Origin: Candidatus Parcubacteria bacterium
GTDB taxonomy: Bacteria; Patescibacteriota; Patescibacteriia; Patescibacteriales; UBA12075
Assembly (NCBI GenBank): GCA_002869165.1
Contig: PKTK01000001.1
Span: 446,005-510,004 of the forward strand
Direction: 5' to 3'
DNA: 64,000 nucleotides
Shown here: positions 1 through 64,000 of the stretch, one piece after another
How positions within the stretch are numbered: position 1 is the stretch's first letter
How the letters are laid out: each line of letters starts with the position of its first letter
Made by a program: the position numbers and the translations under genes
The notes under the pieces: model-generated
Database searches by the model: none
Seen by the model: only the letters and a program-made list of their open reading frames with translations
Told to the model about the DNA's origin: nothing

Positions 1-489
1 TTCTTTTACTAGATTATCTTTGGTATCTCGAAATGCATGATACCATTCACTTTCATGCTTGTGTCTAATCTTCTCAATATCCTTTTTTTCAACTTCATCA
101 GGTAATTTTGATAAAGTTTCAGACAAGGTAATGTTTTCTAACTTTTGCTTGGCGAATAACCTAGCAGAAACAGGTTCACTCTGAGCTAGTTCGACAAAAT
201 CACTATTATTTTTTTGATAAAGCCTATTAAGTCTAAAATCCTTAGCTACCTTTTCATGGGTAAGCATAAATTCATCTTTAGCTTTTTGATACAACCTAGC
301 TATCCTAAAATCTTCAGCAACTTTTTCATGCGTTAAAACACGTGGAGCTTTTGCAGACTCCGCGAATCCAGTAATTCTAAAGCTTTTAGCAAACCTTTCA
401 TGCGCTAATCGCAATCCTTCTCCTTTGATATCAAAATAGGAAAGTAAAAATTGATCAAAAGATAGTTTTTGATTGTTTTTTTCTGGCAT
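1..489 (-). CDS. hypothetical protein, C-terminus cut by window edge
   Basis: Open frame from ATG at 489-487 to position 1 (absent from ORF track because no stop lies in the window); MPEKNNQKLSFDQ...; three ~22-aa tandem repeats of form (A/T)HE(R/K)(F/V)AxxFRxxRLYQK; no family recognised. Confidence 0.4.
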   Translation of the reverse strand, partial: MPEKNNQKLSFDQFLLSYFDIKGEGLRLAHERFAKSFRITGFAESAKAPRVLTHEKVAEDFRIARLYQKAKDEFMLTHEKVAKDFRLNRLYQKNNSDFVELAQSEPVSARLFAKQKLENITLSETLSKLPDEVEKKDIEKIRHKHESEWYHAFRDTKDNLVKE

Positions 490-590
490 AGGGATTAAAG
501 TTATACACAGAGTTTTTTATCTTATGTAATTATAACACATTTTCACAATTTAGGAAAACAATATAAATATTTTATTAAAAATATATTTAA

Positions 591-781
591 AAAAACCAAA
601 CAATCTAATGATGTTTGGTTATTTTTTATTCTAATTTGTTTGTTTTTTGTGTCCTTGCGTCCTATTTTTGTCATTCTCGAGCCACTCCCTGTGTCATTAT
701 GCCTGTCCCGTCTTTTCTACTGTTTACGGAATTCTTCGCTAAAACTCAGAATGTCACTTAAGGAAAGGTATTCTTAATTCG
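591..781. repeat. composite intergenic repeat, copy 1 (terminator-like hairpin module + GTCAT-hairpin element + one TTCTTAA unit)
   Basis: Hairpin AACCAAACA-n9-TGTTTGGTT plus T-run (595-629), conserved tail CTAATTTGTTTG, hairpin element tgtcattctcgag...ctcagaatgtcac (669-757), then aggtattcttaatt. Near-identical modules at 30525-30688 and 60265-60480. Confidence 0.75.
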
Positions 782-992
782 TAAAAAAATAGCTTATTTT
801 TACACAAATATTACATCAATTTAAAACAAAAACTGCATTCAAAAAACCATTTATTTCATTATATTTCTCATAAACACCAAAACCCTTGCCAAAAAGTAAA
901 TAATATGTTAGTATTTTCATAGCTAAATTAAATTTTTATTTATAACAAAAAATAGCGAAATTCGCGCTTTTTTTTGTTTTCAATACATCCGT

Positions 993-1274
993 ATGAAAAA
1001 AGGTATTCATCCAGATTACAAAGAGGCAACAGTAGAATGTGTTTGTGGACATAATTTCAAAACTGGTTCCACCAAAGAGAAAATCACTACAGAGCTATGT
1101 TCAAACTGTCATCCTTTTTATACTGGTAAACAAAAATTGGTTGATACAGCTAGAAGAGTTGAAAAATTCCAAGCCAAACAAAAAGCTAAAGCTGAAATCA
1201 GTAAAACCAAAAAAGGGAAAACTGCTAAAAGAGCTATAAGGGCCAAAAAGCAAGAACAAAAAGCTGAAAAATAA
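993..1274 (+). CDS. rpmE: 50S ribosomal protein L31
   Basis: MKKGIHPDY...CxC...[13 protein letters not shown] signature; Lys-rich tail; TAA stop. Confidence 0.95.
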
Positions 1275-1399
1275 ATATACAAGCGGTTGTATTTTTATTG
1301 TATTTTTTTATTTAGAAAGAGTATAATAAAAATACGACCGCTTTTTTTAAATTCTAAGTTTTAAGAAAGGTGGAAAAATTTTAAAATAATAATATTCAC

Positions 1400-1439
1400 G
1401 AGATTCCCTTTCCTTCCTTCGGTCGCCGGGAATGACAAG
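1400..1439. repeat. GTCAT-hairpin element, right half only
   Basis: gagattccctttccttccttcggtcgccgggaatgacaag, matches right arm of element at 4706-4895; ends 7 nt before prfA ATG. Confidence 0.6.
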
Positions 1440-1445
1440 AAATAA

Positions 1446-2492
1446 ATGTACGAAGAAATTTTAAAAAAATACGAAGAACTTGAAAACCAAATGCAGGATC
1501 CTGCTATTATTTCTGATGTTTCAAAAATGACTAAAACATCCAAGGAACTATCAGAATTAAAAGATGTTGTTACAAAAATCAAAGAAATCAATTCCATCCT
1601 TATATCTATAAAAGAAAACGAAGAAATAATGGACTCCGAACCAGATTCTGAACTAGCTGAAATTGCTGAAATGGAAATAAATGATATGAACACAAGAAAA
1701 GCGAATCTAGAAGAAAAAATTGAAGAAGAGTTAAATCCCGATGATCCAAACGACAAAAAAAATATTATTATGGAAATCAGAGCCGGAACAGGTGGAGATG
1801 AGTCTGCTCTATTTGCTGCTGAACTATTTCGTATGTATTCACGTTTTGCTGAAACAAATGGTTTTAAAATAAATATACTTGATTCAAATACTATTGGAAT
1901 TGGCGGGTTCAAAGAAGTCATCTTTGAAATAAAAGGAACTGGCGCTTATAGTATATTCAAATACGAAGCAGGAACTCATCGCGTACAAAGAGTACCAGAA
2001 ACTGAAAAACAAGGTCGAGTACATACCTCTGCAGTTACAGTAGCAGTTTTGCCTGAAGTTGAAGAAGTAGAAATAGATATTAAAAACGAAGATCTACGAA
2101 TCGATACCTATGCTGCTTCCGGGCCTGGTGGACAATGTGTAAATACCACCAATTCAGCCGTAAGAATCACTCATATCCCAAGCGGACTAGTAGTTCAATG
2201 CCAAGACCAAAAAGATCAGCACCAAAATAAAGACAAGGCCATGCAAATACTACGAAGTCGTTTACAAGCCAAAATCGATGAAGAAAAGCAGGCTACTGAA
2301 TCAGCGCAAAGAAAATCGCAAATCGGTTCAGGCGACAGATCAGAAAAGATCAGAACCTATAACTTTCCTCAAGACAGAATTACAGACCACAGGATAAAAA
2401 AATCCTGGTCAAATATGCAGAACATCCTTGGTGGAGACCTAAGCGATGTCCTTGCCTCGTTAAAACAAGCAGAAAAAGAACAAAGGCAATAA
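1446..2492 (+). CDS. prfA: peptide chain release factor 1
   Basis: GGQ motif ([11 protein letters not shown]) and RF1-type block [18 protein letters not shown] (PxT tripeptide is PET here); followed by prmC as in many bacteria. Confidence 0.95.
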
Positions 2493-2493
2493 A

Positions 2494-2527
2494 AAAACGA
2501 TTTCCCTTTTTGGAAAATCGTTTTTAA
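2494..2527 (+). terminator. rho-independent terminator after prfA (usable on both strands)
   Basis: aacgatttcc-ctttt-tggaaaatcgtt stem-loop followed by ttttt. Confidence 0.65.
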
Positions 2528-2537
2528 ATTTTTAAAA

Positions 2538-2837
2538 TCAAATTTCTAATAATCTCTTGATATCAGTTACGGTTCTTTTATCTCTGAATGGTTTTAATCT
2601 AGCGTCTAGATAAAAAATTGACTTGTAGGTAATTTTTCTTGAAAATGGTTTTTCCTTTTCTTTGGAAAATATTTTTAGTTCTACGATCCAACCCCCTTCT
2701 CTGTAGTTCTCATTCCAAATCTCCAAAACTGTCAAAGCAGTCCTTTTTGCCAAATAGTGAGATCTGTCTACGAAATCAATTGATCGATAAAAACTAGAAT
2801 TACTTACTCTTCTTATCTCAATCTTATAAAAATTCAT
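2538..2837 (-). CDS. hypothetical protein
   Basis: ORF track 2538..2873; likelier start MNFYKIEIRR at 2837, which avoids overlap with prmC; no recognisable family. Confidence 0.35.
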   Translation of the reverse strand: MNFYKIEIRRVSNSSFYRSIDFVDRSHYLAKRTALTVLEIWNENYREGGWIVELKIFSKEKEKPFSRKITYKSIFYLDARLKPFRDKRTVTDIKRLLEI

Positions 2838-2855
2838 TGCTCCCCTCCCGATTTT

Positions 2856-3758
2856 ATGAAAAACATAAAACAAATATTAAAAGAACATAATAAAATAATA
2901 GCAAAAAATCTTTTAAATAATCAAGACCTTGAACTCTTACTGTCTCATGCCATAAAAAAAGACAAGATTTTTTTATTTACCTATCCTGAGACCAAGCTTA
3001 ACATTCTAGAATATATTAAATTTAAGTATTACATAAAAAAACGCCTAGCTGGCTTTTCAGTTGCCACAATTACAGGCAAAAAAAGCTTCTATGGTATAGA
3101 ATTCTTAGTAAACAAACATGTACTTGTTCCTCGTCCAGAAACTGAAATGATGGTTGATGAAGTACGTACATATGTACGTACATATAAACCTACAAATATT
3201 ACCATGATAGACATTGGCACCGGCACAGCATGTATTCCTATTAGTATTTTAAAAAATATTGATGTAGAAAATACTAATTTTTATGCTATAGATATTTCAA
3301 AAAAAGCATTAAAGATTGCTAAGCAAAACATTAAAATACATGGATTAAATAATAAAATTGAACTGAAAAAAAGTGACCTTTTAAAAGAAATTGTAAGCCC
3401 GCCTGAATCGGAACGGGCAAGTTGGAAATTGAAAATTGAAAATTCTGACATTATAATAACTGCTAATCTTCCCTATCTTACCAAAGAACAAATCCAAGGC
3501 TCGCCTAGTATTCACAAAGAGCCTAAACTTGCCTTGGACGGTGGGAAAAACGGTATGGATCTTTATATAAAACTTTTTACACAAATAAAACATGTCACAC
3601 AGGAATACCAGCCAAGTTCCCTATTCCTTTTATGTGAAATAGGCGCCTTGCAATCAAAAATATTCAAAAAAAGCTTACTTCACATATTACCAAATGCTAA
3701 AATAAATATAAAAAAAGACCTAGCTGGTCTTGATAGAATTGTGACAATCAATTGTTAA
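2856..3758 (+). CDS. prmC: release factor glutamine N5-methyltransferase (HemK/PrmC)
   Basis: SAM-binding DIGTGTACI and catalytic ITANLPYL (NPPY-type motif, here NLPY); sits directly after prfA. Confidence 0.85.
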   Translation: MKNIKQILKEHNKIIAKNLLNNQDLELLLSHAIKKDKIFLFTYPETKLNILEYIKFKYYIKKRLAGFSVATITGKKSFYGIEFLVNKHVLVPRPETEMMVDEVRTYVRTYKPTNITMIDIGTGTACIPISILKNIDVENTNFYAIDISKKALKIAKQNIKIHGLNNKIELKKSDLLKEIVSPPESERASWKLKIENSDIIITANLPYLTKEQIQGSPSIHKEPKLALDGGKNGMDLYIKLFTQIKHVTQEYQPSSLFLLCEIGALQSKIFKKSLLHILPNAKINIKKDLAGLDRIVTINC

Positions 3759-3775
3759 TTTAAAAGGAGGGGATC

Positions 3776-3940
3776 GTGAAATACGAAGAAATAATTGATC
3801 TTATTCTTTCAGAAAGAAACAAAATAGATGAAACAGTTAACGATATCCTAAAACAAAACAGTAGCCTCTCTATGAGACCAGACACTCCTCCCGTTGATTT
3901 AAAATATCTTGAAAAGAATAAATCTATTTTCATCCGCTAA
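3776..3940 (+). CDS. small hypothetical protein (54 aa, GTG start)
   Basis: Strong SD aaaaggagggg 5 nt upstream of GTG 3776; VKYEEIIDLILSERNKIDETV...; followed by terminator; below ORF-track size cutoff. Confidence 0.35.
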   Translation: MKYEEIIDLILSERNKIDETVNDILKQNSSLSMRPDTPPVDLKYLEKNKSIFIR

Positions 3941-3955
3941 TAAAAAATAAAAAAA

Positions 3956-3984
3956 CCTACGCTAAATGCTCGTAGGTTTTAATT
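3956..3984 (+). terminator. rho-independent terminator
   Basis: cctacg-ctaaatgct-cgtagg followed by ttttaatttt. Confidence 0.65.
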
Positions 3985-4066
3985 TTGTTTAATCTATATG
4001 GTGACTTGACCACAATTCATGATCTATAACTTTGCTCTTAATATTATTTTGCGAAGAAAAAATTTA

Positions 4067-4462
4067 CTATTCTCTTACAATCGGTTTAACATCTTGAATA
4101 AAATACGTAGTTGAACCAAGCCATGGCCTTAATAATAAATTTTGATGGTACGATAGTTTAACCATTTCTTGTTTTTCTAACGCATCCTGGATATATCCAA
4201 TTAAAACTTCGTTATTCTTATCAACACTAAAATCCCATGTGTTGGTAGTTACTGTTCCCTGTCCTCCTAAAATTAATTGTCCCTCCCAAGTTTTCCAACG
4301 AATACCTTTGTGTGAAAACTTAGTTACGATCCCTACGCGATCACCATCCCCAATACAAAAACCACCACTACCAGCTACTACAGCAAACAAAATGCCAACA
4401 ATAGAAAGGGCAATCATTAATTCAATCAAAGTAAAACCTTTAGCGTTAAATAAATGTTTCAT
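4067..4462 (-). CDS. type IV pilin-like protein (prepilin N-terminal cleavage/methylation domain)
   Basis: N-terminus MKHLFNAKGFTLIELMIALSIVGILFAVV is the class III signal (G/FTLIELMI) with hydrophobic helix. Confidence 0.8.
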   Translation of the reverse strand: MKHLFNAKGFTLIELMIALSIVGILFAVVAGSGGFCIGDGDRVGIVTKFSHKGIRWKTWEGQLILGGQGTVTTNTWDFSVDKNNEVLIGYIQDALEKQEMVKLSYHQNLLLRPWLGSTTYFIQDVKPIVRE

Positions 4463-4705
4463 TACTTTCTCCTTTTAGATTAAAATTATAAAAAATATTC
4501 AAAACAACATTTTTATTATCCAAATTTTTAAATAGAAATAAAACAATTTTCAAAAGGACAATAAATTAAAATATCACAATCATCGCATTTCGTCAAGTTA
4601 ATGTAGCTCTGCACCATTTAGTGTGGTGCAAAAGTCTATTTGAGTCTATAAGTTATTGGCTAAAATAGGCTTTCTCAAAAAAGATATTTTAAAAATAAAA
4701 ATAGT

Positions 4706-4895
4706 TGTCATTCCCGGCCGGAGCCTTATGAGCGGAGCGAATAAGCGCAGGGGAAGGGAATCTAGGGATCAAAGCTACAAATATTAACAAATAAAACAAA
4801 TATAATTAACTTTTTTTGCTGTTTTTATTTTGAATTGATATTATTACGGATCTCCCCTGGATTCCCTTCCCTCGCTATCGCTCGCCGGGAATGAG
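4706..4895. repeat. GTCAT-hairpin element, long form
   Basis: Left arm tgtcattcccggccgg...ggggaagggaatc, right arm ggattcccttccctcgc...cgccgggaatgag, AT-rich ~85-bp spacer. Confidence 0.8.
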
Positions 4896-5060
4896 AAAAG
4901 AGAATGCTGTCAGTGAATTAGTTAACATCCACAAGAATAACAAAAAATGCCACGCTAAATATTATAGAGTTGTTAATGTACTATTAAGGTACATAGGTAA
5001 CACTTTATAATATTTAAATAATTAGAAAGGCGGCATTACTTCTAATTTAAAAATAAAAAA

Positions 5061-5118
5061 GTGTTACTCTGAGTGAAGCGAATAATCTCGAAATCATTCG
5101 CTTCACTCAAAATAACAC
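5061..5118. repeat. GTCAT-hairpin-family element, compact variant
   Basis: gtgttactctgagtgaagcgaataatc / gaaatcattcgcttcactcaaaataacac inverted arms; followed by degenerate ttaattcttaatt. Confidence 0.7.
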
Positions 5119-5153
5119 CTAAGACAAAACATCCTTATTTTTAATTCTTAATT

Positions 5154-6284
5154 TTAATTAAAACTATACTCAATCTCTGGCCTCACCACCTCTACCCAGG
5201 TCATACCTGGATTAAACTTTAATTCTTTACCTTCTTCAGTATAAAATCTTGTTCTATCACTAGTATGTTCTTTTTTCCAAGACGCTGTCTTACATGTTCC
5301 GTCCATACAAACAAGGGCTTTTCCTGAGCCAATATTCTCCATTTCCAATCGAAGCTCTTCATCCACTTCTTCTGCTTCCGCTATTTGAATAAGTACATTC
5401 TTGGCGGTAATTATTTCACCACTAGCATCCATGTACGGATCTTCTGCTACATATCTTATATAACTATTATCTATTTTATCATATTTCCATTCTACCTTAT
5501 GCGTTTCCAAGCGATAAGATATATTTATCGAACCTGAATCTGGTCGCTCTTCTTCGCTGGCCTCATCCTTAAACTCCCAAGGTATAAATCTATTTGAATC
5601 TACGCTACTATCTGCCATATACTCCTCTAAAAGTTCAGTTGAAGTAAAAACATTGTGAGGCATATCTCTATTGTCATCTCGCCAAAAATACTGACCATTA
5701 TAGAATTCATTTATTGATTCTATTTTATCCATTTGTAACTTGACAAGCGCATCAGGACTTCCGCCAACATGTGTATAAAGTGCTGAAAGTTCCCTAGCCC
5801 AGTCTATAAAATATGGCCTAGCACTTCTAACTGGTCCAATTTTTTCAATTTCTTGTCCAGTAGAAAAAACTCCCATTATTCTAGTTATACCTCCCTCGAC
5901 TTCAGCTTCAAAAACTAAATGAGCTTTTGAAAGTCCAGCTGGAGGTCTAGCATCCCAATGATTATCAATCATAACTGCTATTAAATAATTTGCATCTTCT
6001 CCTTCTGGAACTAACACTCCATCAATCTTCCGCTTGACCAGTTTTTCCCCTTCTTCTATTTCACTTTTTTTTGCATCACCAATTATCAATCCAGCATCTT
6101 GCTTATCTTGATTAAAAAGATAAAAAAACACAAAAACCAAAACAAGCAAAGATACAACAAAAATGACTAGATTAACCATTAAGAATATCTTTGCTCTTTT
6201 TTTTCTTTTTTGGATTTCGTCATTTAGACTCAAATCTGTTTTTTCAACAGCAGAATCGTCTTGAGAAATATTTTCTTCCTCCAT
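5154..6284 (-). CDS. DUF3048 (YerB-like) membrane-anchored protein
   Basis: N-terminal TM helix; core DNHWDARPPAGLSKAHLVFEAEVEGGITRIMGVF typical of DUF3048. Confidence 0.7.
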   Translation of the reverse strand: MEEENISQDDSAVEKTDLSLNDEIQKRKKRAKIFLMVNLVIFVVSLLVLVFVFFYLFNQDKQDAGLIIGDAKKSEIEEGEKLVKRKIDGVLVPEGEDANYLIAVMIDNHWDARPPAGLSKAHLVFEAEVEGGITRIMGVFSTGQEIEKIGPVRSARPYFIDWARELSALYTHVGGSPDALVKLQMDKIESINEFYNGQYFWRDDNRDMPHNVFTSTELLEEYMADSSVDSNRFIPWEFKDEASEEERPDSGSINISYRLETHKVEWKYDKIDNSYIRYVAEDPYMDASGEIITAKNVLIQIAEAEEVDEELRLEMENIGSGKALVCMDGTCKTASWKKEHTSDRTRFYTEEGKELKFNPGMTWVEVVRPEIEYSFN

Positions 6285-6298
6285 CTATTTAAAAAAGT

Positions 6299-6943
6299 TT
6301 ATTTTTGTTCTTGAGCCTCATCTTCTTTTGCAGGCTCTGCTACAGCTTCTGCACTTTCCTCAGTTACAGTCGACTCCTCTTCGACAACTTGAACCTCTGA
6401 AGTCGATACGATTGCATCTGTTTCCAATGTGATCAATTTATAACTTTCAGGCAAAGCGATATCCCCTACTTTGATTGTATCACCGAATTTTTTAATTTTT
6501 GACATATCTACTTCAAACTTTTCTACTAAATCACCTGGTAAACACCTTACATTAATTGTTTCAAGATTTTTAACAATTGACACAGTAGAGTCTTTCTCCA
6601 GGATGCTTTCGCCTACAAACTCAAGTGGAATTTCTACATCAATTGTTTCTTTCATATCTACTTGATAAAAATCAACATGTTCAATTTTGTCTTTCACTGC
6701 GTTGAATTGAACATCTTTAATAATAACTGTTGCTTTTTCTTTGTCAATTTCTACATCAATCAAAGTTGATTCACCAGCACTCTCGTAGATTTTCTCAAAA
6801 TCAACTAAATTAATCTTAATTGATTTATTTTTAATTCCTTTTCCGTAAATATTGGCAGGAATAAGACCTGTTTTTCTTAACTCATTTACATTTTTATCTT
6901 CTGCTGACCTCAAAATAGCAGTTAAATTCATTTTTTTTGTCAT
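6299..6943 (-). CDS. rplY: 50S ribosomal protein L25/general stress protein Ctc
   Basis: LRKTGLIPANIYGKG N-terminal L25 signature, two-domain Ctc length, acidic tail. Confidence 0.9.
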   Translation of the reverse strand: MTKKMNLTAILRSAEDKNVNELRKTGLIPANIYGKGIKNKSIKINLVDFEKIYESAGESTLIDVEIDKEKATVIIKDVQFNAVKDKIEHVDFYQVDMKETIDVEIPLEFVGESILEKDSTVSIVKNLETINVRCLPGDLVEKFEVDMSKIKKFGDTIKVGDIALPESYKLITLETDAIVSTSEVQVVEEESTVTEESAEAVAEPAKEDEAQEQK

Positions 6944-6975
6944 GATTTTATTGTTCGTACAATTCTAGTACTTTC

Positions 6976-8079
6976 TTAATATTTAAACTTGGACCGTATT
7001 ATAATGCTTTCACATATACCGATCAATATAAGGCTAGCAACAATAGCTGAGCCCCCATAACTTAAAAAAGGCAAAGAAATACCCACAACGGGCAGTATGC
7101 CTATATTCATACCTATATTAATAAACATTTCAATAAAAAGCAAGGTGCAGGTGCCAAGAAGGAAATATACCGCGAAATCATTGTTTATTAGCCTAGCTGC
7201 TCGTATTAATCTATAAAAAATAACTGCAAAAAACAAAATTATTAACATTACTCCCAAAAACCCCAATTCTTCAGCTACCACTGCAAAAATGAAGTCATTT
7301 TGACTTTCTGGAAGAAACTTTAATTGTGATTGAGAACCAAAACCAATACCTCTGCCAGCAATACCACCTGAACAAACCGCAATTATTGCCTGAGTTATAT
7401 TATAACCTTCATCCAAAGAGTTTGCAGTTGGATTTAAAAATGTCATCAACCTTTCCTTTTGATAATCTTCAAAAAATACAAACCACCCGCTTAAAAAAGT
7501 CAAAAAAATTACACCTGCTATCACAACAAAATACTTCTTGGGGATTCCTGAAACGAACACCATACCTGACCATAAGGCAAAAAGTAGGAGTGCTGATCCA
7601 AAATCTGGCTGAAGTAAAACTAATGCTATAAAAACCACTGTTCCTAGTCCAGAAAGAACCAAGTGCCTAAAAGGATTTAACTTAACTGATACACCTGAAT
7701 AATATCTTGCTAAAAACACGATTAAAATAATTTTTATAAATTCAACCGGTTGCATGCTTATCCCACCAAAATCAAACCAACCAGTAGTTCCTCTAACGGT
7801 TTTACCGAAAAGCAATACTGATACAAGCATTACAACGCCAAAAATATACAAATAAACACTAAAGCTTCTAAAATTTAAAAAATCTAAAAATGATATGATG
7901 AAAATTAAAGCAACCCCTAAAAAAGCAAAAGCTAATTGCTTCTTAAAATTAACTAAACCAATCGTGTCGTTACCCAAAGCAATACTATAAATTTCTGCCA
8001 AACCAAAACTAATCAGTAAAATAGTTGCTGAGAAAAGTATCCAATCAAAATTTTTTAGATAAACAAATAGTCTATTCAT
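6976..8079 (-). CDS. FtsW/RodA/SpoVE (SEDS) family peptidoglycan glycosyltransferase
   Basis: ~10 TM segments, conserved QLKFLPESQNDFIFAVVAEELGF and PFLSYGGS blocks. Confidence 0.85.
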   Translation of the reverse strand: MNRLFVYLKNFDWILFSATILLISFGLAEIYSIALGNDTIGLVNFKKQLAFAFLGVALIFIISFLDFLNFRSFSVYLYIFGVVMLVSVLLFGKTVRGTTGWFDFGGISMQPVEFIKIILIVFLARYYSGVSVKLNPFRHLVLSGLGTVVFIALVLLQPDFGSALLLFALWSGMVFVSGIPKKYFVVIAGVIFLTFLSGWFVFFEDYQKERLMTFLNPTANSLDEGYNITQAIIAVCSGGIAGRGIGFGSQSQLKFLPESQNDFIFAVVAEELGFLGVMLIILFFAVIFYRLIRAARLINNDFAVYFLLGTCTLLFIEMFINIGMNIGILPVVGISLPFLSYGGSAIVASLILIGICESIIIRSKFKY

Positions 8080-8094
8080 TTAGCAAGAGCTCTT

Positions 8095-9081
8095 CTATCT
8101 AAATTCTCCCACAGGTGTATAAAATCTTTTATATATATCATCTTGAGTTATGTTTACATCTGGTTCAATTTTTATATCCGTTACGGCTTTTAACTTACCT
8201 GGCCAAGCAAAACTAACATTTCTTTCTGTTTCTGACTCAAAATCATTTACATTATATTTTGATACAGAAATAATATAAGAATAATTATACAATGAGATTA
8301 TTACAGGAAAATTCCAATAGTTATAAGAGCTATTATTACTTATATCAAAAGACAAAGTACTAAGCGGTATTCTTTCACTTAACTGCGTATTACCACTTGG
8401 TGCAAAAACTACATTAAAAATATCAACATCCATATGAGTTTCTTCAAAATTATCCCAGTCACCAAACAAGTGAGGATTAGTTCTATAGAACTGAATATCA
8501 CTAACTTCAACTTGTAACCCACCCAAAGCGCTGTCTAATTCATACCCCAAACTTAATAGATGTTTAGTTTCATCAGGTAAAATAAAGCCATCTTCTTCGG
8601 TGAGTATTTCACCATTATTTTTAAAAGTATATTTAAAAGTAGCATAGTGATCTTTGTTTGGATTTTTTATTTGTGTCAATAAATCACTTTTGGTGCCATT
8701 TCCTGGTATTACCTGCACTGGATAATACATCAAATTAGTGGCGGCTTTTTCATAATAAAAATCTATAGAAGGAAGCTTGTTATACATCACTTCTCTAGTT
8801 ACGTCTCTATTTTCAGTTATGCCATAAACAAGATATGAAAAAAATTGAAAAAAGAAAAATGACCAGGAAGCAAAAGCAAAGAGAAGTAAACTAAAATAAA
8901 AAGCGCTTACTAAATTTGATTTATTGCTAAGTATCCAAAAACCAAAATCCATTTTAGCCACACTAAGGCCTTCAGGATCATGATACCTATTGATATTAAC
9001 TCTACTGGGTGGCTCTAATTCAATTTGTTCGGAATCTGTTTGATTTGGATTTTGATTGTTTTTTATATTCTCCTCCATCAT
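8095..9081 (-). CDS. hypothetical membrane-anchored protein
   Basis: Long ORF with two predicted TM helices (FGFWILS..., AFASWSFFFFQFF...); no family recognised. Confidence 0.5.
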   Translation of the reverse strand: MMEENIKNNQNPNQTDSEQIELEPPSRVNINRYHDPEGLSVAKMDFGFWILSNKSNLVSAFYFSLLLFAFASWSFFFFQFFSYLVYGITENRDVTREVMYNKLPSIDFYYEKAATNLMYYPVQVIPGNGTKSDLLTQIKNPNKDHYATFKYTFKNNGEILTEEDGFILPDETKHLLSLGYELDSALGGLQVEVSDIQFYRTNPHLFGDWDNFEETHMDVDIFNVVFAPSGNTQLSERIPLSTLSFDISNNSSYNYWNFPVIISLYNYSYIISVSKYNVNDFESETERNVSFAWPGKLKAVTDIKIEPDVNITQDDIYKRFYTPVGEFR

Positions 9082-9263
9082 GTTTTAATTATACAATAGA
9101 AATGGGTATTTTAGCAAACCCATCAAATTACATAATATAAACATTTAAATAAAGGTGGTTTAACACAACGAATACTATTAACCACATAAATTATGTAATT
9201 TGTTTAAAAAAAATTTATTAATTGTTTTGGTTTTACCGCTATTTACTGCCAATCTTTACTTGC

Positions 9264-9362
9264 ACGCTTCTCAGGATGGGTTCGAATAATCTTTGTCAAC
9301 TCAAAATAAAAAATCGCCTCTTCGAGACGATTGTTTATTCTGAGCCGACAAAGGGACTCGAA
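9264..9362. repeat. 99-bp direct repeat, copy 1 (terminator flank + last ~20 nt of tRNA-Thr)
   Basis: Nearly identical to 9447-9545; ends ...gccgacaaagggactcgaa, the T-loop-to-3' end of tRNA-Thr, then diverges. Confidence 0.85.
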
Positions 9363-9446
9363 GAGGCGGAAGCCTCACACCCTCATTTTTTCATTGTAGT
9401 ACTATATTGTTAGCCATTCCTAGATTTAGTGCTAGTTTTTTCTTCT

Positions 9447-9545
9447 ACGCATCTCAAGATGGATTCGAATAATCTTTGTCAACTCAAAATAAAAAATCGC
9501 CTCTTCGAGACGATTGTTTATTCTGAGCCGACAAAGGGACTCGAA
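9447..9545. repeat. 99-bp direct repeat, copy 2 (overlaps the real tRNA-Thr 3' end)
   Basis: Same sequence as 9264-9362, offset 183 bp. Confidence 0.85.
9488..9514 (-). terminator. terminator after tRNA-Thr
   Basis: Minus strand cgtctc-gaa-gaggcg hairpin followed by atttttt; the same hairpin follows tRNA-Lys. Confidence 0.55.
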
Positions 9546-9598
9546 CCCATGACCCACGGTTTACAAAACCGTTGCTCTACCAGCTGAGCTATGTCGGC
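9526..9598 (-). tRNA. tRNA-Thr (anticodon UGU)
   Basis: Manual cloverleaf: acceptor gccgaca/tgtcggc, D arm gctc-agctggta-gagc, anticodon stem acggt/accgt with loop tTTGTaa, T arm with ttcgagt; no encoded CCA. Confidence 0.9.
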
Positions 9599-9753
9599 AT
9601 ATTATTTAACATCAATATTTAAATATCAATATTTATCTTTTCAATAAAACTTATAATACACAATATTTCAAAATAGGTCAATACTGTGGATAAAAAGACA
9701 TTTTATATTCAAAAACCATTCATATCACCAAAAACACCTTGTTTTAGAGGGGC

Positions 9754-9781
9754 TTGACAATACTATATGTTGTGGTAAAAT
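9754..9781 (+). promoter_or_regulatory. sigma70-like promoter with extended -10
   Basis: TTGACA (9754-9759), 16-nt spacer, TGgTAAAAT (9773-9781); no ORF before the terminator at 10004-10040. Confidence 0.4.
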
Positions 9782-10003
9782 AGATAATATAATACAAGAT
9801 ATAGTATTTCCAAAAATAAAACTTTGCTTTAATTACGCCCTTAGTATTGTACTTGAGACGGTTGCTAAATTACTAATACACATGTGATTTTCACGTATTA
9901 CGATGTTTAGCCCATCTTAGGTATAATTCTGGGGGTGTATTTTTTACTAAAAACTAATAAAGTGTTAAACAATTTTTTTCTTATTTATAGTTATTACAAA
10001 ATT

Positions 10004-10040
10004 AAAACAGGCGCTTATTTTAAGATCGCCTGTTTTTTGT
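10004..10040. terminator. bidirectional rho-independent terminator
   Basis: aaaacaggcg-13 nt-cgcctgtttt with T-runs on both strands; closes the promoter-defined plus transcript and the minus zinc-ribbon ORF. Confidence 0.7.
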
Positions 10041-10041
10041 T

Positions 10042-10173
10042 TTAATTTCTTTTTTGTCCTGCCCCACCGCAAACACAACAATCATTGTCTGATTTTCCCG
10101 TCCCCTTACAATGAGCACATTTGACAACTACCTTTTCTTATAATTTAAACTTAGGCATTTTATTGCTTGTCAT
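10042..10173 (-). CDS. small zinc-ribbon protein (CxxCxGxG x2) interrupted by in-frame TAA
   Basis: SD aggaag 7 nt before ATG 10173; MTSNKMPKFKL[TAA 10138-10140]EKVVVKCAHCKGTGKSDNDCCVCGGAGQKRN; the zinc-finger part has no start codon of its own. Confidence 0.4.
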
Positions 10174-10202
10174 GACAAACTTCCTACTTAGTGTTTTAAA
10201 TT

Positions 10203-10442
10203 TCACCGGATAAAAATTGAAAAGTAAAAATACATAACACATGATATTAAAAATATTTTTCCACAAAAAATCCCTTTACTTAGCAACCCACCGACTTCTT
10301 CTTCAAAATAATAGTCCTCTATAAACAAAGGTGAAATAATTACTCTTATAAATGCTATGAAAAAAAGATAGACAAATAATACTAATGTGTAAGTAAGTAA
10401 CATCAAAAAGACTGACAATGTGATTTGAAATACAGCCTCCAT
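10203..10442 (-). CDS. hypothetical small membrane protein
   Basis: Strong SD aaggaggg before ATG; two hydrophobic helices. Confidence 0.45.
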   Translation of the reverse strand: MEAVFQITLSVFLMLLTYTLVLFVYLFFIAFIRVIISPLFIEDYYFEEEVGGLLSKGIFCGKIFLISCVMYFYFSIFIR

Positions 10443-10633
10443 TTCTACCCTCCTTTTTTAAAAGATCTTTCATTTTTATTATCACAAAAATAGTTTTTAA
10501 TCAAGTATTAATTGTAAATTTGTATTTATTGTTAATATTTTAAAATAAAAAGATTAAATTTAATCCTTTTTATTAAATTAGTAATTACAATTCAGTAACA
10601 TCTCAGGGCAGGTTCTCATCTGCTAGTCACACA

Positions 10634-10660
10634 AAACAAAAAACGCCTCTTCGAGACGTC
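10634..10660 (-). terminator. terminator after tRNA-Lys
   Basis: Minus strand cgtctc-gaa-gaggcg hairpin followed by ttttttgtttt. Confidence 0.55.
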
Positions 10661-10669
10661 TTTTTTTTG

Positions 10670-10742
10670 TGCGCCCACCAGGATTCGAACCTGGGACCTT
10701 CTCCTTAAAAGGGAGCTGCTCTACCAGCTGAGCTATAGGCGC
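10670..10742 (-). tRNA. tRNA-Lys (anticodon UUU)
   Basis: Manual cloverleaf: acceptor gcgccta/tgggcgc, D arm gctc-agctggta-gagc, anticodon loop cTTTTaa, T arm ccagg-ttcgaat-cctgg; no encoded CCA. Confidence 0.9.
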
Positions 10743-10765
10743 TTTAAATCTATGATATTTATTTT

Positions 10766-10797
10766 TGTCATTTCGTAGCGAAGCGGAGAAATCCCTT
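10766..10797. repeat. GTCAT-hairpin element, single arm
   Basis: tgtcATTTCgtagcgaagcggaGAAATccctt; internal 5-bp stem around GCGAAGC. Confidence 0.65.
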
Positions 10798-11008
10798 AAA
10801 CACTACAAAATCATAAAACAAAAAAACATCAAAAGTATTAAAATTTTATTTAATAATAGCTAAAATTAAAACAAACTGCCCTAACGGCAGAAGTTGCATT
10901 ATTAATATAACAAATAAATTAAATTTTGTAAAGAGTTTAAAAATAGTGGAAAAATAGTGGAAAAATAAGCTAATTCCAAGCTTGTCTTAAGCTAAAAACT
11001 CCTGTACT

Positions 11009-12406
11009 ATGAGTAATATGTCTAACCAAATATTAGAAAAATTACCACCCCAGAACCTAGAAGCTGAACAGCATTTTCTAGGCTCTATTTTGCTTGACAA
11101 GGATGCTATCATCAAAGTCGGTGACATGATCAGACCTGATGATTTTTATGACTCAAAACACAGGTTGCTTTATGAAATAATGATTGAATTATATTCAAAA
11201 CATGAACCAATTGATGTTGTTAGTATTAGTAATCTCTTAAAAGAAAAAAACAAGCTTGAACAAGTCGGTGGTAGAACTTATCTTGCCAAACTATCAAATG
11301 TTGCTATTACTCCTACTAGCATAGTTAACTATGCTCATATTATCCAAAAAAAGGCTACTCTGAGACGTCTACTAAAAGCTGCTTCAGAAATAACAGAACT
11401 AGGGCAAAAAGAAGATGAGGAAGTTGATGCACTACTAGACAACGCTTAAAGAAAACTTTTTTCCGTTTCTCATAATTACTTAAAAGAATCCTTTACCCCA
11501 GTTGACACACTTCTAAATGATGCCTTTGAAAGAATTGATGAATTACATAAAATGAGCGGAAAACTCAGGGGTATCCCAACTGGATTCGGTGATTTGGACA
11601 ATCTTCTAACAGGATTACAGAAATCTGACTTGATCATCCTGGCTGCTAGACCATCTGTAGGTAAAACATCGTTTGCCCTAGATATAGCCAGACAAGCAGC
11701 CGTAACACACAAAGCAGCTGTAGGAATATTTTCACTTGAAATGAGTAAGGAACAGCTAGTTGATCGTATGCTTTGCGCTCAATCAAATGTTAGTCTATGG
11801 AAAATGAGATCTGGTAAGCTATCTGACTCTGACGCCAATAATGACTTTGCCAAAATTGCTGAAGGTATGGGACATCTTTCTGAGGCACCTATATACATCG
11901 ACGACTCCCCTAACTGCTCAGTAATGGAGATTCGAACTAAAGCTAGGAGATTAAAGGCTGAAAAAAATCTTGATTTGCTAATAATTGACTACCTCCAACT
12001 CATGGAAGGTCGTGGTAAACATTCTGACAATCGTGTTCAAGAAGTAGCTGAAATTTCTAGTGGTCTCAAGGGTATTGCTCGTGAATTAAATATCCCAGTT
12101 ATTGCCCTCTCACAGCTTTCTCGTGCAGTTGAACAAACCAAACCAGCTATCCCAAAGCTTGCTCATCTTAGAGACTCTGGTTCTATTGAACAAGATGCTG
12201 ATGTAGTTATGTTTATTTATAGAAAATCCGCTGACAGGAACTACAACAAAGAAGAATTATCAGCCGAAGAAAAGAACGCTGGTGAAATCCATGTTGCCAA
12301 ACACAGAAATGGTCCAACCGGAAAAGTAAATCTATTCTTTGATGAAGTAACCGTTAGTTATAAAAACATGGCTAGAGTTGATTACCAAGAGCCACCTCAA
12401 CAATAA
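11009..12406 (+). CDS. dnaB: replicative DNA helicase DnaB, single in-frame TAA at 11447-11449
   Basis: ORFs 11009..11449 and 11552..12406 are in one frame; N-terminal domain (PPQNLEAEQHFLGSILLD), linker, Walker A ARPSVGKTSF, IDYLQLM, SQLSR; total 465 codons, as expected for DnaB. Confidence 0.9.
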
Positions 12407-12506
12407 TAAGTAAATAACAATAATATAATTTAATATCGAAACTCTAATCTGCCCTATAAATTATTATTCGTAAATTCGTACAGATTCGTATTTTCGTAAC
12501 CCTACT

Positions 12507-12782
12507 ATGTTCAACAAACTAAAACAAGTAAAAGACCTAAGAAACCAAGCTAAAACCATGCAAGATGCCCTATCAAACGAGTCAGTAACTCTAGATAAAG
12601 GTGGAATCACCCTAAGCATGGATGGAAACATGAAAATAACAAGTCTTAAAATAGAAGATGATGTTAAAAAAGAAAAAATAGAAAAAATAGTTCCTGATCT
12701 AGCAAATGATGCTACTAAAAAAATCCAAAAAATCATGGCTCAGAAAATGCAAGAAATGGGAGGACTACAAGGACTGTTCTAG
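12507..12782 (+). CDS. ybaB: YbaB/EbfC family nucleoid-associated protein
   Basis: ~90 aa, MFNKLKQVKDLRNQAKTMQDAL...; directly upstream of recR as in the conserved ybaB-recR pair. Confidence 0.8.
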   Translation: MFNKLKQVKDLRNQAKTMQDALSNESVTLDKGGITLSMDGNMKITSLKIEDDVKKEKIEKIVPDLANDATKKIQKIMAQKMQEMGGLQGLF

Positions 12783-12791
12783 TCCTGCCTT

Positions 12792-12903
12792 TGTCATCTC
12801 GCAGCGAAGCGGGGAGATCCCTTATACATTTTAATTTGTAATGGTGAAGCGATTTACCACAGGCACCTTGTCTCCAGTCGTTTCACTCCTTACGAAATGA
12901 CAA
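12792..12903. repeat. GTCAT-hairpin element
   Basis: Left arm tgtcATCTCgcagcgaagcgggGAGATccc, right arm ...cgtttcactccttacgaaatgacaa; abuts the recR 5' end. Confidence 0.8.
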
Positions 12904-12943
12904 ATATCTGAACTATCCAAATTCTATCCAAAATCTAATAGAC

Positions 12944-13510
12944 ATGCTCACCCGTCTCCCCGCAGTTGGCCCGAAAACTGCTGAGAGATACGTTTTTTGG
13001 TTTCTTCAGCAAAATAGCAACGATCTTCAGGAGTTCGCCCAAACCATTGCTGAACTCAAAGAAAATACCCTGATTTGCAAGTCATGTTTTGCTGTTAGCG
13101 ATACTAATCCTTGTGATATTTGCGTAGACAAAAAAAGAAACCATCAATTAATTTCAGTAGTTTCAAATACCAGAGACATGATTTCTATTGAGTCAACTAA
13201 GACTTATAACGGCATCTATTTAGTTCTAGGAGGCGTCCTAAATCCCATCAAAGGAATTGAACCTAAAAATCTAAAGGTAAAGGCGCTACTAGAAAAAATC
13301 AAAGAAAACAAAGCCACCGAAGTAATCCTCTGCCTAAACCCCAACATAGAAGGTGAAACCACATCCATCTACCTAGCCAAACAAATCAAAAATAACTTCC
13401 CCAAGGTAACTGTCACCAAATTGGCCAGAGGTTTAGCTATGGGAGCTGACCTTGAGTACGCTGACGAACAAACTCTAAACAATGCTCTGAAATTCAGAAA
13501 TAAAATATAA
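12944..13510 (+). CDS. recR: recombination protein RecR
   Basis: LPAVGPKTAERY helix-hairpin-helix, C4 zinc finger CKSC...CDIC, Toprim; the conserved N-terminus (NYPNSIQNLID) lies upstream of the track ATG, so the true start may be CTG 12908. Confidence 0.9.
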   Translation: MLTRLPAVGPKTAERYVFWFLQQNSNDLQEFAQTIAELKENTLICKSCFAVSDTNPCDICVDKKRNHQLISVVSNTRDMISIESTKTYNGIYLVLGGVLNPIKGIEPKNLKVKALLEKIKENKATEVILCLNPNIEGETTSIYLAKQIKNNFPKVTVTKLARGLAMGADLEYADEQTLNNALKFRNKI

Positions 13511-13552
13511 GATCCTTGTGCTACTAGTAGTCCCTAGTAGCTTTTAAATAAA

Positions 13553-13588
13553 ATACCACCGGCAAAAGCTGGTGGTATTTATTTTTTT
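13553..13588 (+). terminator. rho-independent terminator after recR
   Basis: ataccacc-ggcaaaagct-ggtggtat followed by ttatttttttt. Confidence 0.7.
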
Positions 13589-13677
13589 ATATGTGAGTAC
13601 AAATATTTTAATGTAAATATTCTTCCATTCTGTTTTTACTTATACCATCAATAAGACAATCATACTCCTTTTTGCTT

Positions 13678-13709
13678 CTTGGGTCGGTATATCAATATAT
13701 CGACCCAAG
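13678..13709. other. near-perfect 15-bp-stem palindrome
   Basis: cttgggtcggtatat-ca-atatatcgacccaag; no adjacent T-run. Confidence 0.5.
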
Positions 13710-13817
13710 CGCTTAAGCAAACTCTCTTTTTTTAGACGTTTTAGCTATACTTTAAGATATTAAAATGTCTTAGTATGATCTATAGTAGCTGCATAAAAGT
13801 GCTACAAAGAAAACCTC

Positions 13818-13851
13818 AAAATAAAAACGCACCTTTTTAAAAGATGCGTTA
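13818..13851 (-). terminator. terminator after the 242-aa gene
   Basis: Minus strand aacgca-tcttttaaaaagg-tgcgtt followed by tttattttg. Confidence 0.5.
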
Positions 13852-13873
13852 TATAAAACAGCAATCAGCTTTT

Positions 13874-14602
13874 TTATTCACCTAAGTAGGATTTTGCAAA
13901 AGCGATTTCAGATTCACCTAGGTGAGTCTCTCCCCAGTCTAAGTCTTGATCACTCATTATTTTTTTAGCAAGCAAGAAATCCTCTTCTATGTTTAAATAT
14001 GCTGAAATTTTTTTTGCGTCCTTAACAATTTCGAACACCCTCCACTCTCCATGGTATTTCAGGGACTCTAAAATCTTATCTTCTACTTCCACCATATCGG
14101 ACTCTTGAAAACTAGAACCCAATTCAGTAAGTTTGTTTTGAATTTTTTGATAACCTTCTTCAAGGCAATGATAAGTATTACTACCTTTACCATCGCATTT
14201 AAGAGTTAACCAATATGCTTCATTTTTTAGATCTGAAATTTTTACATTCTTAAATAATCTTTCCTTTTTTTCTTCTGAAAAACCAATATCAGTGTAGTTA
14301 AGATCATGCTCAAGTAACAAATTATCCAGATTGTTAAGGCTATTGTTAATATCACCATGACCATTCTCAAGTATTATTCCACGCAACATCTTTGAGGCCT
14401 CACTTTTTGCCTCATCGATGTCATTATAATGCGTATGATAGTACTTATTTTCGTCTGCTTCCTCTCCGATGATATCAGAAAAATATTTACTAATCCCTAC
14501 CTTAATTGGTTCATAAAAAACAAACCCAGAAACTATATTAAAACTAAGACTCACAATAAAAATTGCCCAAAAAATTTTAGAACTTTTCTTATCCTTTACC
14601 AT
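13874..14602 (-). CDS. hypothetical membrane-anchored protein
   Basis: N-terminal TM (IFWAIFIVSLSFNIVSGFVF), acidic soluble domain; no family recognised. Confidence 0.5.
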   Translation of the reverse strand: MVKDKKSSKIFWAIFIVSLSFNIVSGFVFYEPIKVGISKYFSDIIGEEADENKYYHTHYNDIDEAKSEASKMLRGIILENGHGDINNSLNNLDNLLLEHDLNYTDIGFSEEKKERLFKNVKISDLKNEAYWLTLKCDGKGSNTYHCLEEGYQKIQNKLTELGSSFQESDMVEVEDKILESLKYHGEWRVFEIVKDAKKISAYLNIEEDFLLAKKIMSDQDLDWGETHLGESEIAFAKSYLGE

Positions 14603-14658
14603 TGCAATTCTCCTTTTTATTAGAATTTATATATTTTAAGGTACAAAAATAACTAATT

Positions 14659-14687
14659 ATTTTAACATTTATTTAAATTTTTGTCAA
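14659..14687 (-). promoter_or_regulatory. sigma70-like promoter for 13874..14602
   Basis: Minus strand TTGACA (14687-14682), 17 nt, TAAAAT (14664-14659). Confidence 0.45.
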
Positions 14688-14896
14688 TAGCAATGGTAAT
14701 ACGTACTTATACGTCTCATTTTTTACCAAAAATAGTACTTTATGAATACATACTTTTTTATCATTTAATACAAATTTACTTACATAAATTAATAACATTA
14801 AAATAAAAAGGATATCAGGTATAGCCCAGGGACAGTTCTTTGTTTAAATAGAATTCAAATAAGCATTTGCTTATTACCCTGAATTATTATTAATTA

Positions 14897-14930
14897 ACAA
14901 AAAACCGGTTCAAGCTGAACCGGTTTTTTC
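14897..14930 (-). terminator. terminator after rplU (palindromic, bidirectional)
   Basis: aaccggttc-aagct-gaaccggtt flanked by A-run and T-run. Confidence 0.75.
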
Positions 14931-15245
14931 TTATTTGATGGAAATGATTTCTACTTTTGTAAAATGTTGTCTATGTCCTTTATTTCTTAGGTATCTAGTC
15001 TTGTTTTTATATTTTACAACATTGATTTTTTTGTCTTTAGCGTTTTCAAGTACTTTTGCCTCAACTTTTTCTCCTAGGCTTGGTTTACCGATTTGCACGT
15101 CTTTACCATCTGTTGAAGCTATTAGAAGTGTATCGAATTTTACTTTATCGCCTTCTTTTGTATCAAGTTTTTCAATTTTCAAACTTTCTTTTTCACGGAC
15201 TTTATACTGTTTTCCTCCAGTTTTAATGATTGCAATCTTGCTCAT
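14931..15245 (-). CDS. rplU: 50S ribosomal protein L21
   Basis: MSKIAIIKTGGKQYKV... L21 signature; track ORF extends to TTG 15263, likelier start ATG 15245. Confidence 0.9.
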   Translation of the reverse strand: MSKIAIIKTGGKQYKVREKESLKIEKLDTKEGDKVKFDTLLIASTDGKDVQIGKPSLGEKVEAKVLENAKDKKINVVKYKNKTRYLRNKGHRQHFTKVEIISIK

Positions 15246-15467
15246 ATATTTTTGCATTAACAAGTGAAACTATATAGTTTTACATTTAGACTTGTTAAAT
15301 TAGTTTTATAAACGAAAAAGGCCAGAGCCAGATAGGAGTTGCACTAGTAAGGCAAATTCATCCTAAATGTTGCGTATTACGCACTCATGACCTGTGTAAA
15401 TATACTAACTTAAAAGTTATTTTTTGTCAATGTTTTAGTATATATTTAACTAATATTAAATAAAAAA

Positions 15468-16607
15468 TTACTTTTTTGAAATAGCTCCTGCTATCGCCTT
15501 CACCGCATTTTTATCTGTAACTTTGGGTAAAATTTTATTTTTCGTAGGTTTTTTTACTGTATAAGCTAGAGCTGTAGCTGCGCTTATTTTCATTTTCTCA
15601 GTTACCTGCTTTACTCTCGCATCTAACAATCCTCTAAAAATACCAGGGAAAACTAAAGCATTATTTATTTGATTGGGAAAATCAGACCTACCAGTCCCTA
15701 CTACAGCAGCACCAGCATTGTAGGCCTCTTCAGGAAATATTTCTGGCTCAGGATTGGCCATGGCAAATATTATTGGATTATCATTCATTGACTGAATCAT
15801 TTTTTTATTTAGTTGCTTTGACTTTGAAACACCAATAAATACATCAGCACCAACCAAAGCATCCTCTTTCCAGCCTTTCATTTTCTTTCGATTGGTCTTT
15901 TTGGCTATCTCTTTTTTGTATTTATTTAGCTCTCGTCTGCCTCCATAGATTATTCCCTGAGAGTCACACAGGATAATATCTTTAACTCCAAAACTCATAA
16001 GCAATCTAGTAATAGAAATGCCAGCAGCTCCTGCCCCATTCACCACCACCTTAAGCTCTTTCATGACTTTTCCAGTAACTCGACAAGCATTGATAAGAGC
16101 GGCCATAGTTACAATAGCTGTTCCATCCTGGTCATCATGAAAAACTGGAATGTCCAATTCCTTTTCCAGTCTTTCCAATATATCAAAACACCTTGGTGCT
16201 GAAATGTCTTCTAGATTAATTCCCCCAAAACTTGGTTCAATTTGTTTTACAAACTTAATTATCTCATCAACGTCAGTTGTGTTTATTGCCAAAGGGATAG
16301 CATCTACATCTGCAAAATCCTTAAAAATAGCAGACTTACCTTCCATAACTGGCATCCCAGCTTCTGGTCCAATATTACCTAGACCAAGGATGGCTGTGCC
16401 ATCAGTTACAATCGCTACTTGATTGGCCCTATTGGTCAATTCCCAAGTCATTTTAGGTTTTTTGTGTATCTCCATACACACCGCCCCTACTCCTGGTGTA
16501 TAGGCCATGGATAGATCTTCGGGCGTTTTTAACGGAGCTTTAGATTTTATCTCAATTTTACCTCTATTTTTTTTATGCAAATCAATTGATTTCTTTTTTA
16601 TATCCAT
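15468..16607 (-). CDS. NAD(P)-dependent malic enzyme
   Basis: DLSMAYTPGVGAVC, dinucleotide fold VVNGAGAAGISI, ANPEPEI; track ORF starts at 16685, likelier start MDIKKKSIDLHKKNRGKIEI at 16607. Confidence 0.85.
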   Translation of the reverse strand: MDIKKKSIDLHKKNRGKIEIKSKAPLKTPEDLSMAYTPGVGAVCMEIHKKPKMTWELTNRANQVAIVTDGTAILGLGNIGPEAGMPVMEGKSAIFKDFADVDAIPLAINTTDVDEIIKFVKQIEPSFGGINLEDISAPRCFDILERLEKELDIPVFHDDQDGTAIVTMAALINACRVTGKVMKELKVVVNGAGAAGISITRLLMSFGVKDIILCDSQGIIYGGRRELNKYKKEIAKKTNRKKMKGWKEDALVGADVFIGVSKSKQLNKKMIQSMNDNPIIFAMANPEPEIFPEEAYNAGAAVVGTGRSDFPNQINNALVFPGIFRGLLDARVKQVTEKMKISAATALAYTVKKPTKNKILPKVTDKNAVKAIAGAISKK

Positions 16608-16794
16608 ATATTTTACTAACTCAATCTTGTTGTTTTTATTAATTCTTAGTAGTCTAATTATAGTACATATTTTTCTTTTTTTCAAAGCTTAAATTATTTT
16701 TAAATGTTTATTTACAAATTAAACATTTTTTGTTAATATATTTCAAAAGATTCGATACTTTATTATAAAAAAACCACTACAACAGGAGAGGAAA

Positions 16795-17337
16795 ATGGAA
16801 AAAAATTTTATTGTTATTGATGTTGAAGATGATGGGATTGTAATAAATTATAAAAAATGTTCTAGCAAAGACGATCTTTTAAACCATTTTATTGTATATT
16901 CAGATGAAGATTTGAAATTAATAATTTCTTTTTTTGTAGAGAATCTCCACTATTTGCCAATTTTTGCCTCAGAGGTATTAGATGAAATCGATAAAAAATT
17001 TCTACCTAAAAATGAAAATGAAATTAATTCAGTGGTAGATGTGTGTTTAGAAAGTAACCAGTTTGACAGCACAGATGGTACATCGATTGGGCATACTCCT
17101 TCTGAGCCCAAAAAAATTATTCATACGTATGAAAGAATTGGAATAGAAAAAGGTAAAATTGTCTTGGATGGAAGATCTTTTAATTCAACCAAGGAATATG
17201 AAAACTTTCTGGAAACCATGGATAAAAATGAAAAAGAAGCAATCAAAAAAGGACTTAAAAATTTCGAAAAAGGAATACAGCTACTGCTTGATGATCTTCA
17301 AGATTCAATAGATGAATTAGACTCATATAAGCACTAA
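16795..17337 (+). CDS. hypothetical acidic protein
   Basis: SD aggagagg before ATG; no family recognised. Confidence 0.5.
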   Translation: MEKNFIVIDVEDDGIVINYKKCSSKDDLLNHFIVYSDEDLKLIISFFVENLHYLPIFASEVLDEIDKKFLPKNENEINSVVDVCLESNQFDSTDGTSIGHTPSEPKKIIHTYERIGIEKGKIVLDGRSFNSTKEYENFLETMDKNEKEAIKKGLKNFEKGIQLLLDDLQDSIDELDSYKH

Positions 17338-17342
17338 ATTTA

Positions 17343-17379
17343 AAAAACTGCCTAACTCTATGGCAGTTTTTGTTTTTTT
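17343..17379. terminator. bidirectional terminator between convergent genes
   Basis: aactgcc-taactctat-ggcagtt flanked by A-run and T-run. Confidence 0.7.
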
Positions 17380-17381
17380 AA

Positions 17382-18584
17382 TCAAAGATATTTTCTTTTT
17401 TTCAACTCTTCAGGAAAATATTCCTGATCTTCTTTGTAGTCATAATCATGGCTATATTTATAACCATTACCATATCCTAAGTTTTTCATTAATTTGGTAG
17501 GCGCATTTCTAATATGCATAGGAACTGGAAGGTTGCCATATTCCTTGACATCACTTCTTGCTTTTTTAATCCCTGTGTATAACTTATTTGATTTGTCACT
17601 TTTAGCTAGATAAACTACAGCTTGCGCTAGTATCACATCACACTCAGGCATACCAATAAAATGACAAGCTTGATACGCTGCTACTGTCTGTTCAAGTGCT
17701 CGTGAATTTGCTAGGCCAATATCTTCTGAGGCTATCCTTATTAATCTTCGAGCAATGTAGAGTGGCTCCTCGCCTGCCTCCATCATCCTGGCTAACCAAT
17801 AAAGAGCGGCATCAGCATCTGAACCACGAATAGATTTGTGTAATGCTGAAATAATATTATAATGTTCTTCCCCATTCTTGTCATAATACAAATTAGACCT
17901 CTGGAAAGCCTCCTTTATCAGTTTCTCTGTTATACTCTTACTAACTGAGGAAGAATACTCCAAGATATTTAGTGCGGTCCTAGCATCTCCATTACTTAGT
18001 TTGGCAATTAAAGAAATATTTTCTTTAGAGATTTTAATTTTTAGACCTCCAAGACCCTTATCCTTATTAGATAAAGCTTTTTTCAATATCTCTTCTATGT
18101 GTATGCTACTAAGTTTTTCTAATACAAAAACTCGGCAGCGAGAAAGCAAAGCTCCTCGCACCTCAAAACTAGGATTCTCTGTAGTAGCACCAATCAAAAC
18201 AACCGTGCCTCTTTCAATAAAAGGAAGCAAGGCATCCTGTTGAGCCTTGTTCCATCTATGAATCTCATCTATAAAAAGAATCGTCTTCTTACCAAGACGT
18301 TTGTCCTGTTCGGCTATCTCCAAAATACTCATTAAGTCTTTTTTTCCAGATATAACAGCTGACATTTGTTTAAACTCAGAATCAGTCTGTTCTGCTATAA
18401 TGCTAGCTAAAGTAGTTTTACCTGTTCCTGGAGGTCCCCAAAAAATAATAGAAGGCAGGCTATCACTTTCAATAGCCTTTCTTAATATCTTGTTTTTCCC
18501 AACTATCTCTTCCTGCCCAAAAAAACCTGATAAATCAACAGGTCGCATCCGATCTGCTAATGGATTTTTGTTATAATTAGTCAT
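17382..18584 (-). CDS. rarA: replication-associated recombination protein A (RarA/MgsA AAA+ ATPase)
   Basis: Walker A GPPGTGKTT, Walker B LFIDEIHR, C-terminal MgsA block HYNIISALHKSIRGSD; likely start MTNYNK (18584). The track N-terminal extension runs into a repeat element. Confidence 0.9.
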   Translation of the reverse strand: MTNYNKNPLADRMRPVDLSGFFGQEEIVGKNKILRKAIESDSLPSIIFWGPPGTGKTTLASIIAEQTDSEFKQMSAVISGKKDLMSILEIAEQDKRLGKKTILFIDEIHRWNKAQQDALLPFIERGTVVLIGATTENPSFEVRGALLSRCRVFVLEKLSSIHIEEILKKALSNKDKGLGGLKIKISKENISLIAKLSNGDARTALNILEYSSSVSKSITEKLIKEAFQRSNLYYDKNGEEHYNIISALHKSIRGSDADAALYWLARMMEAGEEPLYIARRLIRIASEDIGLANSRALEQTVAAYQACHFIGMPECDVILAQAVVYLAKSDKSNKLYTGIKKARSDVKEYGNLPVPMHIRNAPTKLMKNLGYGNGYKYSHDYDYKEDQEYFPEELKKRKYL

Positions 18585-18643
18585 ATTCCCATTATAACCC
18601 TTAAAACGCCTAAGCTCAAACAAAAATGTCAAGCAAATAAAAA

Positions 18644-18719
18644 GTGCCATTCAGAGCAATGCGAATAATCTCGTTTTTTCTATTATTTACAAGATGCTTC
18701 GTTTTGTTCAAGATGACAC
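18644..18719. repeat. GTCAT-hairpin element (degenerate termini)
   Basis: gtgccattcagagcaatgcgaataatctcg ... agatgcttcgttttgttcaagatgacac. Confidence 0.7.
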
Positions 18720-18732
18720 CTAAAAAAGAATA

Positions 18733-18762
18733 TTCTTAATTCTTAATTCTTAATTCTTAATT
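18733..18762 (+). repeat. (TTCTTAA)4 heptamer array
   Basis: Four perfect units plus TT, 13 nt after the hairpin element and 2 nt from the uppS stop codon. Confidence 0.95.
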
Positions 18763-18764
18763 GA

Positions 18765-19466
18765 CTAGTCCCCTCCTCTTCTCCTATCTCTTTCGGCATA
18801 TTCATTCACAATAATCTGTGCATCAATCTTCTCAAAATCAGGCCAATACTTTTCTATAAACATAAGTTCAGAATAATTACTTTGCCACAATTGAAAACCA
18901 GATAGTCTCTTTTCTACACTAGTACGAACAATTATATCAGGATCAATCAAATCTTTTTGGTAGAGGTATTTTTTTATCATTCCTTCATGAACTTGATCTA
19001 CTCCAATATTATTCTTTACCATCTTTTTGATAGCATCAACTAATTCTGCTCTACCGCCATAATTAATACAAATATTTAAAATACCTTTGGTATTGGTTTT
19101 TGTCTTTTCTACTGCTTCCCTGCACACTTCTGGTAAATCTCCAGGTAATTCTTCAATACGACCTGTTATTAAAAGTCTAATATTCCTTTCGTTAAATGCT
19201 TCAAAATCTTTCGTAAGAGCATTCTTTAATAGTTTCATTAAATAGTTAACTTCCTCCCTTGAGCGACTCCAGTTTTCTGTTGAAAAGGCATAAACCGACA
19301 CAATCTCAACACCCAAAGAAAAAAACCACTCAGGTAAATTTATCATCACCTCATATCCTCTTCTGTGACCTTCTATGGTGGGTAAATTTCTTTCTTTAGC
19401 CCATCGTCTATTCCCATCCATTATTAATCCCACATGGATTGGTATTTTTTTTATTTTATCTTCCAT
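18765..19466 (-). CDS. uppS: isoprenyl transferase (undecaprenyl diphosphate synthase)
   Basis: HVGLIMDGNRRWA, SVYAFSTENWSR, RTSVEKRLSGFQLWQSNYSEL. Confidence 0.9.
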   Translation of the reverse strand: MEDKIKKIPIHVGLIMDGNRRWAKERNLPTIEGHRRGYEVMINLPEWFFSLGVEIVSVYAFSTENWSRSREEVNYLMKLLKNALTKDFEAFNERNIRLLITGRIEELPGDLPEVCREAVEKTKTNTKGILNICINYGGRAELVDAIKKMVKNNIGVDQVHEGMIKKYLYQKDLIDPDIIVRTSVEKRLSGFQLWQSNYSELMFIEKYWPDFEKIDAQIIVNEYAERDRRRGGD

Positions 19467-19470
19467 ATTT

Positions 19471-19749
19471 TTAAAAATTTTTATTTTTTACAATTTTAAA
19501 TAATTTTAATCTAGAACTTGCACCACTTATCAATTTAATATTCTTTTTATCAAGACCAAATTCTTTGACCAAATATTTAATTAACTCTGTATTAGCCTTA
19601 CCCTTTTCAGGCACCGCTCCAACTGAAATTTTATATGTCCCATCAGCCATTCTGTCTTTAAACTCTGTTTTACTAGCGTTGGGTACTGCTTTTATTTTTA
19701 AATAAATTTCCCCTTTATTTTTTAGTTCTTTTTTTATTTCCTCAATCAT
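19471..19749 (-). CDS. DUF167 (YggU) family protein
   Basis: LKIKAVPNASKTEF...VGAVPEKGKANTELIKYL pattern; likelier start MIEEIKK at 19749. Confidence 0.7.
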   Translation of the reverse strand: MIEEIKKELKNKGEIYLKIKAVPNASKTEFKDRMADGTYKISVGAVPEKGKANTELIKYLVKEFGLDKKNIKLISGASSRLKLFKIVKNKNF

Positions 19750-20971
19750 TTTTTTCTCGAAAAAGAATAACATTAGGAACATCTCTGCCTGGTCCTGACA
19801 TATACTCATCATTATACCAAAGTGCAGTTGAATATCCACCGTCCAAATTCAAAGCAATATCAACATCCATTTCCTTCAAAATTTCAGCCAGATCAAGAAC
19901 TGTGGCGTTATAAACGATAACTAATAATAATTCTCCCTTTTTTCCTTCTTCTGCTCTGTAAGCCAGAGCGTTCCTTGCTGCTTTTGCTGTTTCTTGTTTT
20001 TTATCTACGTCCCATACGATAAGCTGGTTCATGCCATTTTCTATAAGTCTTGGTTTATTACTAATGGCGGCTTGCAAAGTAGCTCCAGTTGAACTTTCAA
20101 AACTAGCCACACTTTCAAATTCTCTTGAGTCTTTATAATAATAAAGATTATTCTCTGTATCAAAGGCCATAACTGGACCAGTAGTCCAATATTTAAGCTG
20201 ATCTTCATTTATCAAAACTCCTACCTCAGTATTATATACCGGAGAAAAATAGTAATTTAATTTTGACGAATAAGCCTCAAAATAAGTCCCATTCATACCA
20301 ATAGTCGCATCATTCTCTACTACAAACTCACCCAAAGTCTTTGCCTGACAATTACTATCGCAATCGCTTTCCATTGCTGTATCAGTGATAATCTCAAGAT
20401 TGGGATTATCTAGATCGATTATTACAATATCAGCCTTAAAATTTCCCATACTAGTCTCTAATGTCTTGTGTTCATAACTACTATAAGAATTAAGTGATTC
20501 GCTCAAACCTGGTTTATGTATTTTCGCTAAATTTTCTCGACTAATACCTAGCGACAATTCTCGCATTACCCGAAAAGCGTCATCAGGTCTACCAAGAAAA
20601 TAAAGACGTAAATCATCAGGGTTCATATACCAAGCTTCACCGTTCTCCTCAATCTGCAATAAAATTTTTCCAGAAAGTTTACGTGCCAATTCCAAATCAC
20701 CCTTCAAATCATCTGGCATACCTTCTTTGGCTAATTTCTGAATATTATAATTACTAATACCAAGTCCGAGTTCACGCATTAAAAAAAAGGCATCAGCGGG
20801 CCGCCCCAAAAAATACCTTTTATTATCACTTGGATTTATATACCAAGCTTCACCATCTTTTTCAACATTCAAAAGAATCTTACCAGAAAGCTTCTCTCCT
20901 AATGAAGCAGCTTGAGTAGGTAAGGCAAAACAAAATATAAATAAAAATATAATTAAACTTTTTTGCATCAA
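19742..20971 (-). CDS. secreted phosphodiester glycosidase family (DUF2233) protein with two N-terminal ~50-aa repeats
   Basis: Signal peptide; duplicated LSGKILLxxEdGEAWYxNPdDxrxYFLGRPdDAFxxMRELgLGIS; C-terminal ALNLDGGYSTALW. Confidence 0.65.
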   Translation of the reverse strand: MMQKSLIIFLFIFCFALPTQAASLGEKLSGKILLNVEKDGEAWYINPSDNKRYFLGRPADAFFLMRELGLGISNYNIQKLAKEGMPDDLKGDLELARKLSGKILLQIEENGEAWYMNPDDLRLYFLGRPDDAFRVMRELSLGISRENLAKIHKPGLSESLNSYSSYEHKTLETSMGNFKADIVIIDLDNPNLEIITDTAMESDCDSNCQAKTLGEFVVENDATIGMNGTYFEAYSSKLNYYFSPVYNTEVGVLINEDQLKYWTTGPVMAFDTENNLYYYKDSREFESVASFESSTGATLQAAISNKPRLIENGMNQLIVWDVDKKQETAKAARNALAYRAEEGKKGELLLVIVYNATVLDLAEILKEMDVDIALNLDGGYSTALWYNDEYMSGPGRDVPNVILFREKND

Positions 20972-21342
20972 CTTAAATACTGCTTAACTTTCTCGTGCAG
21001 TTCATCAAGTGTTACATTTACTTTAATTAAATATTCTTTTGCGCCCAATTTCTTACATTTAAAAAGACTAACCCCATCGCTCTTGTTTGATACAACCAAA
21101 ACCGGTATATTTTCAGTAAGACCCTTTTTGTGCATAGCCTCCAAAACCTCTTCTCCATTCATCTCTGGCATTAAAATATCCAAGATAACCAAATCAGGAC
21201 CAATACTTTCAATTAATTCTAATCCTTCTTTGCCATTATCTGCTGTCATTACATTATAACCATAAGATTCAAAGCCTTTTTTAAAAGCTCCTTGTATTGC
21301 TTTTTCGTCTTCTACAATTAATATTGTTTTTTGATTATCCAT
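20968..21342 (-). CDS. single-domain response regulator (CheY-like receiver)
   Basis: ILIVEDE, phospho-acceptor context DLVILDILMPEMNG, conserved K in LIKV region; no output domain. Confidence 0.8.
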   Translation of the reverse strand: MDNQKTILIVEDEKAIQGAFKKGFESYGYNVMTADNGKEGLELIESIGPDLVILDILMPEMNGEEVLEAMHKKGLTENIPVLVVSNKSDGVSLFKCKKLGAKEYLIKVNVTLDELHEKVKQYLS

Positions 21343-21394
21343 TTTATTAATATTACACAATTAAATTTAACATTTTTTTTAAAAAAATACAAAT

Positions 21395-21745
21395 TTATTT
21401 GGTTGAAAATAATTTATGCAATAGAAATGAAATTATCGATAAAACTATACTAAATAAAAAAGCAGTTAAAAATGAATCAACACTAAAATCTTGAATAACC
21501 GAAGAAGCCAAAACTATGATCAAAGAATTAATAACAAATATAAACAAGCCTAGTGTTACTATTGTTATTGGCAAAGTAAGAATTACTAAAATTGGCTTTA
21601 AAACTATATTAAGAAAAGCTAAGAATAAAGCTAGCCACAAAGCTATCCAAAAGCTTCCCACACTTACACCTGGAATAATATAGGCACTTAGCATAATAGC
21701 CAAAGCCTGAACTATCCATTTTAGAAATATATTCATATTAGTCAC
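21395..21745 (-). CDS. phage holin family IV / DUF360 membrane protein
   Basis: Four TM helices with [25 protein letters not shown] core typical of PF04020-like proteins. Confidence 0.6.
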
Positions 21746-22481
21746 TTAAAACAGCAGATTCGATAACTATATCTTCTATTGGCCAATTTTCATGCATTCC
21801 GTTTGTCGTAGTCTTAACACCTGCAATCATATCTACCACATCCATACCTTCTGTAACTTCACCAAATACAGCATAACCATAATTTGAGTCATCTTGATAA
21901 TTCAAAAAGTCATTATCTACTAGATTGATAAAAAATTGAGAAGTGGCAGAATCAACCACCATGGTTCTGGCCATAGCAAGTGTTCCTCGATTGTTTTTAA
22001 GTCCATTCTTGGCTTCATTTTTGATTGGTGCTTCAGTTTTTTTCTGATCTCCATTTGCTGTAAATCCTCCGCCTTGAATCATGAATCCAGACATTACACG
22101 ATGGAAAATTGTACCATCGTAAAATCCGTTTATAACATATTTCTTAAAATTATCAGATGAAATTGGAGCATTTTCAGTGTATAATTTAATAACAATCTTA
22201 CCTTTATTGGTTGTTAATGTAGCTGTATTCATATTTTTTACTTCTTCGTTAATTTTATAGGTATTATTTTGTTGACTTGTTTGATCTCCTTTGTTTTGAG
22301 TGCTTTGACTCTGATTATTTGCACTAGAGCTTGTTTGGTTTTTTTCCAAAGCGTTTAATTCAGGGTTTAATAACTCACTTGAATTCATAGGCTTTGCACT
22401 GTTTTCATCTAGTATTACATCCGCTGACTGAGTGCAGGCAGTCAGTGAAAAAATAACTAATATTAGTAGAATTTTTCTCAT
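21738..22481 (-). CDS. cyclophilin-type peptidyl-prolyl isomerase, lipoprotein
   Basis: Lipobox LTAC; low-complexity linker; [14 protein letters not shown] and SQFFINL cyclophilin blocks. Confidence 0.9.
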
Positions 22482-22498
22482 AATAACAACTATTTTAT

Positions 22499-22981
22499 TT
22501 ATAAATTAATTATATTTTTAACTTTATTTTTTTCAAAACAAAATCTTTTCTTAATAAATTTGCCATTCAAAGCATCGTTTAACCAATATTTGTCATCATC
22601 CCACATCTCTTCGTATGGTATTTCCTCTTTTTTAAACCATTTTAACTTCCCTTCTCCAGTATTACGCTCTTTACCTCTAAAATCTTTACAAATAAACACA
22701 TAACAATAATTGTTTATATTATTCTGGTCCATAAATACAAATTCTAACTCAGCAATCTTTTTTATTTTACCAAGTTCTAAATCAGTTTCCTCCTTTATCT
22801 CTCTTCTTACTGAATCTTCAATTGTTTCATCTGGCTCCACTTTTCCGCCAGGACCATTCCAATTCCCTTTCCCAAAACCCCTAGCCTTTTGCTGAAGCAA
22901 AACTTCCCCCTTCTCGTTGATTATATAACAAATATTAACTGTGTACTGAAATTTATATTTTTTTTCGTTTTCTTTTGTCAT
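22499..22981 (-). CDS. NUDIX hydrolase (MutT-like)
   Basis: Nudix box [26 protein letters not shown]. Confidence 0.85.
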
Positions 22982-22990
22982 TTTGCTCTT

Positions 22991-23068
22991 GTGTCATTCT
23001 AAAACGTTAGTGAATAATCCCGTTTCTTCTTCTTTCTACATGATATTTCACTGAGTTCAGAATGACAC
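22991..23068. repeat. GTCAT-hairpin element
   Basis: gtgtcattctaaaacgttagtgaataatccc ... atttcactgagttcagaatgacac. Confidence 0.75.
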
Positions 23069-23080
23069 CAAAAAGGAAAA

Positions 23081-24523
23081 CTATTTAACCTTATATCCTC
23101 TCCTCATCTTTCTGTCCTCCTCCTCGCGCTTTTCCTCTATTTTATCTTTAGCTTTTTCACGTAATTGTTCAATATCTTCTTTGTTTAATTCAAGTGCTTT
23201 TTTGGATAGATATTCTTTGGTATTAAGTTTAGGTTCTTCGATAACTTCTGCAAGCAAACAGTCTAAAACCGCCCCCATCTTAGGACCTGGTTCAAAGCCA
23301 AGATTCTTGATCATCTCATCTCCATTTAGCTCCAACATTCCCACATTCACTGGATCATTTTGCACTCTTTCAAACATATACTCGAGATGTTTAAGCTTGT
23401 ATGGCTTACCTTTTGGAGTATTGGAACCAAGTCTATCAGCAATCCGAACATCTATCAAGTCCTTTAAATTATCTTTACCAACTTTTTTTATCAATCTCCT
23501 TACCGAGCTTGCAGTTACTTCTCCTGTGTTATAGTAAAACATATGATTTCTCACTAGATTAGTTACTCGATCAGAATCTTTGGTTGAAAATTTAAGTCTC
23601 TTCATTATCTTCCTAGTTAATTTTTCACTTACATATTCATGATTATAAAATGTAACCTGATTATTAATTATCTTGTAGGTTCTAGGCTTCCCAACATCAT
23701 GAAGAAGAGCCGCTAGTCTAACCTGCCACTCTTTGCTTGGACAATTTTTAAGAGATAAAAAATTATGCTTTAAAACAGCGTAAATATGATGATGGTTTTG
23801 TTTAACACCATCGCCCTCAAGTAACTCTGGGATAATATAGTTAAGCAAATTCAAACGATATAATTTCAAAAATCCTTCATACGGCTTATCTGATTTGAGT
23901 ATTCTAACAAGCTCATCTTTGATACGTTCCTTGGCTACAAATTTAATACTTCCAGCCAGTTTCTTGGTAGCGCGTTCAGTTTTTTCCTCTATTGTGTACC
24001 CTAGCTCTGCATGGAACCTAACTGCCCTCATAAGACGCAAGGCGTCCTCCTTGAATCTATTCTCTGGTTCCCCAACTGCCCTAATAATCTCTTTTTCAAT
24101 ATCCTTTTGCCCACCAAAAAGATCTACAATATTTTGATTATTTATATTCATGGCCATTGCATTCACGGTAAAATCCCTTCTTTCCAGATCCTTATCAAGT
24201 TCTTTTTCAAATTTTACTTCATCAGGATGTCTACTATCACTATAGCCTTGCTCACTTCGATAAGTCGTAATCTCATAAACATCATCTACTTCAGCATCTT
24301 TATTTTTCACAGGATAAATAACTGTACCAAAATCATTCTCGTATTTTCCTTCTGGTAATACCTTTAAAATCTCTTCTGGCCTAGCATTTGTAGTAATATC
24401 CCAATCTTTTGGCTCAACATTACGTAAATAATCTCGAACACAACCGCCAACCAAAAAAGCCTCAAAACCAGCATTTTCAAGCTTTTTTACTATATTCTCT
24501 AAGTTTTTCGGAATATTAATCAT
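23081..24523 (-). CDS. cca: CCA-adding tRNA nucleotidyltransferase with HD domain
   Basis: GGCVRD, DWDITT, RDFTVNAMA, HD-domain LLHDVGK; fits tRNA genes lacking encoded CCA. Confidence 0.9.
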   Translation of the reverse strand: MINIPKNLENIVKKLENAGFEAFLVGGCVRDYLRNVEPKDWDITTNARPEEILKVLPEGKYENDFGTVIYPVKNKDAEVDDVYEITTYRSEQGYSDSRHPDEVKFEKELDKDLERRDFTVNAMAMNINNQNIVDLFGGQKDIEKEIIRAVGEPENRFKEDALRLMRAVRFHAELGYTIEEKTERATKKLAGSIKFVAKERIKDELVRILKSDKPYEGFLKLYRLNLLNYIIPELLEGDGVKQNHHHIYAVLKHNFLSLKNCPSKEWQVRLAALLHDVGKPRTYKIINNQVTFYNHEYVSEKLTRKIMKRLKFSTKDSDRVTNLVRNHMFYYNTGEVTASSVRRLIKKVGKDNLKDLIDVRIADRLGSNTPKGKPYKLKHLEYMFERVQNDPVNVGMLELNGDEMIKNLGFEPGPKMGAVLDCLLAEVIEEPKLNTKEYLSKKALELNKEDIEQLREKAKDKIEEKREEEDRKMRRGYKVK

Positions 24524-24847
24524 ATATAAAATATAATATAATTAGCTTTTAAAGTCAAAAAATTGTAGATTCGTAATCTCCCCAAACAAAAAACTCCCCT
24601 GTCAGGAGCTAGTACAATTGGGATATGTAAGAGAGAGATAATTGCCTTGACTTGAACTGAAAAAGCACATAATAATGCTCAAATTACTCTTTGAATTAAT
24701 TTGGCGAAAGTAAATTAATCCAAATTACAATTTTAGCTATTCCAGTACATTCACAAATCCCTTTTTCCATAGAACAAGTAGCCCAAAAATCTCTCTTCTT
24801 ACTATCGCTTTTATAATAACAGGTCAAACTTAAAAAAACATTAAAAT

Positions 24848-25114
24848 CTAGTCTGTCATAATATTCACCTTAGCAACTATTCCATAAAGATCATTAAGCT
24901 CCTTAGTTAGAGCTTTTATTTCTTTGATTCTCCCCTCGCAAGCAACTGTAATCATACCAGTACAATAAGCAACACAAGATCGCTGAACATTGACTCCTAG
25001 TCTTGCCATGATAATTTTGCCATGTTTAGACAAAATATCATTAACATCACCTGAATGAGTTTGGCGATCTTTAATAAGTATTGAAATTGTAGCTAAATGT
25101 ATTCTATCACCCAT
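24848..25114 (-). CDS. TM1266-family putative iron-only hydrogenase system regulator
   Basis: 88-aa ACT-like protein, ISILIKDRQTHSGDVNDILSKHG...ARLGV pattern, located beside hydA. Confidence 0.6.
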   Translation of the reverse strand: MGDRIHLATISILIKDRQTHSGDVNDILSKHGKIIMARLGVNVQRSCVAYCTGMITVACEGRIKEIKALTKELNDLYGIVAKVNIMTD

Positions 25115-25115
25115 A

Positions 25116-25649
25116 TTAAATTCTTCTTAAATATTTTAAAACCACAAAAGCAATCATTGAACCAATTAAAGATGAAGATAACTGTGGCCAGGAAAAAAGC
25201 AATACCACCTTTGAAGCAACAGCACTTTTTACAATATAATGCAGTATATAATTAGCACTCAAATATAAAAATATAAATTTCAATATTGATGCTATAACTG
25301 TAGCATAAATATAAGAATTATTTTTTGTTAACATTTTATCGTAAAAATATTTGCTACTCAAAACAAACAAAGCATTAGAAACCATTATAAATGGTACAAC
25401 TGGTGCCATTATCACAGGCAAAAGTCCTCCTGCTAGAGCCATGAGACTTGGCACTACACCAATAACTACAGCGCTACGAGTCCCCAAAATAAATAAAGCT
25501 ATCAAAAGTACTGCATTTACCAATGGGCCTGTTATCCATTGCAAATGTATAAAAAATGGCAATATGGTTGCAAAAACAGCCAAACCCACAAACAAACTAG
25601 CACTTTGAGTTTTTGGTAAAGAAATAACTTTGGAATTTTCTTTATACAT
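25116..25649 (-). CDS. polytopic membrane protein (ECF S-component-like, uncertain)
   Basis: 5-6 TM helices; ATG 25649 is 2 nt from the hydA stop (translational coupling); family not securely recognised. Confidence 0.5.
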   Translation of the reverse strand: MYKENSKVISLPKTQSASLFVGLAVFATILPFFIHLQWITGPLVNAVLLIALFILGTRSAVVIGVVPSLMALAGGLLPVIMAPVVPFIMVSNALFVLSSKYFYDKMLTKNNSYIYATVIASILKFIFLYLSANYILHYIVKSAVASKVVLLFSWPQLSSSLIGSMIAFVVLKYLRRI

Positions 25650-25650
25650 A

Positions 25651-27381
25651 CTAATATCCTTTTTTCTTTTTATAAGTTGTATGCAAGACACTATGTTCGT
25701 AGTGATGCCCCTTGGCCCTTAGCCAGTCTAATACTTTCTTCACTGCCATATTGTCGTGGGCTTTCCTAATCTTCCTGTCTTTATCGTGCTTGTATAATGC
25801 TTCTATTCTCTTTTTTCTTATCTCCCAGCTAGTGGGAATTGGTTGTCCACCTCCTCCAATACATCCACCCGGACAACTCATTACTTCAATATAATGATAA
25901 TCATCCAGTTTTTCTAAAACTTTTTTAATATTTCCAATACCGTTTACCACTGCAACATTATATTTATTGCCAGCTATTTATACTTCAGCTTCCTTTAAGC
26001 CATCTATGCCTCTTACGTCTTCAAATTCAAGCCTAGAGTCACAAAGTGAATCATCACTTCCCTGACAAGCCAAATATTGAGCAGTTCGCAAAGCTGATTC
26101 CATTACTCCTCCGCTAGCCCCATAAATTGCAGCTGCGCCACTATATTCGCCAAGAGGATTATCAGCTTGACTTGGATTAATCTTAGCTAGGTTAATCTCA
26201 TTTTTTTTAAGTAAAAAAGCTAGTTCCCTATTGGTCAAAACATAATCAACTGGCAAACTACCTTTAACCTTCATCTCTCCTCTACTCGCCTCATATTTTT
26301 TAGCTGTACAGGGCATCACTGACACTATCTCAATATCTTTGGGTTTTATGCCCATATTTTGCGCCCAATAAGTCTTGATAATACCCCCCATATGCATATT
26401 TGGAGAACGTGAAGTGGTAATATTCGGAATTAAATCGGGACGATATATTTCTACGTAATTCACCCAGGCAGGACAGCAAGAAGTCATCATAGGTAAGGGC
26501 TTTTTTTCGACAATACGTTCGATTAACTCGCCTGCTTCAACCATGGTGGTAACATCTGCTGCAAAATTAACATCAAATACATAGTCGAAACCGAGCTGTC
26601 TAAGAGATGAAACTATTCTATCTGTTGTTTCTTCACCAGGTTCCAAACCGAATTCTTCACCAATACTTACTCTGATCGAAGGGGCAAAAATGGCAACTTT
26701 TGTTTTTTTCTTTTTACTGATAAGTTTTTCAACATCAGCACAATTAAACTGCTCCTGTGCTGCGCTAACTGGACAATGAACAGCACACTGACCACACAAT
26801 ATACACTGAACTTTTGAATCCTTAACTGGTCTAACTTCTTGATTTTCTCCCTTGCCAGCTATTTCTAGATAGTTTATCCCTTGCATCGCACAAGCATCAA
26901 TGCAATTCCGACAATCAATACACTGTGTAGCATCAAGCTCAACAGCATTTGCAAATTTATATACCTTTCTGTCTCCTTTTCTATCTTCAAATCTATTTAT
27001 ATTTAAATTATATTCCTTAGCGTATTTAAGTAACGGGCAGTTAAAGCGCCATAAACAATCAGGGCACTTCTCAACATGGTCAGCGTAAATTAGTTCTAAA
27101 TTGGTTTTACGAGATTTTTGCACTCTATCGGTGTTTGTTTCGATTTCCATACCTTCCTCAACTTTTGTAGAACATGATGTTTGTAAATTTTTTCTATTTT
27201 TAACTTCTACCACACAAACCCGACAGTTTGCATGTGGTGGAAAATCATCATGCTGACAAAGAGTAGGGATGTCTATTCCTTTTTCTCTAGCAACCTGAAG
27301 AATAGTCATTCCTTCATCACAAGAGACTTGTTGGCCATTCAATTTAATTTTTATTTTCTTCCTTGGCATCTTTGCTGTCAT
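25651..27381 (-). CDS. hydA: [FeFe]-hydrogenase HydA (2Fe-2S + 4Fe-4S + H-cluster domains), single in-frame TAA at 25978-25980
   Basis: ORFs 25978..27381 and 25651..25950 are in one frame; TSCCPAW, MPCTAKKYE upstream and CPGGCIGGGGQP downstream of the TAA; total ~576 codons, as for clostridial HydA; real start may be MPRKK (27369). Confidence 0.9.
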
Positions 27382-27494
27382 TCTGGGGCTCCGGTGAAAC
27401 GGAGCGGAACCGGAGAACCCGGAGTCCAGAATCGTTAATTTATGGTGGATCCCGGGTCCTCTTCCACTTACGCTCCAGAGCCCCAGGATGACAA
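27376..27494. repeat. GTCAT-hairpin element
   Basis: tgtcattctggggctccggtgaaacggagcgg...ccagaatcg / gatcccgggtcc...cgctccagagccccaggatgacaa; its terminal ATGACA supplies the first ATG of the hydA track ORF. Confidence 0.8.
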
Positions 27495-27528
27495 AGTAAT
27501 TATTTTTTATTCACTAATAATAAAAATG

Positions 27529-27705
27529 TTATCTCCAATCTTCAATAATCAACCTTTTCCGCTTCTTATCCTGTTTCACAACTACCTTCTGTCCCTCCCG
27601 CCAACCAAAATCTCGCATTGCGTCCATTGGTAAAGTTAAAGCGTAGCTATAACCACCTGAACGACTTATTTTTCTAATATTCTTATCATTATTTTTTCTT
27701 CTCAT
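27529..27705 (-). CDS. AbrB/MazE/SpoVT-type DNA-binding protein (58 aa)
   Basis: MRRKNNDKNIRKISRSGGYSYALTLPMDAMRDFGWREGQKVVVKQDKKRKRLIIEDWR; swapped-hairpin-type motif; below ORF-track cutoff. Confidence 0.6.
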   Translation of the reverse strand: MRRKNNDKNIRKISRSGGYSYALTLPMDAMRDFGWREGQKVVVKQDKKRKRLIIEDWR

Positions 27706-27710
27706 AAAAA

Positions 27711-27748
27711 ATATACGGATATATATACGGATATATATCCGTATATAT
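27711..27748. promoter_or_regulatory. candidate operator: 28-bp perfect palindrome plus extra half-site
   Basis: atatatacggatat|atatccgtatatat (27721-27748) centred on ACGGATATATATCCGT, third ATACGGAT at 27713-27720; just upstream of the AbrB-like gene; followed by 2x ttatgtgatatgt. Confidence 0.45.
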
Positions 27749-27786
27749 TATTATGTGATATGTGCTGTGTGTTATGTGATATGTTA

Positions 27787-28833
27787 CTAACTAAAACAAT
27801 CACAAATCATCTTCTTTTCATAATCAGGTAGGTCAATTTTCTTTTCTGGAATATTAACCAAAACATTTTCAATATAGCTTCGAATCGCAATTGGAGCTGC
27901 GCAACCAAGACCACAAAAACTTGACTCCGCTAGATTATCTAAAATTTCTCCAACCACATCCCAGTCAGGTTCATCATCAACAAGCATTTCTTTCAAACGA
28001 TACAGACCATCTCTACAGGGAGTACATTGACCACATGACTCTTTTTGAAAAAAATCGATCCATTTTCGAAACAATTCAATTGGTTCATATTTATAAGTAC
28101 TATAAACAGTTATAGAACCACTCCCTAATACAGGTTTGTTTATTTGATCGCCATTTAGAACCACTCCACTAGCATCACCGCCTACCTGAACAAAAAAATC
28201 AAAATCAGGATAATTATTGGTTTTTTTAAGAATTTCATCCATATTCAGTGATTCTGGCATTTCATACACACCTCTTTCAAAGCAATCACCATTTATTGTT
28301 ACAAATCTTTTACCTTCATATCTGTTTTGCGAAATCAAACATACATGATAGAAGGTTTCTGGATTATTTACCAAAGTAGGCATATTCCAAAGACCATTAG
28401 TAGTTGGGAATGGTGGTCTAAGTCTTGGTTCAACCTTGTGGCCTTCTATATGATTAAGGGCTGATGTTTCTTCTCCGCCAATATATCCGGCTGTATGAGA
28501 TTTTTTGAATATTTCAAAATTTTTACCTTTGCTTAGCTCTTTGAGATTTTTGTAATATTTTTTGTAATAATCAGGATTTAAATACACAAAAGCATCTTCA
28601 GCACCAATTGTATCCATGGCAATCTTCATTCCTTCAATCATTTCAAGCGCATAATTCTTTAAAATATACTCGTCCTTTTTTACCCCTGGCTCTCCTTCAG
28701 AAAAATTACACACTACATATTTTTTAGGACCAATTGCCTTTGCGACCATTTCCCATTTTTTTGCAGTCGGAAAACAGCCACCCCCACGGCCGACTAAATT
28801 CGCTTTCTCAATTTTCTTAATAATATCCTCCAT
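27787..28833 (-). CDS. NuoF-like flavoprotein/Fe-S subunit (hydrogenase partner HydB-like, short form)
   Basis: GRGGGCFPTAKKW, GEPGVKKD, GGEETSALN, ESCGQCTPCRDG, SFCGLG blocks of the NADH dehydrogenase 51-kDa family. Confidence 0.75.
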   Translation of the reverse strand: MEDIIKKIEKANLVGRGGGCFPTAKKWEMVAKAIGPKKYVVCNFSEGEPGVKKDEYILKNYALEMIEGMKIAMDTIGAEDAFVYLNPDYYKKYYKNLKELSKGKNFEIFKKSHTAGYIGGEETSALNHIEGHKVEPRLRPPFPTTNGLWNMPTLVNNPETFYHVCLISQNRYEGKRFVTINGDCFERGVYEMPESLNMDEILKKTNNYPDFDFFVQVGGDASGVVLNGDQINKPVLGSGSITVYSTYKYEPIELFRKWIDFFQKESCGQCTPCRDGLYRLKEMLVDDEPDWDVVGEILDNLAESSFCGLGCAAPIAIRSYIENVLVNIPEKKIDLPDYEKKMICDCFS

Positions 28834-28959
28834 TGTTTCTCCTTTGTTTTTATCCTTGTTATATGAAGATACTTATATATTAAATTCTAAAATCTAATAC
28901 CTAAATCCTAAATAATTTCAAAATTACAATTCTTTAAATTCAAAAAAATTTCTATTAAT

Positions 28960-29319
28960 TTATTTACATTTTTCTATGATTGAGCCGAATATTTTTGTTA
29001 ATTCTATTGATTCTTTTATTAAGTTTTTTCTTTCTATCTCTAAATCTTCGTTAAAATTTATCAATTTAAGCCAATAGGTGCTTTCTTTTGCTTCTTTTCG
29101 GCTAATTTTAATTCTATGAATAAAATCTTTTTTACTTAATGACTCGTTAGCTTCAATATAATTTGCCCCAACTGAACCAGATGATCTGACTAGTTGTTTT
29201 GAATCTTCTAAATTACAAATATCTTTCTTAATTCTTCTCACCAATAATCTCACATCTCTAGCAAACGCAAATGTCCTATCTTCCAAATCATAATAATTTG
29301 CGCTTTTTGTTTTGGGCAT
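28960..29319 (-). CDS. four-helix-bundle protein (23S rRNA intervening-sequence protein family, TIGR02436-like)
   Basis: SVGANYIEANESLSKKDFIHRIKISRKEAKESTYWLKLI signature. Confidence 0.8.
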   Translation of the reverse strand: MPKTKSANYYDLEDRTFAFARDVRLLVRRIKKDICNLEDSKQLVRSSGSVGANYIEANESLSKKDFIHRIKISRKEAKESTYWLKLINFNEDLEIERKNLIKESIELTKIFGSIIEKCK

Positions 29320-29381
29320 TTTTATTTAAATAATTTGTATTTGTTTAGGATTTATAATTTAGGGTTTAGGATTTTAAAAAG

Positions 29382-30395
29382 TTATATTAACTTTTTCTTC
29401 CCAATATACTCAACCAAATCAGCTAATCTAGCTGAATAACACCATTCGTTGTCGTACCAGGCTACTACCTTGAGTAAATCTCCATCAATCACCTTGGTAC
29501 ACGATAAATCAACTGTAGAACTAGCAGGATTACCAATAAAGTCTGAAGAAACTAATGGCTCATCAGTAACCGATAAATAGTCTTTTAATTTGGCTGATTT
29601 ACTTGCTTTCTTGAAAACCGCATTCACTGTTTTTTCGTCAACTTTTTTCTTGGTAACAAGAACCATATCTACTAGCGAAGCCACTGGAGTTGGCACCCTG
29701 ACTGCCATACCATCAAATTTGCCTTTCAAACTTGGAATAGTGATAGTAGTAGCGATAGCAGCGCCAGTTGTCGTTGGTACGATATTAGCAGCTGCTGCTC
29801 TAGCTCGACGCAGATCTTTGTGAGGGGCATCTACAATACGCTGATCAGCTGTATATGAATGAATAGTGGTCATCATAGCTTTCTTGATGCCAAAATTATC
29901 TTTCAAAACTTTTGTAATTGGTGCTAAACAATTAGTAGTACATGAAGCATTGGAAATAACTTTGTCCGTCTTTTTTAGTTTTTCTTCATTTACTCCAAGA
30001 ACAATTGTTTTTACTCCCCCACCTTTGGCTGGTGCTGAGATAAGTACTTTTTTAGCACCTGCTTTGATATGCTTACTTGCTGTTTCTTTTGTTCTAAAAA
30101 TCCCAGTACATTCAAGAACTATATCAACCTGCATGTCTTTCCATGGCAAGTTTTCCGGTTCGCGTTCTGCTAGAATCTGTATTTTCTTGCCTGCAATTTT
30201 TACAAAATCCTTTCCTACTTCAACTTTTTTCTTATATTGCTTATAGCAAGTATCATACTTAAATAAATGCATCAAAGTTTCTGAATCAGTTAAATCATTG
30301 ATGGCAACAACATTAAGATTTGCATTCTTTTTATCCAAAAGAATCTTTAAAGTGGCCCTACCGATACGGCCAAACCCATTAATAGCGATATTCAT
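29382..30395 (-). CDS. gap: glyceraldehyde-3-phosphate dehydrogenase, type I
   Basis: INGFGRIGR, catalytic SNASCTTNCLAP, WYDNEW. Confidence 0.95.
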   Translation of the reverse strand: MNIAINGFGRIGRATLKILLDKKNANLNVVAINDLTDSETLMHLFKYDTCYKQYKKKVEVGKDFVKIAGKKIQILAEREPENLPWKDMQVDIVLECTGIFRTKETASKHIKAGAKKVLISAPAKGGGVKTIVLGVNEEKLKKTDKVISNASCTTNCLAPITKVLKDNFGIKKAMMTTIHSYTADQRIVDAPHKDLRRARAAAANIVPTTTGAAIATTITIPSLKGKFDGMAVRVPTPVASLVDMVLVTKKKVDEKTVNAVFKKASKSAKLKDYLSVTDEPLVSSDFIGNPASSTVDLSCTKVIDGDLLKVVAWYDNEWCYSARLADLVEYIGKKKLI

Positions 30396-30524
30396 AATAA
30401 TTTCTTAATAATTTTTATATTTATTTATCCACTATATTATACCATAAAACAATAAAATAACAAAAATACCAAGAAAAAAGGATGCAAGGCTAAGTAATTA
30501 AAAATTGAAAAATTTCATTTCTTC

Positions 30525-30688
30525 TGTCATTCTAAACGAAATGAAGAATCTTGTAGAAAGAGGAAAAAGCAGAATTCTTCGGCAAAGCCTTAATACTAAA
30601 CATAAGAAAAATAACCAAACATTATTTATTTATGTTTGGTTATTTCTATTTATATCTTGTAATTTGTTTGTATCTTTTATCCTTACGC
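30525..30688. repeat. composite intergenic repeat, copy 2 (hairpin element then terminator-like module)
   Basis: tgtcATTCTaaacgaaatgaAGAATc arm, degenerate partner, then AACCAAACA-n11-TGTTTGGTT (30613-30641) and tail gtaatttgtttgtatc. Confidence 0.7.
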
Positions 30689-30690
30689 CT

Positions 30691-31512
30691 TTATTTATTA
30701 TGTCTATTCAAATCCACCTCTATCACTGTCTTACCATCTCCATTTTCAGCTTCAAACTCTACATCAACTGATTGTTTTAATACATGATGACCGACCACCT
30801 TGCCTTTTTTGCCGTCCACATTTACTCTTCTTCCGATATCATGTAATTTTTTCATAGATTCTTCATAGCCTTTTTGCTCGTATGAAAGACAACACATCAA
30901 TCTACCACACACTCCGGAAATCCTATCAGAGCCCCTGTGAGAACATTGCTGCATTTCTGCCATATCTGAAGTAATAGAACATAATTCTTTTAAATATCCT
31001 CGACAACACAAACATCTTCCACAGGCCCCCAAATCCCCCATAATATTGGCCTCATCTCTAATACCAATTTGTTGAAGTCTGATTGATTTACTGAAATGCC
31101 TGGTCATATCTTTGACCATATTTCTAAAATCAACTCGTCCATCAGCAATAAAGGCAAATGTTATTCTGGATCTATCAAATGAAAAATGCACATCCACAAA
31201 TTTCATGGGTAAATCGTATTTGTCTTTCAAGCTTTTGGCAAATTCAAGCGCTTCGTTTCTTTCTTTTGGCCCAGCCAACTCACCAGTATCGTGAATTGCT
31301 GCCATTCTTATAATATCATTTATTTCTTCTTCGGTTACTTCTGGATTCTCTTTTTTAACGTCGCTTAGTGTAGTAAATCCGATAACTGCTCCAATCTCAG
31401 TTGCATTATCTATTTTAACAATCACTTTATCGTTTTCAGATATTTCCAAGTCATTGAGCTTAAAAAAATGGATCTTATCCCAAGAAGCAAATTGTACTTT
31501 AGCTAATCTCAT
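30691..31512 (-). CDS. PSP1 domain protein (RicT/YaaT-like)
   Basis: PSP1 C-terminal domain with Cys cluster CGRCLCC...C...CGRLMCCL. Confidence 0.8.
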   Translation of the reverse strand: MRLAKVQFASWDKIHFFKLNDLEISENDKVIVKIDNATEIGAVIGFTTLSDVKKENPEVTEEEINDIIRMAAIHDTGELAGPKERNEALEFAKSLKDKYDLPMKFVDVHFSFDRSRITFAFIADGRVDFRNMVKDMTRHFSKSIRLQQIGIRDEANIMGDLGACGRCLCCRGYLKELCSITSDMAEMQQCSHRGSDRISGVCGRLMCCLSYEQKGYEESMKKLHDIGRRVNVDGKKGKVVGHHVLKQSVDVEFEAENGDGKTVIEVDLNRHNK

Positions 31513-31552
31513 ATATTTAAAGGGTTAAATTGTTATATTGTTTATAAAGTTT

Positions 31553-31658
31553 TGTCATCCTGGGGCTCGGAATGAAGTGAAGAGAACACGGGATCCAGTA
31601 TCATTCTATCACGTATAAGGGATTTCTTCAGTCGTTCCACTCCTTACGAAATGACAAG
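31553..31658. repeat. GTCAT-hairpin element
   Basis: tgtcatcctggggctcggaatgaagtgaagagaacacgggatcc ... gggatttcttcagtcgttccactccttacgaaatgacaag. Confidence 0.75.
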
Positions 31659-31722
31659 TTAAGTATAAAGCTTTTAAGTTTTAATTGAAGAGCAGGAATA
31701 CTCCTGCTCTCTATATCAAAAT

Positions 31723-32523
31723 TTAAAGTGAGAATCTTACAAACTTTTCAATTTTAGCATCTCCGAGAACATCTTCAATTTTTTTCTTATCATCTTTGAT
31801 AAATTCTTGCTTTAGAAGACATACTTCAGAATAATATTTTTCAATTTTTCCTTTCAAAATATTTTCAATAATATTTTCTGGCTTACCTTCTTTTAGAAGT
31901 TGCTCTTTATATATTTCTTTTTCCTTGTCTGTTTCATCAGCTGGAACTTCACTAGGATCAATATATTTAGGACTTGAGGCAGCAATATGCATGGCAATGT
32001 CTTTAGCTAGTTCATTATCGATCTTTTTGTCAAATGATACTAAAACACCAATTTTACCACCCATATGAGAATAAGCAGCTACTGAACCATTTTCTGATTT
32101 TAGCATTTCTATCCCTTTAACGCCCATTTTTTCGCCAATTGTTCCACTTAGATTATCTAGGGTTTCTTGAGCTGTTCCTTCTGACATGGGTTCTGCCATT
32201 AACTCTTCAAGTGAAGCTGGTTTTTTACTTTTTAGAATTTAAAATAACTCTTTGGCATAAGCTTGAAATTTATCGTTTTTTACAACAAAATCAGTTTCAG
32301 CGTTTATTTCAAAAGCATAACCTTCGGTATTATCTTCATTTGTTTCAACTAACACAATACCTTCATTGGTTTCTCTTTCACCTCTTTTAGCTGCTTTTGC
32401 AATTCCTTTTTTACGTAGGATCTCTACTGCCTTTTCAATATCTCCGCCAGTCTCATCAAGAGCTTTTTTACATTCAACCATGCCTGCTCCTGTTTTTTCA
32501 CGAAGTAATTTAATTTTTTCCAT
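31723..32523 (-). CDS. tsf: elongation factor Ts, single in-frame TAA at 32239-32241
   Basis: ORFs 32239..32523 and 31723..32199 are in one frame; UBA-like N-terminus [24 protein letters not shown], then ...KPASLEEL...IGEK... and C-terminal module; downstream of rpsB. Confidence 0.9.
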
Positions 32524-32533
32524 AGAATTCGTA

Positions 32534-32662
32534 TGTCATTGCGAGCGACAGCGAAGCAATCTCGATTTTTTACAATGACTTTAAATATTATTTATTCATT
32601 ACGAAAAATTCAAGCGATATATTCATGAGATTGCCACGTCGCTTCGCTCCTCGCAATGACAA
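32534..32662. repeat. GTCAT-hairpin element (best-preserved copy), inside the rpsB-tsf intergenic region
   Basis: tgtcATTGCgagcgacagcgaaGCAATctc ... gagATTGCcacgtcgcttcgctcctcGCAATgacaa, ~70-bp AT-rich spacer. Confidence 0.85.
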
Positions 32663-32668
32663 AAGTTT

Positions 32669-33358
32669 TTAGGCTTTCTTTTTTACTCCACTCAATGTAT
32701 CTTTGATAGCATTCAAAACCAATTTAATAGTTTTAGTTGCATAATCATTTGATGGAATTGGATATTTAATTCCAGTTGGATTGGTGTTGGTATCACAAAT
32801 CGCCACTACTGGAATATTCTTCTTTTTTGCTTCCAAGATTGCGGTTTTTTCAATTTTGATGTCCCAAATAAACAAAGCATCAGGAAGTTTGTTCATATTA
32901 GTCAAACCACCTACCTTAAGCTCTAATTTTTCGATCTCTCTAGAAATTTCCAGTTGCTCTTTTTTGGTATATCTACTTAATTTACCAGTTGACTTATCAT
33001 CAAGAAGGTCTTTGTACTTTTTAATAAGTTTTTTGATTACCAAAAAATTTGTCAAAGTTCCACCCATCCATTTCTCACAAATATAAGGTTGGTTAAGATC
33101 TGTAGCTGTTTTTTTAATAAGTTCTTTGACTTGCATTTTTGTACCTACAAAAAGAATGGTTTTTCCTTCTTCTGTAAGCTTGGTCATAAAGGCAAGCGCA
33201 TCTTCAAATTTTTGCTTAGATTGAACTAAGTCAATAATGTGAACACCGTTTCTTTTGCCAAAAATAAAAGGCGCCATTTTGGGATGCCACTTACTAGTTC
33301 GGTGGCCAAAATGCATGCCTGACTTAAGCATTTGTTCAATGCTAGGAATTTTACTCAT
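32669..33358 (-). CDS. rpsB: 30S ribosomal protein S2
   Basis: MLKSGMHFGHRTSKWHPKM, ILFVGTK, classic S2 blocks. Confidence 0.95.
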   Translation of the reverse strand: MSKIPSIEQMLKSGMHFGHRTSKWHPKMAPFIFGKRNGVHIIDLVQSKQKFEDALAFMTKLTEEGKTILFVGTKMQVKELIKKTATDLNQPYICEKWMGGTLTNFLVIKKLIKKYKDLLDDKSTGKLSRYTKKEQLEISREIEKLELKVGGLTNMNKLPDALFIWDIKIEKTAILEAKKKNIPVVAICDTNTNPTGIKYPIPSNDYATKTIKLVLNAIKDTLSGVKKKA

Positions 33359-33440
33359 ATTTTTTCCTTTGTTCTTCTATCTAGATTCACGCTAATTTTT
33401 AATTCTCTTATTTTAAGATTTAACATTTTTCTTAAAAATT

Positions 33441-33530
33441 TGTCATTTCGACCGAAGGGAGAAATCTATAATATTTAAATAGTAACACGTATTATAGATC
33501 TCTCCTCCATCCTGTCGTCGAGATGACAAG
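33441..33530. repeat. GTCAT-hairpin element in the rpsB upstream region
   Basis: tgtcATTTCgaccgaagggaGAAATc ... agatctctcctccatcctgtcgtcgagatgacaag. Confidence 0.75.
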
Positions 33531-33660
33531 AAGAAGAGATATAAATAAACTAATATTAGCGAAGGAATTGTTTTTCTAGATATGAAAGATTTTAATAAAT
33601 AAATTATATAAAAAGCCAGAGGCTTTTTGTATAGTTAAGGACAAAATACGTCCAATAACT

Positions 33661-33690
33661 AAAACATGACCCAAAAATGAGTCATGTTTT
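33661..33690 (-). terminator. hairpin after the paralog operon
   Basis: aaaacatgac-ccaaaaatga-gtcatgtttt, 10-bp stem with T-run on the minus strand; a TTGACA/TATAAT-like pair (33720-33692) overlaps just upstream. Confidence 0.5.
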
Positions 33691-33721
33691 AATATTATAT
33701 AATTTGAGTATTTTTGTCAAG

Positions 33722-34147
33722 TTATATTTCACAACAAATAAGTCTTGCTTGAATTCCACAATCAGTATCATTTATTGTATATAGCACGGTTCTTTCATCC
33801 TGCATATAGTCACCAACATAATCCTTATCCACCGTACAACCATGATATTCATACCCCTGTCTTCTTTTCATTGAATGACTTACTATAATCTCGTCTGCGT
33901 CACAGCTTAATGTCAAGTTTTTGTCAAATGTTAAGCCTTCAACTACACGACACTTGTTTGATATTCCTCCAAAATCATCATCTAGATTATTCCACATCGT
34001 CTGGGTAACAGTATCTCCAGCTGACATATTATAACTATTTAAATAAGCTAATACATATGCTCCAAAAGGAGAAAGAACAGCGGCCGAGATAATTAAAACA
34101 AACATAATAACAAATATGGCCGTCAATTTTATTTTAATATTTTTCAT
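33722..34147 (-). CDS. Cys-rich small membrane-anchored/secreted protein, paralog 3
   Basis: Shares AYLNSY...MWNNLDDDFGGIS..C..V.G....L.LSCDADE..V.HSM.R...C......DERTV......DCGIQA.L.CC with 34247..34663 and 34676..35089; likelier start MKNIKIK (34147). Confidence 0.7.
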   Translation of the reverse strand: MKNIKIKLTAIFVIMFVLIISAAVLSPFGAYVLAYLNSYNMSAGDTVTQTMWNNLDDDFGGISNKCRVVEGLTFDKNLTLSCDADEIIVSHSMKRRQGYEYHGCTVDKDYVGDYMQDERTVLYTINDTDCGIQARLICCEI

Positions 34148-34246
34148 ATTTTTTATTATTATAAAATTAAATAAACTTATAGGGTTCAAAACATTTTATC
34201 CCTAGTTTAAAGCTAAAATAAAACCTAGTTTCCAGCTGAAATTATT

Positions 34247-34663
34247 TCAGTCCAATTTACAACAAAGCAATGTTGCCTGAATGCCACAATCAGCATCATC
34301 CAGTCTAAAAAAAACAGTTCTTTCGTCTTGTATCTCATCACCAAAATAATGTTTCATTTCACAATTAGCACTCTCAGGAACCCTTCTCATAGAATGACTA
34401 ACAACAACTTCATCAGCAGCACAAGAAAGAGTCAAAGTTTCTGCATATTCTAAGCCTTCAACAATATGACAATCACTAGAGATTCCTCCAAAATCATCAT
34501 CTAGATTATTCCACATTTCTTCTGTCAATAAGTCCCCCTCTGCTTTTTCGTAACTATTTAGATATGCCAAAACATAAGACCCAAAAGGCAAAAGAACGGC
34601 AACGGAAACAATCAAAACAAATATGATTACAAATGATGTAGTTAGAAATTTTAAATTTTTCAT
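34247..34663 (-). CDS. Cys-rich small membrane-anchored/secreted protein, paralog 2
   Basis: Same architecture: N-terminal hydrophobic helix, six conserved Cys, C-terminal CGIQATLLCC. Confidence 0.7.
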   Translation of the reverse strand: MKNLKFLTTSFVIIFVLIVSVAVLLPFGSYVLAYLNSYEKAEGDLLTEEMWNNLDDDFGGISSDCHIVEGLEYAETLTLSCAADEVVVSHSMRRVPESANCEMKHYFGDEIQDERTVFFRLDDADCGIQATLLCCKLD

Positions 34664-34675
34664 ATTTTTTATATT

Positions 34676-35089
34676 TTAAATATCACAACAAATTAACTTT
34701 GCACGAATTCCACAATTTACATCCTCTATGCTAAACCAAACTGTTCTTTCATCTCGTACACTATCTCCAACATATGCTCTTATATCACAGCCAGAATCAT
34801 TTCTCCTTATCATTGAGTGGTTAATAACCGTCTCATCTGCATCACAAGAAAGAGTCATTTCTTGCGCATATGTTTCACCTGAAACCACACGACAATCGCC
34901 ACTAATTTTACCAAAGTCATCATCAAGGTTATTCCACATCTCTACAGATAATAAATCTCCAGACGACTTTTCGTAGCTATTTAAATAAGCCATAACATAA
35001 GATCCAAAAGGCGACAAAACAGCAACGGAAACGACAAAAACAAACACAGTAACAAACGAAATAGCTAATGTTGATTTATAGTTTTTCAT
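34676..35089 (-). CDS. Cys-rich small membrane-anchored/secreted protein, paralog 1
   Basis: Same architecture; C-terminal CGIRAKLICCDI. Confidence 0.7.
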   Translation of the reverse strand: MKNYKSTLAISFVTVFVFVVSVAVLSPFGSYVMAYLNSYEKSSGDLLSVEMWNNLDDDFGKISGDCRVVSGETYAQEMTLSCDADETVINHSMIRRNDSGCDIRAYVGDSVRDERTVWFSIEDVNCGIRAKLICCDI

Positions 35090-35116
35090 AAATTTTATTA
35101 TTTAATATAATATATT

Positions 35117-36808
35117 TTAATTACAAATATATTCGATAATAGCTTGACCATCTGCTCCATTACCTCCTACGGATTGACCTGGTCCAACAGCTCCACCAGC
35201 TCCAACTACTAAGGTGTAAGTGTTTCCTGCTGCTACAGTTGAAGTGTAATTAACATAGGCTCCGCCTCCGCCTCCGCCAGTAGCACAACTAAAAGAACTA
35301 TATACGGATCCGCCTCCGCCTCCGCCTGGAATAGCACCATCTCCTCCAGAACTTGGTCCAGTAATATCAGTATCTCCAGCTCCTCCTGTCCCTGGTGCAT
35401 TCCCGCCATCACCACCATCACCAGCAGTAGCACAATCAACTCTACCCAAACCTGCACCGCCATCAATATTTATATCACCACCTATAGCAACACCGCCTAC
35501 TGCATCTACTATATCTCCGCCATAGTGCCCACCTCCTGCGAATAAGCCTGCTAGCGTAGTGTCTCCACCTGATTGACCAACATCTGCTGAAAAACCATCA
35601 CCTTTTCCACCTCCACCGCCACCCCAAAGGGAAATCTCAACAGAATCAACATCATCTGGAACAGTAAAAGTATAGGAACCTGGGGTATATGTTGTCACAG
35701 AAGAACAAGTAGAAGGAGGTTCAGGAGATGAAGCTGAACAAAGAGTACAAGGAAATACTGAGGCATCCAAAGTACAGCAAGGAGATGAAACATTAGGTTC
35801 AACTAAAATTCTTGGACTACCCTCAGAATATATACGAGCATTTGTTGCCCATGGATGTGAAGCGTCATTAACCAAACCTACACTATAAGCTTTTCCGTCT
35901 TTGTAAACCTTTAGTGGTGAATAGCTTGTCTTTTCTTCTACGTAAGGAATGATTAAATTATCATCTTCTGCATCATCATAAATACGTAAACCAATATCAA
36001 TATATGAATTCTGAGCTGTACAATAATCGCCTGTTAAATCATACGATGTTACTTGAGGATTTAGATAAGGATTGGAGCTATAGCCACATGTCCAATTCCA
36101 TTCTGTTCCATATTCGGGAAATGATAAGCTCTGAGGATCACCAAATTCACAAAGATCAGTAGATGGAGCTGAATTAATCTCACTCACTTCTGCATATACA
36201 TCATCAGAACTGTCGCTGTTACACTTACCACAGAGTCTTGCTTCATCTGCCTGATTTGAACAACTAGTACCACCTGTAGAACTCCAATTAATAGTTCCAG
36301 CTAGTTGTACTCCAGTACTACAATCTGTTGAAAAATTACTTACTGAAGATACATAGTGGCATGTCTTGGTAATATTGCTTTCTGTGTAGGTATTACTGTG
36401 TGGGAGAGGTGCATTATCACACCACACACCAGACTCATAGTTTGATTTCCAAGGACATATGTCTCTATAATAATTTCCATAAAATGACTTACTACTACAA
36501 CCTATTGAACTACATGTAGGATCCTTGACATACGTATTACCATCACCATCTGTAAAATATAACCAACCTGTATATCCATTATCTGAACAATCTTCTTTGG
36601 GGCTTGAACATTTATACGAAGTATCAATCTTATCCCAACAACTCTCTGTCCAAGAAGTTACTGATTCTGTCCAACAAGCAGGATCCCAATTGGAAGGAGA
36701 AGCTGTATTTACATTACTAGGACATTTATCAGCTGCATTTACTATTGAAGGCAAGGTAAGAAAACCTAAAGCAAAAACTAAGATGGTTAAAAATATTTTT
36801 TTATGCAT
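35117..36808 (-). CDS. secreted Cys/Trp-rich protein with C-terminal glycine-rich domain
   Basis: Signal peptide ...PSIVNA/AD; ~30 Cys; C-terminus TYTPGSYTFTVPDDVDSVEISLWGGGGGGKG...GGGGGAYVNYT...TYTLVVGAGG resembles glycine-rich domains of phage fibre-like proteins. Confidence 0.7.
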   Translation of the reverse strand: MHKKIFLTILVFALGFLTLPSIVNAADKCPSNVNTASPSNWDPACWTESVTSWTESCWDKIDTSYKCSSPKEDCSDNGYTGWLYFTDGDGNTYVKDPTCSSIGCSSKSFYGNYYRDICPWKSNYESGVWCDNAPLPHSNTYTESNITKTCHYVSSVSNFSTDCSTGVQLAGTINWSSTGGTSCSNQADEARLCGKCNSDSSDDVYAEVSEINSAPSTDLCEFGDPQSLSFPEYGTEWNWTCGYSSNPYLNPQVTSYDLTGDYCTAQNSYIDIGLRIYDDAEDDNLIIPYVEEKTSYSPLKVYKDGKAYSVGLVNDASHPWATNARIYSEGSPRILVEPNVSSPCCTLDASVFPCTLCSASSPEPPSTCSSVTTYTPGSYTFTVPDDVDSVEISLWGGGGGGKGDGFSADVGQSGGDTTLAGLFAGGGHYGGDIVDAVGGVAIGGDINIDGGAGLGRVDCATAGDGGDGGNAPGTGGAGDTDITGPSSGGDGAIPGGGGGGSVYSSFSCATGGGGGGAYVNYTSTVAAGNTYTLVVGAGGAVGPGQSVGGNGADGQAIIEYICN

Positions 36809-36819
36809 ATTATTAAATT

Positions 36820-38193
36820 TTAATTTAGTAATTCTTTAGCCTTCTCCTCATACTCAGCTTGTTTTGAACTATCTCCCATTTCCCTATAATCAAAAGAAAT
36901 CTGATAATAAGAACTTATCAAGAGACTTTCCTTTTCTGGAAGTAATATTGAAACATCACTAGAAACTAATTCTATCGCCCTTTCAGCTTCCCCAATCGAC
37001 TCTTCATATTTTTCCTGCATATACAATGCCTGAGCTAAAGTTAAATGATTTCCAGCTTGATTTGTGTTTATATCAACTGCTTTTCTAGCGTAATCTACTG
37101 ATGAATCATAATCTTTTTCATATATGCTAAGCTTTGAAAAAGCAACGTATAAACTTGCTTCCATTGGCGCCATAAGCAAGGCCTCTTCAAGATTCTCCCT
37201 AGCACCAATCAAATTCATATTTCTTAAATCAATAGATGATAAAACCCTATAAGCATTCATCTTTTCACCTGAATCTGAACTTTCGTTACTTATTACTTTT
37301 TGACAGTTTAATTTTGCTTTTTCAAACTCCCCTTTTGAAACATACAAATTGCACAGGTTAGAATAAATAAAAGAATGTTTGTCTGTGTCATCTAACTCAC
37401 TGGCTGTTTCAAGATCTTCTACTGCATTATCTAATAATCCTAACATTCTATTGCTATGCCCTCTACCTGCGTAAGCTTTAAAATTTTCTGAGTCTAACTC
37501 TATTGCCTTGGTATAATTGTCTTTTGCATTTTCGTAGTGTGGCTCTATTTCATAAATATAAGCTTTTACTCTAAATACTTCAGAATTTTCTGGATCGAGT
37601 TGCTCTGCTGATGCGACTGCTTCAAAGGCTTTCTCTACATACTCATCCTGACTACCACCCATTGCCTGATCGTTAAGGGCTTTTTCAGCATAAGCTAAAG
37701 CCAACGATAGAAATGAATCTATATCACTAGCATCTGCTTCTGTTTTTTCTGTGAGAAGTTCAATTCTGTTAAGATTTTTATTTCTTATGTATATTGCCTC
37801 AAGTTCGTCTGGATAATTCTCTCTCAAATAAGCTTCTTTTGACCTAAGGGCTAACAAGCACGCAGAAATTTGATCAGCTACTGATATAGCTTCACAAAAA
37901 GATTCATCCAAAGTTGCTAGAGCCTGATTGTAATAATGAATATCTGTTATGGCTTGCTTACAGTTTTCTTTCATTTTCTCACTTTTTATCTTGTCACAAT
38001 CATCGATATTCTTGGAGTAAACAGCGGAAGCAAAATTATCAGAATCACTAGGAATTTTCTTTTGAATCTGGGAAATTGATTGATTTGCATTTTGGTCTGA
38101 GTTGTCATTCTTGAAGACAAAAAAAGCAAGCACTCCTAGGGCGATTACAGCAAATAATACAAATACAATCCAAATTATTTTATCTTTATTCAT
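36820..38193 (-). CDS. membrane-anchored TPR repeat protein
   Basis: N-terminal TM helix; multiple 34-aa TPR-like units (AxxxYxxAIELD...). Confidence 0.7.
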   Translation of the reverse strand: MNKDKIIWIVFVLFAVIALGVLAFFVFKNDNSDQNANQSISQIQKKIPSDSDNFASAVYSKNIDDCDKIKSEKMKENCKQAITDIHYYNQALATLDESFCEAISVADQISACLLALRSKEAYLRENYPDELEAIYIRNKNLNRIELLTEKTEADASDIDSFLSLALAYAEKALNDQAMGGSQDEYVEKAFEAVASAEQLDPENSEVFRVKAYIYEIEPHYENAKDNYTKAIELDSENFKAYAGRGHSNRMLGLLDNAVEDLETASELDDTDKHSFIYSNLCNLYVSKGEFEKAKLNCQKVISNESSDSGEKMNAYRVLSSIDLRNMNLIGARENLEEALLMAPMEASLYVAFSKLSIYEKDYDSSVDYARKAVDINTNQAGNHLTLAQALYMQEKYEESIGEAERAIELVSSDVSILLPEKESLLISSYYQISFDYREMGDSSKQAEYEEKAKELLN

Positions 38194-38258
38194 ATTTCAA
38201 ATTTATAGTTAATTATTTTATTATCTGACATTCTCATTAAAACAGCCAGAAAAATAAT

Positions 38259-38534
38259 TTACTGAACTAACCACATGCTACCATTTTCAACCTCTGCTGG
38301 TAGATCACTTCCTGTCATTTTTTGAATAACTAAACCACCTTCAGCCTGAAATTTACCTGATTTAGCCTGAGTGTCATCACCGGTATTTATTGGAGCTGGT
38401 ACATTACCTTCAACTGGAGCATCAGTTGGAGAGGTCCAGGCGGCCAAAAGACCCTGAAAAGAAAGTGAAAGTCCTAGAGTGATTGCAACTGCAAAAAAAA
38501 CAATTGTAAAAATTTTAAAATTTTCCTTTTTCAT
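38259..38534 (-). CDS. small secreted/anchored protein with AWTSPTxAP...N.PAPINTG...Q.KSG motif
   Basis: N-terminal TM/signal; motif block recalled from N-termini of fibre-like proteins in small-genome bacteria (recollection, not searched). Confidence 0.5.
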   Translation of the reverse strand: MKKENFKIFTIVFFAVAITLGLSLSFQGLLAAWTSPTDAPVEGNVPAPINTGDDTQAKSGKFQAEGGLVIQKMTGSDLPAEVENGSMWLVQ

Positions 38535-38591
38535 AAAAGTTTTATTTGAAGACTTGTCTTCAATTTGATTATTAATTTAATATATTATTAA

Positions 38592-39752
38592 TTATAACAC
38601 ATTTTGCCGAATATCGCATCCGCAGTTTTTACTTATAACTCCTCCCCCTATTAGCCTGTCTCCCTGATACCAAACCACACTCTGGCCAACAGTGATAGCT
38701 CGCTGTTTTTCATAAAATCTTGACTTTACAATCTTCCCATTTTTAAATATTTTATTTAATATTGGCCATTTTATTATATTATTAATTATTAATTTTGTTT
38801 TAACGGGCTTATGTCTATACCTAATTACTGCCTCACAATCAGATCTCTTTTTTGGTTTTTTATTGCTAATAAAATTATTTTCTTCTGATTCCAAACAATC
38901 ACTCATGAGCAAACTATCCACAGGATCACTTACGACATACAAAATATTTCTAACATTATCCACACCTGCTACATAGTATGGGCCTGTTCCTCCAATATTG
39001 ACCCCTCTTCTTTGGCCAATAGTGTAAAGTGGTAAACCATCATGTTCGCCAATCTCTTTTGTTACTCTTTTGTCTTTTTCTTTCTTGTCAGTAACTAATA
39101 TTATTTTTCCCTTTGTTAACTTTAACTTCTTTTTTAAAAAATCATTCTGTTCAATCGCTTTTCCAGATTCGGTCAAAAAGCAAATATCCATGCTCTCCTT
39201 TTCAAGTATTGGGATTCCTTCTTGTTTTACCATCTTTTTAATATCTTCCTTTTCATAATTACCCAAAGGAAACAAAATATTTTTTAGCTGATCTTGTTTT
39301 AGGTTATAAAGAAAATAACTTTGGTCCTTGGTCTTGTCTATACCCTTAAAAATCTCAAACTCTTTTATTTCTTTGTTGTATTTATTAATCACATAATGCC
39401 CAGTTGCTAAAAAGTCCGCTCCCAATCTATCTTTCCACTTCATCAACTCACCAAATTTTATAACCTTGTTGCATTTTACGCATGGATTTGGCGTCTGCCC
39501 CTGTTCATACGACTCAATAAAATAATCAATTATTTCTCTTTTGAATTCTTGGCTGACATTAACAGGATAAAACTTAATTTTTAAAAAATCACAAACCTTT
39601 CTTGCAGCAAGCTCTGCTTCCTGGTAATTATCTCCAATTCGCATAAAAACCCCCTCTACTTGATACCCTTGTTTTTTTAATAAAAAAGCAGCGGCGCTAC
39701 TATCAACACCGCCAGAAATTGCTACTAGTACTTTTTGTTTTGGTTTACTCAT
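38592..39752 (-). CDS. mnmA: tRNA 2-thiouridine(34) synthase MnmA
   Basis: PP-loop VAISGGVDSS, NPCVKCN, DQSYFL, full length. Confidence 0.9.
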   Translation of the reverse strand: MSKPKQKVLVAISGGVDSSAAAFLLKKQGYQVEGVFMRIGDNYQEAELAARKVCDFLKIKFYPVNVSQEFKREIIDYFIESYEQGQTPNPCVKCNKVIKFGELMKWKDRLGADFLATGHYVINKYNKEIKEFEIFKGIDKTKDQSYFLYNLKQDQLKNILFPLGNYEKEDIKKMVKQEGIPILEKESMDICFLTESGKAIEQNDFLKKKLKLTKGKIILVTDKKEKDKRVTKEIGEHDGLPLYTIGQRRGVNIGGTGPYYVAGVDNVRNILYVVSDPVDSLLMSDCLESEENNFISNKKPKKRSDCEAVIRYRHKPVKTKLIINNIIKWPILNKIFKNGKIVKSRFYEKQRAITVGQSVVWYQGDRLIGGGVISKNCGCDIRQNVL

Positions 39753-39821
39753 ATATTCATCGCCCGCTATTTTACAAATAGCTTACAAATTTACTAATAT
39801 AATCATTCAAGCCTCCTTTTT

Positions 39822-39868
39822 TGTCATTATCTGCGAGCCGCCAACTGGCAGGTTGCCGGGAGTGATAC
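39822..39868. repeat. GTCAT-hairpin-family element, short divergent copy
   Basis: tgtcattatctgcgagccgccaactggcaggttgccgggagtgataca. Confidence 0.5.
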
Positions 39869-39874
39869 AATTAT

Positions 39875-41392
39875 TTACAATAAATAAATCACATCAAACC
39901 CACTTTCCAAATAATGAAAATTTACAAATAACAAACCGGCTATCAAGATGATCACTGTCAGAGTTTGGACTATGACTGGTTTGTGTTGGACTTCATACCT
40001 AACAATTATTTTGATAGTCAAAGATGCTATCAAAATACAAAGGATAATTGCTAATATGATTTGGGATAAATGTACGGCTTCTGATGAGAATATAAAATTA
40101 CTTTTATCGCTGTATTCAGTGGCAATGCTAGCAATTGGTAGACTCTTTTCATCTGCTTCAACATTCACAGCTTTTTCTCTGGGGTCACTTAACAGAGCTA
40201 TGTCATTACTATGTCTGAATACTTTTATTAATTCAACTGGAATTTCTTCAGAGTTATCCATTGTAGCGGAGACATCTTGATCTTTGTTTATGTTAAGAGG
40301 GGTGGAATCTTCCTTGCTTGACTGGACAATCGGTTCACTAGACGCTTTTACTTCTTCTTCTGGCTCTTGAGTAGCTATATCTGATTCTATTCCTAGTACC
40401 TCACTCTCTTCATCTTGTTTACTCTCAAGAAAAGCGCCTTTGGGAAGTTCTAATGCCTGAATATTATAATCGTCTTCTTGAATAGTCTCTGGCTCTTTAG
40501 TATCAGCCTCAACTTTAGCTATTTCAATTTTTTCACCAATTGGATGTTTGATCTCTTCGACTTTTTCAACTATTTCCTCCTCTACCTGGGTGGCTTCAAC
40601 CAAGTTCTGGCTCTCGTGACCCAAGTCTCGTTCGGAAAATAACTCAACCAACACATTCGTTTCCTTGCCATCAATCTCTCCACGAATTAATGCTAATCCG
40701 ATTTCATTGTATTGTTTATTCAAAATATTCTTTCTGTGACTCACTGAATTCATTAGCGCTGAATGAACTGCTTCGGCGGTATTAAAACTCATGGCCAGGT
40801 TCTCTCCTACAATCTTGTAAGCATACTGGCTTCTATCTATAAAATCCCAAGGTTTTAAACCTTCGGGGGTGGTGTGAGAAAAATAATTTTTCAAAACCAT
40901 ATCATTGGCCTTGTTCAAAGCATAGCCACTGAGAAGAGCATTCTTCTCTAGTGGAGGAACTGAATTTTCAATTCTTGATTGATTGGTAAGCTCCAGGATC
41001 CTGGCTATAAGTAGATCATCCGCTTTACTTTTACTAGGAAAAATAAAATACAAATATGACACAACTGATATTTTTACCAATATAGAAAGCAAAACAAATA
41101 TTGCCAATGATTTGGTTTTTAAAATACGTGGCAAATGATTATTACAATCACAAGGAACAAAATATTCTTTCAAAATAGAACAAGAATGATTACAAAAATC
41201 ATAAAAGCCTTCTCTATCTTTTTCATATTTTTTTATTTCCTTTTCTTCTTTGCCTAAAAATTCTTTGAAATTCTTTTCAATATGTCCTAATCGTTTATTA
41301 AAAAACCCCAATTTCTTCAAAAACAAAAAAGAACTGATGCCAAAAAACACCCAGAACTTTATTCCATGTTTTTTATTCTTTTTATCTTTCAT
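39875..41392 (-). CDS. membrane protein with extracellular CAP/SCP (YkwD-like) domain
   Basis: SCP block NYFSHTTPEG...ENLAMSF...AVHSALMNSVSHRKNIL...YNEIGLAL; acidic linker; C-terminal TM helices; likelier start MKDKKNKK (41392). Confidence 0.7.
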   Translation of the reverse strand: MKDKKNKKHGIKFWVFFGISSFLFLKKLGFFNKRLGHIEKNFKEFLGKEEKEIKKYEKDREGFYDFCNHSCSILKEYFVPCDCNNHLPRILKTKSLAIFVLLSILVKISVVSYLYFIFPSKSKADDLLIARILELTNQSRIENSVPPLEKNALLSGYALNKANDMVLKNYFSHTTPEGLKPWDFIDRSQYAYKIVGENLAMSFNTAEAVHSALMNSVSHRKNILNKQYNEIGLALIRGEIDGKETNVLVELFSERDLGHESQNLVEATQVEEEIVEKVEEIKHPIGEKIEIAKVEADTKEPETIQEDDYNIQALELPKGAFLESKQDEESEVLGIESDIATQEPEEEVKASSEPIVQSSKEDSTPLNINKDQDVSATMDNSEEIPVELIKVFRHSNDIALLSDPREKAVNVEADEKSLPIASIATEYSDKSNFIFSSEAVHLSQIILAIILCILIASLTIKIIVRYEVQHKPVIVQTLTVIILIAGLLFVNFHYLESGFDVIYLL

Positions 41393-41454
41393 ATTTATAT
41401 TATAACACAAAAATCAAATATCATGAAGCACGTATCACATAACACAAAACAAAA

Positions 41455-41534
41455 GTGTCATTCTAAACGTAAGTGAAGAATCACATGGCTCAATAATTTT
41501 AAACCGGGATTATTCGCTCCGCTCAGAATGACAC
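41455..41534. repeat. GTCAT-hairpin element
   Basis: gtgtcATTCTaaacgtaagtgaAGAATcac ... ggattattcgctccgctcagaatgacac. Confidence 0.8.
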
Positions 41535-41547
41535 TTAAAGAAGAGTA

Positions 41548-41584
41548 TTCTTAATTCTTAATTCTTAATTCTTAATTCTTAATT
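41548..41584 (+). repeat. (TTCTTAA)5 heptamer array
   Basis: Five perfect units plus TT, 13 nt after the hairpin element, 4 nt from the sortase stop codon. Confidence 0.95.
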
Positions 41585-41588
41585 AATA

Positions 41589-42260
41589 TTAATTCTCGAT
41601 TGGTTCTGCTATAACAACCAAACGATTTTCAGTTGAATAAATTGGAGTACAGGTAAACATGGTTAATCTAGGCTCGACAGTCTGGTCCATGATGCTTATT
41701 TCTGTTTCAGGAACCACCTTGGTTTCGATTATATGGTAATTTATCTCTTCTTTATTCCATAAAACAGTAACTAAGTCCCCTTTCTCTAGTTTATCAAAAG
41801 AATAAAAAGTCACATTATGGGGCGGTAGATATTTAAACCTGTGGCCTGTAATAACAGTATTTCCTCCTTGATCAGGCGTAGAAGAATCTGGCACTCGCCA
41901 AGCACCCATGGAAAGTCCTTGTTGTTCATTATCAGACTCCACAATTGGGGCATTTACGCCTATTTTAGGGATTATAAGCCTATTTGGGGATACATCGTAG
42001 TCAATACTAGGCAAAACGCTATTTATGACCCTTTTGTGCGCTTCTAGGCTAGTGGTGGCATTCGAACTCTCATATGGCACAAATTCTACTTTATCCTCAT
42101 ATTTAAACTTATAAACCAACCAGGGATAAAAAGGAAATAAAAGCAAATAAAGCAAGATTAAAACTGCTAAAATCTCTAATCCATAAATAAAATATTTTAA
42201 TATTTTTTGCTTGTTAATATTCATAATTTTATTATAACACAAATAAATAACAGAAAACAT
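41589..42260 (-). CDS. sortase family transpeptidase
   Basis: N-terminal TM, catalytic His (VITGHR), Cys motif LTMFTCTP (TLxTC), Arg (NRLVVIAE); likelier start MNINKQK (42224). Confidence 0.85.
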   Translation of the reverse strand: MFSVIYLCYNKIMNINKQKILKYFIYGLEILAVLILLYLLLFPFYPWLVYKFKYEDKVEFVPYESSNATTSLEAHKRVINSVLPSIDYDVSPNRLIIPKIGVNAPIVESDNEQQGLSMGAWRVPDSSTPDQGGNTVITGHRFKYLPPHNVTFYSFDKLEKGDLVTVLWNKEEINYHIIETKVVPETEISIMDQTVEPRLTMFTCTPIYSTENRLVVIAEPIEN

Positions 42261-42582
42261 ATAAATTTCATTATTATAAATATACTAAAATTATATTATA
42301 TTTTTGTTAAAATTGTAAGTTTTATTTTTTTGTTTTTGTAGATGTTAACTAATTCGCTAAAAAATATGATTCTCCCCTTGAAGTGGGGTGCTCCCAAGGG
42401 GGGGGTGTTAGGCCGTGAATTATTTAATTATCTAATATCAAATATAACACACCCCTAGCACGCTTATCTTGAAATAACGACTATACGGTGAATTGGCATA
42501 AGATTTATTTTTTAGACAACCAACCCTTCTCAAGAAGGGAGTTCTTGGTAAATTATGAATATAAACAGGAATGATAAAGAAA

Positions 42583-42620
42583 ATAAAAAAAAGACTCGCC
42601 TTTTATTGGGCGAGTCTTTT
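42583..42620 (-). terminator. rho-independent terminator after the surface-protein gene
   Basis: agactcgcc-ttttattg-ggcgagtct with a long T-run on the minus strand. Confidence 0.8.
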
Positions 42621-42654
42621 CTATATATTTTAATATATATTTAAATATATATTT

Positions 42655-45600
42655 CTAGGCTAATAATTTTTCTCTTCCAACTCTAGCGCCAACCAAAGAA
42701 GTTAAGGCAAACATCATTAGTGCCATGAGTTCATTTACTGAAAAACCAGTCTCAGCAAGAACCATTACTTCTTCCACGCTGACATCAGCTGATGAGCTTA
42801 CTTCAGAATAGTTATCAGCTATTGCTGTAGCTGTATTTGTAATAACACCAGCGGCTTGATCTGCATCGATCATAGCTTTGAAGGTCACTTCCCTGCTTTC
42901 ATTGGCTGGGATATCTCCCAAGTTCCATGACTTGCTAGTAGTATCATCATCATATGTCAATCCTGCAGGCAAAACATCATTTACCACTACATTGAAAGCA
43001 TCTAGACTTCCAGTGTTGCTTACCACCACAGTATAATTTAATTCGTCTCCTGGGTTAGCATTGTTTATATCAACAGATTTAACGATATTCAATACTGGAG
43101 CACCTTCTTCACCTAAAACAACTGGAGTTTCTTCAGTAGGTTCGGATGTGCTTATTTCTGTAGTGGTTATTCTCCAGCCAGTTCCACCGCCTCCGCCAGT
43201 ACTTCCACCGCCACCAGAGGTAGTTACGGTGCTACAGTCAGAGCTACAATAACCTTCTTGACCATTGTTTGCTCCACTATCACAAGCTTCATCGCCTTCT
43301 ATTATGCCGTCTCCACAAACTGGTTCGTCACCTCCACCACCTTCAGTGGTACAATCAGATGAACAACCGTCACCATCTGTTTGATTTCCATCATCACATT
43401 GTTCCCAGCTTTGATTTACATAGCCGTCGCCACAATATTCATCAGAACCTCCGCCAATGGTTTCACAGTCAGAAGTACAATAATCAGAACCATTTGGTCC
43501 GTCATCACATTCTTCCCAATCTTGATTCACTTCTCCGTCTCCACAAATTGGATCATTATCTTCTGGAGGTATATTATAGAAATTTACAAACCATGGATCA
43601 ATGCCATCAAAACTTCCATCCATGTATTTGTATTCATAAAAATTCCAATCTCCATAGTCCCAATCACCACCGATCTTTTCCTCTACTCTATAGTCGCCAG
43701 CTTCTGGGAAGAAACAATAGTAACCATTCTCATCTGTTACTGTTTCGTCAACAATCTCTTCAAAACCACAATGTAGGGCTTTTACTGCATCTACATCATA
43801 ACCATCACCACCATCAAAATCTTCAGGATTTGAAGCATCAACTAGCTTAATTCTATAAGTATAGTCAAGATCTCCAAGATCAAATGTGCTATCGCCTTCT
43901 TGGCAATCAGGTTCTCCTAGACTTACCCAATCACTTGCGTCTTCATCCCAGGCAAAAGCTTCAATGTATTCTGGATATGCATCACAACTGGCATCTCCAT
44001 TAGTTGTTTCATAGACCATGACATCATCGCCATCACCATTTATTACTCTATTTTCAAAATTCAAAATAATTTCACCACCAAATCCTAATGAAACAAAAAC
44101 ATCATCATTTTCACCAAGTGCTTGACTAGTGTCTTTTCTGTCATCAGCAATCTCGCCTACTAAATTGTAGCCATAAACCTCATCTGCCCATTCATCACCT
44201 TCTTCACAAGTCTCAATCTGTTTAAGGTAAATAGGCCAACCCTCTACGGTTGCATCAGTATTATAATTATATTTATAACCACAGATTCCTGGTTCATTAT
44301 AAAAATCTAATCCTGATTCGAAACTAGGTGGTAATCCAATAAATGCATCACCAGGAATTATAGTTGCAGAATCAGAAAGTGAACTTATCTTTACTGCTTC
44401 CACTTCTCCCAAGGTAACATCATAATAATACTGCTTAGTTTCTTCATAAGGATAAACTTGTCTCCAACCGTCTTGCATCACCTCATGTACTTCAAAGTCA
44501 CCTGCGCACAATCCTTCAAAAAAGTAATAACCTTCTTCGTCAGTAGTTGTAGCAAATACTAATTCATTATCTTGCCAAAGTTGAATATCCCAACCTGACA
44601 AATACTGCCTATCATTAGCGTGCATCTTGTATCCTTCAATTGAGTAGTCACAGACTTCATCATACGTACAGCTCTTATCATCAACAGTTGCACTTGGGTC
44701 ATAGTTGTTAGCTTCTGGGTCAGTACAACCATAAACTGGATAAACACATGAATCATCATCAATAGTTGCTGTTTCATCATAGTTTGTTGCTTCAGGATCT
44801 GTACAACCTGAGTATACACAACTTTGATCATCTTCTGTTGCACTCTCATCATAATTATCAGCGTCTGGGTCAGTACAACCCAAATAATAACAAGAACCAT
44901 CTTCTACATCAGCTGATTCATCGTAGTTGTCAGCTAATGGATCAGTACAACCATAATATTCGCATGTTCCATCATCGTCTGTTGCACCTTGATTGTAATT
45001 AGCAGCAGTCTCATCAGTACAGCCATAAACTGGGTAAGTACATGAACCGTCATCAAAATTAGCTTCTGGATCATAGTTATCTGCTTCTTCGTCTGTGCAA
45101 CCTTCAATTTTAGCTATACAAGAACCGTCGTCTTCGGTTGCTTCTGTGTTATAATTAATCGCACTTTGATCAGTGCAGCCAGTTATTGGATAAATACAAG
45201 AACCGTCGTCTTCAGTTGCTGAAGAATTGTAATTAGAAGCCTCTTCATCGGTACAACCAAGAATAGGATAAGTACATGAACCATTATCAAAGTTAGCTCC
45301 TGGGTCATAGTTATCTGCAGAGTCGTCTGTACAACCATAATACAAACATGAACCATCATCTATATTAGCGCCTGAATCATAATTGTCAGCAGTATCATCA
45401 GTACAACCAAGATATTCACATGAACCATCGTCTATATTAGCGCCTGAATCATAATTGTCAGCAGTATCATCAGTACAACCAAGATATTCACATGAACCAT
45501 CGTCTTCAGTGGCTGATTCACTGTAATTATTTGCTTCTGGGTCAGTGCAACCAGAGATCTCTAGTTTATTAACTTGTATAGGCACGTCTTTATTTCCTAC

Positions 45601-46161
45601 ACTTTCATTATTAACACCGTCTATTAATCTTGAATGAAGCTGTGCTCCGCTCCAATTACTTGCATTGTCGGCCAACAAACCATAATATTGCAATTCAACT
45701 TCACTTGAATCAGCGGTAAAAAACAATGTATAGGTAACAGTATTCGGCAGGCTTGCACTAACAGTCCCCGCTGATAAAGAAATACCACTAGCACTACCAT
45801 CCCATGTACCAGGAGTATTAAAATTTTCATAACCCACCAATCCTGTACTGTCTTGATAGTCATGCTGAATATCTAGCTCATAGCTCATACCTGAAGTTAA
45901 ACCCCCAATAGTTAATTTAAAAGGTACGTTATCTCCTTCAGAATAACAAGAACCAGCTTGACAAATATTGCCAGTAGTAAATGTTCCTGCCTTTGTTTGA
46001 CCTTCTAACTTATACTGAATAGTTGAAGATACAGCACTAGCATCTTCAATATTAAAAAACACGCCTAAAAATGACATGTTGAAGATGAGCACTAACATTG
46101 TGAAAATGTTTAAACATTTGTAAAAATTAAACCCTCCTATGTGTTTTTTACTTTTACTCAT
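42655..46161 (-). CDS. 1168-aa sortase-anchored surface protein (LAETG sorting signal)
   Basis: Signal/TM; 12 repeats GCTDxxAxNYxxxAxxDDGSCxY; three CGDGxxxxxxExCDxG Cys-rich repeats; DUF11-like domain (NYTVVVSNTGSLDAFNVVVNDVLPAGLTY); C-terminal LAETG + hydrophobic helix + RVGREK. Confidence 0.85.
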   Translation of the reverse strand: MSKSKKHIGGFNFYKCLNIFTMLVLIFNMSFLGVFFNIEDASAVSSTIQYKLEGQTKAGTFTTGNICQAGSCYSEGDNVPFKLTIGGLTSGMSYELDIQHDYQDSTGLVGYENFNTPGTWDGSASGISLSAGTVSASLPNTVTYTLFFTADSSEVELQYYGLLADNASNWSGAQLHSRLIDGVNNESVGNKDVPIQVNKLEISGCTDPEANNYSESATEDDGSCEYLGCTDDTADNYDSGANIDDGSCEYLGCTDDTADNYDSGANIDDGSCLYYGCTDDSADNYDPGANFDNGSCTYPILGCTDEEASNYNSSATEDDGSCIYPITGCTDQSAINYNTEATEDDGSCIAKIEGCTDEEADNYDPEANFDDGSCTYPVYGCTDETAANYNQGATDDDGTCEYYGCTDPLADNYDESADVEDGSCYYLGCTDPDADNYDESATEDDQSCVYSGCTDPEATNYDETATIDDDSCVYPVYGCTDPEANNYDPSATVDDKSCTYDEVCDYSIEGYKMHANDRQYLSGWDIQLWQDNELVFATTTDEEGYYFFEGLCAGDFEVHEVMQDGWRQVYPYEETKQYYYDVTLGEVEAVKISSLSDSATIIPGDAFIGLPPSFESGLDFYNEPGICGYKYNYNTDATVEGWPIYLKQIETCEEGDEWADEVYGYNLVGEIADDRKDTSQALGENDDVFVSLGFGGEIILNFENRVINGDGDDVMVYETTNGDASCDAYPEYIEAFAWDEDASDWVSLGEPDCQEGDSTFDLGDLDYTYRIKLVDASNPEDFDGGDGYDVDAVKALHCGFEEIVDETVTDENGYYCFFPEAGDYRVEEKIGGDWDYGDWNFYEYKYMDGSFDGIDPWFVNFYNIPPEDNDPICGDGEVNQDWEECDDGPNGSDYCTSDCETIGGGSDEYCGDGYVNQSWEQCDDGNQTDGDGCSSDCTTEGGGGDEPVCGDGIIEGDEACDSGANNGQEGYCSSDCSTVTTSGGGGSTGGGGGTGWRITTTEISTSEPTEETPVVLGEEGAPVLNIVKSVDINNANPGDELNYTVVVSNTGSLDAFNVVVNDVLPAGLTYDDDTTSKSWNLGDIPANESREVTFKAMIDADQAAGVITNTATAIADNYSEVSSSADVSVEEVMVLAETGFSVNELMALMMFALTSLVGARVGREKLLA
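44670..45560. repeat. coding tandem repeats (12 x ~24-26 codons, GCTD...DDGSC units)
   Basis: Periodicity is visible in both DNA and protein; includes a perfect 2 x 72-bp duplication at 45361-45504. Confidence 0.85.
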
Positions 46162-46439
46162 AAGTTTTTGTAAATAATATTTATATTGTGTATAAAATTG
46201 TTCTTACTATTAAAATTACAGTTTTTTTAAGCACTTGTCAATAAAAATCTAATTTAATATTAACAAATTTTAATTAGAACTGCATTAATTACTTTTTTAT
46301 ACTAAAGTATATTTTTTTATCATATTTACAATAATTTGTCAAGAGCTGAATTTACTAAAACTTAACCATACTTTTAAGTAAATCCAATGTTAATATTTTA
46401 TAATAATATTAGCGAAAAAATAAATTATCTGGATACTTT

Positions 46440-48539
46440 ATGATATTTTTTGATAAAAAGCACAAAAGAAAAATCTTGTTTAGAATTATTATAATTTTCT
46501 TAATAGTTATGTTTTTTGCACTAAGTGGTAACTTGGCCATTAGTTTAGCTACCACTAAATATGGGGAAATCTACATTGATTATAGTGCTTATTACACTGA
46601 TGACAAAGAAAAAAAACTGGCCCTTACATTTGATGATGGTCCGCATAAAAGAAACACGCTAAAAATCCTCAAAGTCCTAAACGATAACGATATTAAAGCC
46701 ACTTTTTTCTTTCAAGGGCAAAATATTATTAGCAACCATGATGTAGTCAAACAAGTCTATGAAGCTGGCATGGAAATCGGTAATCACAGTTTTACTCATT
46801 CGAAAAATGTTCACAGTTCTCCAACTAGGTTGAAATACGAACTAAACTTAACCAGCGAATTATTGGAAGATATCACAGGAGAGCCAGCTCTTCTGTACCG
46901 ACCACCGTTTCTACTTGATGTTGGTGGAGATCCAATCTACTTTCCCCAAGACAATATTCCTATACTAGACCAAATTCAAGCTGAGGGTTATATTGTAATT
47001 GGCGCTGATATAGACCCTAAAGACTGGGATGTAAAAAGCCCTCAAGAGGTAGTAGATAATATTGATAAGGTAATTGATAATGGCAATATAATACTTCTTC
47101 ATGATGGAGGAAAAGAAGTTAGACACACGGTTTATGCGCTAGACACTATTATAAAAAAATACAAAGATCAAGGCTACACCTTCACAACAGTATCAGATAT
47201 TATTGGTTTAAAAGAAGATAAGACAACTAAAACGACTAACAATTCCCTATTATCTACCATCCAAGCTAAACTAGACTCTATTTATCTTTATCTTCTAACT
47301 ATTTTTAGTTTCCTGTTTATTGATATTATTATAAAAGCCCTGGTGATACTGGCTCTTCTTAGACTTGTTTTTGTTTTAATATTATTTAATATTGATAATC
47401 TCAAAAAATTCAAAAGAGAGAAAAAACCTGACAAATCCCCTCCAAGTGTAGCCGTAGTAATTCCTGCCTATAACGAAGAAGCTAGCATTGCTTCAACTAT
47501 CAAAAGTGTACTAAACAATACCTATAAGGTAGACGAAATAATAGTAATGAACGATGGATCCACTGACAGCACAAAAAAAATAGTAAAAGATTTAGCATTG
47601 AAATACTCGCAAATAAAGTTATTTAATCTTAAAAACGGGGGTAAAGCCAGAGCCCTGAATCACGCCTTCCTAATCTCTCAAAAAGATATTCTGATCTGCA
47701 TGGATGGTGATTCAATCTTTGAAAAGAATGCTATCGGCCATTTGATAAAGAATTTTGATGACCCACTAGTAGCTGCTGTAGCCGGCAAGGTATCAGCTAT
47801 TGTAAAGAAGAATTACATTGGGGGCTTTCAGCAAATCGAATATATTATAGGTCAAAACATTGAAAAAGCCTCTTTTAGTACTGTAAATGCTGTTGGGGTG
47901 GTGCCGGGCCCAATCGGTGCTTGGAAAAGAAGGGTCGTAAATGCGCTTGGTGGATACTCAAAAGACACACTGGTAGAAGACCAGGACTTAACTCTGGCCA
48001 TACTTAGTCAGGGGTTTGAAATTCGTTATGAACCGCGCGCCCTATGCTATACCGAAGCCCCTACCAATATCAAAGATTTTTCCAAACAAAGATTTAGATG
48101 GATATATGGTACTATGCAATGCTTCTGGAAATACAAAAAATTTCTCTTTAATCCAAAGAGAAAAAATCTGGGTATGATGATCATGCCAAATATACTTTTA
48201 TATAACACTTTTGTCCCGTTTTTCTCGCCAATGATTGATCTGTTTGCTATTCTTGCTATCTTTACCGGCCAATTCCATGGTGCTTTACTTGCTTATAATT
48301 TCTTTACTTTATTTGATATTTTGTATGCGGGGTCAGCTTTTCTCATTGGCAATGAAAAGAAAAATTGGCACTTGCTTCTACTCATACCTGCCCAAAGAAT
48401 TTTCTACAGACAAATCCTTTATTATATTGTCATCAAATCTCTTATCAAAGCTATAGAAGGGACCAGTGCTTTTTGGAACAAAGTTGAAAGAAACGGTAAT
48501 CTGGAAAAATTTTACTCTAATAATTTAAAACACGCCTAA
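46440..48539 (+). CDS. fusion protein: NodB-type polysaccharide deacetylase + processive family-2 glycosyltransferase (PgaB/PgaC-like)
   Basis: TFDDGP, NHSFTH, LLHDG (deacetylase); VVIPAYNEE, DGSTD, MDGDS, QRFRW plus C-terminal TMs (GT2 synthase). Confidence 0.8.
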   Translation: MIFFDKKHKRKILFRIIIIFLIVMFFALSGNLAISLATTKYGEIYIDYSAYYTDDKEKKLALTFDDGPHKRNTLKILKVLNDNDIKATFFFQGQNIISNHDVVKQVYEAGMEIGNHSFTHSKNVHSSPTRLKYELNLTSELLEDITGEPALLYRPPFLLDVGGDPIYFPQDNIPILDQIQAEGYIVIGADIDPKDWDVKSPQEVVDNIDKVIDNGNIILLHDGGKEVRHTVYALDTIIKKYKDQGYTFTTVSDIIGLKEDKTTKTTNNSLLSTIQAKLDSIYLYLLTIFSFLFIDIIIKALVILALLRLVFVLILFNIDNLKKFKREKKPDKSPPSVAVVIPAYNEEASIASTIKSVLNNTYKVDEIIVMNDGSTDSTKKIVKDLALKYSQIKLFNLKNGGKARALNHAFLISQKDILICMDGDSIFEKNAIGHLIKNFDDPLVAAVAGKVSAIVKKNYIGGFQQIEYIIGQNIEKASFSTVNAVGVVPGPIGAWKRRVVNALGGYSKDTLVEDQDLTLAILSQGFEIRYEPRALCYTEAPTNIKDFSKQRFRWIYGTMQCFWKYKKFLFNPKRKNLGMMIMPNILLYNTFVPFFSPMIDLFAILAIFTGQFHGALLAYNFFTLFDILYAGSAFLIGNEKKNWHLLLLIPAQRIFYRQILYYIVIKSLIKAIEGTSAFWNKVERNGNLEKFYSNNLKHA

Positions 48540-48541
48540 AA

Positions 48542-49366
48542 TTAATAATTTACCTGGCTTTCAGTTACTATCGTCTTCCAAGGTCCGCTCGGAACTTCAT
48601 CTTCTTCAATAAATCGCCAAGCAGTAACAACATTTGTCTCCATCCCCAAACAATCTCTCAATGCAGGAGACACATCCAGACCAGCCTTCACACCAAAATC
48701 ATTTTCTGGCATCGCAGAACCAAACACATAATCATAATCATCAGTATTCATCGGACCAACATCCTCCCATTGCCCATAACAGACTTGGTTTTTATAAACT
48801 ATTTCTATCCAACGGTTCTTTAAAATAGACTCATCAATGTCTTCACCTCTATACCAATTCAAATCCCTCAAACTATCCTTATGCTCTCCATCCTCATCAT
48901 AATCACCATACGGCAAGGCAAAATAAAAAGGATTTTCTTGCGGTTCAAACTCACATGGCCAATATCCACATCTATTATTGGGGTCATCAATTCCTCCAAA
49001 ACTCTCCATCCAATCAACATCCCAATAGCTTTCACGATTGCTTATATAATCATTGCTTGCGTCTGCGCCCTCTCCTGCCCAAAAAACACTTGTCATTGTA
49101 TACTTATACTCGTCATTCAAGTAATTTTTTAATTGTACTATTTGTTTACTGCTAAAATAACTATATGGCTTTACAATATAATCTTCCAATCTCCACTCTG
49201 AAGCATTGGCAATATTTCTTCTATTCTTTAGCACCTCTTCATTATTGTTTGACAAAATCATTAATTCAATTTTTTCCAATTTAAAATAGCTATTAATTTC
49301 TACAATAAATAAAACTGCTAGCAATACAAAAATTATTGAATAAATTTGTTTCTCATTACTTTTCAT
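48542..49366 (-). CDS. hypothetical secreted protein
   Basis: N-terminal TM/signal from MKSNEKQIY (49366); conserved-looking NPFYFALPYGDY...NRWIEIVYKNQVCYGQWEDVGP (possible double-psi beta-barrel; uncertain). Confidence 0.5.
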   Translation of the reverse strand: MKSNEKQIYSIIFVLLAVLFIVEINSYFKLEKIELMILSNNNEEVLKNRRNIANASEWRLEDYIVKPYSYFSSKQIVQLKNYLNDEYKYTMTSVFWAGEGADASNDYISNRESYWDVDWMESFGGIDDPNNRCGYWPCEFEPQENPFYFALPYGDYDEDGEHKDSLRDLNWYRGEDIDESILKNRWIEIVYKNQVCYGQWEDVGPMNTDDYDYVFGSAMPENDFGVKAGLDVSPALRDCLGMETNVVTAWRFIEEDEVPSGPWKTIVTESQVNY

Positions 49367-49490
49367 ATTATTTTCTTTGCTACCATTATAATAAACAAAT
49401 ATTAATAGTAAATTATTTTCTGTAAAAAAATCACTGAATACTGAAACACACAGCACGAACCATTGTTTACAAATAAAAATTATACCCATT

Positions 49491-49519
49491 TGTCATTCCT
49501 GCGAAAACAGGAATGACAA
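49491..49519. repeat. minimal GTCAT hairpin
   Basis: tgtcATTCCTGcgaaaaCAGGAATgacaa. Confidence 0.7.
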
Positions 49520-49674
49520 AAAAAGTAAGAAATATTATAAGGTGGTGATAATACTATTCTAATTTATATCAAAGGGATAATTATATTCATCATGAATAAC
49601 AAAAATGAAATTAGGAATCACAAAAAATACTAAAATATAAAATTAAAATACACCATACAAAACTTTTATTCAAA

Positions 49675-49711
49675 ACAAAAAACTCCTCGAAATTTCGAGG
49701 AGTTTTTTTAT
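49675..49711 (-). terminator. rho-independent terminator (perfect palindrome)
   Basis: aactcctcgaaa|tttcgaggagtt flanked by A-run and T-run, directly after the stop at 49730. Confidence 0.85.
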
Positions 49712-49729
49712 TTAAGTTCTTTAACTCTT

Positions 49730-52183
49730 TTAAAAAGAATTAGGAAATTGTTGCTGTATGGCTGCTTTGGTGGTTGGGTCAGTGACTACCTGCAAAAGCT
49801 GAGTAACAACTGCTTTTAAATTATCAGTTTCTCCAATCTTATCATACAAAACAGCTAAAGAATACAAAGCATTAGCATGATTTTGGCTAACTGTAAGTAT
49901 GCTTAAAAATACTTGTTCAGCTGCAATTAAATCATCATTCTTTTCCACTACTTCCCCACTAGTATTTCCCTCTACGCTTAATTCATCAGCGGGTAGTGGT
50001 TCACCTGTTTCTGGATCAATGTCATTGGTGGCAATGTCTGCTTCCGCTGTTTGTTTGATACCAGCATTAGCAATACCACGATTGAATAAAAGTCTACCTA
50101 ACTCAAATCTATAATCAATATTGGTTCCAGCAATCAAGTTAACACTTTTCATTTCCTCAATAGCCTGATCCATGTCTGACAACTTCTCGTAAGCTACTGC
50201 TTTTCCGTAATGCGCTGCTGCTAGATAAGATTTTTTCTCAATTGATTTGTCATAATATTTTAAAGCTTCGTTGATATAATACTTCTTCTCTTCTTGATCA
50301 GTTTCAGAATTTGCCCTAGCCATATTAACCAAAGCAATTCTCATATATGGAGTTGGGTTGGTTGGTTCAAGAACAATCAGTTCGTTATATAATTTTTCAG
50401 CCCACTCAAGCGCTCCTCTGGTATAGAAGGAAGCATTTTCATATATAAGTGCTAATGACTCATTATTACTAGCACTCTTGGGCGCTATTTCAATTGCTTT
50501 TTTACCAGAATCAATTGATTGAGACAAAACTGAAGAGATAGTGCTAGCATCCTTGCCATCTATTACAGCCTGATTAGCTTGCGCCATATATGCATTGGCA
50601 AGTGATAAATAATATTTATCCTGATATGGGGCCAAAGAGATTGATTTATTCAACAATTCTATTTTTTTAGCATTTTGGCCTGTTAACAAAGCATCTTTGG
50701 CATACATATCTGCCATATATGTTTTTAGGCCCATGGTAAATAACACAACCACACCAGCACTTACTGAAAGAAATATTGCCGCTAGCGCTAGAGCATATTT
50801 AGGAGCGGCTCTAAAAGATAAATTAATATTAGCAAATTTCTCAGGATAAATTGTTATAGCAATTGCTATTGATAGCACTGCCACCAAAACATTTAAAAGT
50901 ATTACTGAATTCTCTTGAGCAAACAAAAGTGACAATAAAACCATAGCAATAAAACTAGCAAACATACCTAGCATAATCGGATTAGAGTCATTTTCTTTTG
51001 TTTTTATCAAAGTCAAAAATATCAAAGAAAATACTATAAGTACAACCACTGAAACAGCCAAAGTTCCCAAAGCACCAACAGTTGCCAATAGTTCAAAAAA
51101 TGAACTAGAAGCTGAATCAAATCTTACATTCCATAACTGAGTGCCATTAAACTCTGGGGATTTAAACTTAGAAAAACTGTAATAAAAAGTCGAGGGACCA
51201 GAACCAAATACTGGATTTTCCATAATACTGGCCTTGGCTATATTCCAACTTGCCCCTCTACTTAAACTGATTTCAGTTGGAAGTTGCAAATCACTAACAC
51301 TGAAATTGCCCATTACAAAGAAAATAACTGAGGCCAAAAATACTAACAATGTTATCATCAAATTCCCTGTATTGATAGGAATAATTTTGGCCATAAAAAA
51401 CATAAGAACAATCACTGATGAAATGATAACCGCTGGCCAAAATGTGAATAGATTGAGTACTCCAAGCACATAGAGTGATAAAAGTACGGCGATTATTGAT
51501 AATAACTTAATCAAAATTACTAGTTGATTTTTCATTCCTGCAAATATCATTTCTGTCTTTGCAGCTAGTATTGTTAAAATCGGTAAAGCTATTGTCAAAG
51601 CCATGGTTAGACCTGATAGCGAGCCAATTGGATTAAAGCTAATAACCTTTGAAAATGAAAATGGCAAAACAAACCACCCACTTAACTGAAAGAATGAATA
51701 CAATGCCAACAAGAACATTGAGGCAGCAAAAGAAGTAAAATAAAGTCTTACTCTTTTCTTGTCAATATTATTTACCACCAAAAAGAAAAATAGCGCAAAA
51801 ACAATAAAGGCAATCAAGCCCTTGGCTGGTGAGCCATACGCTCCAATAAATGAGTCTTTTTGTGAAATTGAAAATATTGTTGATAATGCAAACAGAACAA
51901 ATGTTGCTAAAATCGGATAATCAAGTGGAGTCCTCTTGATATCTAATTCCCCCTTAAATACACCTTTGGTTACCCAAAGAACAGCTCCGAGTAACACAAG
52001 AAAATAAAAGATTGCCATCTTTTCAAAGGCAATTCCCTGAGCTACTACGCCTGTAAAAAATATTGGGCACAAGAAAAAAATTAAAGCGATCACTCCATAG
52101 ATCGTGTTATCAATAGCTTTAGTAGAAACCCTCTCGGCTACTGACTTTTTCTCCTCTGCTTTTTTGCTTTTTGCTTCAACCAT
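49730..52183 (-). CDS. O-antigen ligase/polymerase-like polytopic membrane protein with C-terminal TPR domain
   Basis: More than 12 TM helices, loop with GSGPSTFYYSF, TPR-like units in the last ~300 aa. Confidence 0.6.
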   Translation of the reverse strand: MVEAKSKKAEEKKSVAERVSTKAIDNTIYGVIALIFFLCPIFFTGVVAQGIAFEKMAIFYFLVLLGAVLWVTKGVFKGELDIKRTPLDYPILATFVLFALSTIFSISQKDSFIGAYGSPAKGLIAFIVFALFFFLVVNNIDKKRVRLYFTSFAASMFLLALYSFFQLSGWFVLPFSFSKVISFNPIGSLSGLTMALTIALPILTILAAKTEMIFAGMKNQLVILIKLLSIIAVLLSLYVLGVLNLFTFWPAVIISSVIVLMFFMAKIIPINTGNLMITLLVFLASVIFFVMGNFSVSDLQLPTEISLSRGASWNIAKASIMENPVFGSGPSTFYYSFSKFKSPEFNGTQLWNVRFDSASSSFFELLATVGALGTLAVSVVVLIVFSLIFLTLIKTKENDSNPIMLGMFASFIAMVLLSLLFAQENSVILLNVLVAVLSIAIAITIYPEKFANINLSFRAAPKYALALAAIFLSVSAGVVVLFTMGLKTYMADMYAKDALLTGQNAKKIELLNKSISLAPYQDKYYLSLANAYMAQANQAVIDGKDASTISSVLSQSIDSGKKAIEIAPKSASNNESLALIYENASFYTRGALEWAEKLYNELIVLEPTNPTPYMRIALVNMARANSETDQEEKKYYINEALKYYDKSIEKKSYLAAAHYGKAVAYEKLSDMDQAIEEMKSVNLIAGTNIDYRFELGRLLFNRGIANAGIKQTAEADIATNDIDPETGEPLPADELSVEGNTSGEVVEKNDDLIAAEQVFLSILTVSQNHANALYSLAVLYDKIGETDNLKAVVTQLLQVVTDPTTKAAIQQQFPNSF

Positions 52184-52306
52184 AATTTTATTATTTGTTA
52201 AATTTAATTACTAATATAATAATATTACCAAAATAAGAAAAGATTGTCTAATTACATTCACAAAAAAAATTAACTAAAATTAGCTATTTTTTTTAGATTT
52301 TATTTA

Positions 52307-53452
52307 TTATGTCCCCTCAAATACGCGATATACTTGCTCGGCTGTGTTCATCCAATTGTATTTTTCCACAAATTTTTGACTATCTTTAAGGATTTTTTCC
52401 TTCAATTTGTTATTATCTAAAACTTCTTTCATGGCCAATTCTATGCTTACAACATCTTTGGCATCAACATACAAAGCGCTCTGCCCAAGAATCTCTGCCA
52501 AACTAGAATTAGCACTAGTAATTACAGGGGTGCCACATACAATTGCTTCAAGTGGAGGAAAACCAAAGCCTTCATAAAAAGAAGGATAAACAAACACGCT
52601 TGCTAAATTATATAAATATTTTTTATCGTCGCTATTGATATAACCCAAAAATCTTATTTTATCCTTAATTTTGGAATTTTGCCAGTACTTAACAATCTTC
52701 TTATACTTCCATCCTTTAGCACCTGCTATTATAAGCTCATAATTATTATACCTGGGGCTATTTTCAAGTAAAGACTCAAAAGCCTTAATTAGGCCTAATA
52801 TATTTTTTCTTGGTTCAATATTTCCTAAATAAAAAATATAAGGCTTATTTAAGTTATACTCATCTCTTACCTCGTTTATTTTTTTATCCATTACATCAAT
52901 GTTTTTATATTCACTGGGGATTCCTGAGTAAATTACTTCTATCTTTTCTTTATCAATACCCAAATATTTTACAATATCATTTTTTGTATTTTTGCTAACT
53001 GAAATAATTTTATCAAAACTTGCCAACATTTTTTCAAGACCAATGCTTTTATGCCAAATATTTTTCCGTAGTGAAAAATATTCGGGATACATCACAAAAG
53101 AAAGATCGTGAACAGTAACAATCTTCTTCACCTTATTGCTCAAAGCTATGAAATTGATATGGGGCATAAAAAACACATCTACTTCAAGCAACTTATCAAT
53201 CTTGGGCCACTTCAATGTTTTCTGTAAAATATAATTAAATATCTTATTGGGAAACTTAGTGCGATAGTAACTAACATTAGGTTTTTTAAAATCAGGCAGA
53301 GAATCACTTATATTCTTCCAAGAATTATAAAAAAGAACGTATTCGTTCTCCTTATCAATTTCTAAAATATTCTTAATAATTTTATAACTATATTCAGGAA
53401 TACCACTATAATGTTTATCCATCAATGTTCGAATATCAATGCCAATACGCAT
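52307..53452 (-). CDS. family-4 glycosyltransferase
   Basis: GT-B/GT4 C-terminal block YPSFYEGFGFPPLEAIVCGTPVI; likelier start MRIGIDIRT (53452). Confidence 0.8.
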   Translation of the reverse strand: MRIGIDIRTLMDKHYSGIPEYSYKIIKNILEIDKENEYVLFYNSWKNISDSLPDFKKPNVSYYRTKFPNKIFNYILQKTLKWPKIDKLLEVDVFFMPHINFIALSNKVKKIVTVHDLSFVMYPEYFSLRKNIWHKSIGLEKMLASFDKIISVSKNTKNDIVKYLGIDKEKIEVIYSGIPSEYKNIDVMDKKINEVRDEYNLNKPYIFYLGNIEPRKNILGLIKAFESLLENSPRYNNYELIIAGAKGWKYKKIVKYWQNSKIKDKIRFLGYINSDDKKYLYNLASVFVYPSFYEGFGFPPLEAIVCGTPVITSANSSLAEILGQSALYVDAKDVVSIELAMKEVLDNNKLKEKILKDSQKFVEKYNWMNTAEQVYRVFEGT

Positions 53453-53453
53453 A

Positions 53454-54560
53454 TTAATCTTCGGATAAATTTGTTTTCCTCTCCACAAATTCTCTTATTT
53501 GTTTTTTAAAATTATCTTTGGAAAATTTCAAAGCATGTTCTCTGATCTTTTCTGGATTATATTTACTAGTATCAAAATCTTGAATAACTTTTTTCAAGTC
53601 TTCAACTGTTTCATTCTCAAACAACTCCCCTGTTTCACCTGGGATAACAGTCTCGGTAGCACCCCCTTGTCCAAGAGCAATTACTGGTCTGCCTGAAGCC
53701 ATAGCCTCAACAATCGTAATCCCAAAATCCTCTTTTTGAGGATTTATATAGGCCTGACACTCGGAAAATAATTTATTTCGCTCATCGTCACTAACCCGAC
53801 CCAGAAATTCAATATTATCACAATCCTTAGCCATTGCTTTGAGGTCATCTTGCCCAAGCCCATCACCAAAAATTTTAAGCTTTTTATCACTTCCCCTAAA
53901 AGCTTCTATTATAATATCAATTCGTTTATATGGAACTAGTCTACAACCAGCCAAAAAATAATCCCCTTGTTTATTGCTAATGTAAAACTTTTCTTCTTCT
54001 ATTGAAGGATAAATAATTTCTGAATCTCTTTTATAGTACTTTTTAATTCTTTTCTGAACAGTTTCAGAATTAGCAATAAAATAATCTACCCGATCAGCAG
54101 CCAGTTTATCCCAAATACGTATATAATTTAAGACTAAAGAAATAATCTTCTTAAAATATTTGTTATACTTAAGCTCAGCAATATATTGATGGGTGTCGCT
54201 CCATAAATATCTAGTTGGCGTATGACAGTAGCATATATGAACAGTCTCGGGTTTTGTAATTACCCCCTTAGCAAAAGAGCTGGTATCTGAAATAACTAAA
54301 TCATAATCAGACAAATCAAAAAACTCTACCGCCATTGGCATAAGTGCCAAATACCAACGGTAGCGTTTCACACCCCAAGGAAGTTTCTGAATAATAGAAG
54401 CTAAAATTGTTCTATTCTTGAAATACTTTTCCACCACTTCTTTTTTGTATAAAAGCACATAAATAGGCGCATCCGGATACATCTCGGCCAAGACCTCCAA
54501 AACCTTTTCTGCCCCTCCCTGTTGCGCTAGATGATCATGCACTAAAGCTACTTTCATCAA
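53454..54560 (-). CDS. family-4 glycosyltransferase
   Basis: MKVALVHDHLAQQGGAEKV N-terminus and EDFGITIVEAMASGRPVI block. Confidence 0.8.
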   Translation of the reverse strand: MMKVALVHDHLAQQGGAEKVLEVLAEMYPDAPIYVLLYKKEVVEKYFKNRTILASIIQKLPWGVKRYRWYLALMPMAVEFFDLSDYDLVISDTSSFAKGVITKPETVHICYCHTPTRYLWSDTHQYIAELKYNKYFKKIISLVLNYIRIWDKLAADRVDYFIANSETVQKRIKKYYKRDSEIIYPSIEEEKFYISNKQGDYFLAGCRLVPYKRIDIIIEAFRGSDKKLKIFGDGLGQDDLKAMAKDCDNIEFLGRVSDDERNKLFSECQAYINPQKEDFGITIVEAMASGRPVIALGQGGATETVIPGETGELFENETVEDLKKVIQDFDTSKYNPEKIREHALKFSKDNFKKQIREFVERKTNLSED

Positions 54561-54714
54561 TTTAGTTTAAAAATAAAAAGTTAAAAAGTTCATAAAGTCT
54601 TTTTAGCTTTTTAACTTTACAAACTTTTAAATCTTCAACTAGTTTAATAATACTCTTATTTTTATTATTTATCAAGAAAACAATAATATAAATTATAAAA
54701 AATAACTAAATAAA

Positions 54715-54766
54715 AATAGTGTCCTCTATAGTGGTAACTATAGCTACCACTATAGAGGACACTATT
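54715..54766. other. 22-bp perfect inverted repeat with 8-nt centre
   Basis: aatagtgtcctctatagtggta-actatagc-taccactatagaggacactatt, between the sugar transferase and GT4 genes. Confidence 0.8.
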
Positions 54767-54838
54767 GATAAGCAAATAAAAAAACGCGGACATTAAAAAT
54801 CCACGCTTAGATCAAAATTTGTAGTTCATAATTGATAA

Positions 54839-56275
54839 CTATTCGGCTTTTCTCTCTCGAATGACAGCCAAAGGAGTCCTAAGTAAAATTGATAAATCAA
54901 GAAGCATTGACCAATTTTCTATATAATATGTATCTAATTTTACTTCTTCATCAAAGCTAAGATCGGATCTTCCTGAAATCTGTGCAAGACCAGTGATGCC
55001 TGGTTTGATGGCAAAAACTTTCTTATGTCTTGATTCGTAAAGCGCTGTTTCCATGGTCATGTGGGGTCTGGGGCCAACCAACGAAATGTCTCCTCGTATT
55101 ACATTGAATAGTTGAGGTAACTCGTCAATGCTCCAACGTCTGATAAACTTCCCTACCCTGGTAATGCGAGGATCGTCTTTGATTTTGTGAAGCTGTTGAT
55201 CATTTCTGGTGTTAAGACGAGAATCAGCGGCTAACTTTTGCATAGCTTTATTGCCAGCGTCAGTGGCTGAGGGACCTTCACCATCGCAAAGATCTGCGAC
55301 CATTGATCTAAATTTAAAAAACAAAAATCTTTTGCCATATTGGCCAGTTCTATAATCAAGGTAGAGTATTGGCCCCCTTGAATCAATCTTGATAGCAATT
55401 ATAGCTAGTAGCATTACTGGCGACAAAACAATTATCAAGATTAATGCTGCTAAAAAATCAGCTATTCTCTTGGCTATCCTCCCCCAACCATCAAGTGGTG
55501 TCTTCTTAACTTCTACAACGGGGATACCAGATAGTTCAGACACTTCGGTCTTTAAAACTTTGGTGCCAAGTAAATCTGCTGCATATTTAAAAGTAAGATG
55601 ATTTTCATCTGCAAAATCAAAAAGTAATAGAGTTTCAGCCTTGCTTAAATTTGGGTCTGACTGAATAATCTCATCAACTTCCTTGCTTTTCAAAAATTCG
55701 AATACTTCCTGAGAAGTTTCTATTTTAAAATCCCTAACTCTTTTTACGATATTATAACCAATTCTTTTGTTAGTTGAAAACTCCTGCATCAAGACATCGG
55801 TAGTTTTTGTATTTCCCACTAGTACAACATTCCTAACTCCAATACCTTTTTTAAAAAGAAGCCTTTGGAAAAGTCTAATCAAGATTCTGTATAAAGAAAT
55901 ATAAAGAATAGCAAATAACAATCCGGCTAATACAATAAAACGAGAGTCAAATAGCTCTCGTTGCATAAAAATTAATATCACAATAAACATGAAACCAGTT
56001 GAACAAGCTGACACCACCGCATAAAATTCTTTCACAATCTTTTTGGTTCCTTTGATATTATAAAGACCTAAAAAAGCAAAAATAATTACCCAAAGAAGGG
56101 CAATTAAAAAAAGTGCATTTAAATAATCTCTAAACGGCAAAGTAAAAATAGCCGGTATTATACTAGTAGTAAAATCGGCAAAACGAATATAATATGCTGT
56201 TAGTCCAGCTAGTACTATCGCAATGTAATCTAGTGGAACTAACAAAAATGAAAAAAATAATTCTGAACGCTTCAT
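54839..56275 (-). CDS. polyprenyl-phosphate glycosylphosphotransferase (WbaP/EpsB-type priming sugar transferase)
   Basis: N-terminal TM bundle, C-terminal bacterial sugar transferase domain (RWSIDELPQLFNV, GDISLVGPRP, KPGITGLAQI); likelier start MKRSELFF (56275). Confidence 0.85.
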   Translation of the reverse strand: MKRSELFFSFLLVPLDYIAIVLAGLTAYYIRFADFTTSIIPAIFTLPFRDYLNALFLIALLWVIIFAFLGLYNIKGTKKIVKEFYAVVSACSTGFMFIVILIFMQRELFDSRFIVLAGLLFAILYISLYRILIRLFQRLLFKKGIGVRNVVLVGNTKTTDVLMQEFSTNKRIGYNIVKRVRDFKIETSQEVFEFLKSKEVDEIIQSDPNLSKAETLLLFDFADENHLTFKYAADLLGTKVLKTEVSELSGIPVVEVKKTPLDGWGRIAKRIADFLAALILIIVLSPVMLLAIIAIKIDSRGPILYLDYRTGQYGKRFLFFKFRSMVADLCDGEGPSATDAGNKAMQKLAADSRLNTRNDQQLHKIKDDPRITRVGKFIRRWSIDELPQLFNVIRGDISLVGPRPHMTMETALYESRHKKVFAIKPGITGLAQISGRSDLSFDEEVKLDTYYIENWSMLLDLSILLRTPLAVIRERKAE

Positions 56276-56403
56276 ATTTATTATAATTCTAATACTACGA
56301 ATAATATCCAAATACTACAAAATATAATTCGTAGTACCCGGATAAAATTATAGATTAGTATCATTTTTGGTCTTTTCAAGGCAGAAATAAGCCGGATTCT
56401 GTC

Positions 56404-56566
56404 AGAAGCTACTGGCTATAATTACTTTGATTAAATCACTTTTAAATTTTGAGGAAATTTTTTTGAAATTTTTTTTAGCAATATGGATATATTGGTCAAA
56501 AAAATTTAATAAAAATTTACCGAAATTTAAAATGATTTTGCAATGAAATTATAGCCAGTAGCTTCT
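56404..56566 (-). other. insertion 2 in rnpB: 20-bp perfect stem with a 123-nt AT-rich loop
   Basis: agaagctactggctataatt (56404-56423) pairs with aattatagccagtagcttct (56547-56566); sits immediately 5' of the conserved ACAGAAUCCGG. Confidence 0.8.
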
Positions 56567-56665
56567 ATGTATAGTTATTTATCTAGGCCTACTGTTACCA
56601 GTAAGCTCATGCGAACTACTTATAACCAGAGCGAAGTTCTGCAAACTCCAAACTAAATACTGTTT

Positions 56666-56762
56666 TGTCATCTCGTAGCGAAGCGGAGAGATCTCTTAAA
56701 TGCAAATAGCTTCACGTCTAAGGGATTTCTCCATTCGCTCTCGCTCCTTGCGAAATGACAAG
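56666..56762. repeat. GTCAT-hairpin element inserted inside rnpB
   Basis: tgtcATCTCgtagcgaagcggaGAGATctc ... gggatttctccattcgctctcgctccttgcgaaatgacaag, at the tip of the helix formed by ccagaacgaagttct/agaacttcgctctgg and aaatact/agtattt. Confidence 0.85.
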
Positions 56763-57070
56763 AGTATTTTTTAGAATTTCTAGAACTTCGTTCTGGCTTT
56801 GTTCTTGCTCCAGGTAGGGTTTACCACGAACATGCTGTCACCAGCAGTCGAAATTAGTAGCCATTTGTCTCGAGAACAAATAACACCTAAAAACTTTTCA
56901 CCTTTTATCTCGACATATGTCGAAACTAGTATAGTCTCTGCGGCACTTTCCCTAGGGTTTCCCCCGGTGGATGTTATCCACTACCCATAACCAGAGCGAA
57001 GCTCTGGCTGGAGTCCGGACTTTCCTCCCCGTTTTAATTTTGAAACGAGGCAACTATATATCTGCCTTGA

Positions 57071-57104
57071 AAAAACCAAAAGGGCAAAACTGCACCCTTT
57101 TGGG
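57071..57104 (-). terminator. terminator after the small-membrane-protein genes, abutting the rnpB 5' end
   Basis: ccaaaaggg-caaaactgca-cccttttgg with a T-run on the minus strand. Confidence 0.7.
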
Positions 57105-57114
57105 TTGTATTTAT

Positions 57115-57405
57115 TTAAGGAGCTTCTTTGGCTTCTCGCATATTTTTTGCATATGCAGAATCCAACTCTTCTTTTGTTTTGATTATGTTTTTATTCGCTC
57201 TCCTTCTTTCAAAAAAAAGCAAAAAAATTATAATCAAAAAAATAACTGAGAACGCCCCGCCTGAATCTTCATTGAATAAATTACTCAATGAGATCAAGAA
57301 ACAAAGCAAAGAAGCGATCATGCAGATCCCATAGACACCCTTCCATATTCGCTGGTTTTCGTACTTTCCTTCGAGCACCTTGGCTTTGTCAATTTCAGGA
57401 TTCAT
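57115..57405 (-). CDS. small 2-TM membrane protein E
   Basis: Soluble N-terminus, two TM helices, basic tail ERRRANKNIIKTKEELD similar to the tail of 57395..57649. Confidence 0.5.
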   Translation of the reverse strand: MNPEIDKAKVLEGKYENQRIWKGVYGICMIASLLCFLISLSNLFNEDSGGAFSVIFLIIIFLLFFERRRANKNIIKTKEELDSAYAKNMREAKEAP

Positions 57406-57649
57406 TCGCGCCCTCTTCTAACTGTGATTTTATGGTATTGATTTTCCTTTTGCTCACTACGACGTTTATAATAACACCAATTGCAAGCAGCAGGCAAATT
57501 GAACCGACAACAACTGACTTGTAAAAAGATAACGCTGACAATAACAGCAGTGGAATAATCCACTGAAGACTAATCTCTAATGAAAAATCTTCTACTCTAA
57601 TTTCTGCAAATGCTACATCGTCACTCGCCATAATCTCAATATCTGTCAT
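57395..57649 (-). CDS. small 2-TM membrane protein D
   Basis: Likely start MTDIEIMASDD (57649); two TM helices; tail SKRKINTIKSQLEE; 11-nt overlap with the next gene; TTGACT-17-TATGAT promoter-like pair near 57740-57710. Confidence 0.5.
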   Translation of the reverse strand: MTDIEIMASDDVAFAEIRVEDFSLEISLQWIIPLLLLSALSFYKSVVVGSICLLLAIGVIINVVVSKRKINTIKSQLEEGANES

Positions 57650-57822
57650 CTCTCTTCTCCTTAAATTTGTTAATAAAAAGTACACAATCTTCTAAAAAGA
57701 ATATATAATATCATAGCAAAAAATGCTTAATTAGTCAAGTTCAAATATTATGATTTTATTTAATGTTAGCTAATTATCTAAAAATAAAAAGCGTATTCTT
57801 ATTAAGAAATACGCTTAAATTC

Positions 57823-58254
57823 TTATTTTTCCCTTTCTCCTCTTTCAAACTCGCACTCTTTTTCAAAAATCTCTGCTTCTCTGCCTAAAACCATGCAAAG
57901 AATAATTATAGATGGAATTAACATAAAAACCCCAAACAGCCGCCCCATAACACCATTATCATACATCAGATGTAGCAGTAATCCACAGAATAACACTACA
58001 ATGGGAAAACTTGTTATTAATTTCTGCTTGTAGAGGGTAATTTCTGGACTGACCTCCCCTTGCTCGATTCTATAACTATAGTCAAGCTCAACGAGAATAT
58101 CTAAACATACCACAAATGCAATAAATGATACTATGGAAGCTATCACTACCAGTGGAATATTCTCATAACAAATCCAGGCAGCAACGACTAATACTATTGC
58201 CAGATATATCAGCTTAATTACGGTTCGAATACTTTTTACAGTTTTTTCTTTCAT
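57823..58254 (-). CDS. small 4-TM membrane protein C
   Basis: 143 aa, four hydrophobic helices, acidic C-terminus; hairpin terminator aagcgtatt/aatacgctt follows at ~57789-57815. Confidence 0.5.
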   Translation of the reverse strand: MKEKTVKSIRTVIKLIYLAIVLVVAAWICYENIPLVVIASIVSFIAFVVCLDILVELDYSYRIEQGEVSPEITLYKQKLITSFPIVVLFCGLLLHLMYDNGVMGRLFGVFMLIPSIIILCMVLGREAEIFEKECEFERGEREK

Positions 58255-58296
58255 TATTTCTCCTCTAAAAAATTACTTTTCTTAGAAAAAAATTTA

Positions 58297-58482
58297 TTAT
58301 CCAAGTGCCGTCTTAAAAATATAGCAACCTAACCCCGAAAAAACTAAAGTAAAACTGGAATAAACAATAATTTTATTAACTAGTGTTACCTTTTCTTCTT
58401 TTTCAAAATATGACTCAGGAATTCTAAAGGTTATCCCGATAAATATTCCAAAAAAAATTAAGACACTGCCGATTGTGTTCAT
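58297..58482 (-). CDS. small 2-TM membrane protein B
   Basis: 61 aa; ATGA overlap with the upstream gene. Confidence 0.45.
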   Translation of the reverse strand: MNTIGSVLIFFGIFIGITFRIPESYFEKEEKVTLVNKIIVYSSFTLVFSGLGCYIFKTALG

Positions 58483-58766
58483 TTTTTTATCTTCTCCTTA
58501 AATTTATATTCTATTTCAACAAGTTCTACGTCGTCTTTGAAGGAAAATATTGCAAAAAGTATCATCATAAATACCATCACTACTTGAAATGGTATTTTCA
58601 TATAAGTTAATGGAATGAAAAAATTCGCAAGCACAGCAAGTATTCCAAAGTAAATCGATGTCAGTTGCCCATCAACTACTAATGACTTCATGTTGGCTAA
58701 AATCAATCCTCTAGTAAAATTTGGTCCATAAGAAACTACTGCGGGTTTTTCTCTGAACATTTTCAT
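58479..58766 (-). CDS. small membrane protein A
   Basis: 95 aa, two TM helices, first gene of the cluster. Confidence 0.5.
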   Translation of the reverse strand: MKMFREKPAVVSYGPNFTRGLILANMKSLVVDGQLTSIYFGILAVLANFFIPLTYMKIPFQVVMVFMMILFAIFSFKDDVELVEIEYKFKEKIKK

Positions 58767-58801
58767 CTCCTATTTTAAATGAACGATTTATTTGATTACC
58801 T

Positions 58802-58830
58802 ATATTAGAATATTTAAGTGCTTTTGTCAA
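58802..58830 (-). promoter_or_regulatory. sigma70-like promoter for the small-membrane-protein cluster
   Basis: Minus strand TTGACA (58830-58825), 17 nt, TAATAT (58807-58802). Confidence 0.45.
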
Positions 58831-58838
58831 TTTTCGCT

Positions 58839-59017
58839 TGTCATTCTGAATGAAGTAAAAAATCCCAAGAACGTCGCAATAAATTATAATATTCTTCTCC
58901 GCAAGCTAACAGATTAGAATGACAAGTGGAAGAACTTTGTTCATGATGGCTGTCACCTGTGGTGACCTGCCTATCCCCACGTCCAAGGGATTCTTCGCTT
59001 ACGCTCAGAATGACAAC
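58839..59017. repeat. two adjacent GTCAT-hairpin elements
   Basis: tgtcattctgaatgaagtaaaaaatccc...ttagaatgacaag (58839-58926), then ...gggattcttcgcttacgctcagaatgacaac (to 59017). Confidence 0.75.
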
Positions 59018-59029
59018 TAAAAAGAAATA

Positions 59030-59078
59030 TTCTTAATTCTTAATTCTTAATTCTTAATTCTTAATTCTTAATTCTTAA
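59030..59078 (+). repeat. (TTCTTAA)7 heptamer array
   Basis: Seven perfect units, 13 nt after the hairpin element and 46 nt upstream of the ATG at 59124. Confidence 0.95.
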
Positions 59079-59123
59079 TCCAAAACCCTAGCCTTTCCTT
59101 TGTGAGAATGATACAATTAAAAC

Positions 59124-60221
59124 ATGATCAAAAAAATCTACAAAAAAACTAAAGCTTGGCTTGATAAATATGAAAAATACCTCTCGCCCGTTGCCATGGG
59201 CTTTGGTTTTGTTATTGACAATCTAACACTCCAAAGAATCGATCTTTGGATTGAGAACCTGGTCATTATCACTTATCTTTCTATTGCTGTTTTTTCTATT
59301 CTCTATCTAAATATTTACAAAAAGAAAAAATATAAAAACCGTTTCTTGTCCTTGCTAAATCTGATTTTACCTTTTATTCTACAAATTGTTTTTGGTGGCC
59401 TCTTCAGTGCTTTTATGGTTTTTTACTCCAGAAGTGCTACCTTATTTGTTAGCTGGCCTTTTCTCCTGATCCTCGTATCAATGTTAATTGGAAATGAACT
59501 TTTTCGTGAGCGCTATGAACGTCTAAATTTTCACCTTAGCATATTATACCTAGCTTTCTTTGCCTATTCAGTTTTTGCGGTACCTGTCTTAGTAGGAAGA
59601 ATAGATGTTGATATTTGGATGGCTAGCGGTGGTCTTAGTCTGCTTTTGATAATTGTAGTTATACTGCTACTTCATCGAATTGACCCTGAAGCCATAAAAA
59701 AGAACAAGGATTATCTACTCGGAAGCATTATCTTCATCTACGCACTTTTCAATGTCCTCTATTTTACCAACCTTATTCCACCTATACCTTTAAGTTTAAA
59801 ATCTGCTGGCGTCTACCACGGAATCAATCGGAGTGATTCAAGATATGAACTTTTTTTTGAAAAGCCAGCCTGGTATGAATTTTGGAAAGAAACTTCTAGC
59901 ACCTACCATTGGCAAAAAGGAGAAAGAGTCTATATCTTCTCAGCTATCTTTGCTCCTACTCGCTTCAAGCAAAAAATATACCACAAATGGCAAATCTATG
60001 ACGAAGAAAACAATGAATGGTTAGAACGTGATAGACTTGGTTATTCAATATCTGGTGGTAGAGATGGAGGTTACCGTGGATATACATATAAAACTAATTT
60101 GGAACTTGGAAAATGGCGAGTTGATGTGATTACTGATGATGAAAAAATAATTGGCAGAGTGAAGTTTGAAATAATAGAAAAAAATTCTGATTTGATTTTT
60201 GATCAAGAAATAAACAACTAG
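59124..60221 (+). CDS. DUF2914-type membrane protein
   Basis: ~7 TM helices then a C-terminal beta domain ...YHKWQIYDEENNEW...GGYRGYTYK...GKWRVDVITDDEKIIGRVKFEI. Confidence 0.65.
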   Translation: MIKKIYKKTKAWLDKYEKYLSPVAMGFGFVIDNLTLQRIDLWIENLVIITYLSIAVFSILYLNIYKKKKYKNRFLSLLNLILPFILQIVFGGLFSAFMVFYSRSATLFVSWPFLLILVSMLIGNELFRERYERLNFHLSILYLAFFAYSVFAVPVLVGRIDVDIWMASGGLSLLLIIVVILLLHRIDPEAIKKNKDYLLGSIIFIYALFNVLYFTNLIPPIPLSLKSAGVYHGINRSDSRYELFFEKPAWYEFWKETSSTYHWQKGERVYIFSAIFAPTRFKQKIYHKWQIYDEENNEWLERDRLGYSISGGRDGGYRGYTYKTNLELGKWRVDVITDDEKIIGRVKFEIIEKNSDLIFDQEINN

Positions 60222-60264
60222 GTTTACAAAGCATAAAAATACAAAGATAAAAAAATACCAACAA

Positions 60265-60480
60265 AAATAACCAAACAATATTTAATGTTTGGTTATTTTT
60301 TATTTCTAATTTGTTTGTTTCTTATATCCTTGTATCTTTCAAATCCCAACGAAGTCAAAAAATATCATAGTTAATCCCAATATTCTCGAGATTCTTCGCT
60401 TCCGCTCAGAATGACACTAAGGAGAAGTATTCTTAATTCTTAATTCTTAATTCTTAATTCTTAATTCTTAATTCTTAATT
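60265..60480. repeat. composite intergenic repeat, copy 3 with (TTCTTAA)7
   Basis: AACCAAACA-n8-TGTTTGGTT + T-run (60269-60300), tail ctaatttgtttgtttc, right arm gagattcttcgcttccgctcagaatgacac (60388-60417), seven TTCTTAA units + TT (60430-60480). Confidence 0.85.
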
Positions 60481-60501
60481 GATAAACCCATTAATCCAAC
60501 C

Positions 60502-60945
60502 CTACACTCCATAAACACTTCCCTCCGACAACTTCTTTAATATCTCCTCCTTCAAATAATCACTCAATTCCCTATCAAGTTTTGGATAGAGAGTACCTGC
60601 TTCGAGAGCTTCATGTTTAGCCAGGATATCTTTCAAGTCATCAACAGTTTCCTCATCAAGTCTAGCAAAATCAACCAACATTCTTCTAATCTGACTATGC
60701 TCTTCCAAGAGTTTGACAAAGATTTGCTTCATTTCATTACTTCCAATATCTTCTATGTTAAAAATCGCCTGTTCCTCTAGTTTCATGTGCGCAAGTAGAT
60801 CATCCTTAAAGCTCTTGATAAGTTCGAGCATTTCTTTTTTATCTACAACAGATCCATCCAAAATTTTATTAAATTTGGCGAATATCACTTTGTGCTCGTT
60901 GCTCATTAAAAATGTTATTGAATTTTGCATATTTTTAAAATTCAT
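60502..60945 (-). CDS. hemerythrin-like (HHE cation-binding) domain protein
   Basis: Four-helix pattern with H/E ligand motifs (NEHKVIF, LLAHMKLEE, LLEEHSQIRR, LAKHEALE). Confidence 0.65.
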   Translation of the reverse strand: MNFKNMQNSITFLMSNEHKVIFAKFNKILDGSVVDKKEMLELIKSFKDDLLAHMKLEEQAIFNIEDIGSNEMKQIFVKLLEEHSQIRRMLVDFARLDEETVDDLKDILAKHEALEAGTLYPKLDRELSDYLKEEILKKLSEGSVYGV

Positions 60946-62086
60946 CTTTCAAAATATCATTTTGAACTTTTTGCATTAAAGTAGTGTAAAATTCCAAGTT
61001 GTGTAAGCTAGCAAGTCTGGCTCCGAGTGGATCTTTGATCTTTTGCAGATGATGAAGATAACTTTTCGAATGATTTCGCAACAAAGACAAGTTTGAACTT
61101 TCATTTATAGCTGACTCATCACTAAAATATTTTGAATTAGCAATATTTAATGTTTTTTAAAACTTAAGAACTTTCCCTTTGGCACCGACCAACTTTTCTG
61201 AACTAAAATAAAATAACCTGCCATGTCGTCCTTCCCTAGTTGGTATAACACAATCAAAAATATCCCATCCCATTAGAACAGACCTGACAATATCTTCTGG
61301 TGTACCTACCCCCAAAGCAAAACGAAAATTATTCGTAGGGATAGAAATGGCTGTAGCTTGCATCACCTTATCCAAAAAGTTTCCCTCTTCATCAACCGGC
61401 CTAGCTCCATAACCATAACCATCAAAACCTATTTTCTGTAACTCTAAAGAACAAAACTCTCTTTTATCAATATCCTTTGCCCCTTGAATAACAGCTATAA
61501 GTAAAGGGCGATTTTTTTTATTTATTTTTCGTCTTATCAACTCTTCTTCAAAGCTGTGCTTACAATCCTTGGCCCACTCTATGGTTCTATTGATAGCTTG
61601 GTCAAGCTTCTTTTCTGAAGCATCATTGGGATGACAATCATCGAGACAGATTACCATATCAGTTCCCAAATCCATTTGTATCTGAATAGATTTTTTTGGT
61701 GTTAATTCGTGCCACGAACCATCAATCGGTGATTTGAACCTAGCTCGTTCGTTATTAATACTTCCCATTTTCCCTTCACCTCTATGTATCAATGAAAAAA
61801 CCTGAAAGCCGCCTGAATCAGAAATCAAAGGGATATTGGTATTCATGAACTTGTGGACTCCTCCTTGTTTTTTAATTAACTTGGCGCCAGGCTGGAGATA
61901 AAGATGAAAAGTATTTACTACCATTGCGGGTAAGCCTAAATCTTCAATTTCAGACTGTGACAAGCCCTTGAGTACCGCCCGAGTAGCATCAGGCATAAAG
62001 AATGGTGTCTTAAGTATGCCATGGGGAGTTTTAAGCTCTGTCACCCGAGCTTTTGTAATATTTGATTGTTTAATTATGTTTAACAT
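60935..62086 (-). CDS. tgt: tRNA-guanine transglycosylase (Tgt) homologue, single in-frame TAA at 61157-61159
   Basis: Track ORF 61157..62086 (DSGGFQVFSL, LGVGTPEDIV, FDCVIPTREGRHG) continues in frame after the TAA for 73 codons: ...NSKYFSDE...SYLHHLQKIKDPLGARLASLHNLEFY...; total 383 codons, as for Tgt. Confidence 0.85.
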
Positions 62087-62098
62087 GTAATAATTCCC

Positions 62099-62168
62099 AT
62101 ACTACAAATGGTATCCGAATAATACAAATATATAATTATTCGTAGTATTCGGATACCATTTGTAGTAT
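62099..62168. other. 23-bp perfect inverted repeat with 24-nt loop
   Basis: atactacaaatggtatccgaata ... tattcggataccatttgtagtat, between the 593-aa gene stop and the tgt start; related words at 56291-56336. Confidence 0.8.
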
Positions 62169-62183
62169 TTGGATTATACTATT

Positions 62184-64000
62184 TTATTCTACCAAGCCAT
62201 GACTACCACCGATCTCATCATCCTCTAGTTTGGTAGTCTTAGCTTTACTGGATATTTTTAACTCAGTTTCAGTTACAGCGTCAACTGCTTGTACGTTTGA
62301 ACCTGGCAAGACAACCATTATTTTATTCTCGTCATCTTCGCTTGGCGTAACTGAAACACTAAAATAAGCACTGGCTTCATACACCGAAACTGGCAAACGC
62401 CCAATATTCCAGACTAACTCATGACCTTCTTCAGAATAGATCAAGGAACCAATGGTTGCGTTTGATTTATCTTCATATTTAATGTAGTCAGGTAATTTCA
62501 AACTAACGGCCAACTTATTCAATTCATGTAGATTGTTTTCAATATCCCAATAAACTTTATATGTGGTAGTTTTGTCAACTTGTGGAGGATTTGGCCCAGA
62601 ACCGACTGGAATATTATCTTCATTAAAGTACCTCAAACTTTCCGTAAAACTAAGATCACTATTTATCTGTAGTTTGATAGCATTACTTTTATTATCCTGC
62701 TCGTCGCTAGAAATATCTTCGCCCCCAAAACTAACTTGGGCATATGTTTCTATACCATAATCTTTTTCCAAATCTACCGCTCCAAAATCAGCAACATTGA
62801 TAGAAAAATCAATCACTCCCTCTTGATCACGAGACACAAGCGCCAAAGCTGGAATTTCCTCTTTGCTCCAAGTGATAGTATTGCCTCGTTCTCTGCCTTG
62901 ATTTAAATCCTGTAAAGTTGTCCAATCTAGAAAATCTCCATCCAAAACGGCCATAACCACTACATCATTTACATCAGAATCACCTTTATTATTATAGACT
63001 ATAGAAAAATTCAAAAGCTCACCAAAATCAACCCCTTTAGACTCTCGTTCACCATTGACTATCATTGTTAAATTCAAATCACTTTTCATGATATTTAATT
63101 CAATCTCCTCTCTGTAAAATTCATAATATTCCTCATCTATATTATCCTTTTTTTCGAACTTAAAAATAAGTTTTTGCTTGTCTTCATTTTTTTCTACAAC
63201 CTTAAATTGAATAGGCAAAACCTGCTCCTCATCTAAAACTCCGTTCACCTCCCATATACCAGCCCTATCAATGGTATAACTTGCATAATTCTGCTCGCTA
63301 TCATTTATATCATCAGGAATATATGAAAAAATTTCGATGTTCTCTTGTGGCTCCACACTAATCCGAAAATCCTTGATATATGATTTTTCATTAGCTGAAA
63401 AATGAATAGACATATCTTCTATTTCTCCGACCAAAGCGGTTTCTAAAAAATCAAAATCTATATCTAATCCCGTATCAATTATCATAGTAGTAACAAAAGC
63501 CTCCTTTTTATATTCTGAGCTTAATCCTTCTGGTGAGTATGTTAAATATGCCGAAATAACCCCATTTGCATCTTTTGCTCCTAGCATTTGCCCCTTGAGT
63601 ACAATATCCCCCCTAGTAAATGGCTCTACCCTGCCTACTTCCCAAGAATTATTCTGAAAATCATCATCAGATTCAAGGAGAATATAATTATTTGGTAATG
63701 TTACATTTACTCTAACATTTTCCAAGGTCACTCGACTTTCATTTACATAAACCAACTTATACTCGAATTCCTCGCCAGCCACAACTTCTTTGTCTCCTTC
63801 AATTTTAATACTGATTTTACTAGCATCAAACGAAGCATTCTTGTACCAATTATCATACAACCAGTAACCACCTCCGCCCAAAGCCATAATTACAAACAAA
63901 AAATTAACAATAGACAGAATAATGCTATGTTTCTTTATTTTTTCTAATTTGTGCACATCAACCAAATGACCCTCGTCATCTTGATAAATCTCGGTTAAAC
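62184..64000 (-). CDS. large membrane-anchored surface protein, N-terminus probably outside the window
   Basis: The frame stays open upstream of the track TTG start to position 64000 (...LTEIYQDDEGHLVDVHK); TM helix then repeated beta-sandwich-like segments (YKLVYVNESRVTLENVRVNVTLP, NFSIVYNNKGDSDVNDVVVMAVL). Confidence 0.6.
   Translation of the reverse strand, partial: LTEIYQDDEGHLVDVHKLEKIKKHSIILSIVNFLFVIMALGGGGYWLYDNWYKNASFDASKISIKIEGDKEVVAGEEFEYKLVYVNESRVTLENVRVNVTLPNNYILLESDDDFQNNSWEVGRVEPFTRGDIVLKGQMLGAKDANGVISAYLTYSPEGLSSEYKKEAFVTTMIIDTGLDIDFDFLETALVGEIEDMSIHFSANEKSYIKDFRISVEPQENIEIFSYIPDDINDSEQNYASYTIDRAGIWEVNGVLDEEQVLPIQFKVVEKNEDKQKLIFKFEKKDNIDEEYYEFYREEIELNIMKSDLNLTMIVNGERESKGVDFGELLNFSIVYNNKGDSDVNDVVVMAVLDGDFLDWTTLQDLNQGRERGNTITWSKEEIPALALVSRDQEGVIDFSINVADFGAVDLEKDYGIETYAQVSFGGEDISSDEQDNKSNAIKLQINSDLSFTESLRYFNEDNIPVGSGPNPPQVDKTTTYKVYWDIENNLHELNKLAVSLKLPDYIKYEDKSNATIGSLIYSEEGHELVWNIGRLPVSVYEASAYFSVSVTPSEDDENKIMVVLPGSNVQAVDAVTETELKISSKAKTTKLEDDEIGGSHGLVE

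Follow-up and report, generated by a model that had tools for sequence, protein, structure and literature searches.

A six-gene operon of exported proteins

The window analysed here (the whole 64,000-nt stretch of DNA from a Candidatus Parcubacteria bacterium) carries, between mnmA and rpsB, six ORFs that occupy positions 33722-38534 of the minus strand and are read from 38534 to 33722 (Table 1). In the order of transcription, the genes are separated by 65, 11, 27, 12 and 99 nt, and the last of them is followed by an intrinsic-terminator-like hairpin. The close spacing (11-99 nt) and the hairpin support the view, already taken in the initial annotation, that the six co-directional genes constitute one operon.

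Table 1. Genes, protein modules and hairpins of the operon (window coordinates).
Feature	Position	Strand	Description
F1, 91-aa exported mini-protein	38259..38534	-	ORF with N-terminal hydrophobic segment
TPR protein, 457 aa, membrane-anchored	36820..38193	-	N-terminal TM, Cys-containing helical domain, TPR repeats
F2, 563 aa, secreted mosaic	35117..36808	-	Signal peptide, Cys-rich N-region, IDIGLR module, CC..FPCxLC, Gly_rich_2
F2 IDIGLR module, residues ~268-357	35738..36007	-	Invariant columns in alignments A3 and A4
F2 Gly-rich C-terminal domain, residues 376-563	35120..35683	-	32% Gly; PF21722 Gly_rich_2
F3 paralog A, 137 aa (P0003)	34676..35089	-	Signal/anchor, AYLNSY…GDxLxxxMWNNLDDDFG, 6-Cys head ending LICCDI
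F3 paralog B, 138 aa (P0001)	34247..34663	-	Head end LLCCKLD
F3 paralog C, 141 aa (P0002)	33722..34147	-	Head end LICCEI; ATG start 34147
Intrinsic-terminator-like hairpin	33665..33686	-	CATGACTCA-TTTTT-GGGTCATG then TTTT; RNA fold -19.4 kcal/mol; after paralog C
Weaker second hairpin	33610-33628		Beyond operon end

All six products have an N-terminal signal or anchor, and none of the six ends in an LPXTG/LAXTG motif with hydrophobic stretch and basic tail. A sortase-type signal (…LAETG…) was found on a neighbouring 1168-aa protein that is encoded beside a sortase; a CAP-domain protein and glycosyltransferases are also encoded in the surroundings. Pilus machinery does not adjoin the operon, and a single pilin gene is present in the 64 kb, ~30 kb away. 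An Rfam scan of 31-40 kb of the window gave no match, a search for tandem DNA repeats found none, and PADLOC returned generic TPR matches only for the operon proteins.

The F1, TPR and F2 proteins

The ORF sequence of F1 agrees with its initial description as a 91-aa protein with a hydrophobic N-terminus and the motif AWTSPTDAP...PAPINTG...KSG. The hydrophobic segment is a predicted signal peptide, likely cleaved between …LLA and AW. Homologues in L001, L005, L019 and L020 carry both the N-terminal motif, AWTxPTxxPxxGNVxAPINxG..QxKxG, and a C-terminal motif, GxMWL (alignment A8). F1 had no match in Pfam, NCBIfam or PHROG (PHROG cut-off E≤0.1). The second product was likewise recognized correctly as a membrane-anchored TPR protein: it has an N-terminal TM segment and exceeds the Pfam cut-offs for TPR_1 (E 2.9e-13, 49.5 bits, cut-off 27.8) and TPR_2 (E 2.9e-12, 46.1 bits, cut-off 27). 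Its identification as PilW, PilF, MamA or PrsT was rejected, as the NCBIfam scores fell far below the cut-offs. The N-domain is homologous to a 344-aa protein in L004 (2e-15) and a 135-aa protein in L001 (3e-13).

F2 is secreted and has a Gly-rich C-terminus, as first described; the '~30 Cys' ascribed to it proved to be 25, with 12 Trp, and 22 of the Cys fall within residues 1-375. Its signal peptide ends between …VNA and AD. The full-length query returned F2 itself only, since the candidate list was crowded with low-complexity words, and relatives were found with an alignment of the core module as query. The orthologues so aligned comprise 513 aa in L001 and 577 aa in L004; an 1835-aa protein of L005 was rejected as a homologue, being unrelated to the 563-aa protein. 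The IDIGLR module (consensus IDIGLRIxDD…SPLK(V/I)YKDG…GLV…ARI…CC..FPCxLC) has no Pfam match, and it recurs as the last ~70 aa in 22 secreted metagenome proteins that are otherwise unrelated. The Gly-rich domain matches Pfam Gly_rich_2 with E 2.9e-8 and 34.4 bits (cut-off 24.3), the best stretch covering positions 3-40 of the 226 in the model, and a precomputed PF21722 match on P0008 agrees with this assignment. Only the F2 encoded in the window has this domain; the orthologues of L001 and L004 lack it. Residues 344-416 gave weak PHROG matches to tail proteins (1.5e-4 to 1e-2), and PDB sequences yielded nothing meaningful.

Three old paralogs with six invariant cysteines

Paralogs A, B and C are mutually 58-63% identical in protein and 67-70% in DNA sequence, a similarity far beyond chance (database E-values ~1e-75). 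The mechanical ORF of paralog C runs to 155 aa from a TTG at 34189; the real gene encodes the 141-aa protein beginning MKNIKIKL. The conserved blocks and six invariant Cys listed initially are present, but one copy has LSCAADE in place of LSCDADE, and NCGIRAKLICC is the C-terminal sequence of another. Nor is the segment between the third and fourth Cys hypervariable, as had been proposed: it holds the conserved Y(V/F)GD..(Q/R)DERTV, and the sole indel-rich stretch is a loop flanking Cys3, between HSM.R and Y.GD. Values of dN/dS among the paralogs were 0.16-0.30 overall, with dS saturated or near saturation; by these measures, the duplications are old and the copies are under purifying selection. 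The idea of heads diversified by positive selection thus gained no support, in a test that is weak because dS is near saturation.

Each paralog has one N-terminal hydrophobic segment, following an N-terminus of the form MKN(I/L/Y)K…. An AxA-type signal-peptidase site (VLA/YLNSY, slash marking the site) and a membrane anchor are equally plausible readings of this region. The paralogs matched nothing in Pfam, NCBIfam, PHROG (E≤0.1), PADLOC or PDB, in keeping with their initial placement outside any characterized family. A search of 5.8 billion protein clusters returned, apart from the paralogs themselves, only four relatives (seven close matches in all).

The paralogs belong to a family with exchangeable heads

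An exhaustive profile search of 1.84 billion representatives (E ≤ 0.001) returned 93 matches, in most of which the best stretch fell within profile positions 2-64, i.e. the N-terminal module. By this comparison, the window paralogs are the shortest members of a wider uncharacterized family, F3. Its members are built of a conserved signal or anchor and a GDxLTxxxWNNLDDDF module, followed by a swappable head, and the C-terminal heads fall into at least three recurrent types. The conserved N-terminal part is common to fibre-like proteins of 200-1400 aa. Longer F3 relatives contain a tail-fibre-like motif, SGDTMTGxL…DAxNKxYVD, with PHROG tail-fibre matches of 7e-7 to 2e-5 (P0014 and P0017 match at about 1e-6), and GN(V/I)GIGT repeats occur in longer relatives of both F3 and F1. 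P0054 contains the head three times in tandem, and tandem F3 genes with differing heads are found in L015 and L010. A constant N-module, swapped heads and the tail-fibre motifs of longer relatives fit the original proposal of a fibre-like apparatus with diversified tip subunits.

The head fold was approached by modelling and by profile comparison. Modelled with a family alignment of 27 sequences, paralog C reached a pLDDT of 55 in AlphaFold2, with confidence confined to the N-terminal helix, and the head alone, with 11 sequences, reached 37; at these values no fold search was justified. One lead, and only that, is a possible resistin/PCSK9-like fold. The Cys pattern of the F3 head, C1…C2…C3…C4…CC-COOH, matches that of the resistin/PCSK9 CHRD, as do the local motifs C(K/R)V, xSC(D/E)xx(E/W)x(L/I) and A.(L/A)ICC. 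The F3 member P0055 passes Pfam PCSK9_C3 (PF18463; 30.8 bits, cut-off 26.7), and its best PDB matches are PCSK9 chains, at E 0.027-0.16 (above the 0.001 default). Global hhalign of the window/P0054 head profile with P0055 plus PCSK9 M3 ran end-to-end with C1, C2 and CC in register, a weak result (P 0.012), as were the pairwise hhalign values generally (P 0.012-0.05, probability <2%). On the other hand, the C3/C4 spacing of the CHRD is unlike that of F3 heads, and the window heads have no Pfam or PDB match. Assignment to the resistin/PCSK9 type was defined by a profile match to PF18463 or related models or by a confident fold match, with disulfides C1-C6, C2-C5 and C3-C4.

Gene order and association with type IV pilus genes

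Two close relatives have conserved synteny, on which the proposed unity of the locus had been made to depend. The TPR-F2-F3 order is kept in L004, at the same rpsB-tsf-PSP1-GAPDH site, and the order F1-…-F2-F3 in L001. F1 and F2 form a conserved gene pair in the window, L001, L019 and L020, and in L019 this pair is directly upstream of pilB-pilC-pilins.

Elsewhere, F3 genes come last in arrays of pilin genes within type IV pilus clusters. F3 was found with type IV pilin or pilus genes in seven of the ~11 loci having context, a count over these loci and not a phylum-wide statistic; the seven lie beside pilins, pilB/pilC or pilD (L006, L008, L010, L007, L017/18, L021 and L022/23). No pilin gene occurs in the immediate flanks of the F3 loci L004, L005, L013 and L015. 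In L013, PilN/PilO genes and the F3 gene are ~7 kb apart, and the L005 relative adjoins a VirD4-like ATPase, the only relative to do so.

Comparison with known surface systems

Neither F1 nor F3 could be classed as a type IV pilin or pseudopilin: none of the six operon proteins matched Pfam N_methyl, F3 has no Gly-1 or Glu+5, and F1 and F3 are not pilins since they are without the prepilin signal G/F-T-L-x-E. The class III signal peptide by which such pilins are defined comprises a short basic leader, then G/(F/M)(T/S)L(I/L)E and a hydrophobic helix. The only match of a prepilin-motif regex in the window was an unrelated gene at 4067-4462; its other matches were the true pilins of L006-L008. 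PilY1 and PilC are non-pilin adhesins of the type IV pilus tip. Like adhesins of this type and PilX2, whose genes are situated within or at the end of pilin arrays, F3 relatives are encoded in such positions, and they would share a non-prepilin signal (Sec-type or non-canonical), a variable C-terminal binding domain and a role in host attachment. However, F3 has no sequence similarity to these proteins, is far smaller (137-355 aa) and lacks a beta-propeller; the window operon lies apart from pilin genes, and the tie between F3 and the pilus is solely one of gene neighbourhood. In cultivated Saccharibacteria, type IV pili and minor pilins with accessory domains (e.g. PilX2) mediate host binding (PMC11623550).

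For the tandem arrays of VirB2-like pilins in Patescibacteria, a role in adapting the epibiont to different hosts has been proposed (PMC12102498). F3 proteins are also tandem, small, divergent and, by prediction, Sec-exported, but VirB2-like pilins have two hydrophobic helices, whereas F3 combines a single hydrophobic segment with a globular head rich in Cys. No operon protein matched TrbC (PF04956) or T4SS_pilin (PF18895) in Pfam at E≤1. Phage tail fibres and receptor-binding proteins resemble F3 in joining a constant N-terminal attachment part to swappable C-terminal heads. In contrast to these, the operon proteins are cell-encoded with signal peptides and without phage context, and the window paralogs lack the tail-fibre motif as well as PHROG matches. 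By tblastn, there was no BLAST-level similarity in 50,697 phage genomes, nor any match in viral contigs. The T-even adhesin gp38 has a polyglycine-II sandwich with G-runs split by variable segments (PMC12032242); G-runs separated by variable segments also characterize the Gly-rich domain of F2, which belongs, however, to Gly_rich_2 and not to gp38. We found no description of the F1, F2 or F3 families or their motifs in the literature on Patescibacteria.

A candidate host-adhesion module

Because the operon encodes only exported proteins, comprises three families and has relatives whose genes lie beside type IV pilus genes, a host-attachment kit is the most likely reading. Specifically, the operon may represent a pilus-associated, tail-fibre-like host-adhesion module with interchangeable Cys-rich binding heads, a proposal that we favour tentatively and with somewhat less than even confidence; genomic association and analogy are what suggest its adhesive function. 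Such an extracytoplasmic attachment module, of a kind typical of episymbiotic Patescibacteria, would be assembled from three undescribed families. The N-terminal module of F3 could dock on a common structure, be it the pilus, its tip complex or a fibre to which F1 and F2 also contribute, much as phage receptor-binding proteins may do through conserved N-termini, or as PilY1-like non-pilin tip adhesins may. The disulfide-stabilized heads would then bind ligands on the host-cell surface, and three diverged heads in tandem might broaden or partition the range of targets. The Cys-rich region and polyglycine-type domain of F2 may make it a second binding or structural component, and the TPR protein may be an assembly scaffold or chaperone. 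A bolder version strikes us as doubtful: that F1, F2 and F3 form an undescribed, Patescibacteria-specific host-recognition apparatus, a cell-encoded analogue of tail fibres on or with type IV pili, whose specificity is set by exchangeable resistin/PCSK9-like heads in tandem arrays.

Two other explanations keep the proteins at the cell surface or beyond it. They could be wall-associated structural proteins of the general envelope or surface layer, not specifically connected with pili or with recognizing a host, and the paralogs would then be redundant; this would suit an operon set among housekeeping and envelope genes (CAP-domain, sortase with LAETG substrate, glycosyltransferases), in 64 kb without pilus machinery, and F3 loci of which several have no pilus neighbours. 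We consider this unlikely, given that seven of the ~11 F3 loci and the L019 F1-F2 pair are in or directly beside pilus clusters, that a design of constant N-module and swapped heads marks binding proteins and not bulk structural ones, and that the family is so sparse in the clusters searched. Alternatively, the paralogs might be secreted Cys-rich effectors or toxins, bacteriocin-like or host-modulating, with upstream genes for maturation and export. This has in its favour small products (~105 aa when mature), the invariance of six Cys, a plausible AxA site, diverged copies in tandem, and an FGG in two of the three that resembles the end of a double-glycine leader; nevertheless, it appears quite improbable, as the GG is not conserved (FGK in paralog A, FAQ in P0004), the 'leader' is the part shared with the much longer fibre-like proteins, and neither PADLOC nor toxin families gave a match. 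We found no C39-peptidase/ABC exporter in the operon or its flanks and no immunity-like small TM gene in the operon. A class II bacteriocin with double-glycine leader, for which a conserved GG (or GA/GS) leader end, a C39-peptidase ABC exporter and an immunity gene were required, was rejected, as GG occurs in only two of three copies and there is no ABC/C39 gene.

Very improbable, and largely refuted within the window, is a remnant of a prophage tail-fibre or receptor-binding cassette, or one diversified by a DGR. DGRs are frequent in Patescibacteria, and the tail-fibre motifs in relatives and the weak PHROG tail matches of the Gly-rich domain point the same way, but the flanks contain no phage gene, the mnmA-rpsB site is also occupied in L004, and neither tblastn nor viral contigs gave a match. 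A DGR was taken to require a nearby RT and a template repeat that matches the variable region at ~90% of positions and differs from it specifically at adenines. Within the 64 kb, blastn of the paralog region found the three paralogs only and no template repeat, and no frame contained a YxDD RT motif; the DNA identity of the paralogs, their saturated dS and their low dN/dS also argue against such a mechanism. The DGR-type diversification raised at the outset was thus not borne out.

A large part of the diversity of bacteria falls within the Patescibacteria, which live attached to the cells of a host, and we know of no molecules by which they choose their hosts outside a few cultivated Saccharibacteria. 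A modular family in which the docking end is constant and the binding heads are swappable, tied genomically to type IV pili, would offer candidate host-specificity determinants in Parcubacteria and, if F1, F2 and F3 indeed formed one apparatus, the host range of uncultured episymbionts might be readable from sequence. F1, F2 and F3 are three unannotated protein families; should they prove to be ordinary envelope furniture, their value would be limited to new-domain annotation. In L004, a new head adjoins a decayed F3 copy of the old type, and head turnover is visible at this locus.

Operon organization and export signals

The six minus-strand ORFs, flanked by mnmA and rpsB, lie in a low-GC (∼33%) fragment of a Candidatus Parcubacteria genome, with intergenic distances of 65, 11, 27, 12 and 99 nt. 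They are a single transcription unit, because a terminator-like hairpin (-19.4 kcal/mol) followed by a T-run ends the operon 36 nt past its final stop codon and a small hairpin lies downstream of mnmA. NCBI annotates the proteins as 'hypothetical' (C0583_02380-02390); the third paralog is 141 aa long, a mechanical ORF of 155 aa having the wrong start. The 363-nt stretch upstream of rpsB contains several hairpins and could hold an rpsB leader; it had no Rfam match at E≤0.1.

The products are exported: all six carry a basic N-terminus followed by a hydrophobic stretch of 18-19 residues. In the 563-aa protein (family F2), the signal peptide is of textbook form (VNA↓AD). Plausible AxA cleavage sites also occur in the 91-aa protein (family F1; LLA↓AW) and in the three paralogs A-C (family F3; VLA↓YLNSY), so that these proteins may be either anchored or secreted.

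Coordinates of the features discussed (window unless a related locus, L, is named)
Feature	Position	Strand
mnmA	39752-38592	
F1, 91 aa	38534-38259	minus
TPR protein, 457 aa	38193-36820	minus
F2, 563 aa	36808-35117	minus
IDIGLR unit of F2	35738-36007	minus
IDIGLR unit	L019 6001-6840; L020 6001-6651	
Paralog A, 137 aa	35089-34676	minus
Paralog B, 138 aa	34663-34247	minus
Paralog C, 141 aa	34147-33722	minus
Intergenic stretch	33359-33721	
rpsB	33358-32669	
Decayed F3 copy	L004 3413-3847	
133-aa protein	L015 6872-7273	
Protein of ∼185-205 aa adjoining F3	L005 10480-11097; L006 1273-1827; L008 8542-9117; L016 871-1425; L021 8896-9465	
Orphan prepilin gene	4067-4462	minus
tsf	31723-32523	
In-frame TAA of tsf	32239-32241	minus
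CAP-domain membrane protein	39875-41410	
Sortase	41589-42260	minus
DUF11/SpaA-like protein, 1168 aa	42655-46161	minus
146-aa ORF	11009-11449	plus
284-aa ORF with DnaB_C	11552-12406	plus

Conservation of the operon and linkage to type IV pili

The initial annotation took the six genes to belong together, and their order is indeed kept in relatives: the operon is conserved. L001 (three overlapping Logan contigs) carries F1, a 135-aa protein homologous to the N-domain of the TPR protein (3e-13), a 416-aa protein, an F2 of 513 aa that lacks the Gly-rich tail, and a single F3 (P0004, 50% identical). L004 has a TPR homologue (2e-15), a 577-aa F2 and an F3 (P0006), followed further along by rpsB-tsf-PSP1-…-GAPDH, so that its chromosomal site matches that of the window operon. 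In L005, F1 is accompanied by an unrelated 1835-aa secreted protein, an F3 (P0007), a 205-aa anchored protein and a VirD4-like ATPase.

Motif scanning of every retrieved locus, read alongside the gene tables, showed a genomic link to type IV pilus clusters for F3 as well as for the F1-F2 pair. F3 occurs with pilus genes in seven of ∼11 independent loci having usable flanks. F1 neighbours F2 in the window and in L001, L020 and L019; in L019 the pair lies directly upstream of pilB-pilC-three pilins. L015, with at least three, and L010 likewise have tandem F3 genes whose heads differ. No pilus machinery was found within the 64-kb window. That the genome encodes type IV pilins is shown by one prepilin gene (KGFTLIELMIAL; Pfam N_methyl, 1.6e-8), an orphan with no pilus machinery nearby.

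Gene order around F3 at pilus-linked loci
Locus	Gene order
L008	pilB-RR-pilC-pilin-pilin-F3-191 aa
L006	pilin-F3-184 aa-…-pilD-…-three minor pilins
L010	pilMNO-like-pilB-RR-pilC-F3-F3
L007	pilT-pilC-two pilins-…-F3
L017/18	pilin…F3…pilD
L021	pilin…F3-189 aa
L022/23	four pilin-like genes-F3-signal peptidase I

In five loci, F3 is immediately followed by an N-terminally anchored protein of ∼185-205 aa that belongs to no Pfam family; this conserved partner is missing from the window operon.

F3 proteins combine a constant N-module with exchangeable heads

The sequence motifs named in the initial annotation are present in the operon proteins, the six cysteines are invariant across the paralogs, and its failure to recognize a characterized family for the paralogs was borne out by searches of Pfam, NCBIfam, PHROGs, PADLOC and PDB sequences, none of which gave a significant match. 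Its description of the Cys3-Cys4 region as hypervariable did not hold: this segment carries a conserved YVGD..DERTV block, and indels are confined to the loop around Cys3.

Searching 5.8 billion clusters with a three-paralog profile returned only seven matches, the paralogs themselves and P0004-P0007; when 1.84 billion representatives were searched exhaustively with HMMER, 93 hits passed E≤0.001. For the majority of these 93, the stretch that matched best fell within profile positions 2-64, i.e. the hydrophobic segment and 'A(L/Y)(T/L)(G/N)(N/S)Y.K..GD.LT…WNNLDDDF'. Past this N-module the sequences part company into recurrent head types: proteins of ∼220 aa with two Cys and a W.W.I.WCxxGN C-terminus, proteins of ∼290 aa with 10 Cys ending in (K/R)C(A/S)xCC(N/K), and short six-Cys forms ending in (L/I)(Y/I)CC(K/E)(L/I), which include the window paralogs. 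Members are as long as 1393 aa, with GN(V/I)GIGT repeats. Most longer members carry 'KSGDTMTGxL…(N/D)(L/I)..P….DA.NK.YVD' after DDDF, a motif matching PHROG tail-fibre families (P0014, 7e-7; P0017, 2e-6); this segment is missing in the window paralogs, in which the N-module is fused straight to the head.

The head is an autonomous, stand-alone domain, because P0054, a 743-aa Cys-rich metagenome protein with a poly-Gly/Ser/Asp linker, repeats the window-type head three times in tandem (E 2e-5, exhaustive search); two of the three repeats retain only the C1, C2 and CC cysteines. A resistin/PCSK9-like fold is a lead for the window heads. The six-Cys member P0055 exceeds the Pfam PCSK9_C3 cut-off (30.8 versus 26.7 bits), and in the PDB it matches PCSK9 C-terminal modules best, at a non-significant E of 0.027-0.16. 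Window heads and these modules have in common the order C1…C2…C3…C4…CC and the local motifs C(K/R)V, SC(D/A)ADE(I/V)(I/V) and A.LICC. It stays a lead because the global profile-profile alignment, with C1, C2 and CC in register, is weak (pairwise P 0.012-0.05, probability <2%) and the AlphaFold models are of low confidence (pLDDT 55 and 37). The window paralogs are not demonstrable as tail-fibre or resistin-family members.

F3 diversifies through replacement of heads at the DDDF(G) junction; L004 and the family at large both show this. P0006 keeps the N-module and has an unrelated, Cys-poor head; directly past it lies a decayed F3 copy of Cys-rich type that bears a homopolymer frameshift, a 1-nt insertion and two Tyr→stop changes. 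The arrangement has the look of a head replacement still under way.

A 133-aa protein of L015 has a mature part beginning 'AW' as in F1 (VQA↓AWDTTYSTGDTLTATGFNDMV…), then a GDTLTA motif of the F3 type and a head rich in Cys; this combination hints at common ancestry of the F1 and F3 N-terminal parts.

The 563-aa protein is a mosaic

The initial annotation counted ∼30 Cys in this protein; there are 25 (22 in residues 1-375), and 12 Trp. Its Gly-rich tail was confirmed as Pfam Gly_rich_2 (34.4 bits, cut-off 24.3), and the 457-aa scaffold candidate as a TPR protein (TPR_1, 2.9e-13). The 563-aa protein is a mosaic. The window copy and the L001/L004 orthologues have in common a 'CGxC…SS..VY…W.W.C' unit followed by 'IDIGLRIxDD…SPLK(I/V)YKDG…GLV…ARI…CC..FPCxLC'; no copy other than that of the window has the Gly_rich_2 tail. 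A core profile search found 22 further proteins (P0097-P0118), counted here with family F2. Among those whose sequences were retrieved, 'IDIGLR…SPLRIAKNG..YGIALVD…ASK.RI.TSSGIKALRKF' usually makes up the last ∼70 aa of secreted proteins that are otherwise unrelated; in P0114 it is near the N-terminus. This unit, which Pfam covers in none of the retrieved proteins, may be an attachment or oligomerisation domain. The tail resembles polyglycine-II binding domains such as T-even gp38 in having G-runs split by variable segments (PMC12032242), but there is no sequence match to gp38.

Proposed function and alternatives

We tentatively read F3 as exported, pilus- or fibre-docked proteins with host-binding heads, helped by F2 and the TPR protein. 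The N-module would dock F3 onto a common structure, either the pilus tip, as for non-pilin adhesins like PilY1, or a fibre built with F1 and F2 (tail-fibre repeats occur in their longer relatives). Disulfide-stabilised heads could bind ligands on the host surface, three heads broadening or partitioning specificity; F2 might act as a second component for binding or structure, and assembly might be scaffolded by the TPR protein. This mechanism agrees with experimental evidence that Saccharibacteria bind hosts via type IV pili and accessory-domain minor pilins (PMC11623550), and with the proposal that Patescibacteria adapt to hosts through variable small exported proteins encoded in tandem arrays (PMC12102498). 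Modular pilus-linked adhesins with swappable heads are a known kind of system; the libraries and literature searched contained no description of the three families, of their co-occurrence or of their architecture.

That these are generic envelope proteins unrelated to pili seems unlikely. Secreted Cys-rich effectors or bacteriocin-like peptides are somewhat less probable still: GG is not conserved, exporter and immunity genes are lacking, and large proteins of fibre-like type have the same 'leader'. Origin as a prophage or DGR cassette is highly improbable, with no phage context or matches and, in the 64-kb window, no reverse transcriptase or template repeat. DGR-type diversification, raised in the initial annotation, found no counterpart in the window, which contains no YxDD motif in any frame and no other match to the paralog DNA. 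The paralogs (67-70% DNA identity) have pairwise dS of 1.0-1.7, near saturation, and dN/dS of 0.16-0.30, approaching 1 only in short sub-segments that rest on ∼11 synonymous sites. They are old duplicates under purifying selection rather than a target of hypermutation. F3 and F1 have no class III signal and so are not pilins; nor are they members of the sortase substrates or VirB2-like proteins.

Other genes in the window

A sortase gene adjoins that of a 1168-aa DUF11/SpaA-like protein ending in …LAETG, a hydrophobic stretch and a basic tail. Located 3-8 kb upstream of the operon, it is a surface protein or pilin anchored by sortase; between the operon and this pair lies a membrane protein with a CAP domain. 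The tsf gene has an in-frame TAA (…AKELF(stop)ILKSKKP…), at a position where the reading frame of the L004 EF-Ts orthologue stays open (…ADALLALVEMKEP…). The stop may reflect an assembly error, or tsf may be a pseudogene or an essential gene that is split; code-25 recoding was rejected, the codon being TAA, not UGA. A DnaB_C domain is found in a 284-aa ORF preceded by a separate 146-aa ORF, and DnaB may be split or interrupted.

Follow-up and report, generated by a model that had tools for sequence, protein, structure and literature searches.

An RNase P RNA gene of nearly twice the usual length in a Parcubacteria genome, probably expanded by palindromic repeats at two helix-tip sites

The window, by which we mean the whole 64-kb stretch of the Candidatus Parcubacteria bacterium contig PKTK01000001.1 that we analyzed, has a G+C content of 33.6% and carries a gene for a class-A bacterial RNase P RNA (rnpB) on its minus strand (Table 1). 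The Rfam model RF00010 (RNaseP_bact_a), whose gathering score is 100, matched this gene with 157.2 bits and an E-value of 9.1e-49 over positions 57069..56537. A first-pass annotation of the same DNA, made from the sequence only, had proposed such a covariance-model search as a check, and the class-A match is supported, although the model misplaces the 3' end. It pushes the ACAGAA/P1 region into the start of the second of two inserts (insert 2 in Table 1). We rejected that end because the alignment with related genes and the pair counts lead to 56402-56377 instead. Since the alignment with the relatives and the pairing of P1 to P4 both place the 3' strands beyond insert 2, we take rnpB to run across both inserts, for 693 nt from P1 to P1. 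The bounds given in the first-pass annotation (56375-57070) were 3 nt too wide, but the gene itself was correctly recognized.

The genes on the two sides of rnpB are C0583_02450 and C0583_02460, with one locus tag free between them for an RNA feature, and the product of the downstream gene is 100% identical to C0583_02450. That neighbor is a sugar transferase (polyprenyl glycosylphosphotransferase), and a gene of this kind lies directly downstream of rnpB in about 70 of 80 related Patescibacteria loci, all of which were retrieved with the sugar-transferase protein. Each side of rnpB has a terminator-like hairpin. When we scanned the minus strand directly upstream of the gene for promoters, there was no promoter-like site, and the matches elsewhere were within what is expected by chance. 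Two open reading frames that overlap rnpB on the opposite strand had been called artefacts of the gene, and we agree: neither of them occurs in a collection of 15 billion proteins or matches a Pfam family.

Table 1. Features of the RNase P RNA gene, its two inserts and the related repeats, in positions of the window.
Feature	Position	Strand	Evidence or remark
rnpB, class-A bacterial RNase P RNA gene, 693 nt from P1 to P1	56377..57069	minus	RF00010 match; 3' end from alignment of relatives and P1/P2/P4 pairing; conserved position
P1 5' strand, CAAGGCAGA	57061..57069	minus	pairs with 56377-56385; helix 90% paired, both-side changes in 5 of 9 pairs
P1 3' strand, TCTGCCTTG	56377..56385	minus	pairs with 57061-57069
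Conserved region GGAGGAAAGTCCGG with P4 5' strand	57015..57028	minus	invariant in 8 of 8 aligned sequences; P4 100% paired
Conserved region ACAGAATCCGGCTTA with P4 3' strand	56388..56402	minus	invariant in the alignment; pairs with P4 5' strand
Small hairpin CCAGAGC-TTC-GCTCTGG between P5 and P7	56991..57007	minus	present in the minimum-free-energy fold
P18 hairpin, GCTTACTG-GTAA-CAGTAGGC	56587..56606	minus	Rfam alignment with high posterior probability; seen in the fold
Expanded P16 arm, 171 nt, one continuous hairpin	56626..56796	minus	-75.5 kcal/mol, z -9.8
Insert 1, 97-nt GTCAT palindromic element at the tip of the P16 arm	56666..56762	minus	ends TTGTCAT...ATGACAA; folds alone as a hairpin
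Insert 2, 163-nt palindromic element between P2 3' strand and ACAGAA	56404..56566	minus	-56.1 kcal/mol, z -11.8
Paired GTCAT copy, intergenic, between ybaB-like and recR-like ORFs	12789..12905		BLAST match 12790-12903
Paired element with TGTCAT...ATGACA ends, intergenic, between rpsB-like and tsf-like ORFs	32533..32663		hairpin fold
Half GTCAT copy, 20 nt from the 5' end of tRNA-Lys	10763..10800		91-92% identity
Half GTCAT copy	31609..31658		BLAST match to insert 1
Mini GTCAT version, 34 nt	49491..49525
Terminator-like hairpin of the upstream 96-codon gene, ending 6 nt short of P1	57076..57103	minus
Terminator-like hairpin, 17 pairs, 3' of rnpB and ahead of the sugar-transferase start codon (56275)	56305..56344	minus
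Two antisense ORFs, non-genes	56799..56990 and 56971..57249	plus	overlap rnpB on the opposite strand

The core of the RNA is well preserved. All of the type-A blocks listed in the first-pass annotation are present in order on the minus strand, including the conserved blocks AGTGCCGCAGAGA and GGTAAACCCTACCTGGAGCAAG, and each is where it had been placed. RF00010 aligned P12, P13, P14 and P18 with high posterior probability. For P1 to P4, we counted base pairs in an alignment of the window gene with seven relatives (8 sequences), with P4 written as a pseudoknot. Pairing across the inserts held in 96.3% of the cells, with changes on both sides in 19 of the 31 pairs, and none of 500 shuffles reached this; controls in which the strands were slid had 30-49% of the cells paired. 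By helix, P1 was 90% paired, P2 100% and P3 96%, and these three together hold 18 of 23 pairs with both-side changes, to which one isolated further pair has to be added. P4, formed by the GGAGGAAAGUCCGG and ACAGAAUCCGGCUUA regions, had all 7 pairs in 8 of 8 sequences; because these pairs are invariant, they give no covariation support of their own. Every column that is invariant among the seven relatives is kept in the window gene. The minimum-free-energy fold of a 695-nt stretch agrees with this picture: the inserts come out as separate hairpins, and P1, P2, P3, P12 and P18 still form. The position of the small hairpin between P5 and P7 is also occupied in L081-L084, L001 and L005 (our handles for the related loci), and there is none in L039.

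One familiar motif is missing. The GGU of the P15/P16 internal loop, which binds the 3'-CCA of tRNA and is typical but not universal, is absent from the window gene, where the loop reads AAAG / UUAUAAGUA. The two tRNA genes of the window do not encode CCA. The absence of GGU is no argument against membership in class A, because the motif is missing in 23 of 35 CPR genomes (PMC8172020). With the core helices paired and the conserved blocks in place, these results confirm that this is an RNase P RNA gene with an intact core.

What sets the gene apart is its length. The closest relatives we found (L081-L083), whose sugar transferases are 77-79% identical to that of the window, have an rnpB of 353-383 nt at the same genomic position, so the first-pass annotation was right that the gene is nearly twice the usual length. 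When the window gene is aligned with these closest relatives, exactly two large blocks differ, the P16 arm and the P2/P4 junction. The P16 hairpin, measured between CAAAG and TTATAAGTAGTTCGC, has 171 nt in the window and 14-25 nt in L081-L083. The stretch from AACTATAC to GACAGAA measures 163-167 nt in the window, compared with 2-3 nt in L081-L084; in L083, for example, the empty junction reads ACTATACTAGACAGAA. A comparison of related rnpB genes for presence or absence of each insert had been suggested beforehand, and in it both turned out to be absent from L081-L083, which indicates that the two blocks are lineage-specific inserts. We also considered whether the inserts might be group I or group II introns and rejected this, as no intron family matched in the window even at E<=1 and both inserts are simple hairpins.

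The first-pass annotation had described insert 1 as a complete GTCAT-hairpin element, and the copies elsewhere in the window bear this out. BLAST matches between insert 1 and the other copies have 85-92% identity, with E-values from 3e-11 to 1e-4. One further paired element, at 32533..32663, was recognized by the GTCAT module that it shares with the others and not by BLAST similarity to insert 1. Additional GTCAT half-sites are scattered in the window. The GTCAT family is thus a real, dispersed, intergenic repeat family, and the copy in rnpB is a complete paired member of it. The claim that such a family can enter the gene of a structured RNA holds as well, given one member within rnpB and intergenic copies elsewhere. 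The genes that adjoin the GTCAT elements are housekeeping genes. We looked at the flanks of four copies for a target-site duplication and found no consistent direct repeat. The element matched no known RNA family in Rfam at E<=1, and the literature that we searched held nothing relevant on the GTCAT motif. The idea that GTCAT elements are satellites of small GIY-YIG genes, which was prompted by GIY-YIG ORFs within the rnpB of relatives, found no support in the window, since the adjoining ORFs are ybaB-, recR-, rpsB- and tsf-like and tblastn searches with those two GIY-YIG ORFs came back empty there.

Insert 1 does prolong the helix in the P16 region, as had been proposed, but the expansion there is larger than the 97 nt of the element. 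The whole arm is 171 nt and the element is nested in an extension of about 74 nt, which reads GCCAGAACGAAGTTCTAGAAATTCTAA... on one side and ...TTTGGAGTTTGCAGAACTTCGCTCTGG on the other; with insert 1 and the extension together, the arm is a hairpin of about 80 bp. Both sides of the extension are similar to the ends of the P16 arm in L003, with 23 of 30 and 27 of 38 identities, and shuffles scored as high in 0 of 1000 and 1 of 1000 cases. Because the GTCAT element accounts for 97 of the 171 nt and the rest resembles the L003 arm, the P16 expansion looks like two nested events, of which the extension of about 74 nt would be the older. Because the P16 stem has a sequence entirely unlike that of the relatives, it is not definable where exactly the outer extension was inserted.

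Insert 2 lies between the 3' strand of P2 and ACAGAA, and its assignment to a P19-like position in the first-pass annotation stands. So does the perfect terminal stem of 20 bp. The 123-nt loop that was drawn above this stem does not, as the whole 163 nt form a near-continuous hairpin of about 75 bp whose arms are 82% complementary over their whole length. There is no second copy of insert 2 in the 64-kb window. However, relatives of it are found in other genomes. At this same junction, the rnpB of L004 carries a palindromic element of 170 nt that is related to insert 2, with 64% global identity (alignment score 133, compared with 61 +/- 9 for shuffles) and 75% identity over the central 94 nt. 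L005 is a sister of L004, and the rnpB cores of the two are about 90% identical. L005 has no element at the P2/P4 junction, which reads ATCATTTAGACAGAA. A copy with 94% identity to that of L004 lies some 40 nt past the end of rnpB, directly ahead of the transferase start codon. In L087 a related element is likewise downstream of rnpB. When we scanned metagenomes with a pattern based on the conserved center of the element, it turned up in two more, unrelated contexts (L086 and L088). Another metagenome match, L089, looks like a chance fit to an AT-rich pattern and we discarded it.

To judge from these copies, which sit at four different kinds of site in other genomes, the relatives of insert 2 are a dispersed family of palindromic elements that appears to be mobile. 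Independent acquisition at one and the same site is the most likely history of the members in the window gene and in L004, since an element is missing from this site in the closest relatives of both. TTAG is found on both sides of the L004 element, insert 2 of the window has no clean duplication, and no target-site duplication is consistent across the copies of the family.

Two other accounts of the inserts themselves have to be weighed here. The first is that the repeats were misjoined into rnpB during assembly. The genome is metagenome-derived and repeats are often a cause of misassembly, so the question is a fair one. We nevertheless consider an artefact extremely unlikely. The GTCAT copies are 85-92% identical to the one in rnpB, and because of this their reads would not collapse onto each other. 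Insert 2 is unique in the window, the flanks of both inserts continue the same helix, and independent assemblies from other studies (L003, L004 and L064) have similar inserts, one of them at the same site.

The second is that the expansions are functional domains that were selected in particular lineages, for example as docking sites for a protein or another RNA. Relatives of insert 2 do occur at the same P19 site in two distant lineages, and insert 2 has been better preserved at its perfect 20-bp base than in its interior, both of which speak for this reading. Nonetheless, we think that this reading is improbable. In L005, the sister genome, the element of the insert 2 family does not sit within rnpB, and it also recurs in unrelated intergenic contexts. 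The GTCAT element is a generic repeat of intergenic spacers, and the nearest relatives do without either insert.

It might also be thought that the gene is decaying as repeats insert into it, with RNase P supplied by another rnpB or by a protein-only enzyme. A second compact rnpB, with the present copy unexpressed, was among the observations that the first-pass annotation named as speaking against its reading, and there is no second RNase P match within the 64-kb window (Rfam, E<=1). Our inspection covered 64 kb of the 584-kb contig, or about 11%, and such a gene may lie elsewhere in the genome. The Rfam score of 157 bits is also low next to those of the relatives, which have 200-228 bits overall and 206-215 bits in L081-L083. 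However, the lower score of the window gene is accounted for by the inserts and the misaligned 3' end. All invariant core positions are kept, the pairing of P1 to P3 is maintained with compensatory changes, and the locus is at the conserved position of rnpB. Several independent lineages have comparable insertions together with intact cores. In addition, the arms of insert 2 have diverged internally, down to 82% complementarity, while the core has not, and this argues against a gene that died when the insertion took place. We therefore regard a pseudogene as very unlikely.

The explanation that we favor, and believe to be probably correct, is that this is the orthologous and working rnpB, into which MITE-like palindromic repeats were inserted at the DNA level at two outward-facing sites. 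The first site would be the tip of the P15-P16 arm, where the 97-nt GTCAT element came to lie nested in the older helix extension of about 74 nt. The second would be the junction of P2 with the 3' strand of P4, the natural site of P19, where the 163-nt element was inserted. In the transcript, each element is predicted to fold as an autonomous long hairpin, which would prolong P16 in one case and make a giant P19 in the other. The P1-P4 core, the conserved regions and the specificity domain would stay intact. We believe that the core survives because each element is its own inverted repeat and hence forms an autonomous hairpin. The RNA is presumably active, judging by how well its core is conserved, and we infer that what we see are insertions that survived because only sites at helix tips are tolerated.

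What happens to the hairpins afterwards is a separate matter. They may stay in the RNA, which would then measure about 690 nt, or RNase III may cut them, with the pieces still held together by base pairing; we judge these two fates to be roughly equally likely. The form of the second in which the inserts behave like the intervening sequences of rRNA, with RNase III cutting the hairpins out and leaving a mature RNA in two or three pieces that are kept together by P1, by P4 and by what remains of the inserted stems, strikes us as a serious possibility, if somewhat short of an even chance. It would fit the perfect 20-bp terminal stem and the roughly 75 bp of near-continuous pairing in insert 2, as well as the hairpin of about 80 bp made by insert 1 and its extension. 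By analogy with the intervening sequences of rRNA, the location of both inserts at the tips of helices may also point this way. RNase P RNAs that have been split or circularly permuted are active in vitro. On the other side, the stems are A-U rich with bulges and may or may not be cut. Excision and the explanation that we favor agree on how the inserts arose and differ in the fate of the RNA only.

Repeat insertion into a working rnpB would not be peculiar to this genome. Across 67 loci, the distance from P4 to P4 has a median of 331 nt, and in 8 of the 67 it exceeds 500 nt: L027 (661), L003 (634), the window gene (625), L049 (547), L040 (534), L004 (532), L029 (508) and L056 (502). Similar expansion is thus found in about 12% of the related rnpB genes, and the window gene is not a unique case. 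The rnpB of L003 is 699 nt long, and its P12 and P16 each hold a copy of a single hairpin of about 165 nt, the two copies being 99.4% identical. In L064 and L056 the P19 position is taken up by GTCAC-type hairpins. Overall, palindromic MITE-like hairpins occur in the rnpB of Patescibacteria in P12, in P16, at the P19 position and in the P5/P7 hairpin, and some related rnpB genes have genes for GIY-YIG nucleases inside their P3 or P12 loops. In the literature that we searched, we came across no description of MITE-like elements, or of nuclease genes, within a bacterial rnpB, and a search on RNase P RNA in Patescibacteria and repeat insertion likewise found no relevant report.

A broader idea can be put forward tentatively, and we hold it to be rather doubtful as it stands: in Patescibacteria, mobile DNA of several classes might land in rnpB time and again, and at the tips of helices in every case. 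The RNAs of 700-900 nt that result could then be the largest bacterial RNase P ribozymes known or else the first that are naturally fragmented, and the arrival of related elements at the P2/P4 junction in two lineages, independently of each other, might reflect a target preference beyond mere survivorship.

We see several reasons why such genes matter. The presence and absence of inserts among close relatives amounts to a natural map of insertion tolerance for an essential ribozyme, with foreign helices of more than 150 nt. The tolerant sites on this map are the tip of P16, the P19 position, P12, P3 and the P5/P7 hairpin. Inserts of this kind defeat the covariance model, and for that reason the RNase P RNA of CPR genomes is often missed or truncated: here the 3' end was lost, and the rnpB of L029 was missed by RF00010 at the gathering score. 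The window gene also indicates that small palindromic repeats of reduced genomes can invade the genes of structured RNAs, and it raises the question of whether the mature enzyme contains a 690-nt RNA or base-paired fragments.

Among known systems, the intervening sequences of rRNA offer one comparison. These are segments at helix tips of 16S and 23S rRNA, including the insertions in CPR rRNA, that vary among close relatives and are often removed by RNase III with function kept. The inserts described here are likewise extra helices at the helix tips of an essential structured RNA, and the host in this case is RNase P RNA. The elements themselves are reminiscent of the Correia elements of Neisseria and of REP/BIME palindromes, which are short and non-coding, have terminal inverted repeats and many intergenic copies, and are co-transcribed with adjacent genes, forming hairpins that RNase III can cut. 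The architecture of the window elements is similar (short, non-coding and with terminal inverted repeats, and for the GTCAT element also with dispersed copies), although there is no sequence similarity, and to our knowledge insertion of Correia or REP/BIME elements into a ribozyme gene has not been described.

Enlarged RNase P RNAs are known as well. The nuclear RNase P RNA of Candida glabrata is about 1.1 kb long, with large insertions in peripheral helices around a normal core. It is enlarged like the RNA of the window, but it belongs to a eukaryotic nuclear enzyme, and we know of no evidence that its insertions are copies of a dispersed repeat. Another precedent is that of the STRR repeats within the rnpB of heterocyst-forming cyanobacteria, which Vioque is said to have described in 1997; they are reportedly short tandem heptamers in P12 that add tens of nucleotides. 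As in the window, a genome-wide repeat family lengthens a peripheral helix of a class-A RNA and the enzyme is not destroyed. Unlike STRR, the repeats found here are palindromic and MITE-like, are about 100-165 nt long, sit in P16 and at the P19 position, almost double the length of the gene and occur in Patescibacteria.

A further precedent is in the CPR itself. Lui et al. 2021 (PMC8172020) reported CPR RNase P RNAs with "large extensions of helices", for example an extended P15, together with loss of the UGG motif in 23 of 35 CPR genomes and failure of RF00010 at default thresholds. Unlike the present analysis, that study left the extensions unexplained, with no link to repeats or mobile elements, and made no comparison of presence and absence among close relatives. 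Its RNAs come from the same group of organisms as the window, and our observations run parallel to them: the window RNA has no GGU in L15, and L029 falls below the gathering score.

The RNase P RNA genes (rnpB) of four related Patescibacteria genomes (L004, L059, L054 and L027) each house a small ORF of 84–88 codons for a GIY-YIG nuclease, in three cases in the P3 loop and in the fourth within P12. The three P3-loop ORFs, one of which is frameshifted, end about 25 nt ahead of GGAGGAAAGTCC. For the L027 ORF, the match to Pfam PF01541 scored 47.5 bits against a cut-off of 22.6. The L004 gene is about 900 nt long, as it carries the nuclease ORF together with an insert in the P5–P7 hairpin and the P19 element. 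We searched the literature for a GIY-YIG ORF within rnpB and found no report of one.

Another relative, L003, has an rnpB of 699 nt in which one hairpin of about 165 nt makes up both the P12 and the P16 arm, the two copies being 99.4% identical. Possible causes are two insertions or a gene conversion inside a single RNA gene. Window 28882–28946 resembles the AT-rich core of this hairpin element (80% over 66 nt).

Coordinates of ORFs and repeats in the window and in rnpB loci of related genomes
Feature	Sequence	Coordinates	Location or strand
GIY-YIG ORF in rnpB	L004	3113–3364	P3 loop
GIY-YIG ORF in rnpB	L059	3344–3592	P3 loop
GIY-YIG ORF in rnpB, frameshifted	L054	467–720	P3 loop
GIY-YIG ORF in rnpB	L027	429–692	within P12
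Twin hairpin copies	L003	3412–3576, 3699–3863	P12 and P16 arms
TTCTTAA arrays	window	18719–18791, 41520–41606, 59002–59102, 60402–60502	beside GTCAT half-sites
EF-Ts-like ORFs	window	32523..32239, 32199..31723	minus strand
122-nt direct repeat copies	window	9241–9362, 9424–9545	

Arrays of 5–8 units of the heptamer TTCTTAA directly adjoin single GTCATTCTGAGCG...GCGAAGAAT half-sites in the window. The GTCAT module, a dispersed palindromic repeat, occurs here in a second arrangement, as a single half-site with such an array. GTCAT half-sites and heptamer arrays also border a region of extra DNA next to rnpB. L083, a close relative with a compact rnpB, has the gene order tgt, hemerythrin-like gene, rnpB; between the latter two, the window has about 3.4 kb more DNA (57115–60300), which codes for several small membrane-protein-like ORFs. 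GTCAT elements lie on either side of an EF-Ts-like reading frame (31723–32523) that is broken into two ORFs about 40 nt apart.

Other repeats were seen in the window. The roughly 84 nt right after the tgt-like ORF (62092–62175) are strongly palindromic and gave microRNA-precursor matches on both strands, all of them sub-threshold; this stretch is probably a further hairpin repeat. A 122-nt direct repeat (92% identity) adjoins tRNA-Thr. Its second copy and the 3' end of that tRNA gene overlap; this copy also contains a terminator-like hairpin, which recurs after tRNA-Lys.

The window rnpB itself contains the 15-nt string CTTCGCTCTGGTTAT twice, at 56991–57004 and 56626–56640, as the 3' half of a small post-P5 hairpin and the 3' strand of P16, and RRGTAG comes after both copies. 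This duplication would allow an alternative, strand-swapped pairing at the site of the P6 pseudoknot of other class-A RNAs.

Follow-up and report, generated by a model that had tools for sequence, protein, structure and literature searches.

The TAA codon that interrupts tgt in the stretch of Candidatus Parcubacteria DNA analysed here (64,000 nucleotides, referred to as the window) is no genuine trait of the organism. The organism carries an intact tgt gene of 383 codons, in which the position of the stop is occupied by TAC (Tyr310). The loss of the zinc site from the encoded tRNA-guanine transglycosylase is, as comparison with its relatives shows, an ancestral and conserved trait of a clade of Tgt proteins. 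The two conclusions taken jointly, that the TAA is a G:C→T:A damage error private to one assembly and that the zinc-less site was inherited from the ancestor of the clade, are very probable.

Translation of the minus strand from 62086 to 60935 gives 309 codons, the TAA, a further 73 codons and a natural TAA, with no frameshift in this interval (Table 1). A match to the Pfam TGT profile PF01702 spans the stop, running from residue 12 to residue 383 (E = 1e-100; 337.8 bits against a cutoff of 26.3), and the read-through product scores 332.5 bits with TIGR00430, the NCBIfam Tgt equivalog, for which the cutoff is 306.75. A preliminary description of this DNA had claimed that tgt is interrupted by this one TAA alone, which the translation and the profile match bear out, and the Tgt motifs that it listed (DSGGFQ, LGVGTPED, FDCVIPTR, SYLHHL and LGARLASLHNLEFY) are all found. 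The key residues of Tgt, in Z. mobilis numbering, are Asp102 in DSGG, Asp156 and Cys158 in xDxC, Gln203, and the nucleophile Asp280 in FDCV. Four of these, namely the aspartates of DSGG and FDCV and both Asp and Cys of xDDC, are present in the window protein and in every one of its 120 best homologues (54-69% identity; those with names are Parcubacteria, Falkowbacteria or Patescibacteria), and Gln201, the equivalent of Gln203, is invariant in the aligned homologues. By its profile matches, its catalytic residues and its fold the protein is a Tgt, but one in which the zinc site and the pocket motif, both of them textbook features, are missing. No que gene was seen in the 64-kb window or its flanks.

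Table 1. Positions in the window of the tgt gene, of features within it and of the other in-frame TAA codons
Feature	Position	Strand	Remarks
tgt coding sequence	60935..62086	-	383 codons with Tyr taken for codon 310; the product is a tRNA-guanine(34) transglycosylase from a zinc-less clade in CPR
In-frame TAA, tgt codon 310	61157..61159	-	All other assemblies of the organism have TAC (Tyr)
tgt codon 152, CAT (His)	61631..61633	-	CCT (Pro) in other assemblies; second G:C→T:A change in tgt
Long hairpin FYFSSEKLVGAKGKVLKFYKTLNI	61142..61213	-	Just before the former zinc motif; holds codon 310
Substrate-pocket motif GARPVDE	61388..61408	-	Aligned to canonical GGLAVGE
Remnant of CxCxxC zinc motif, Ser331-Asn-Leu333-Ser-Leu-Leu336	61079..61096	-	From alignment to E. 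coli Tgt
Fourth zinc ligand position, His362	61001..61003	-	Asn 97, His 16, Gln 6 and Ser 1 of 120 homologues
In-frame TAA, dnaB	11447..11449	+	GAA (Glu) in other assemblies; DnaB intact, 462 aa
In-frame TAA, FeFe-hydrogenase large-subunit-like gene	25978..25980	-	GAA (Glu) elsewhere; intact, 576 aa
In-frame TAA, tsf (EF-Ts)	32239..32241	-	GAA (Glu) in other assemblies; intact, 266 aa

A public protein search returned P0001, a protein of 383 aa with Tyr at the position of the stop, which is 99% identical to the window tgt product. Intact P0001 is encoded in four other assemblies (JGI 3300007102, ENA ERZ794999, ENA ERZ794998 and Logan SRR5894289), and codon 310 is TAC in all four. The preliminary description had allowed that a corrected sequence could restore a sense codon at this position, and these four assemblies supply it. 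The stop results from a C→A change on the coding strand (G→T at 61157 on the plus strand), and all four of the matching loci (L001-L004) have C at the changed position. Besides the stop, the only difference between the window tgt and P0001 is Pro152His, caused by a change at 61632, and the Pro at this position is nearly invariant in homologues. The 309-aa fragment that ends at the stop (P0002) is itself a public protein, NCBI PLX28078.1, entered under ‘Candidatus Parcubacteria bacterium’ and encoded on a 584,723-bp contig; the deposited record therefore contains the stop. P0002 has no match in the contig index.

The hairpin that contains codon 310 is about 15 residues longer than that of E. 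coli in the HMMER alignment, and across the window clade the hairpin before the former zinc motif exceeds that of the solved bacterial Tgt structures by roughly 5-35 residues. Its length varies among CPR homologues, with a conserved FYxTINI end, and Tyr310, within KFYKTINI, is near-invariant. When the orthologues were aligned over the TAA column, as the preliminary description had proposed, the gene was uninterrupted and a sense codon, nearly always for Tyr, was present in 21 of 21 homologues.

The change at codon 310 is one of many of its kind. Matching regions of other assemblies of the organism, retrieved by means of small intact window proteins, could be aligned with the window over 58,657 bases, and 42 differences are private to the window. 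Apart from C>T at 40085 and A>C at 47355, all of these (40 of 42) are C>A or G>T changes. The same comparison gives no private differences for ENA ERZ794999 (a 500,921-bp contig at 23x) and nine for JGI 3300007102, eight of which are G:C→T:A. A private TCA→TAA change splits a 699-aa gene in the JGI assembly and in that assembly only. The occurrence of the same class of change in the JGI assembly hints at a heavy lesion load in the DNA of the organism itself.

The effects of the 40 G:C→T:A changes on coding are those of changes on which selection has not acted. They comprise 26 missense, 5 synonymous, 4 nonsense and 5 intergenic changes, where random G:C→T:A changes on the window would be expected to give 26.8, 3.3, 4.2 and 5.7, respectively (chi-square p = 0.80). 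That all four nonsense changes produce TAA calls for no special explanation, since TAA is the outcome of 63.5% of the possible G:C→T:A nonsense changes (p = 0.16 for four of four), and a TAA-specific effect was rejected on this ground. The changes do have a preferred sequence context: of the first 35, 30 lie at YpC, against 18.7 expected (p = 6e-5). YpC places the affected guanine as the 5′ G of GpR on the opposite strand, the context most prone to guanine oxidation. A private Met→Ile change at 42216 falls in a sortase reading frame (41589-42260), and it is because of this change that the frame is unmatched in other assemblies.

When long reading frames with a single stop between them were sought, dnaB, tsf and a hydrogenase gene were identified as well, so that the window contains four interrupted genes (Table 1). 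The preliminary description had supposed that loss of the zinc site bears on how this set of in-frame TAA codons is to be interpreted. There is no such link; the TAA codons replace Glu in three genes and Tyr in tgt, and they are part of the 40 private G:C→T:A changes.

Changes that are of the G:C→T:A class only, that are private to one assembly and that show no trace of selection bear the mark of guanine oxidation in a record not exposed to selection. Oxidised guanines would, as 8-oxoG, pair with A and give rise to G:C→T:A changes, and these could become fixed in a consensus through few template molecules or low depth, as in an amplified low-input library. The changes probably reached the consensus through a low-input library that had been bottlenecked or amplified, through local depth that was very low, or through a high burden of lesions in the DNA of the organism. 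It counts against a simple account that 8-oxoG artefacts are normally of low allele fraction; how some 0.2% of the G:C sites in a 585-kb contig could have been altered in its consensus is not obvious. Given that the same class of change occurs at a lower rate in a second assembly, the cause may be unrepaired lesions in vivo and not purely library preparation. As a weaker second reading, 8-oxoG left unrepaired in situ at an unusually high level in the DNA of the organism could lie behind the G:C→T:A noise of both assemblies.

The zinc site has, to our knowledge, been treated as a constant of the bacterial, archaeal and eukaryotic TGT enzymes. The zinc ion normally ties the β8-α8 subdomain together. 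In the HMMER alignment, with which MAFFT agrees, ECDCYTC of E. coli Tgt (PDB 10fb) lies opposite SSNLSLL of the window protein, so that the three cysteines are replaced by Ser331, Leu333 and Leu336, and TIHNL lies opposite SLHNL, which contains His362. The preliminary description was right that the three cysteines of CxCxxC are missing, and the E. coli motif that it gave was correct. It had also suggested determining the state of these cysteines in orthologues; all three are missing in all 120 of the closest homologues, in which the first column is Ser (120/120), the second Leu, Ile, Phe, Val or Met, and the third again uniform (Leu, 120/120). The statement that the His ligand is kept holds for the window species, as His362, and fails across the clade, in which Asn is found in 97 of the 120.

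The conservation of the replacement residues across 120 homologues indicates that loss of the zinc site is old and itself conserved, and that His362 is not a retained ligand. Local decay of the site was rejected on the ground of this conservation. The alternatives that had originally been put forward were a lineage with a zinc-less Tgt or a gene that is relaxing; the first is upheld by the 120 homologues without the three cysteines, and the second is set aside by the four assemblies in which tgt is intact. The pattern Ser-x-aliphatic-x-x-Leu...Asn/His is thus an ancestral trait, conserved in the Tgt clade of the window. A small hydrophobic and hydrogen-bonded core of Ser, aliphatic, Leu and Asn residues beside the long hairpin may replace the structural role of zinc. 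The zinc-less enzyme would still act as a dimeric tRNA-guanine transglycosylase, this activity being predicted.

Structure prediction is consistent with retention of the fold. An AlphaFold model of P0001, built with a 60-sequence alignment, has a mean pLDDT of 92.8 and a pTM of 0.91, with residues 300-383 at 92-98, confidence values that are no test of metal independence. Foldseek aligns the model with Z. mobilis TGT (1efz, 1q2r and others) at TM 0.86-0.90 and an rmsd of about 2.2 Å over about 381 columns. The (β/α)8 barrel and the C-terminal subdomain are therefore predicted to be retained in the tgt product. In TGT, the zinc-binding insertion between β8 and α8 organises the homodimer interface, to which YLHHL contributes Tyr330 and His333 in Z. 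mobilis numbering (bioRxiv 10.1101/2020.09.01.277731). The corresponding residues of the window protein, Tyr343 and His346, show little or no variation in the clade.

The distribution of zinc-less Tgt proteins in CPR bacteria was analysed at loci from GTDB species representatives, by motif and with a neighbour-joining tree without support values. The window clade is zinc-less and has the pocket GARPxD. A separate CPR group that includes Buchananbacteria and Kuenenbacteria (41-44% identity) is also zinc-less and has the canonical pocket GGL[AS]VGE, and further zinc-less proteins occur in Jacksonbacteria and in Minisyncoccia examples. These sequences tentatively suggest at least two or three independent losses of the zinc site in CPR. 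Among the best 150 representatives at 50% identity from a library of 1.8 billion proteins, 109 have Cys-Cys-Cys-His and roughly 30 are without at least one ligand. A conserved linkage of the hemerythrin-like gene with tgt was rejected, since tblastn placed that gene beside tgt at none of 80 related loci. Nothing relevant on Tgt or queuosine in CPR/Patescibacteria was found within the literature searched, and within the same literature the zinc-less Tgt clades are apparently undescribed.

The substrate-pocket motif of the window clade is also changed. The switch by which Z. mobilis TGT accommodates guanine or preQ1 consists of Glu235 and the Leu231/Ala232 peptide. GARPxD takes the place of the bacterial GGLAVGE motif that holds these residues, and in the 120 clade homologues its columns are Gly in 120, Ala in 119, Arg in 116, Pro in 110 and Asp in 119, whilst the Glu235 column is variable. 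With Pro at 232 and Glu235 lost, base handling may change, and the base specificity of a Tgt with a GARPxD pocket may, judging from these residues, differ. It is conceivable, though on balance rather doubtful, that a Tgt with no need of zinc arose separately in several lineages of Patescibacteria and that the window clade has in addition a rebuilt pocket. If so, these host-dependent bacteria would possess a transglycosylase that requires no metal and whose specificity, for a 7-deazaguanine or another base, is altered.

The stop in tgt and its companions could instead be real. A true mutator strain, lacking for instance MutY/MutM-type repair, in which tgt would be a recent pseudogene, would produce exactly the spectrum of an 8-oxoG repair defect that is seen; private G:C→T:A changes in a second assembly of the organism fit with it, and a 585-kb contig speaks against extremely poor data. 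However, nonsense changes appear at the rate expected for no selection (4 against 4.2), missense changes show no deficit, and the assembly at 23x has no private changes. Moreover, dnaB and tsf are essential in bacteria, and a cell with nonsense codons in both would not be viable. The genome could not propagate, and the changes were therefore not inherited by a living lineage, which makes a mutator highly improbable. The interruption of four conserved genes within 64 kb by TAA only, with no frameshifts, might alternatively point to TAA being read as a sense codon or read through, with full translation of the interrupted genes including tgt. The chance of this is negligible: the ancestral codons (GAA in three genes and TAC in tgt) specify two amino acids, and the TAA codons are not conserved between assemblies but form a proportionate subset of the general G:C→T:A spectrum. 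TAA is in any case the main natural terminator, being used by 37 of the 58 window genes with a clear example at 34676-34678, and the only tRNA genes in the 64-kb window are those for tRNA-Thr(UGU) and tRNA-Lys(UUU), with no suppressor tRNA with a UUA anticodon. Recoding and readthrough were rejected on the basis of these codons and terminators. A functional split into a barrel part of 309 aa and a C-terminal part of 73 aa, made as two polypeptides that assemble, has in its favour that the break falls where a surface hairpin connects barrel and C-terminal subdomain. It is just as implausible as recoding and was likewise rejected, because no start codon with a ribosome-binding site follows the TAA (the earliest candidate, a TTG at 61090, already lies within the former zinc motif) and because the gene is a single continuous one in all relatives and in all other assemblies; the stop also sits at a near-invariant Tyr. 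The TAA in tgt is an artefact, and it reflects neither recoding nor a two-piece Tgt, neither a pseudogene nor decay of the lineage.

A rival can also be framed for the protein, namely that the zinc-less GARPxD clade is a neo-functionalised, paralogue-like enzyme that acts on another base or nucleic-acid substrate and is not an orthodox preQ1-inserting Tgt. Replacement of GGLAVGE, including Leu231/Ala232 and Glu235, by GARPxD with a variable residue at the Glu235 position would suit such a change, as would a TIGR00430 score that is barely over the cutoff and the general lack of de novo cofactor and base synthesis in CPR genomes. Yet that score does pass the NCBIfam equivalog threshold, the catalytic Asp residues and the equivalents of Asp156, Cys158 and Gln203 are invariant, and the fold and the dimer-interface motif are retained. 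The gene is, moreover, apparently the Tgt homologue in a conserved neighbourhood found in CPR clades of either pocket type. A neo-functionalised enzyme is accordingly considered unlikely.

With the TAA explained as an assembly-private error, the whole in-frame TAA set of the window should be removed from lists of recoding candidates or pseudogenes, and it provides a useful negative for recoding screens. Similar cases could be caught by the same check, in which other assemblies are consulted and the mutation class and selection blindness of the differences are then assessed. The zinc-less Tgt is a natural variant of use to the structural biology of Tgt, and the TGT dimer interface organised by the zinc site is a target of drug-design work. 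Natural clades that are zinc-less and altered in the pocket offer a ready-made test of the need for the zinc subdomain and of whether a different base is used in CPR bacteria.

The likeness of the interrupted genes to bacterial and phage stop reassignment (UGA to Gly in Gracilibacteria/Absconditabacteria; UAG or UGA in phages) is superficial, and consists in several conserved genes being interrupted by one type of stop with no frameshifts. Unlike reassigned stops, those of the window vary between assemblies of one organism and replace two amino acids, and TAA is still the main terminator. A closer parallel is with C>A/G>T changes from 8-oxoG, a documented class of sequencing artefact that is normally seen at low allele fraction and whose shearing form is described for the CCG>CAG context (Costello et al. 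2013, PMC3616734). Like these artefacts (PMC3616734), the window changes are near-exclusively C>A/G>T, do not recur in independent data for the same genome, are blind to selection and prefer a G followed by a purine. They differ in being present in the assembly consensus and not at low allele fraction, and in being enriched at YpC generally (TCA, TCT and CCA; TCN/CCN), whereas the shearing artefacts favour CCG (PMC3616734).

Amongst Tgt proteins, the solved bacterial enzymes of E. coli and Z. mobilis are about 32-33% identical to the window protein and alike in fold. They share with it membership of the Tgt profiles, the catalytic Asp residues of DSGG and FDCV, the Asp/Cys of xDDC, and YLHHL. 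The window protein differs from them in its pocket (GARPxD in place of GGLAVGE with its Leu231/Ala232 peptide switch and Glu235) and in being without CxCxxC...His, for which it has Ser/aliphatic/Leu/Asn(His). The nearest relatives outside the window clade are CPR proteins of the Moraniibacteriota type (L018, L020-L026), a sister clade that comprises Moraniibacteriota and others at 46-55% identity. These too have the long hairpin, a related non-canonical pocket (G[AG]RHxD, more fully G[AG]RH[VI]D) and the same upstream neighbour gene as the window tgt. In contrast to the window clade, they keep CDCxLC...His; the loss of the zinc site therefore postdates the divergence of the two clades.

Comparison of the assemblies gives the tgt stop a G:C to T:A origin in common with the in-frame TAAs of dnaB, the FeFe-hydrogenase-like gene and tsf. 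In JGI 3300007102, another assembly of the same organism, G:C to T:A changes make up eight of the nine private changes (differences found in one assembly only), and therefore damage-type noise extends beyond one assembly. A private TCA to TAA change there, equivalent to window position 47194, breaks a 699-aa gene into 398 and 251 aa. The sole site at which an A is common to the window and the JGI assembly, whereas ENA ERZ794999 and Logan have C, is position 32743 in rpsB (Asp/Tyr); this difference reflects either true polymorphism or a C to A change common to the window and JGI. The TAA that lies, with 12 nt, between the tandem genes for Cys-rich proteins is genuine, and the reference gene calls place a third, 141-aa copy next after this pair.

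Features of the window, with their positions
Feature	Position	Strand	Remarks
In-frame TAA, dnaB	11447-11449	+	GAA in other assemblies of the organism
In-frame TAA, FeFe-hydrogenase-like gene	25978-25980	-	GAA in other assemblies of the organism
In-frame TAA, tsf	32239-32241	-	GAA in other assemblies of the organism
Two tandem paralogous genes, small Cys-rich proteins	34247-35089	-	137 and 138 aa; signal peptides
Polysaccharide-deacetylase/glycosyltransferase gene	46440-48539	+	699 aa; intact in window and ENA assembly
Hemerythrin-like gene	60502-60945	-	PF01814; 147 aa
Perfect 23-bp inverted repeat ATACTACAAATGGTATCCGAATA	62099-62121, 62146-62168		24 bp between arms
N-terminally anchored protein	62184-63965	-	593 aa; faint Pfam matches only

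The gene for the 593-aa anchored protein and tgt form a conserved gene pair, because some 20 CPR genomes, zinc-less and zinc-containing alike, have the former immediately upstream of the latter. Most of the 97-bp spacer between them is taken up in the window by the inverted repeat, which occurs only once in the window and is followed by no T-run; it may act as a terminator or as a regulatory hairpin. On the other side of tgt, the hemerythrin-like gene begins 11 nt ahead of the stop codon that ends tgt, and this overlap (ATGAATTTTAA) suggests that the two genes are translationally coupled; tblastn found the hemerythrin-like gene at none of 80 related loci.

The substrate pocket of the window's Tgt carries GARPVDE (61388-61408, minus strand) in place of the canonical GGLAVGE, and Gly-Ala-Arg-Pro-x-Asp is almost invariant across its clade. 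Neighbouring zinc-containing clades, which include a Dehalococcoidia genome, have the related non-canonical pockets GGRHxD and GGWPxD.
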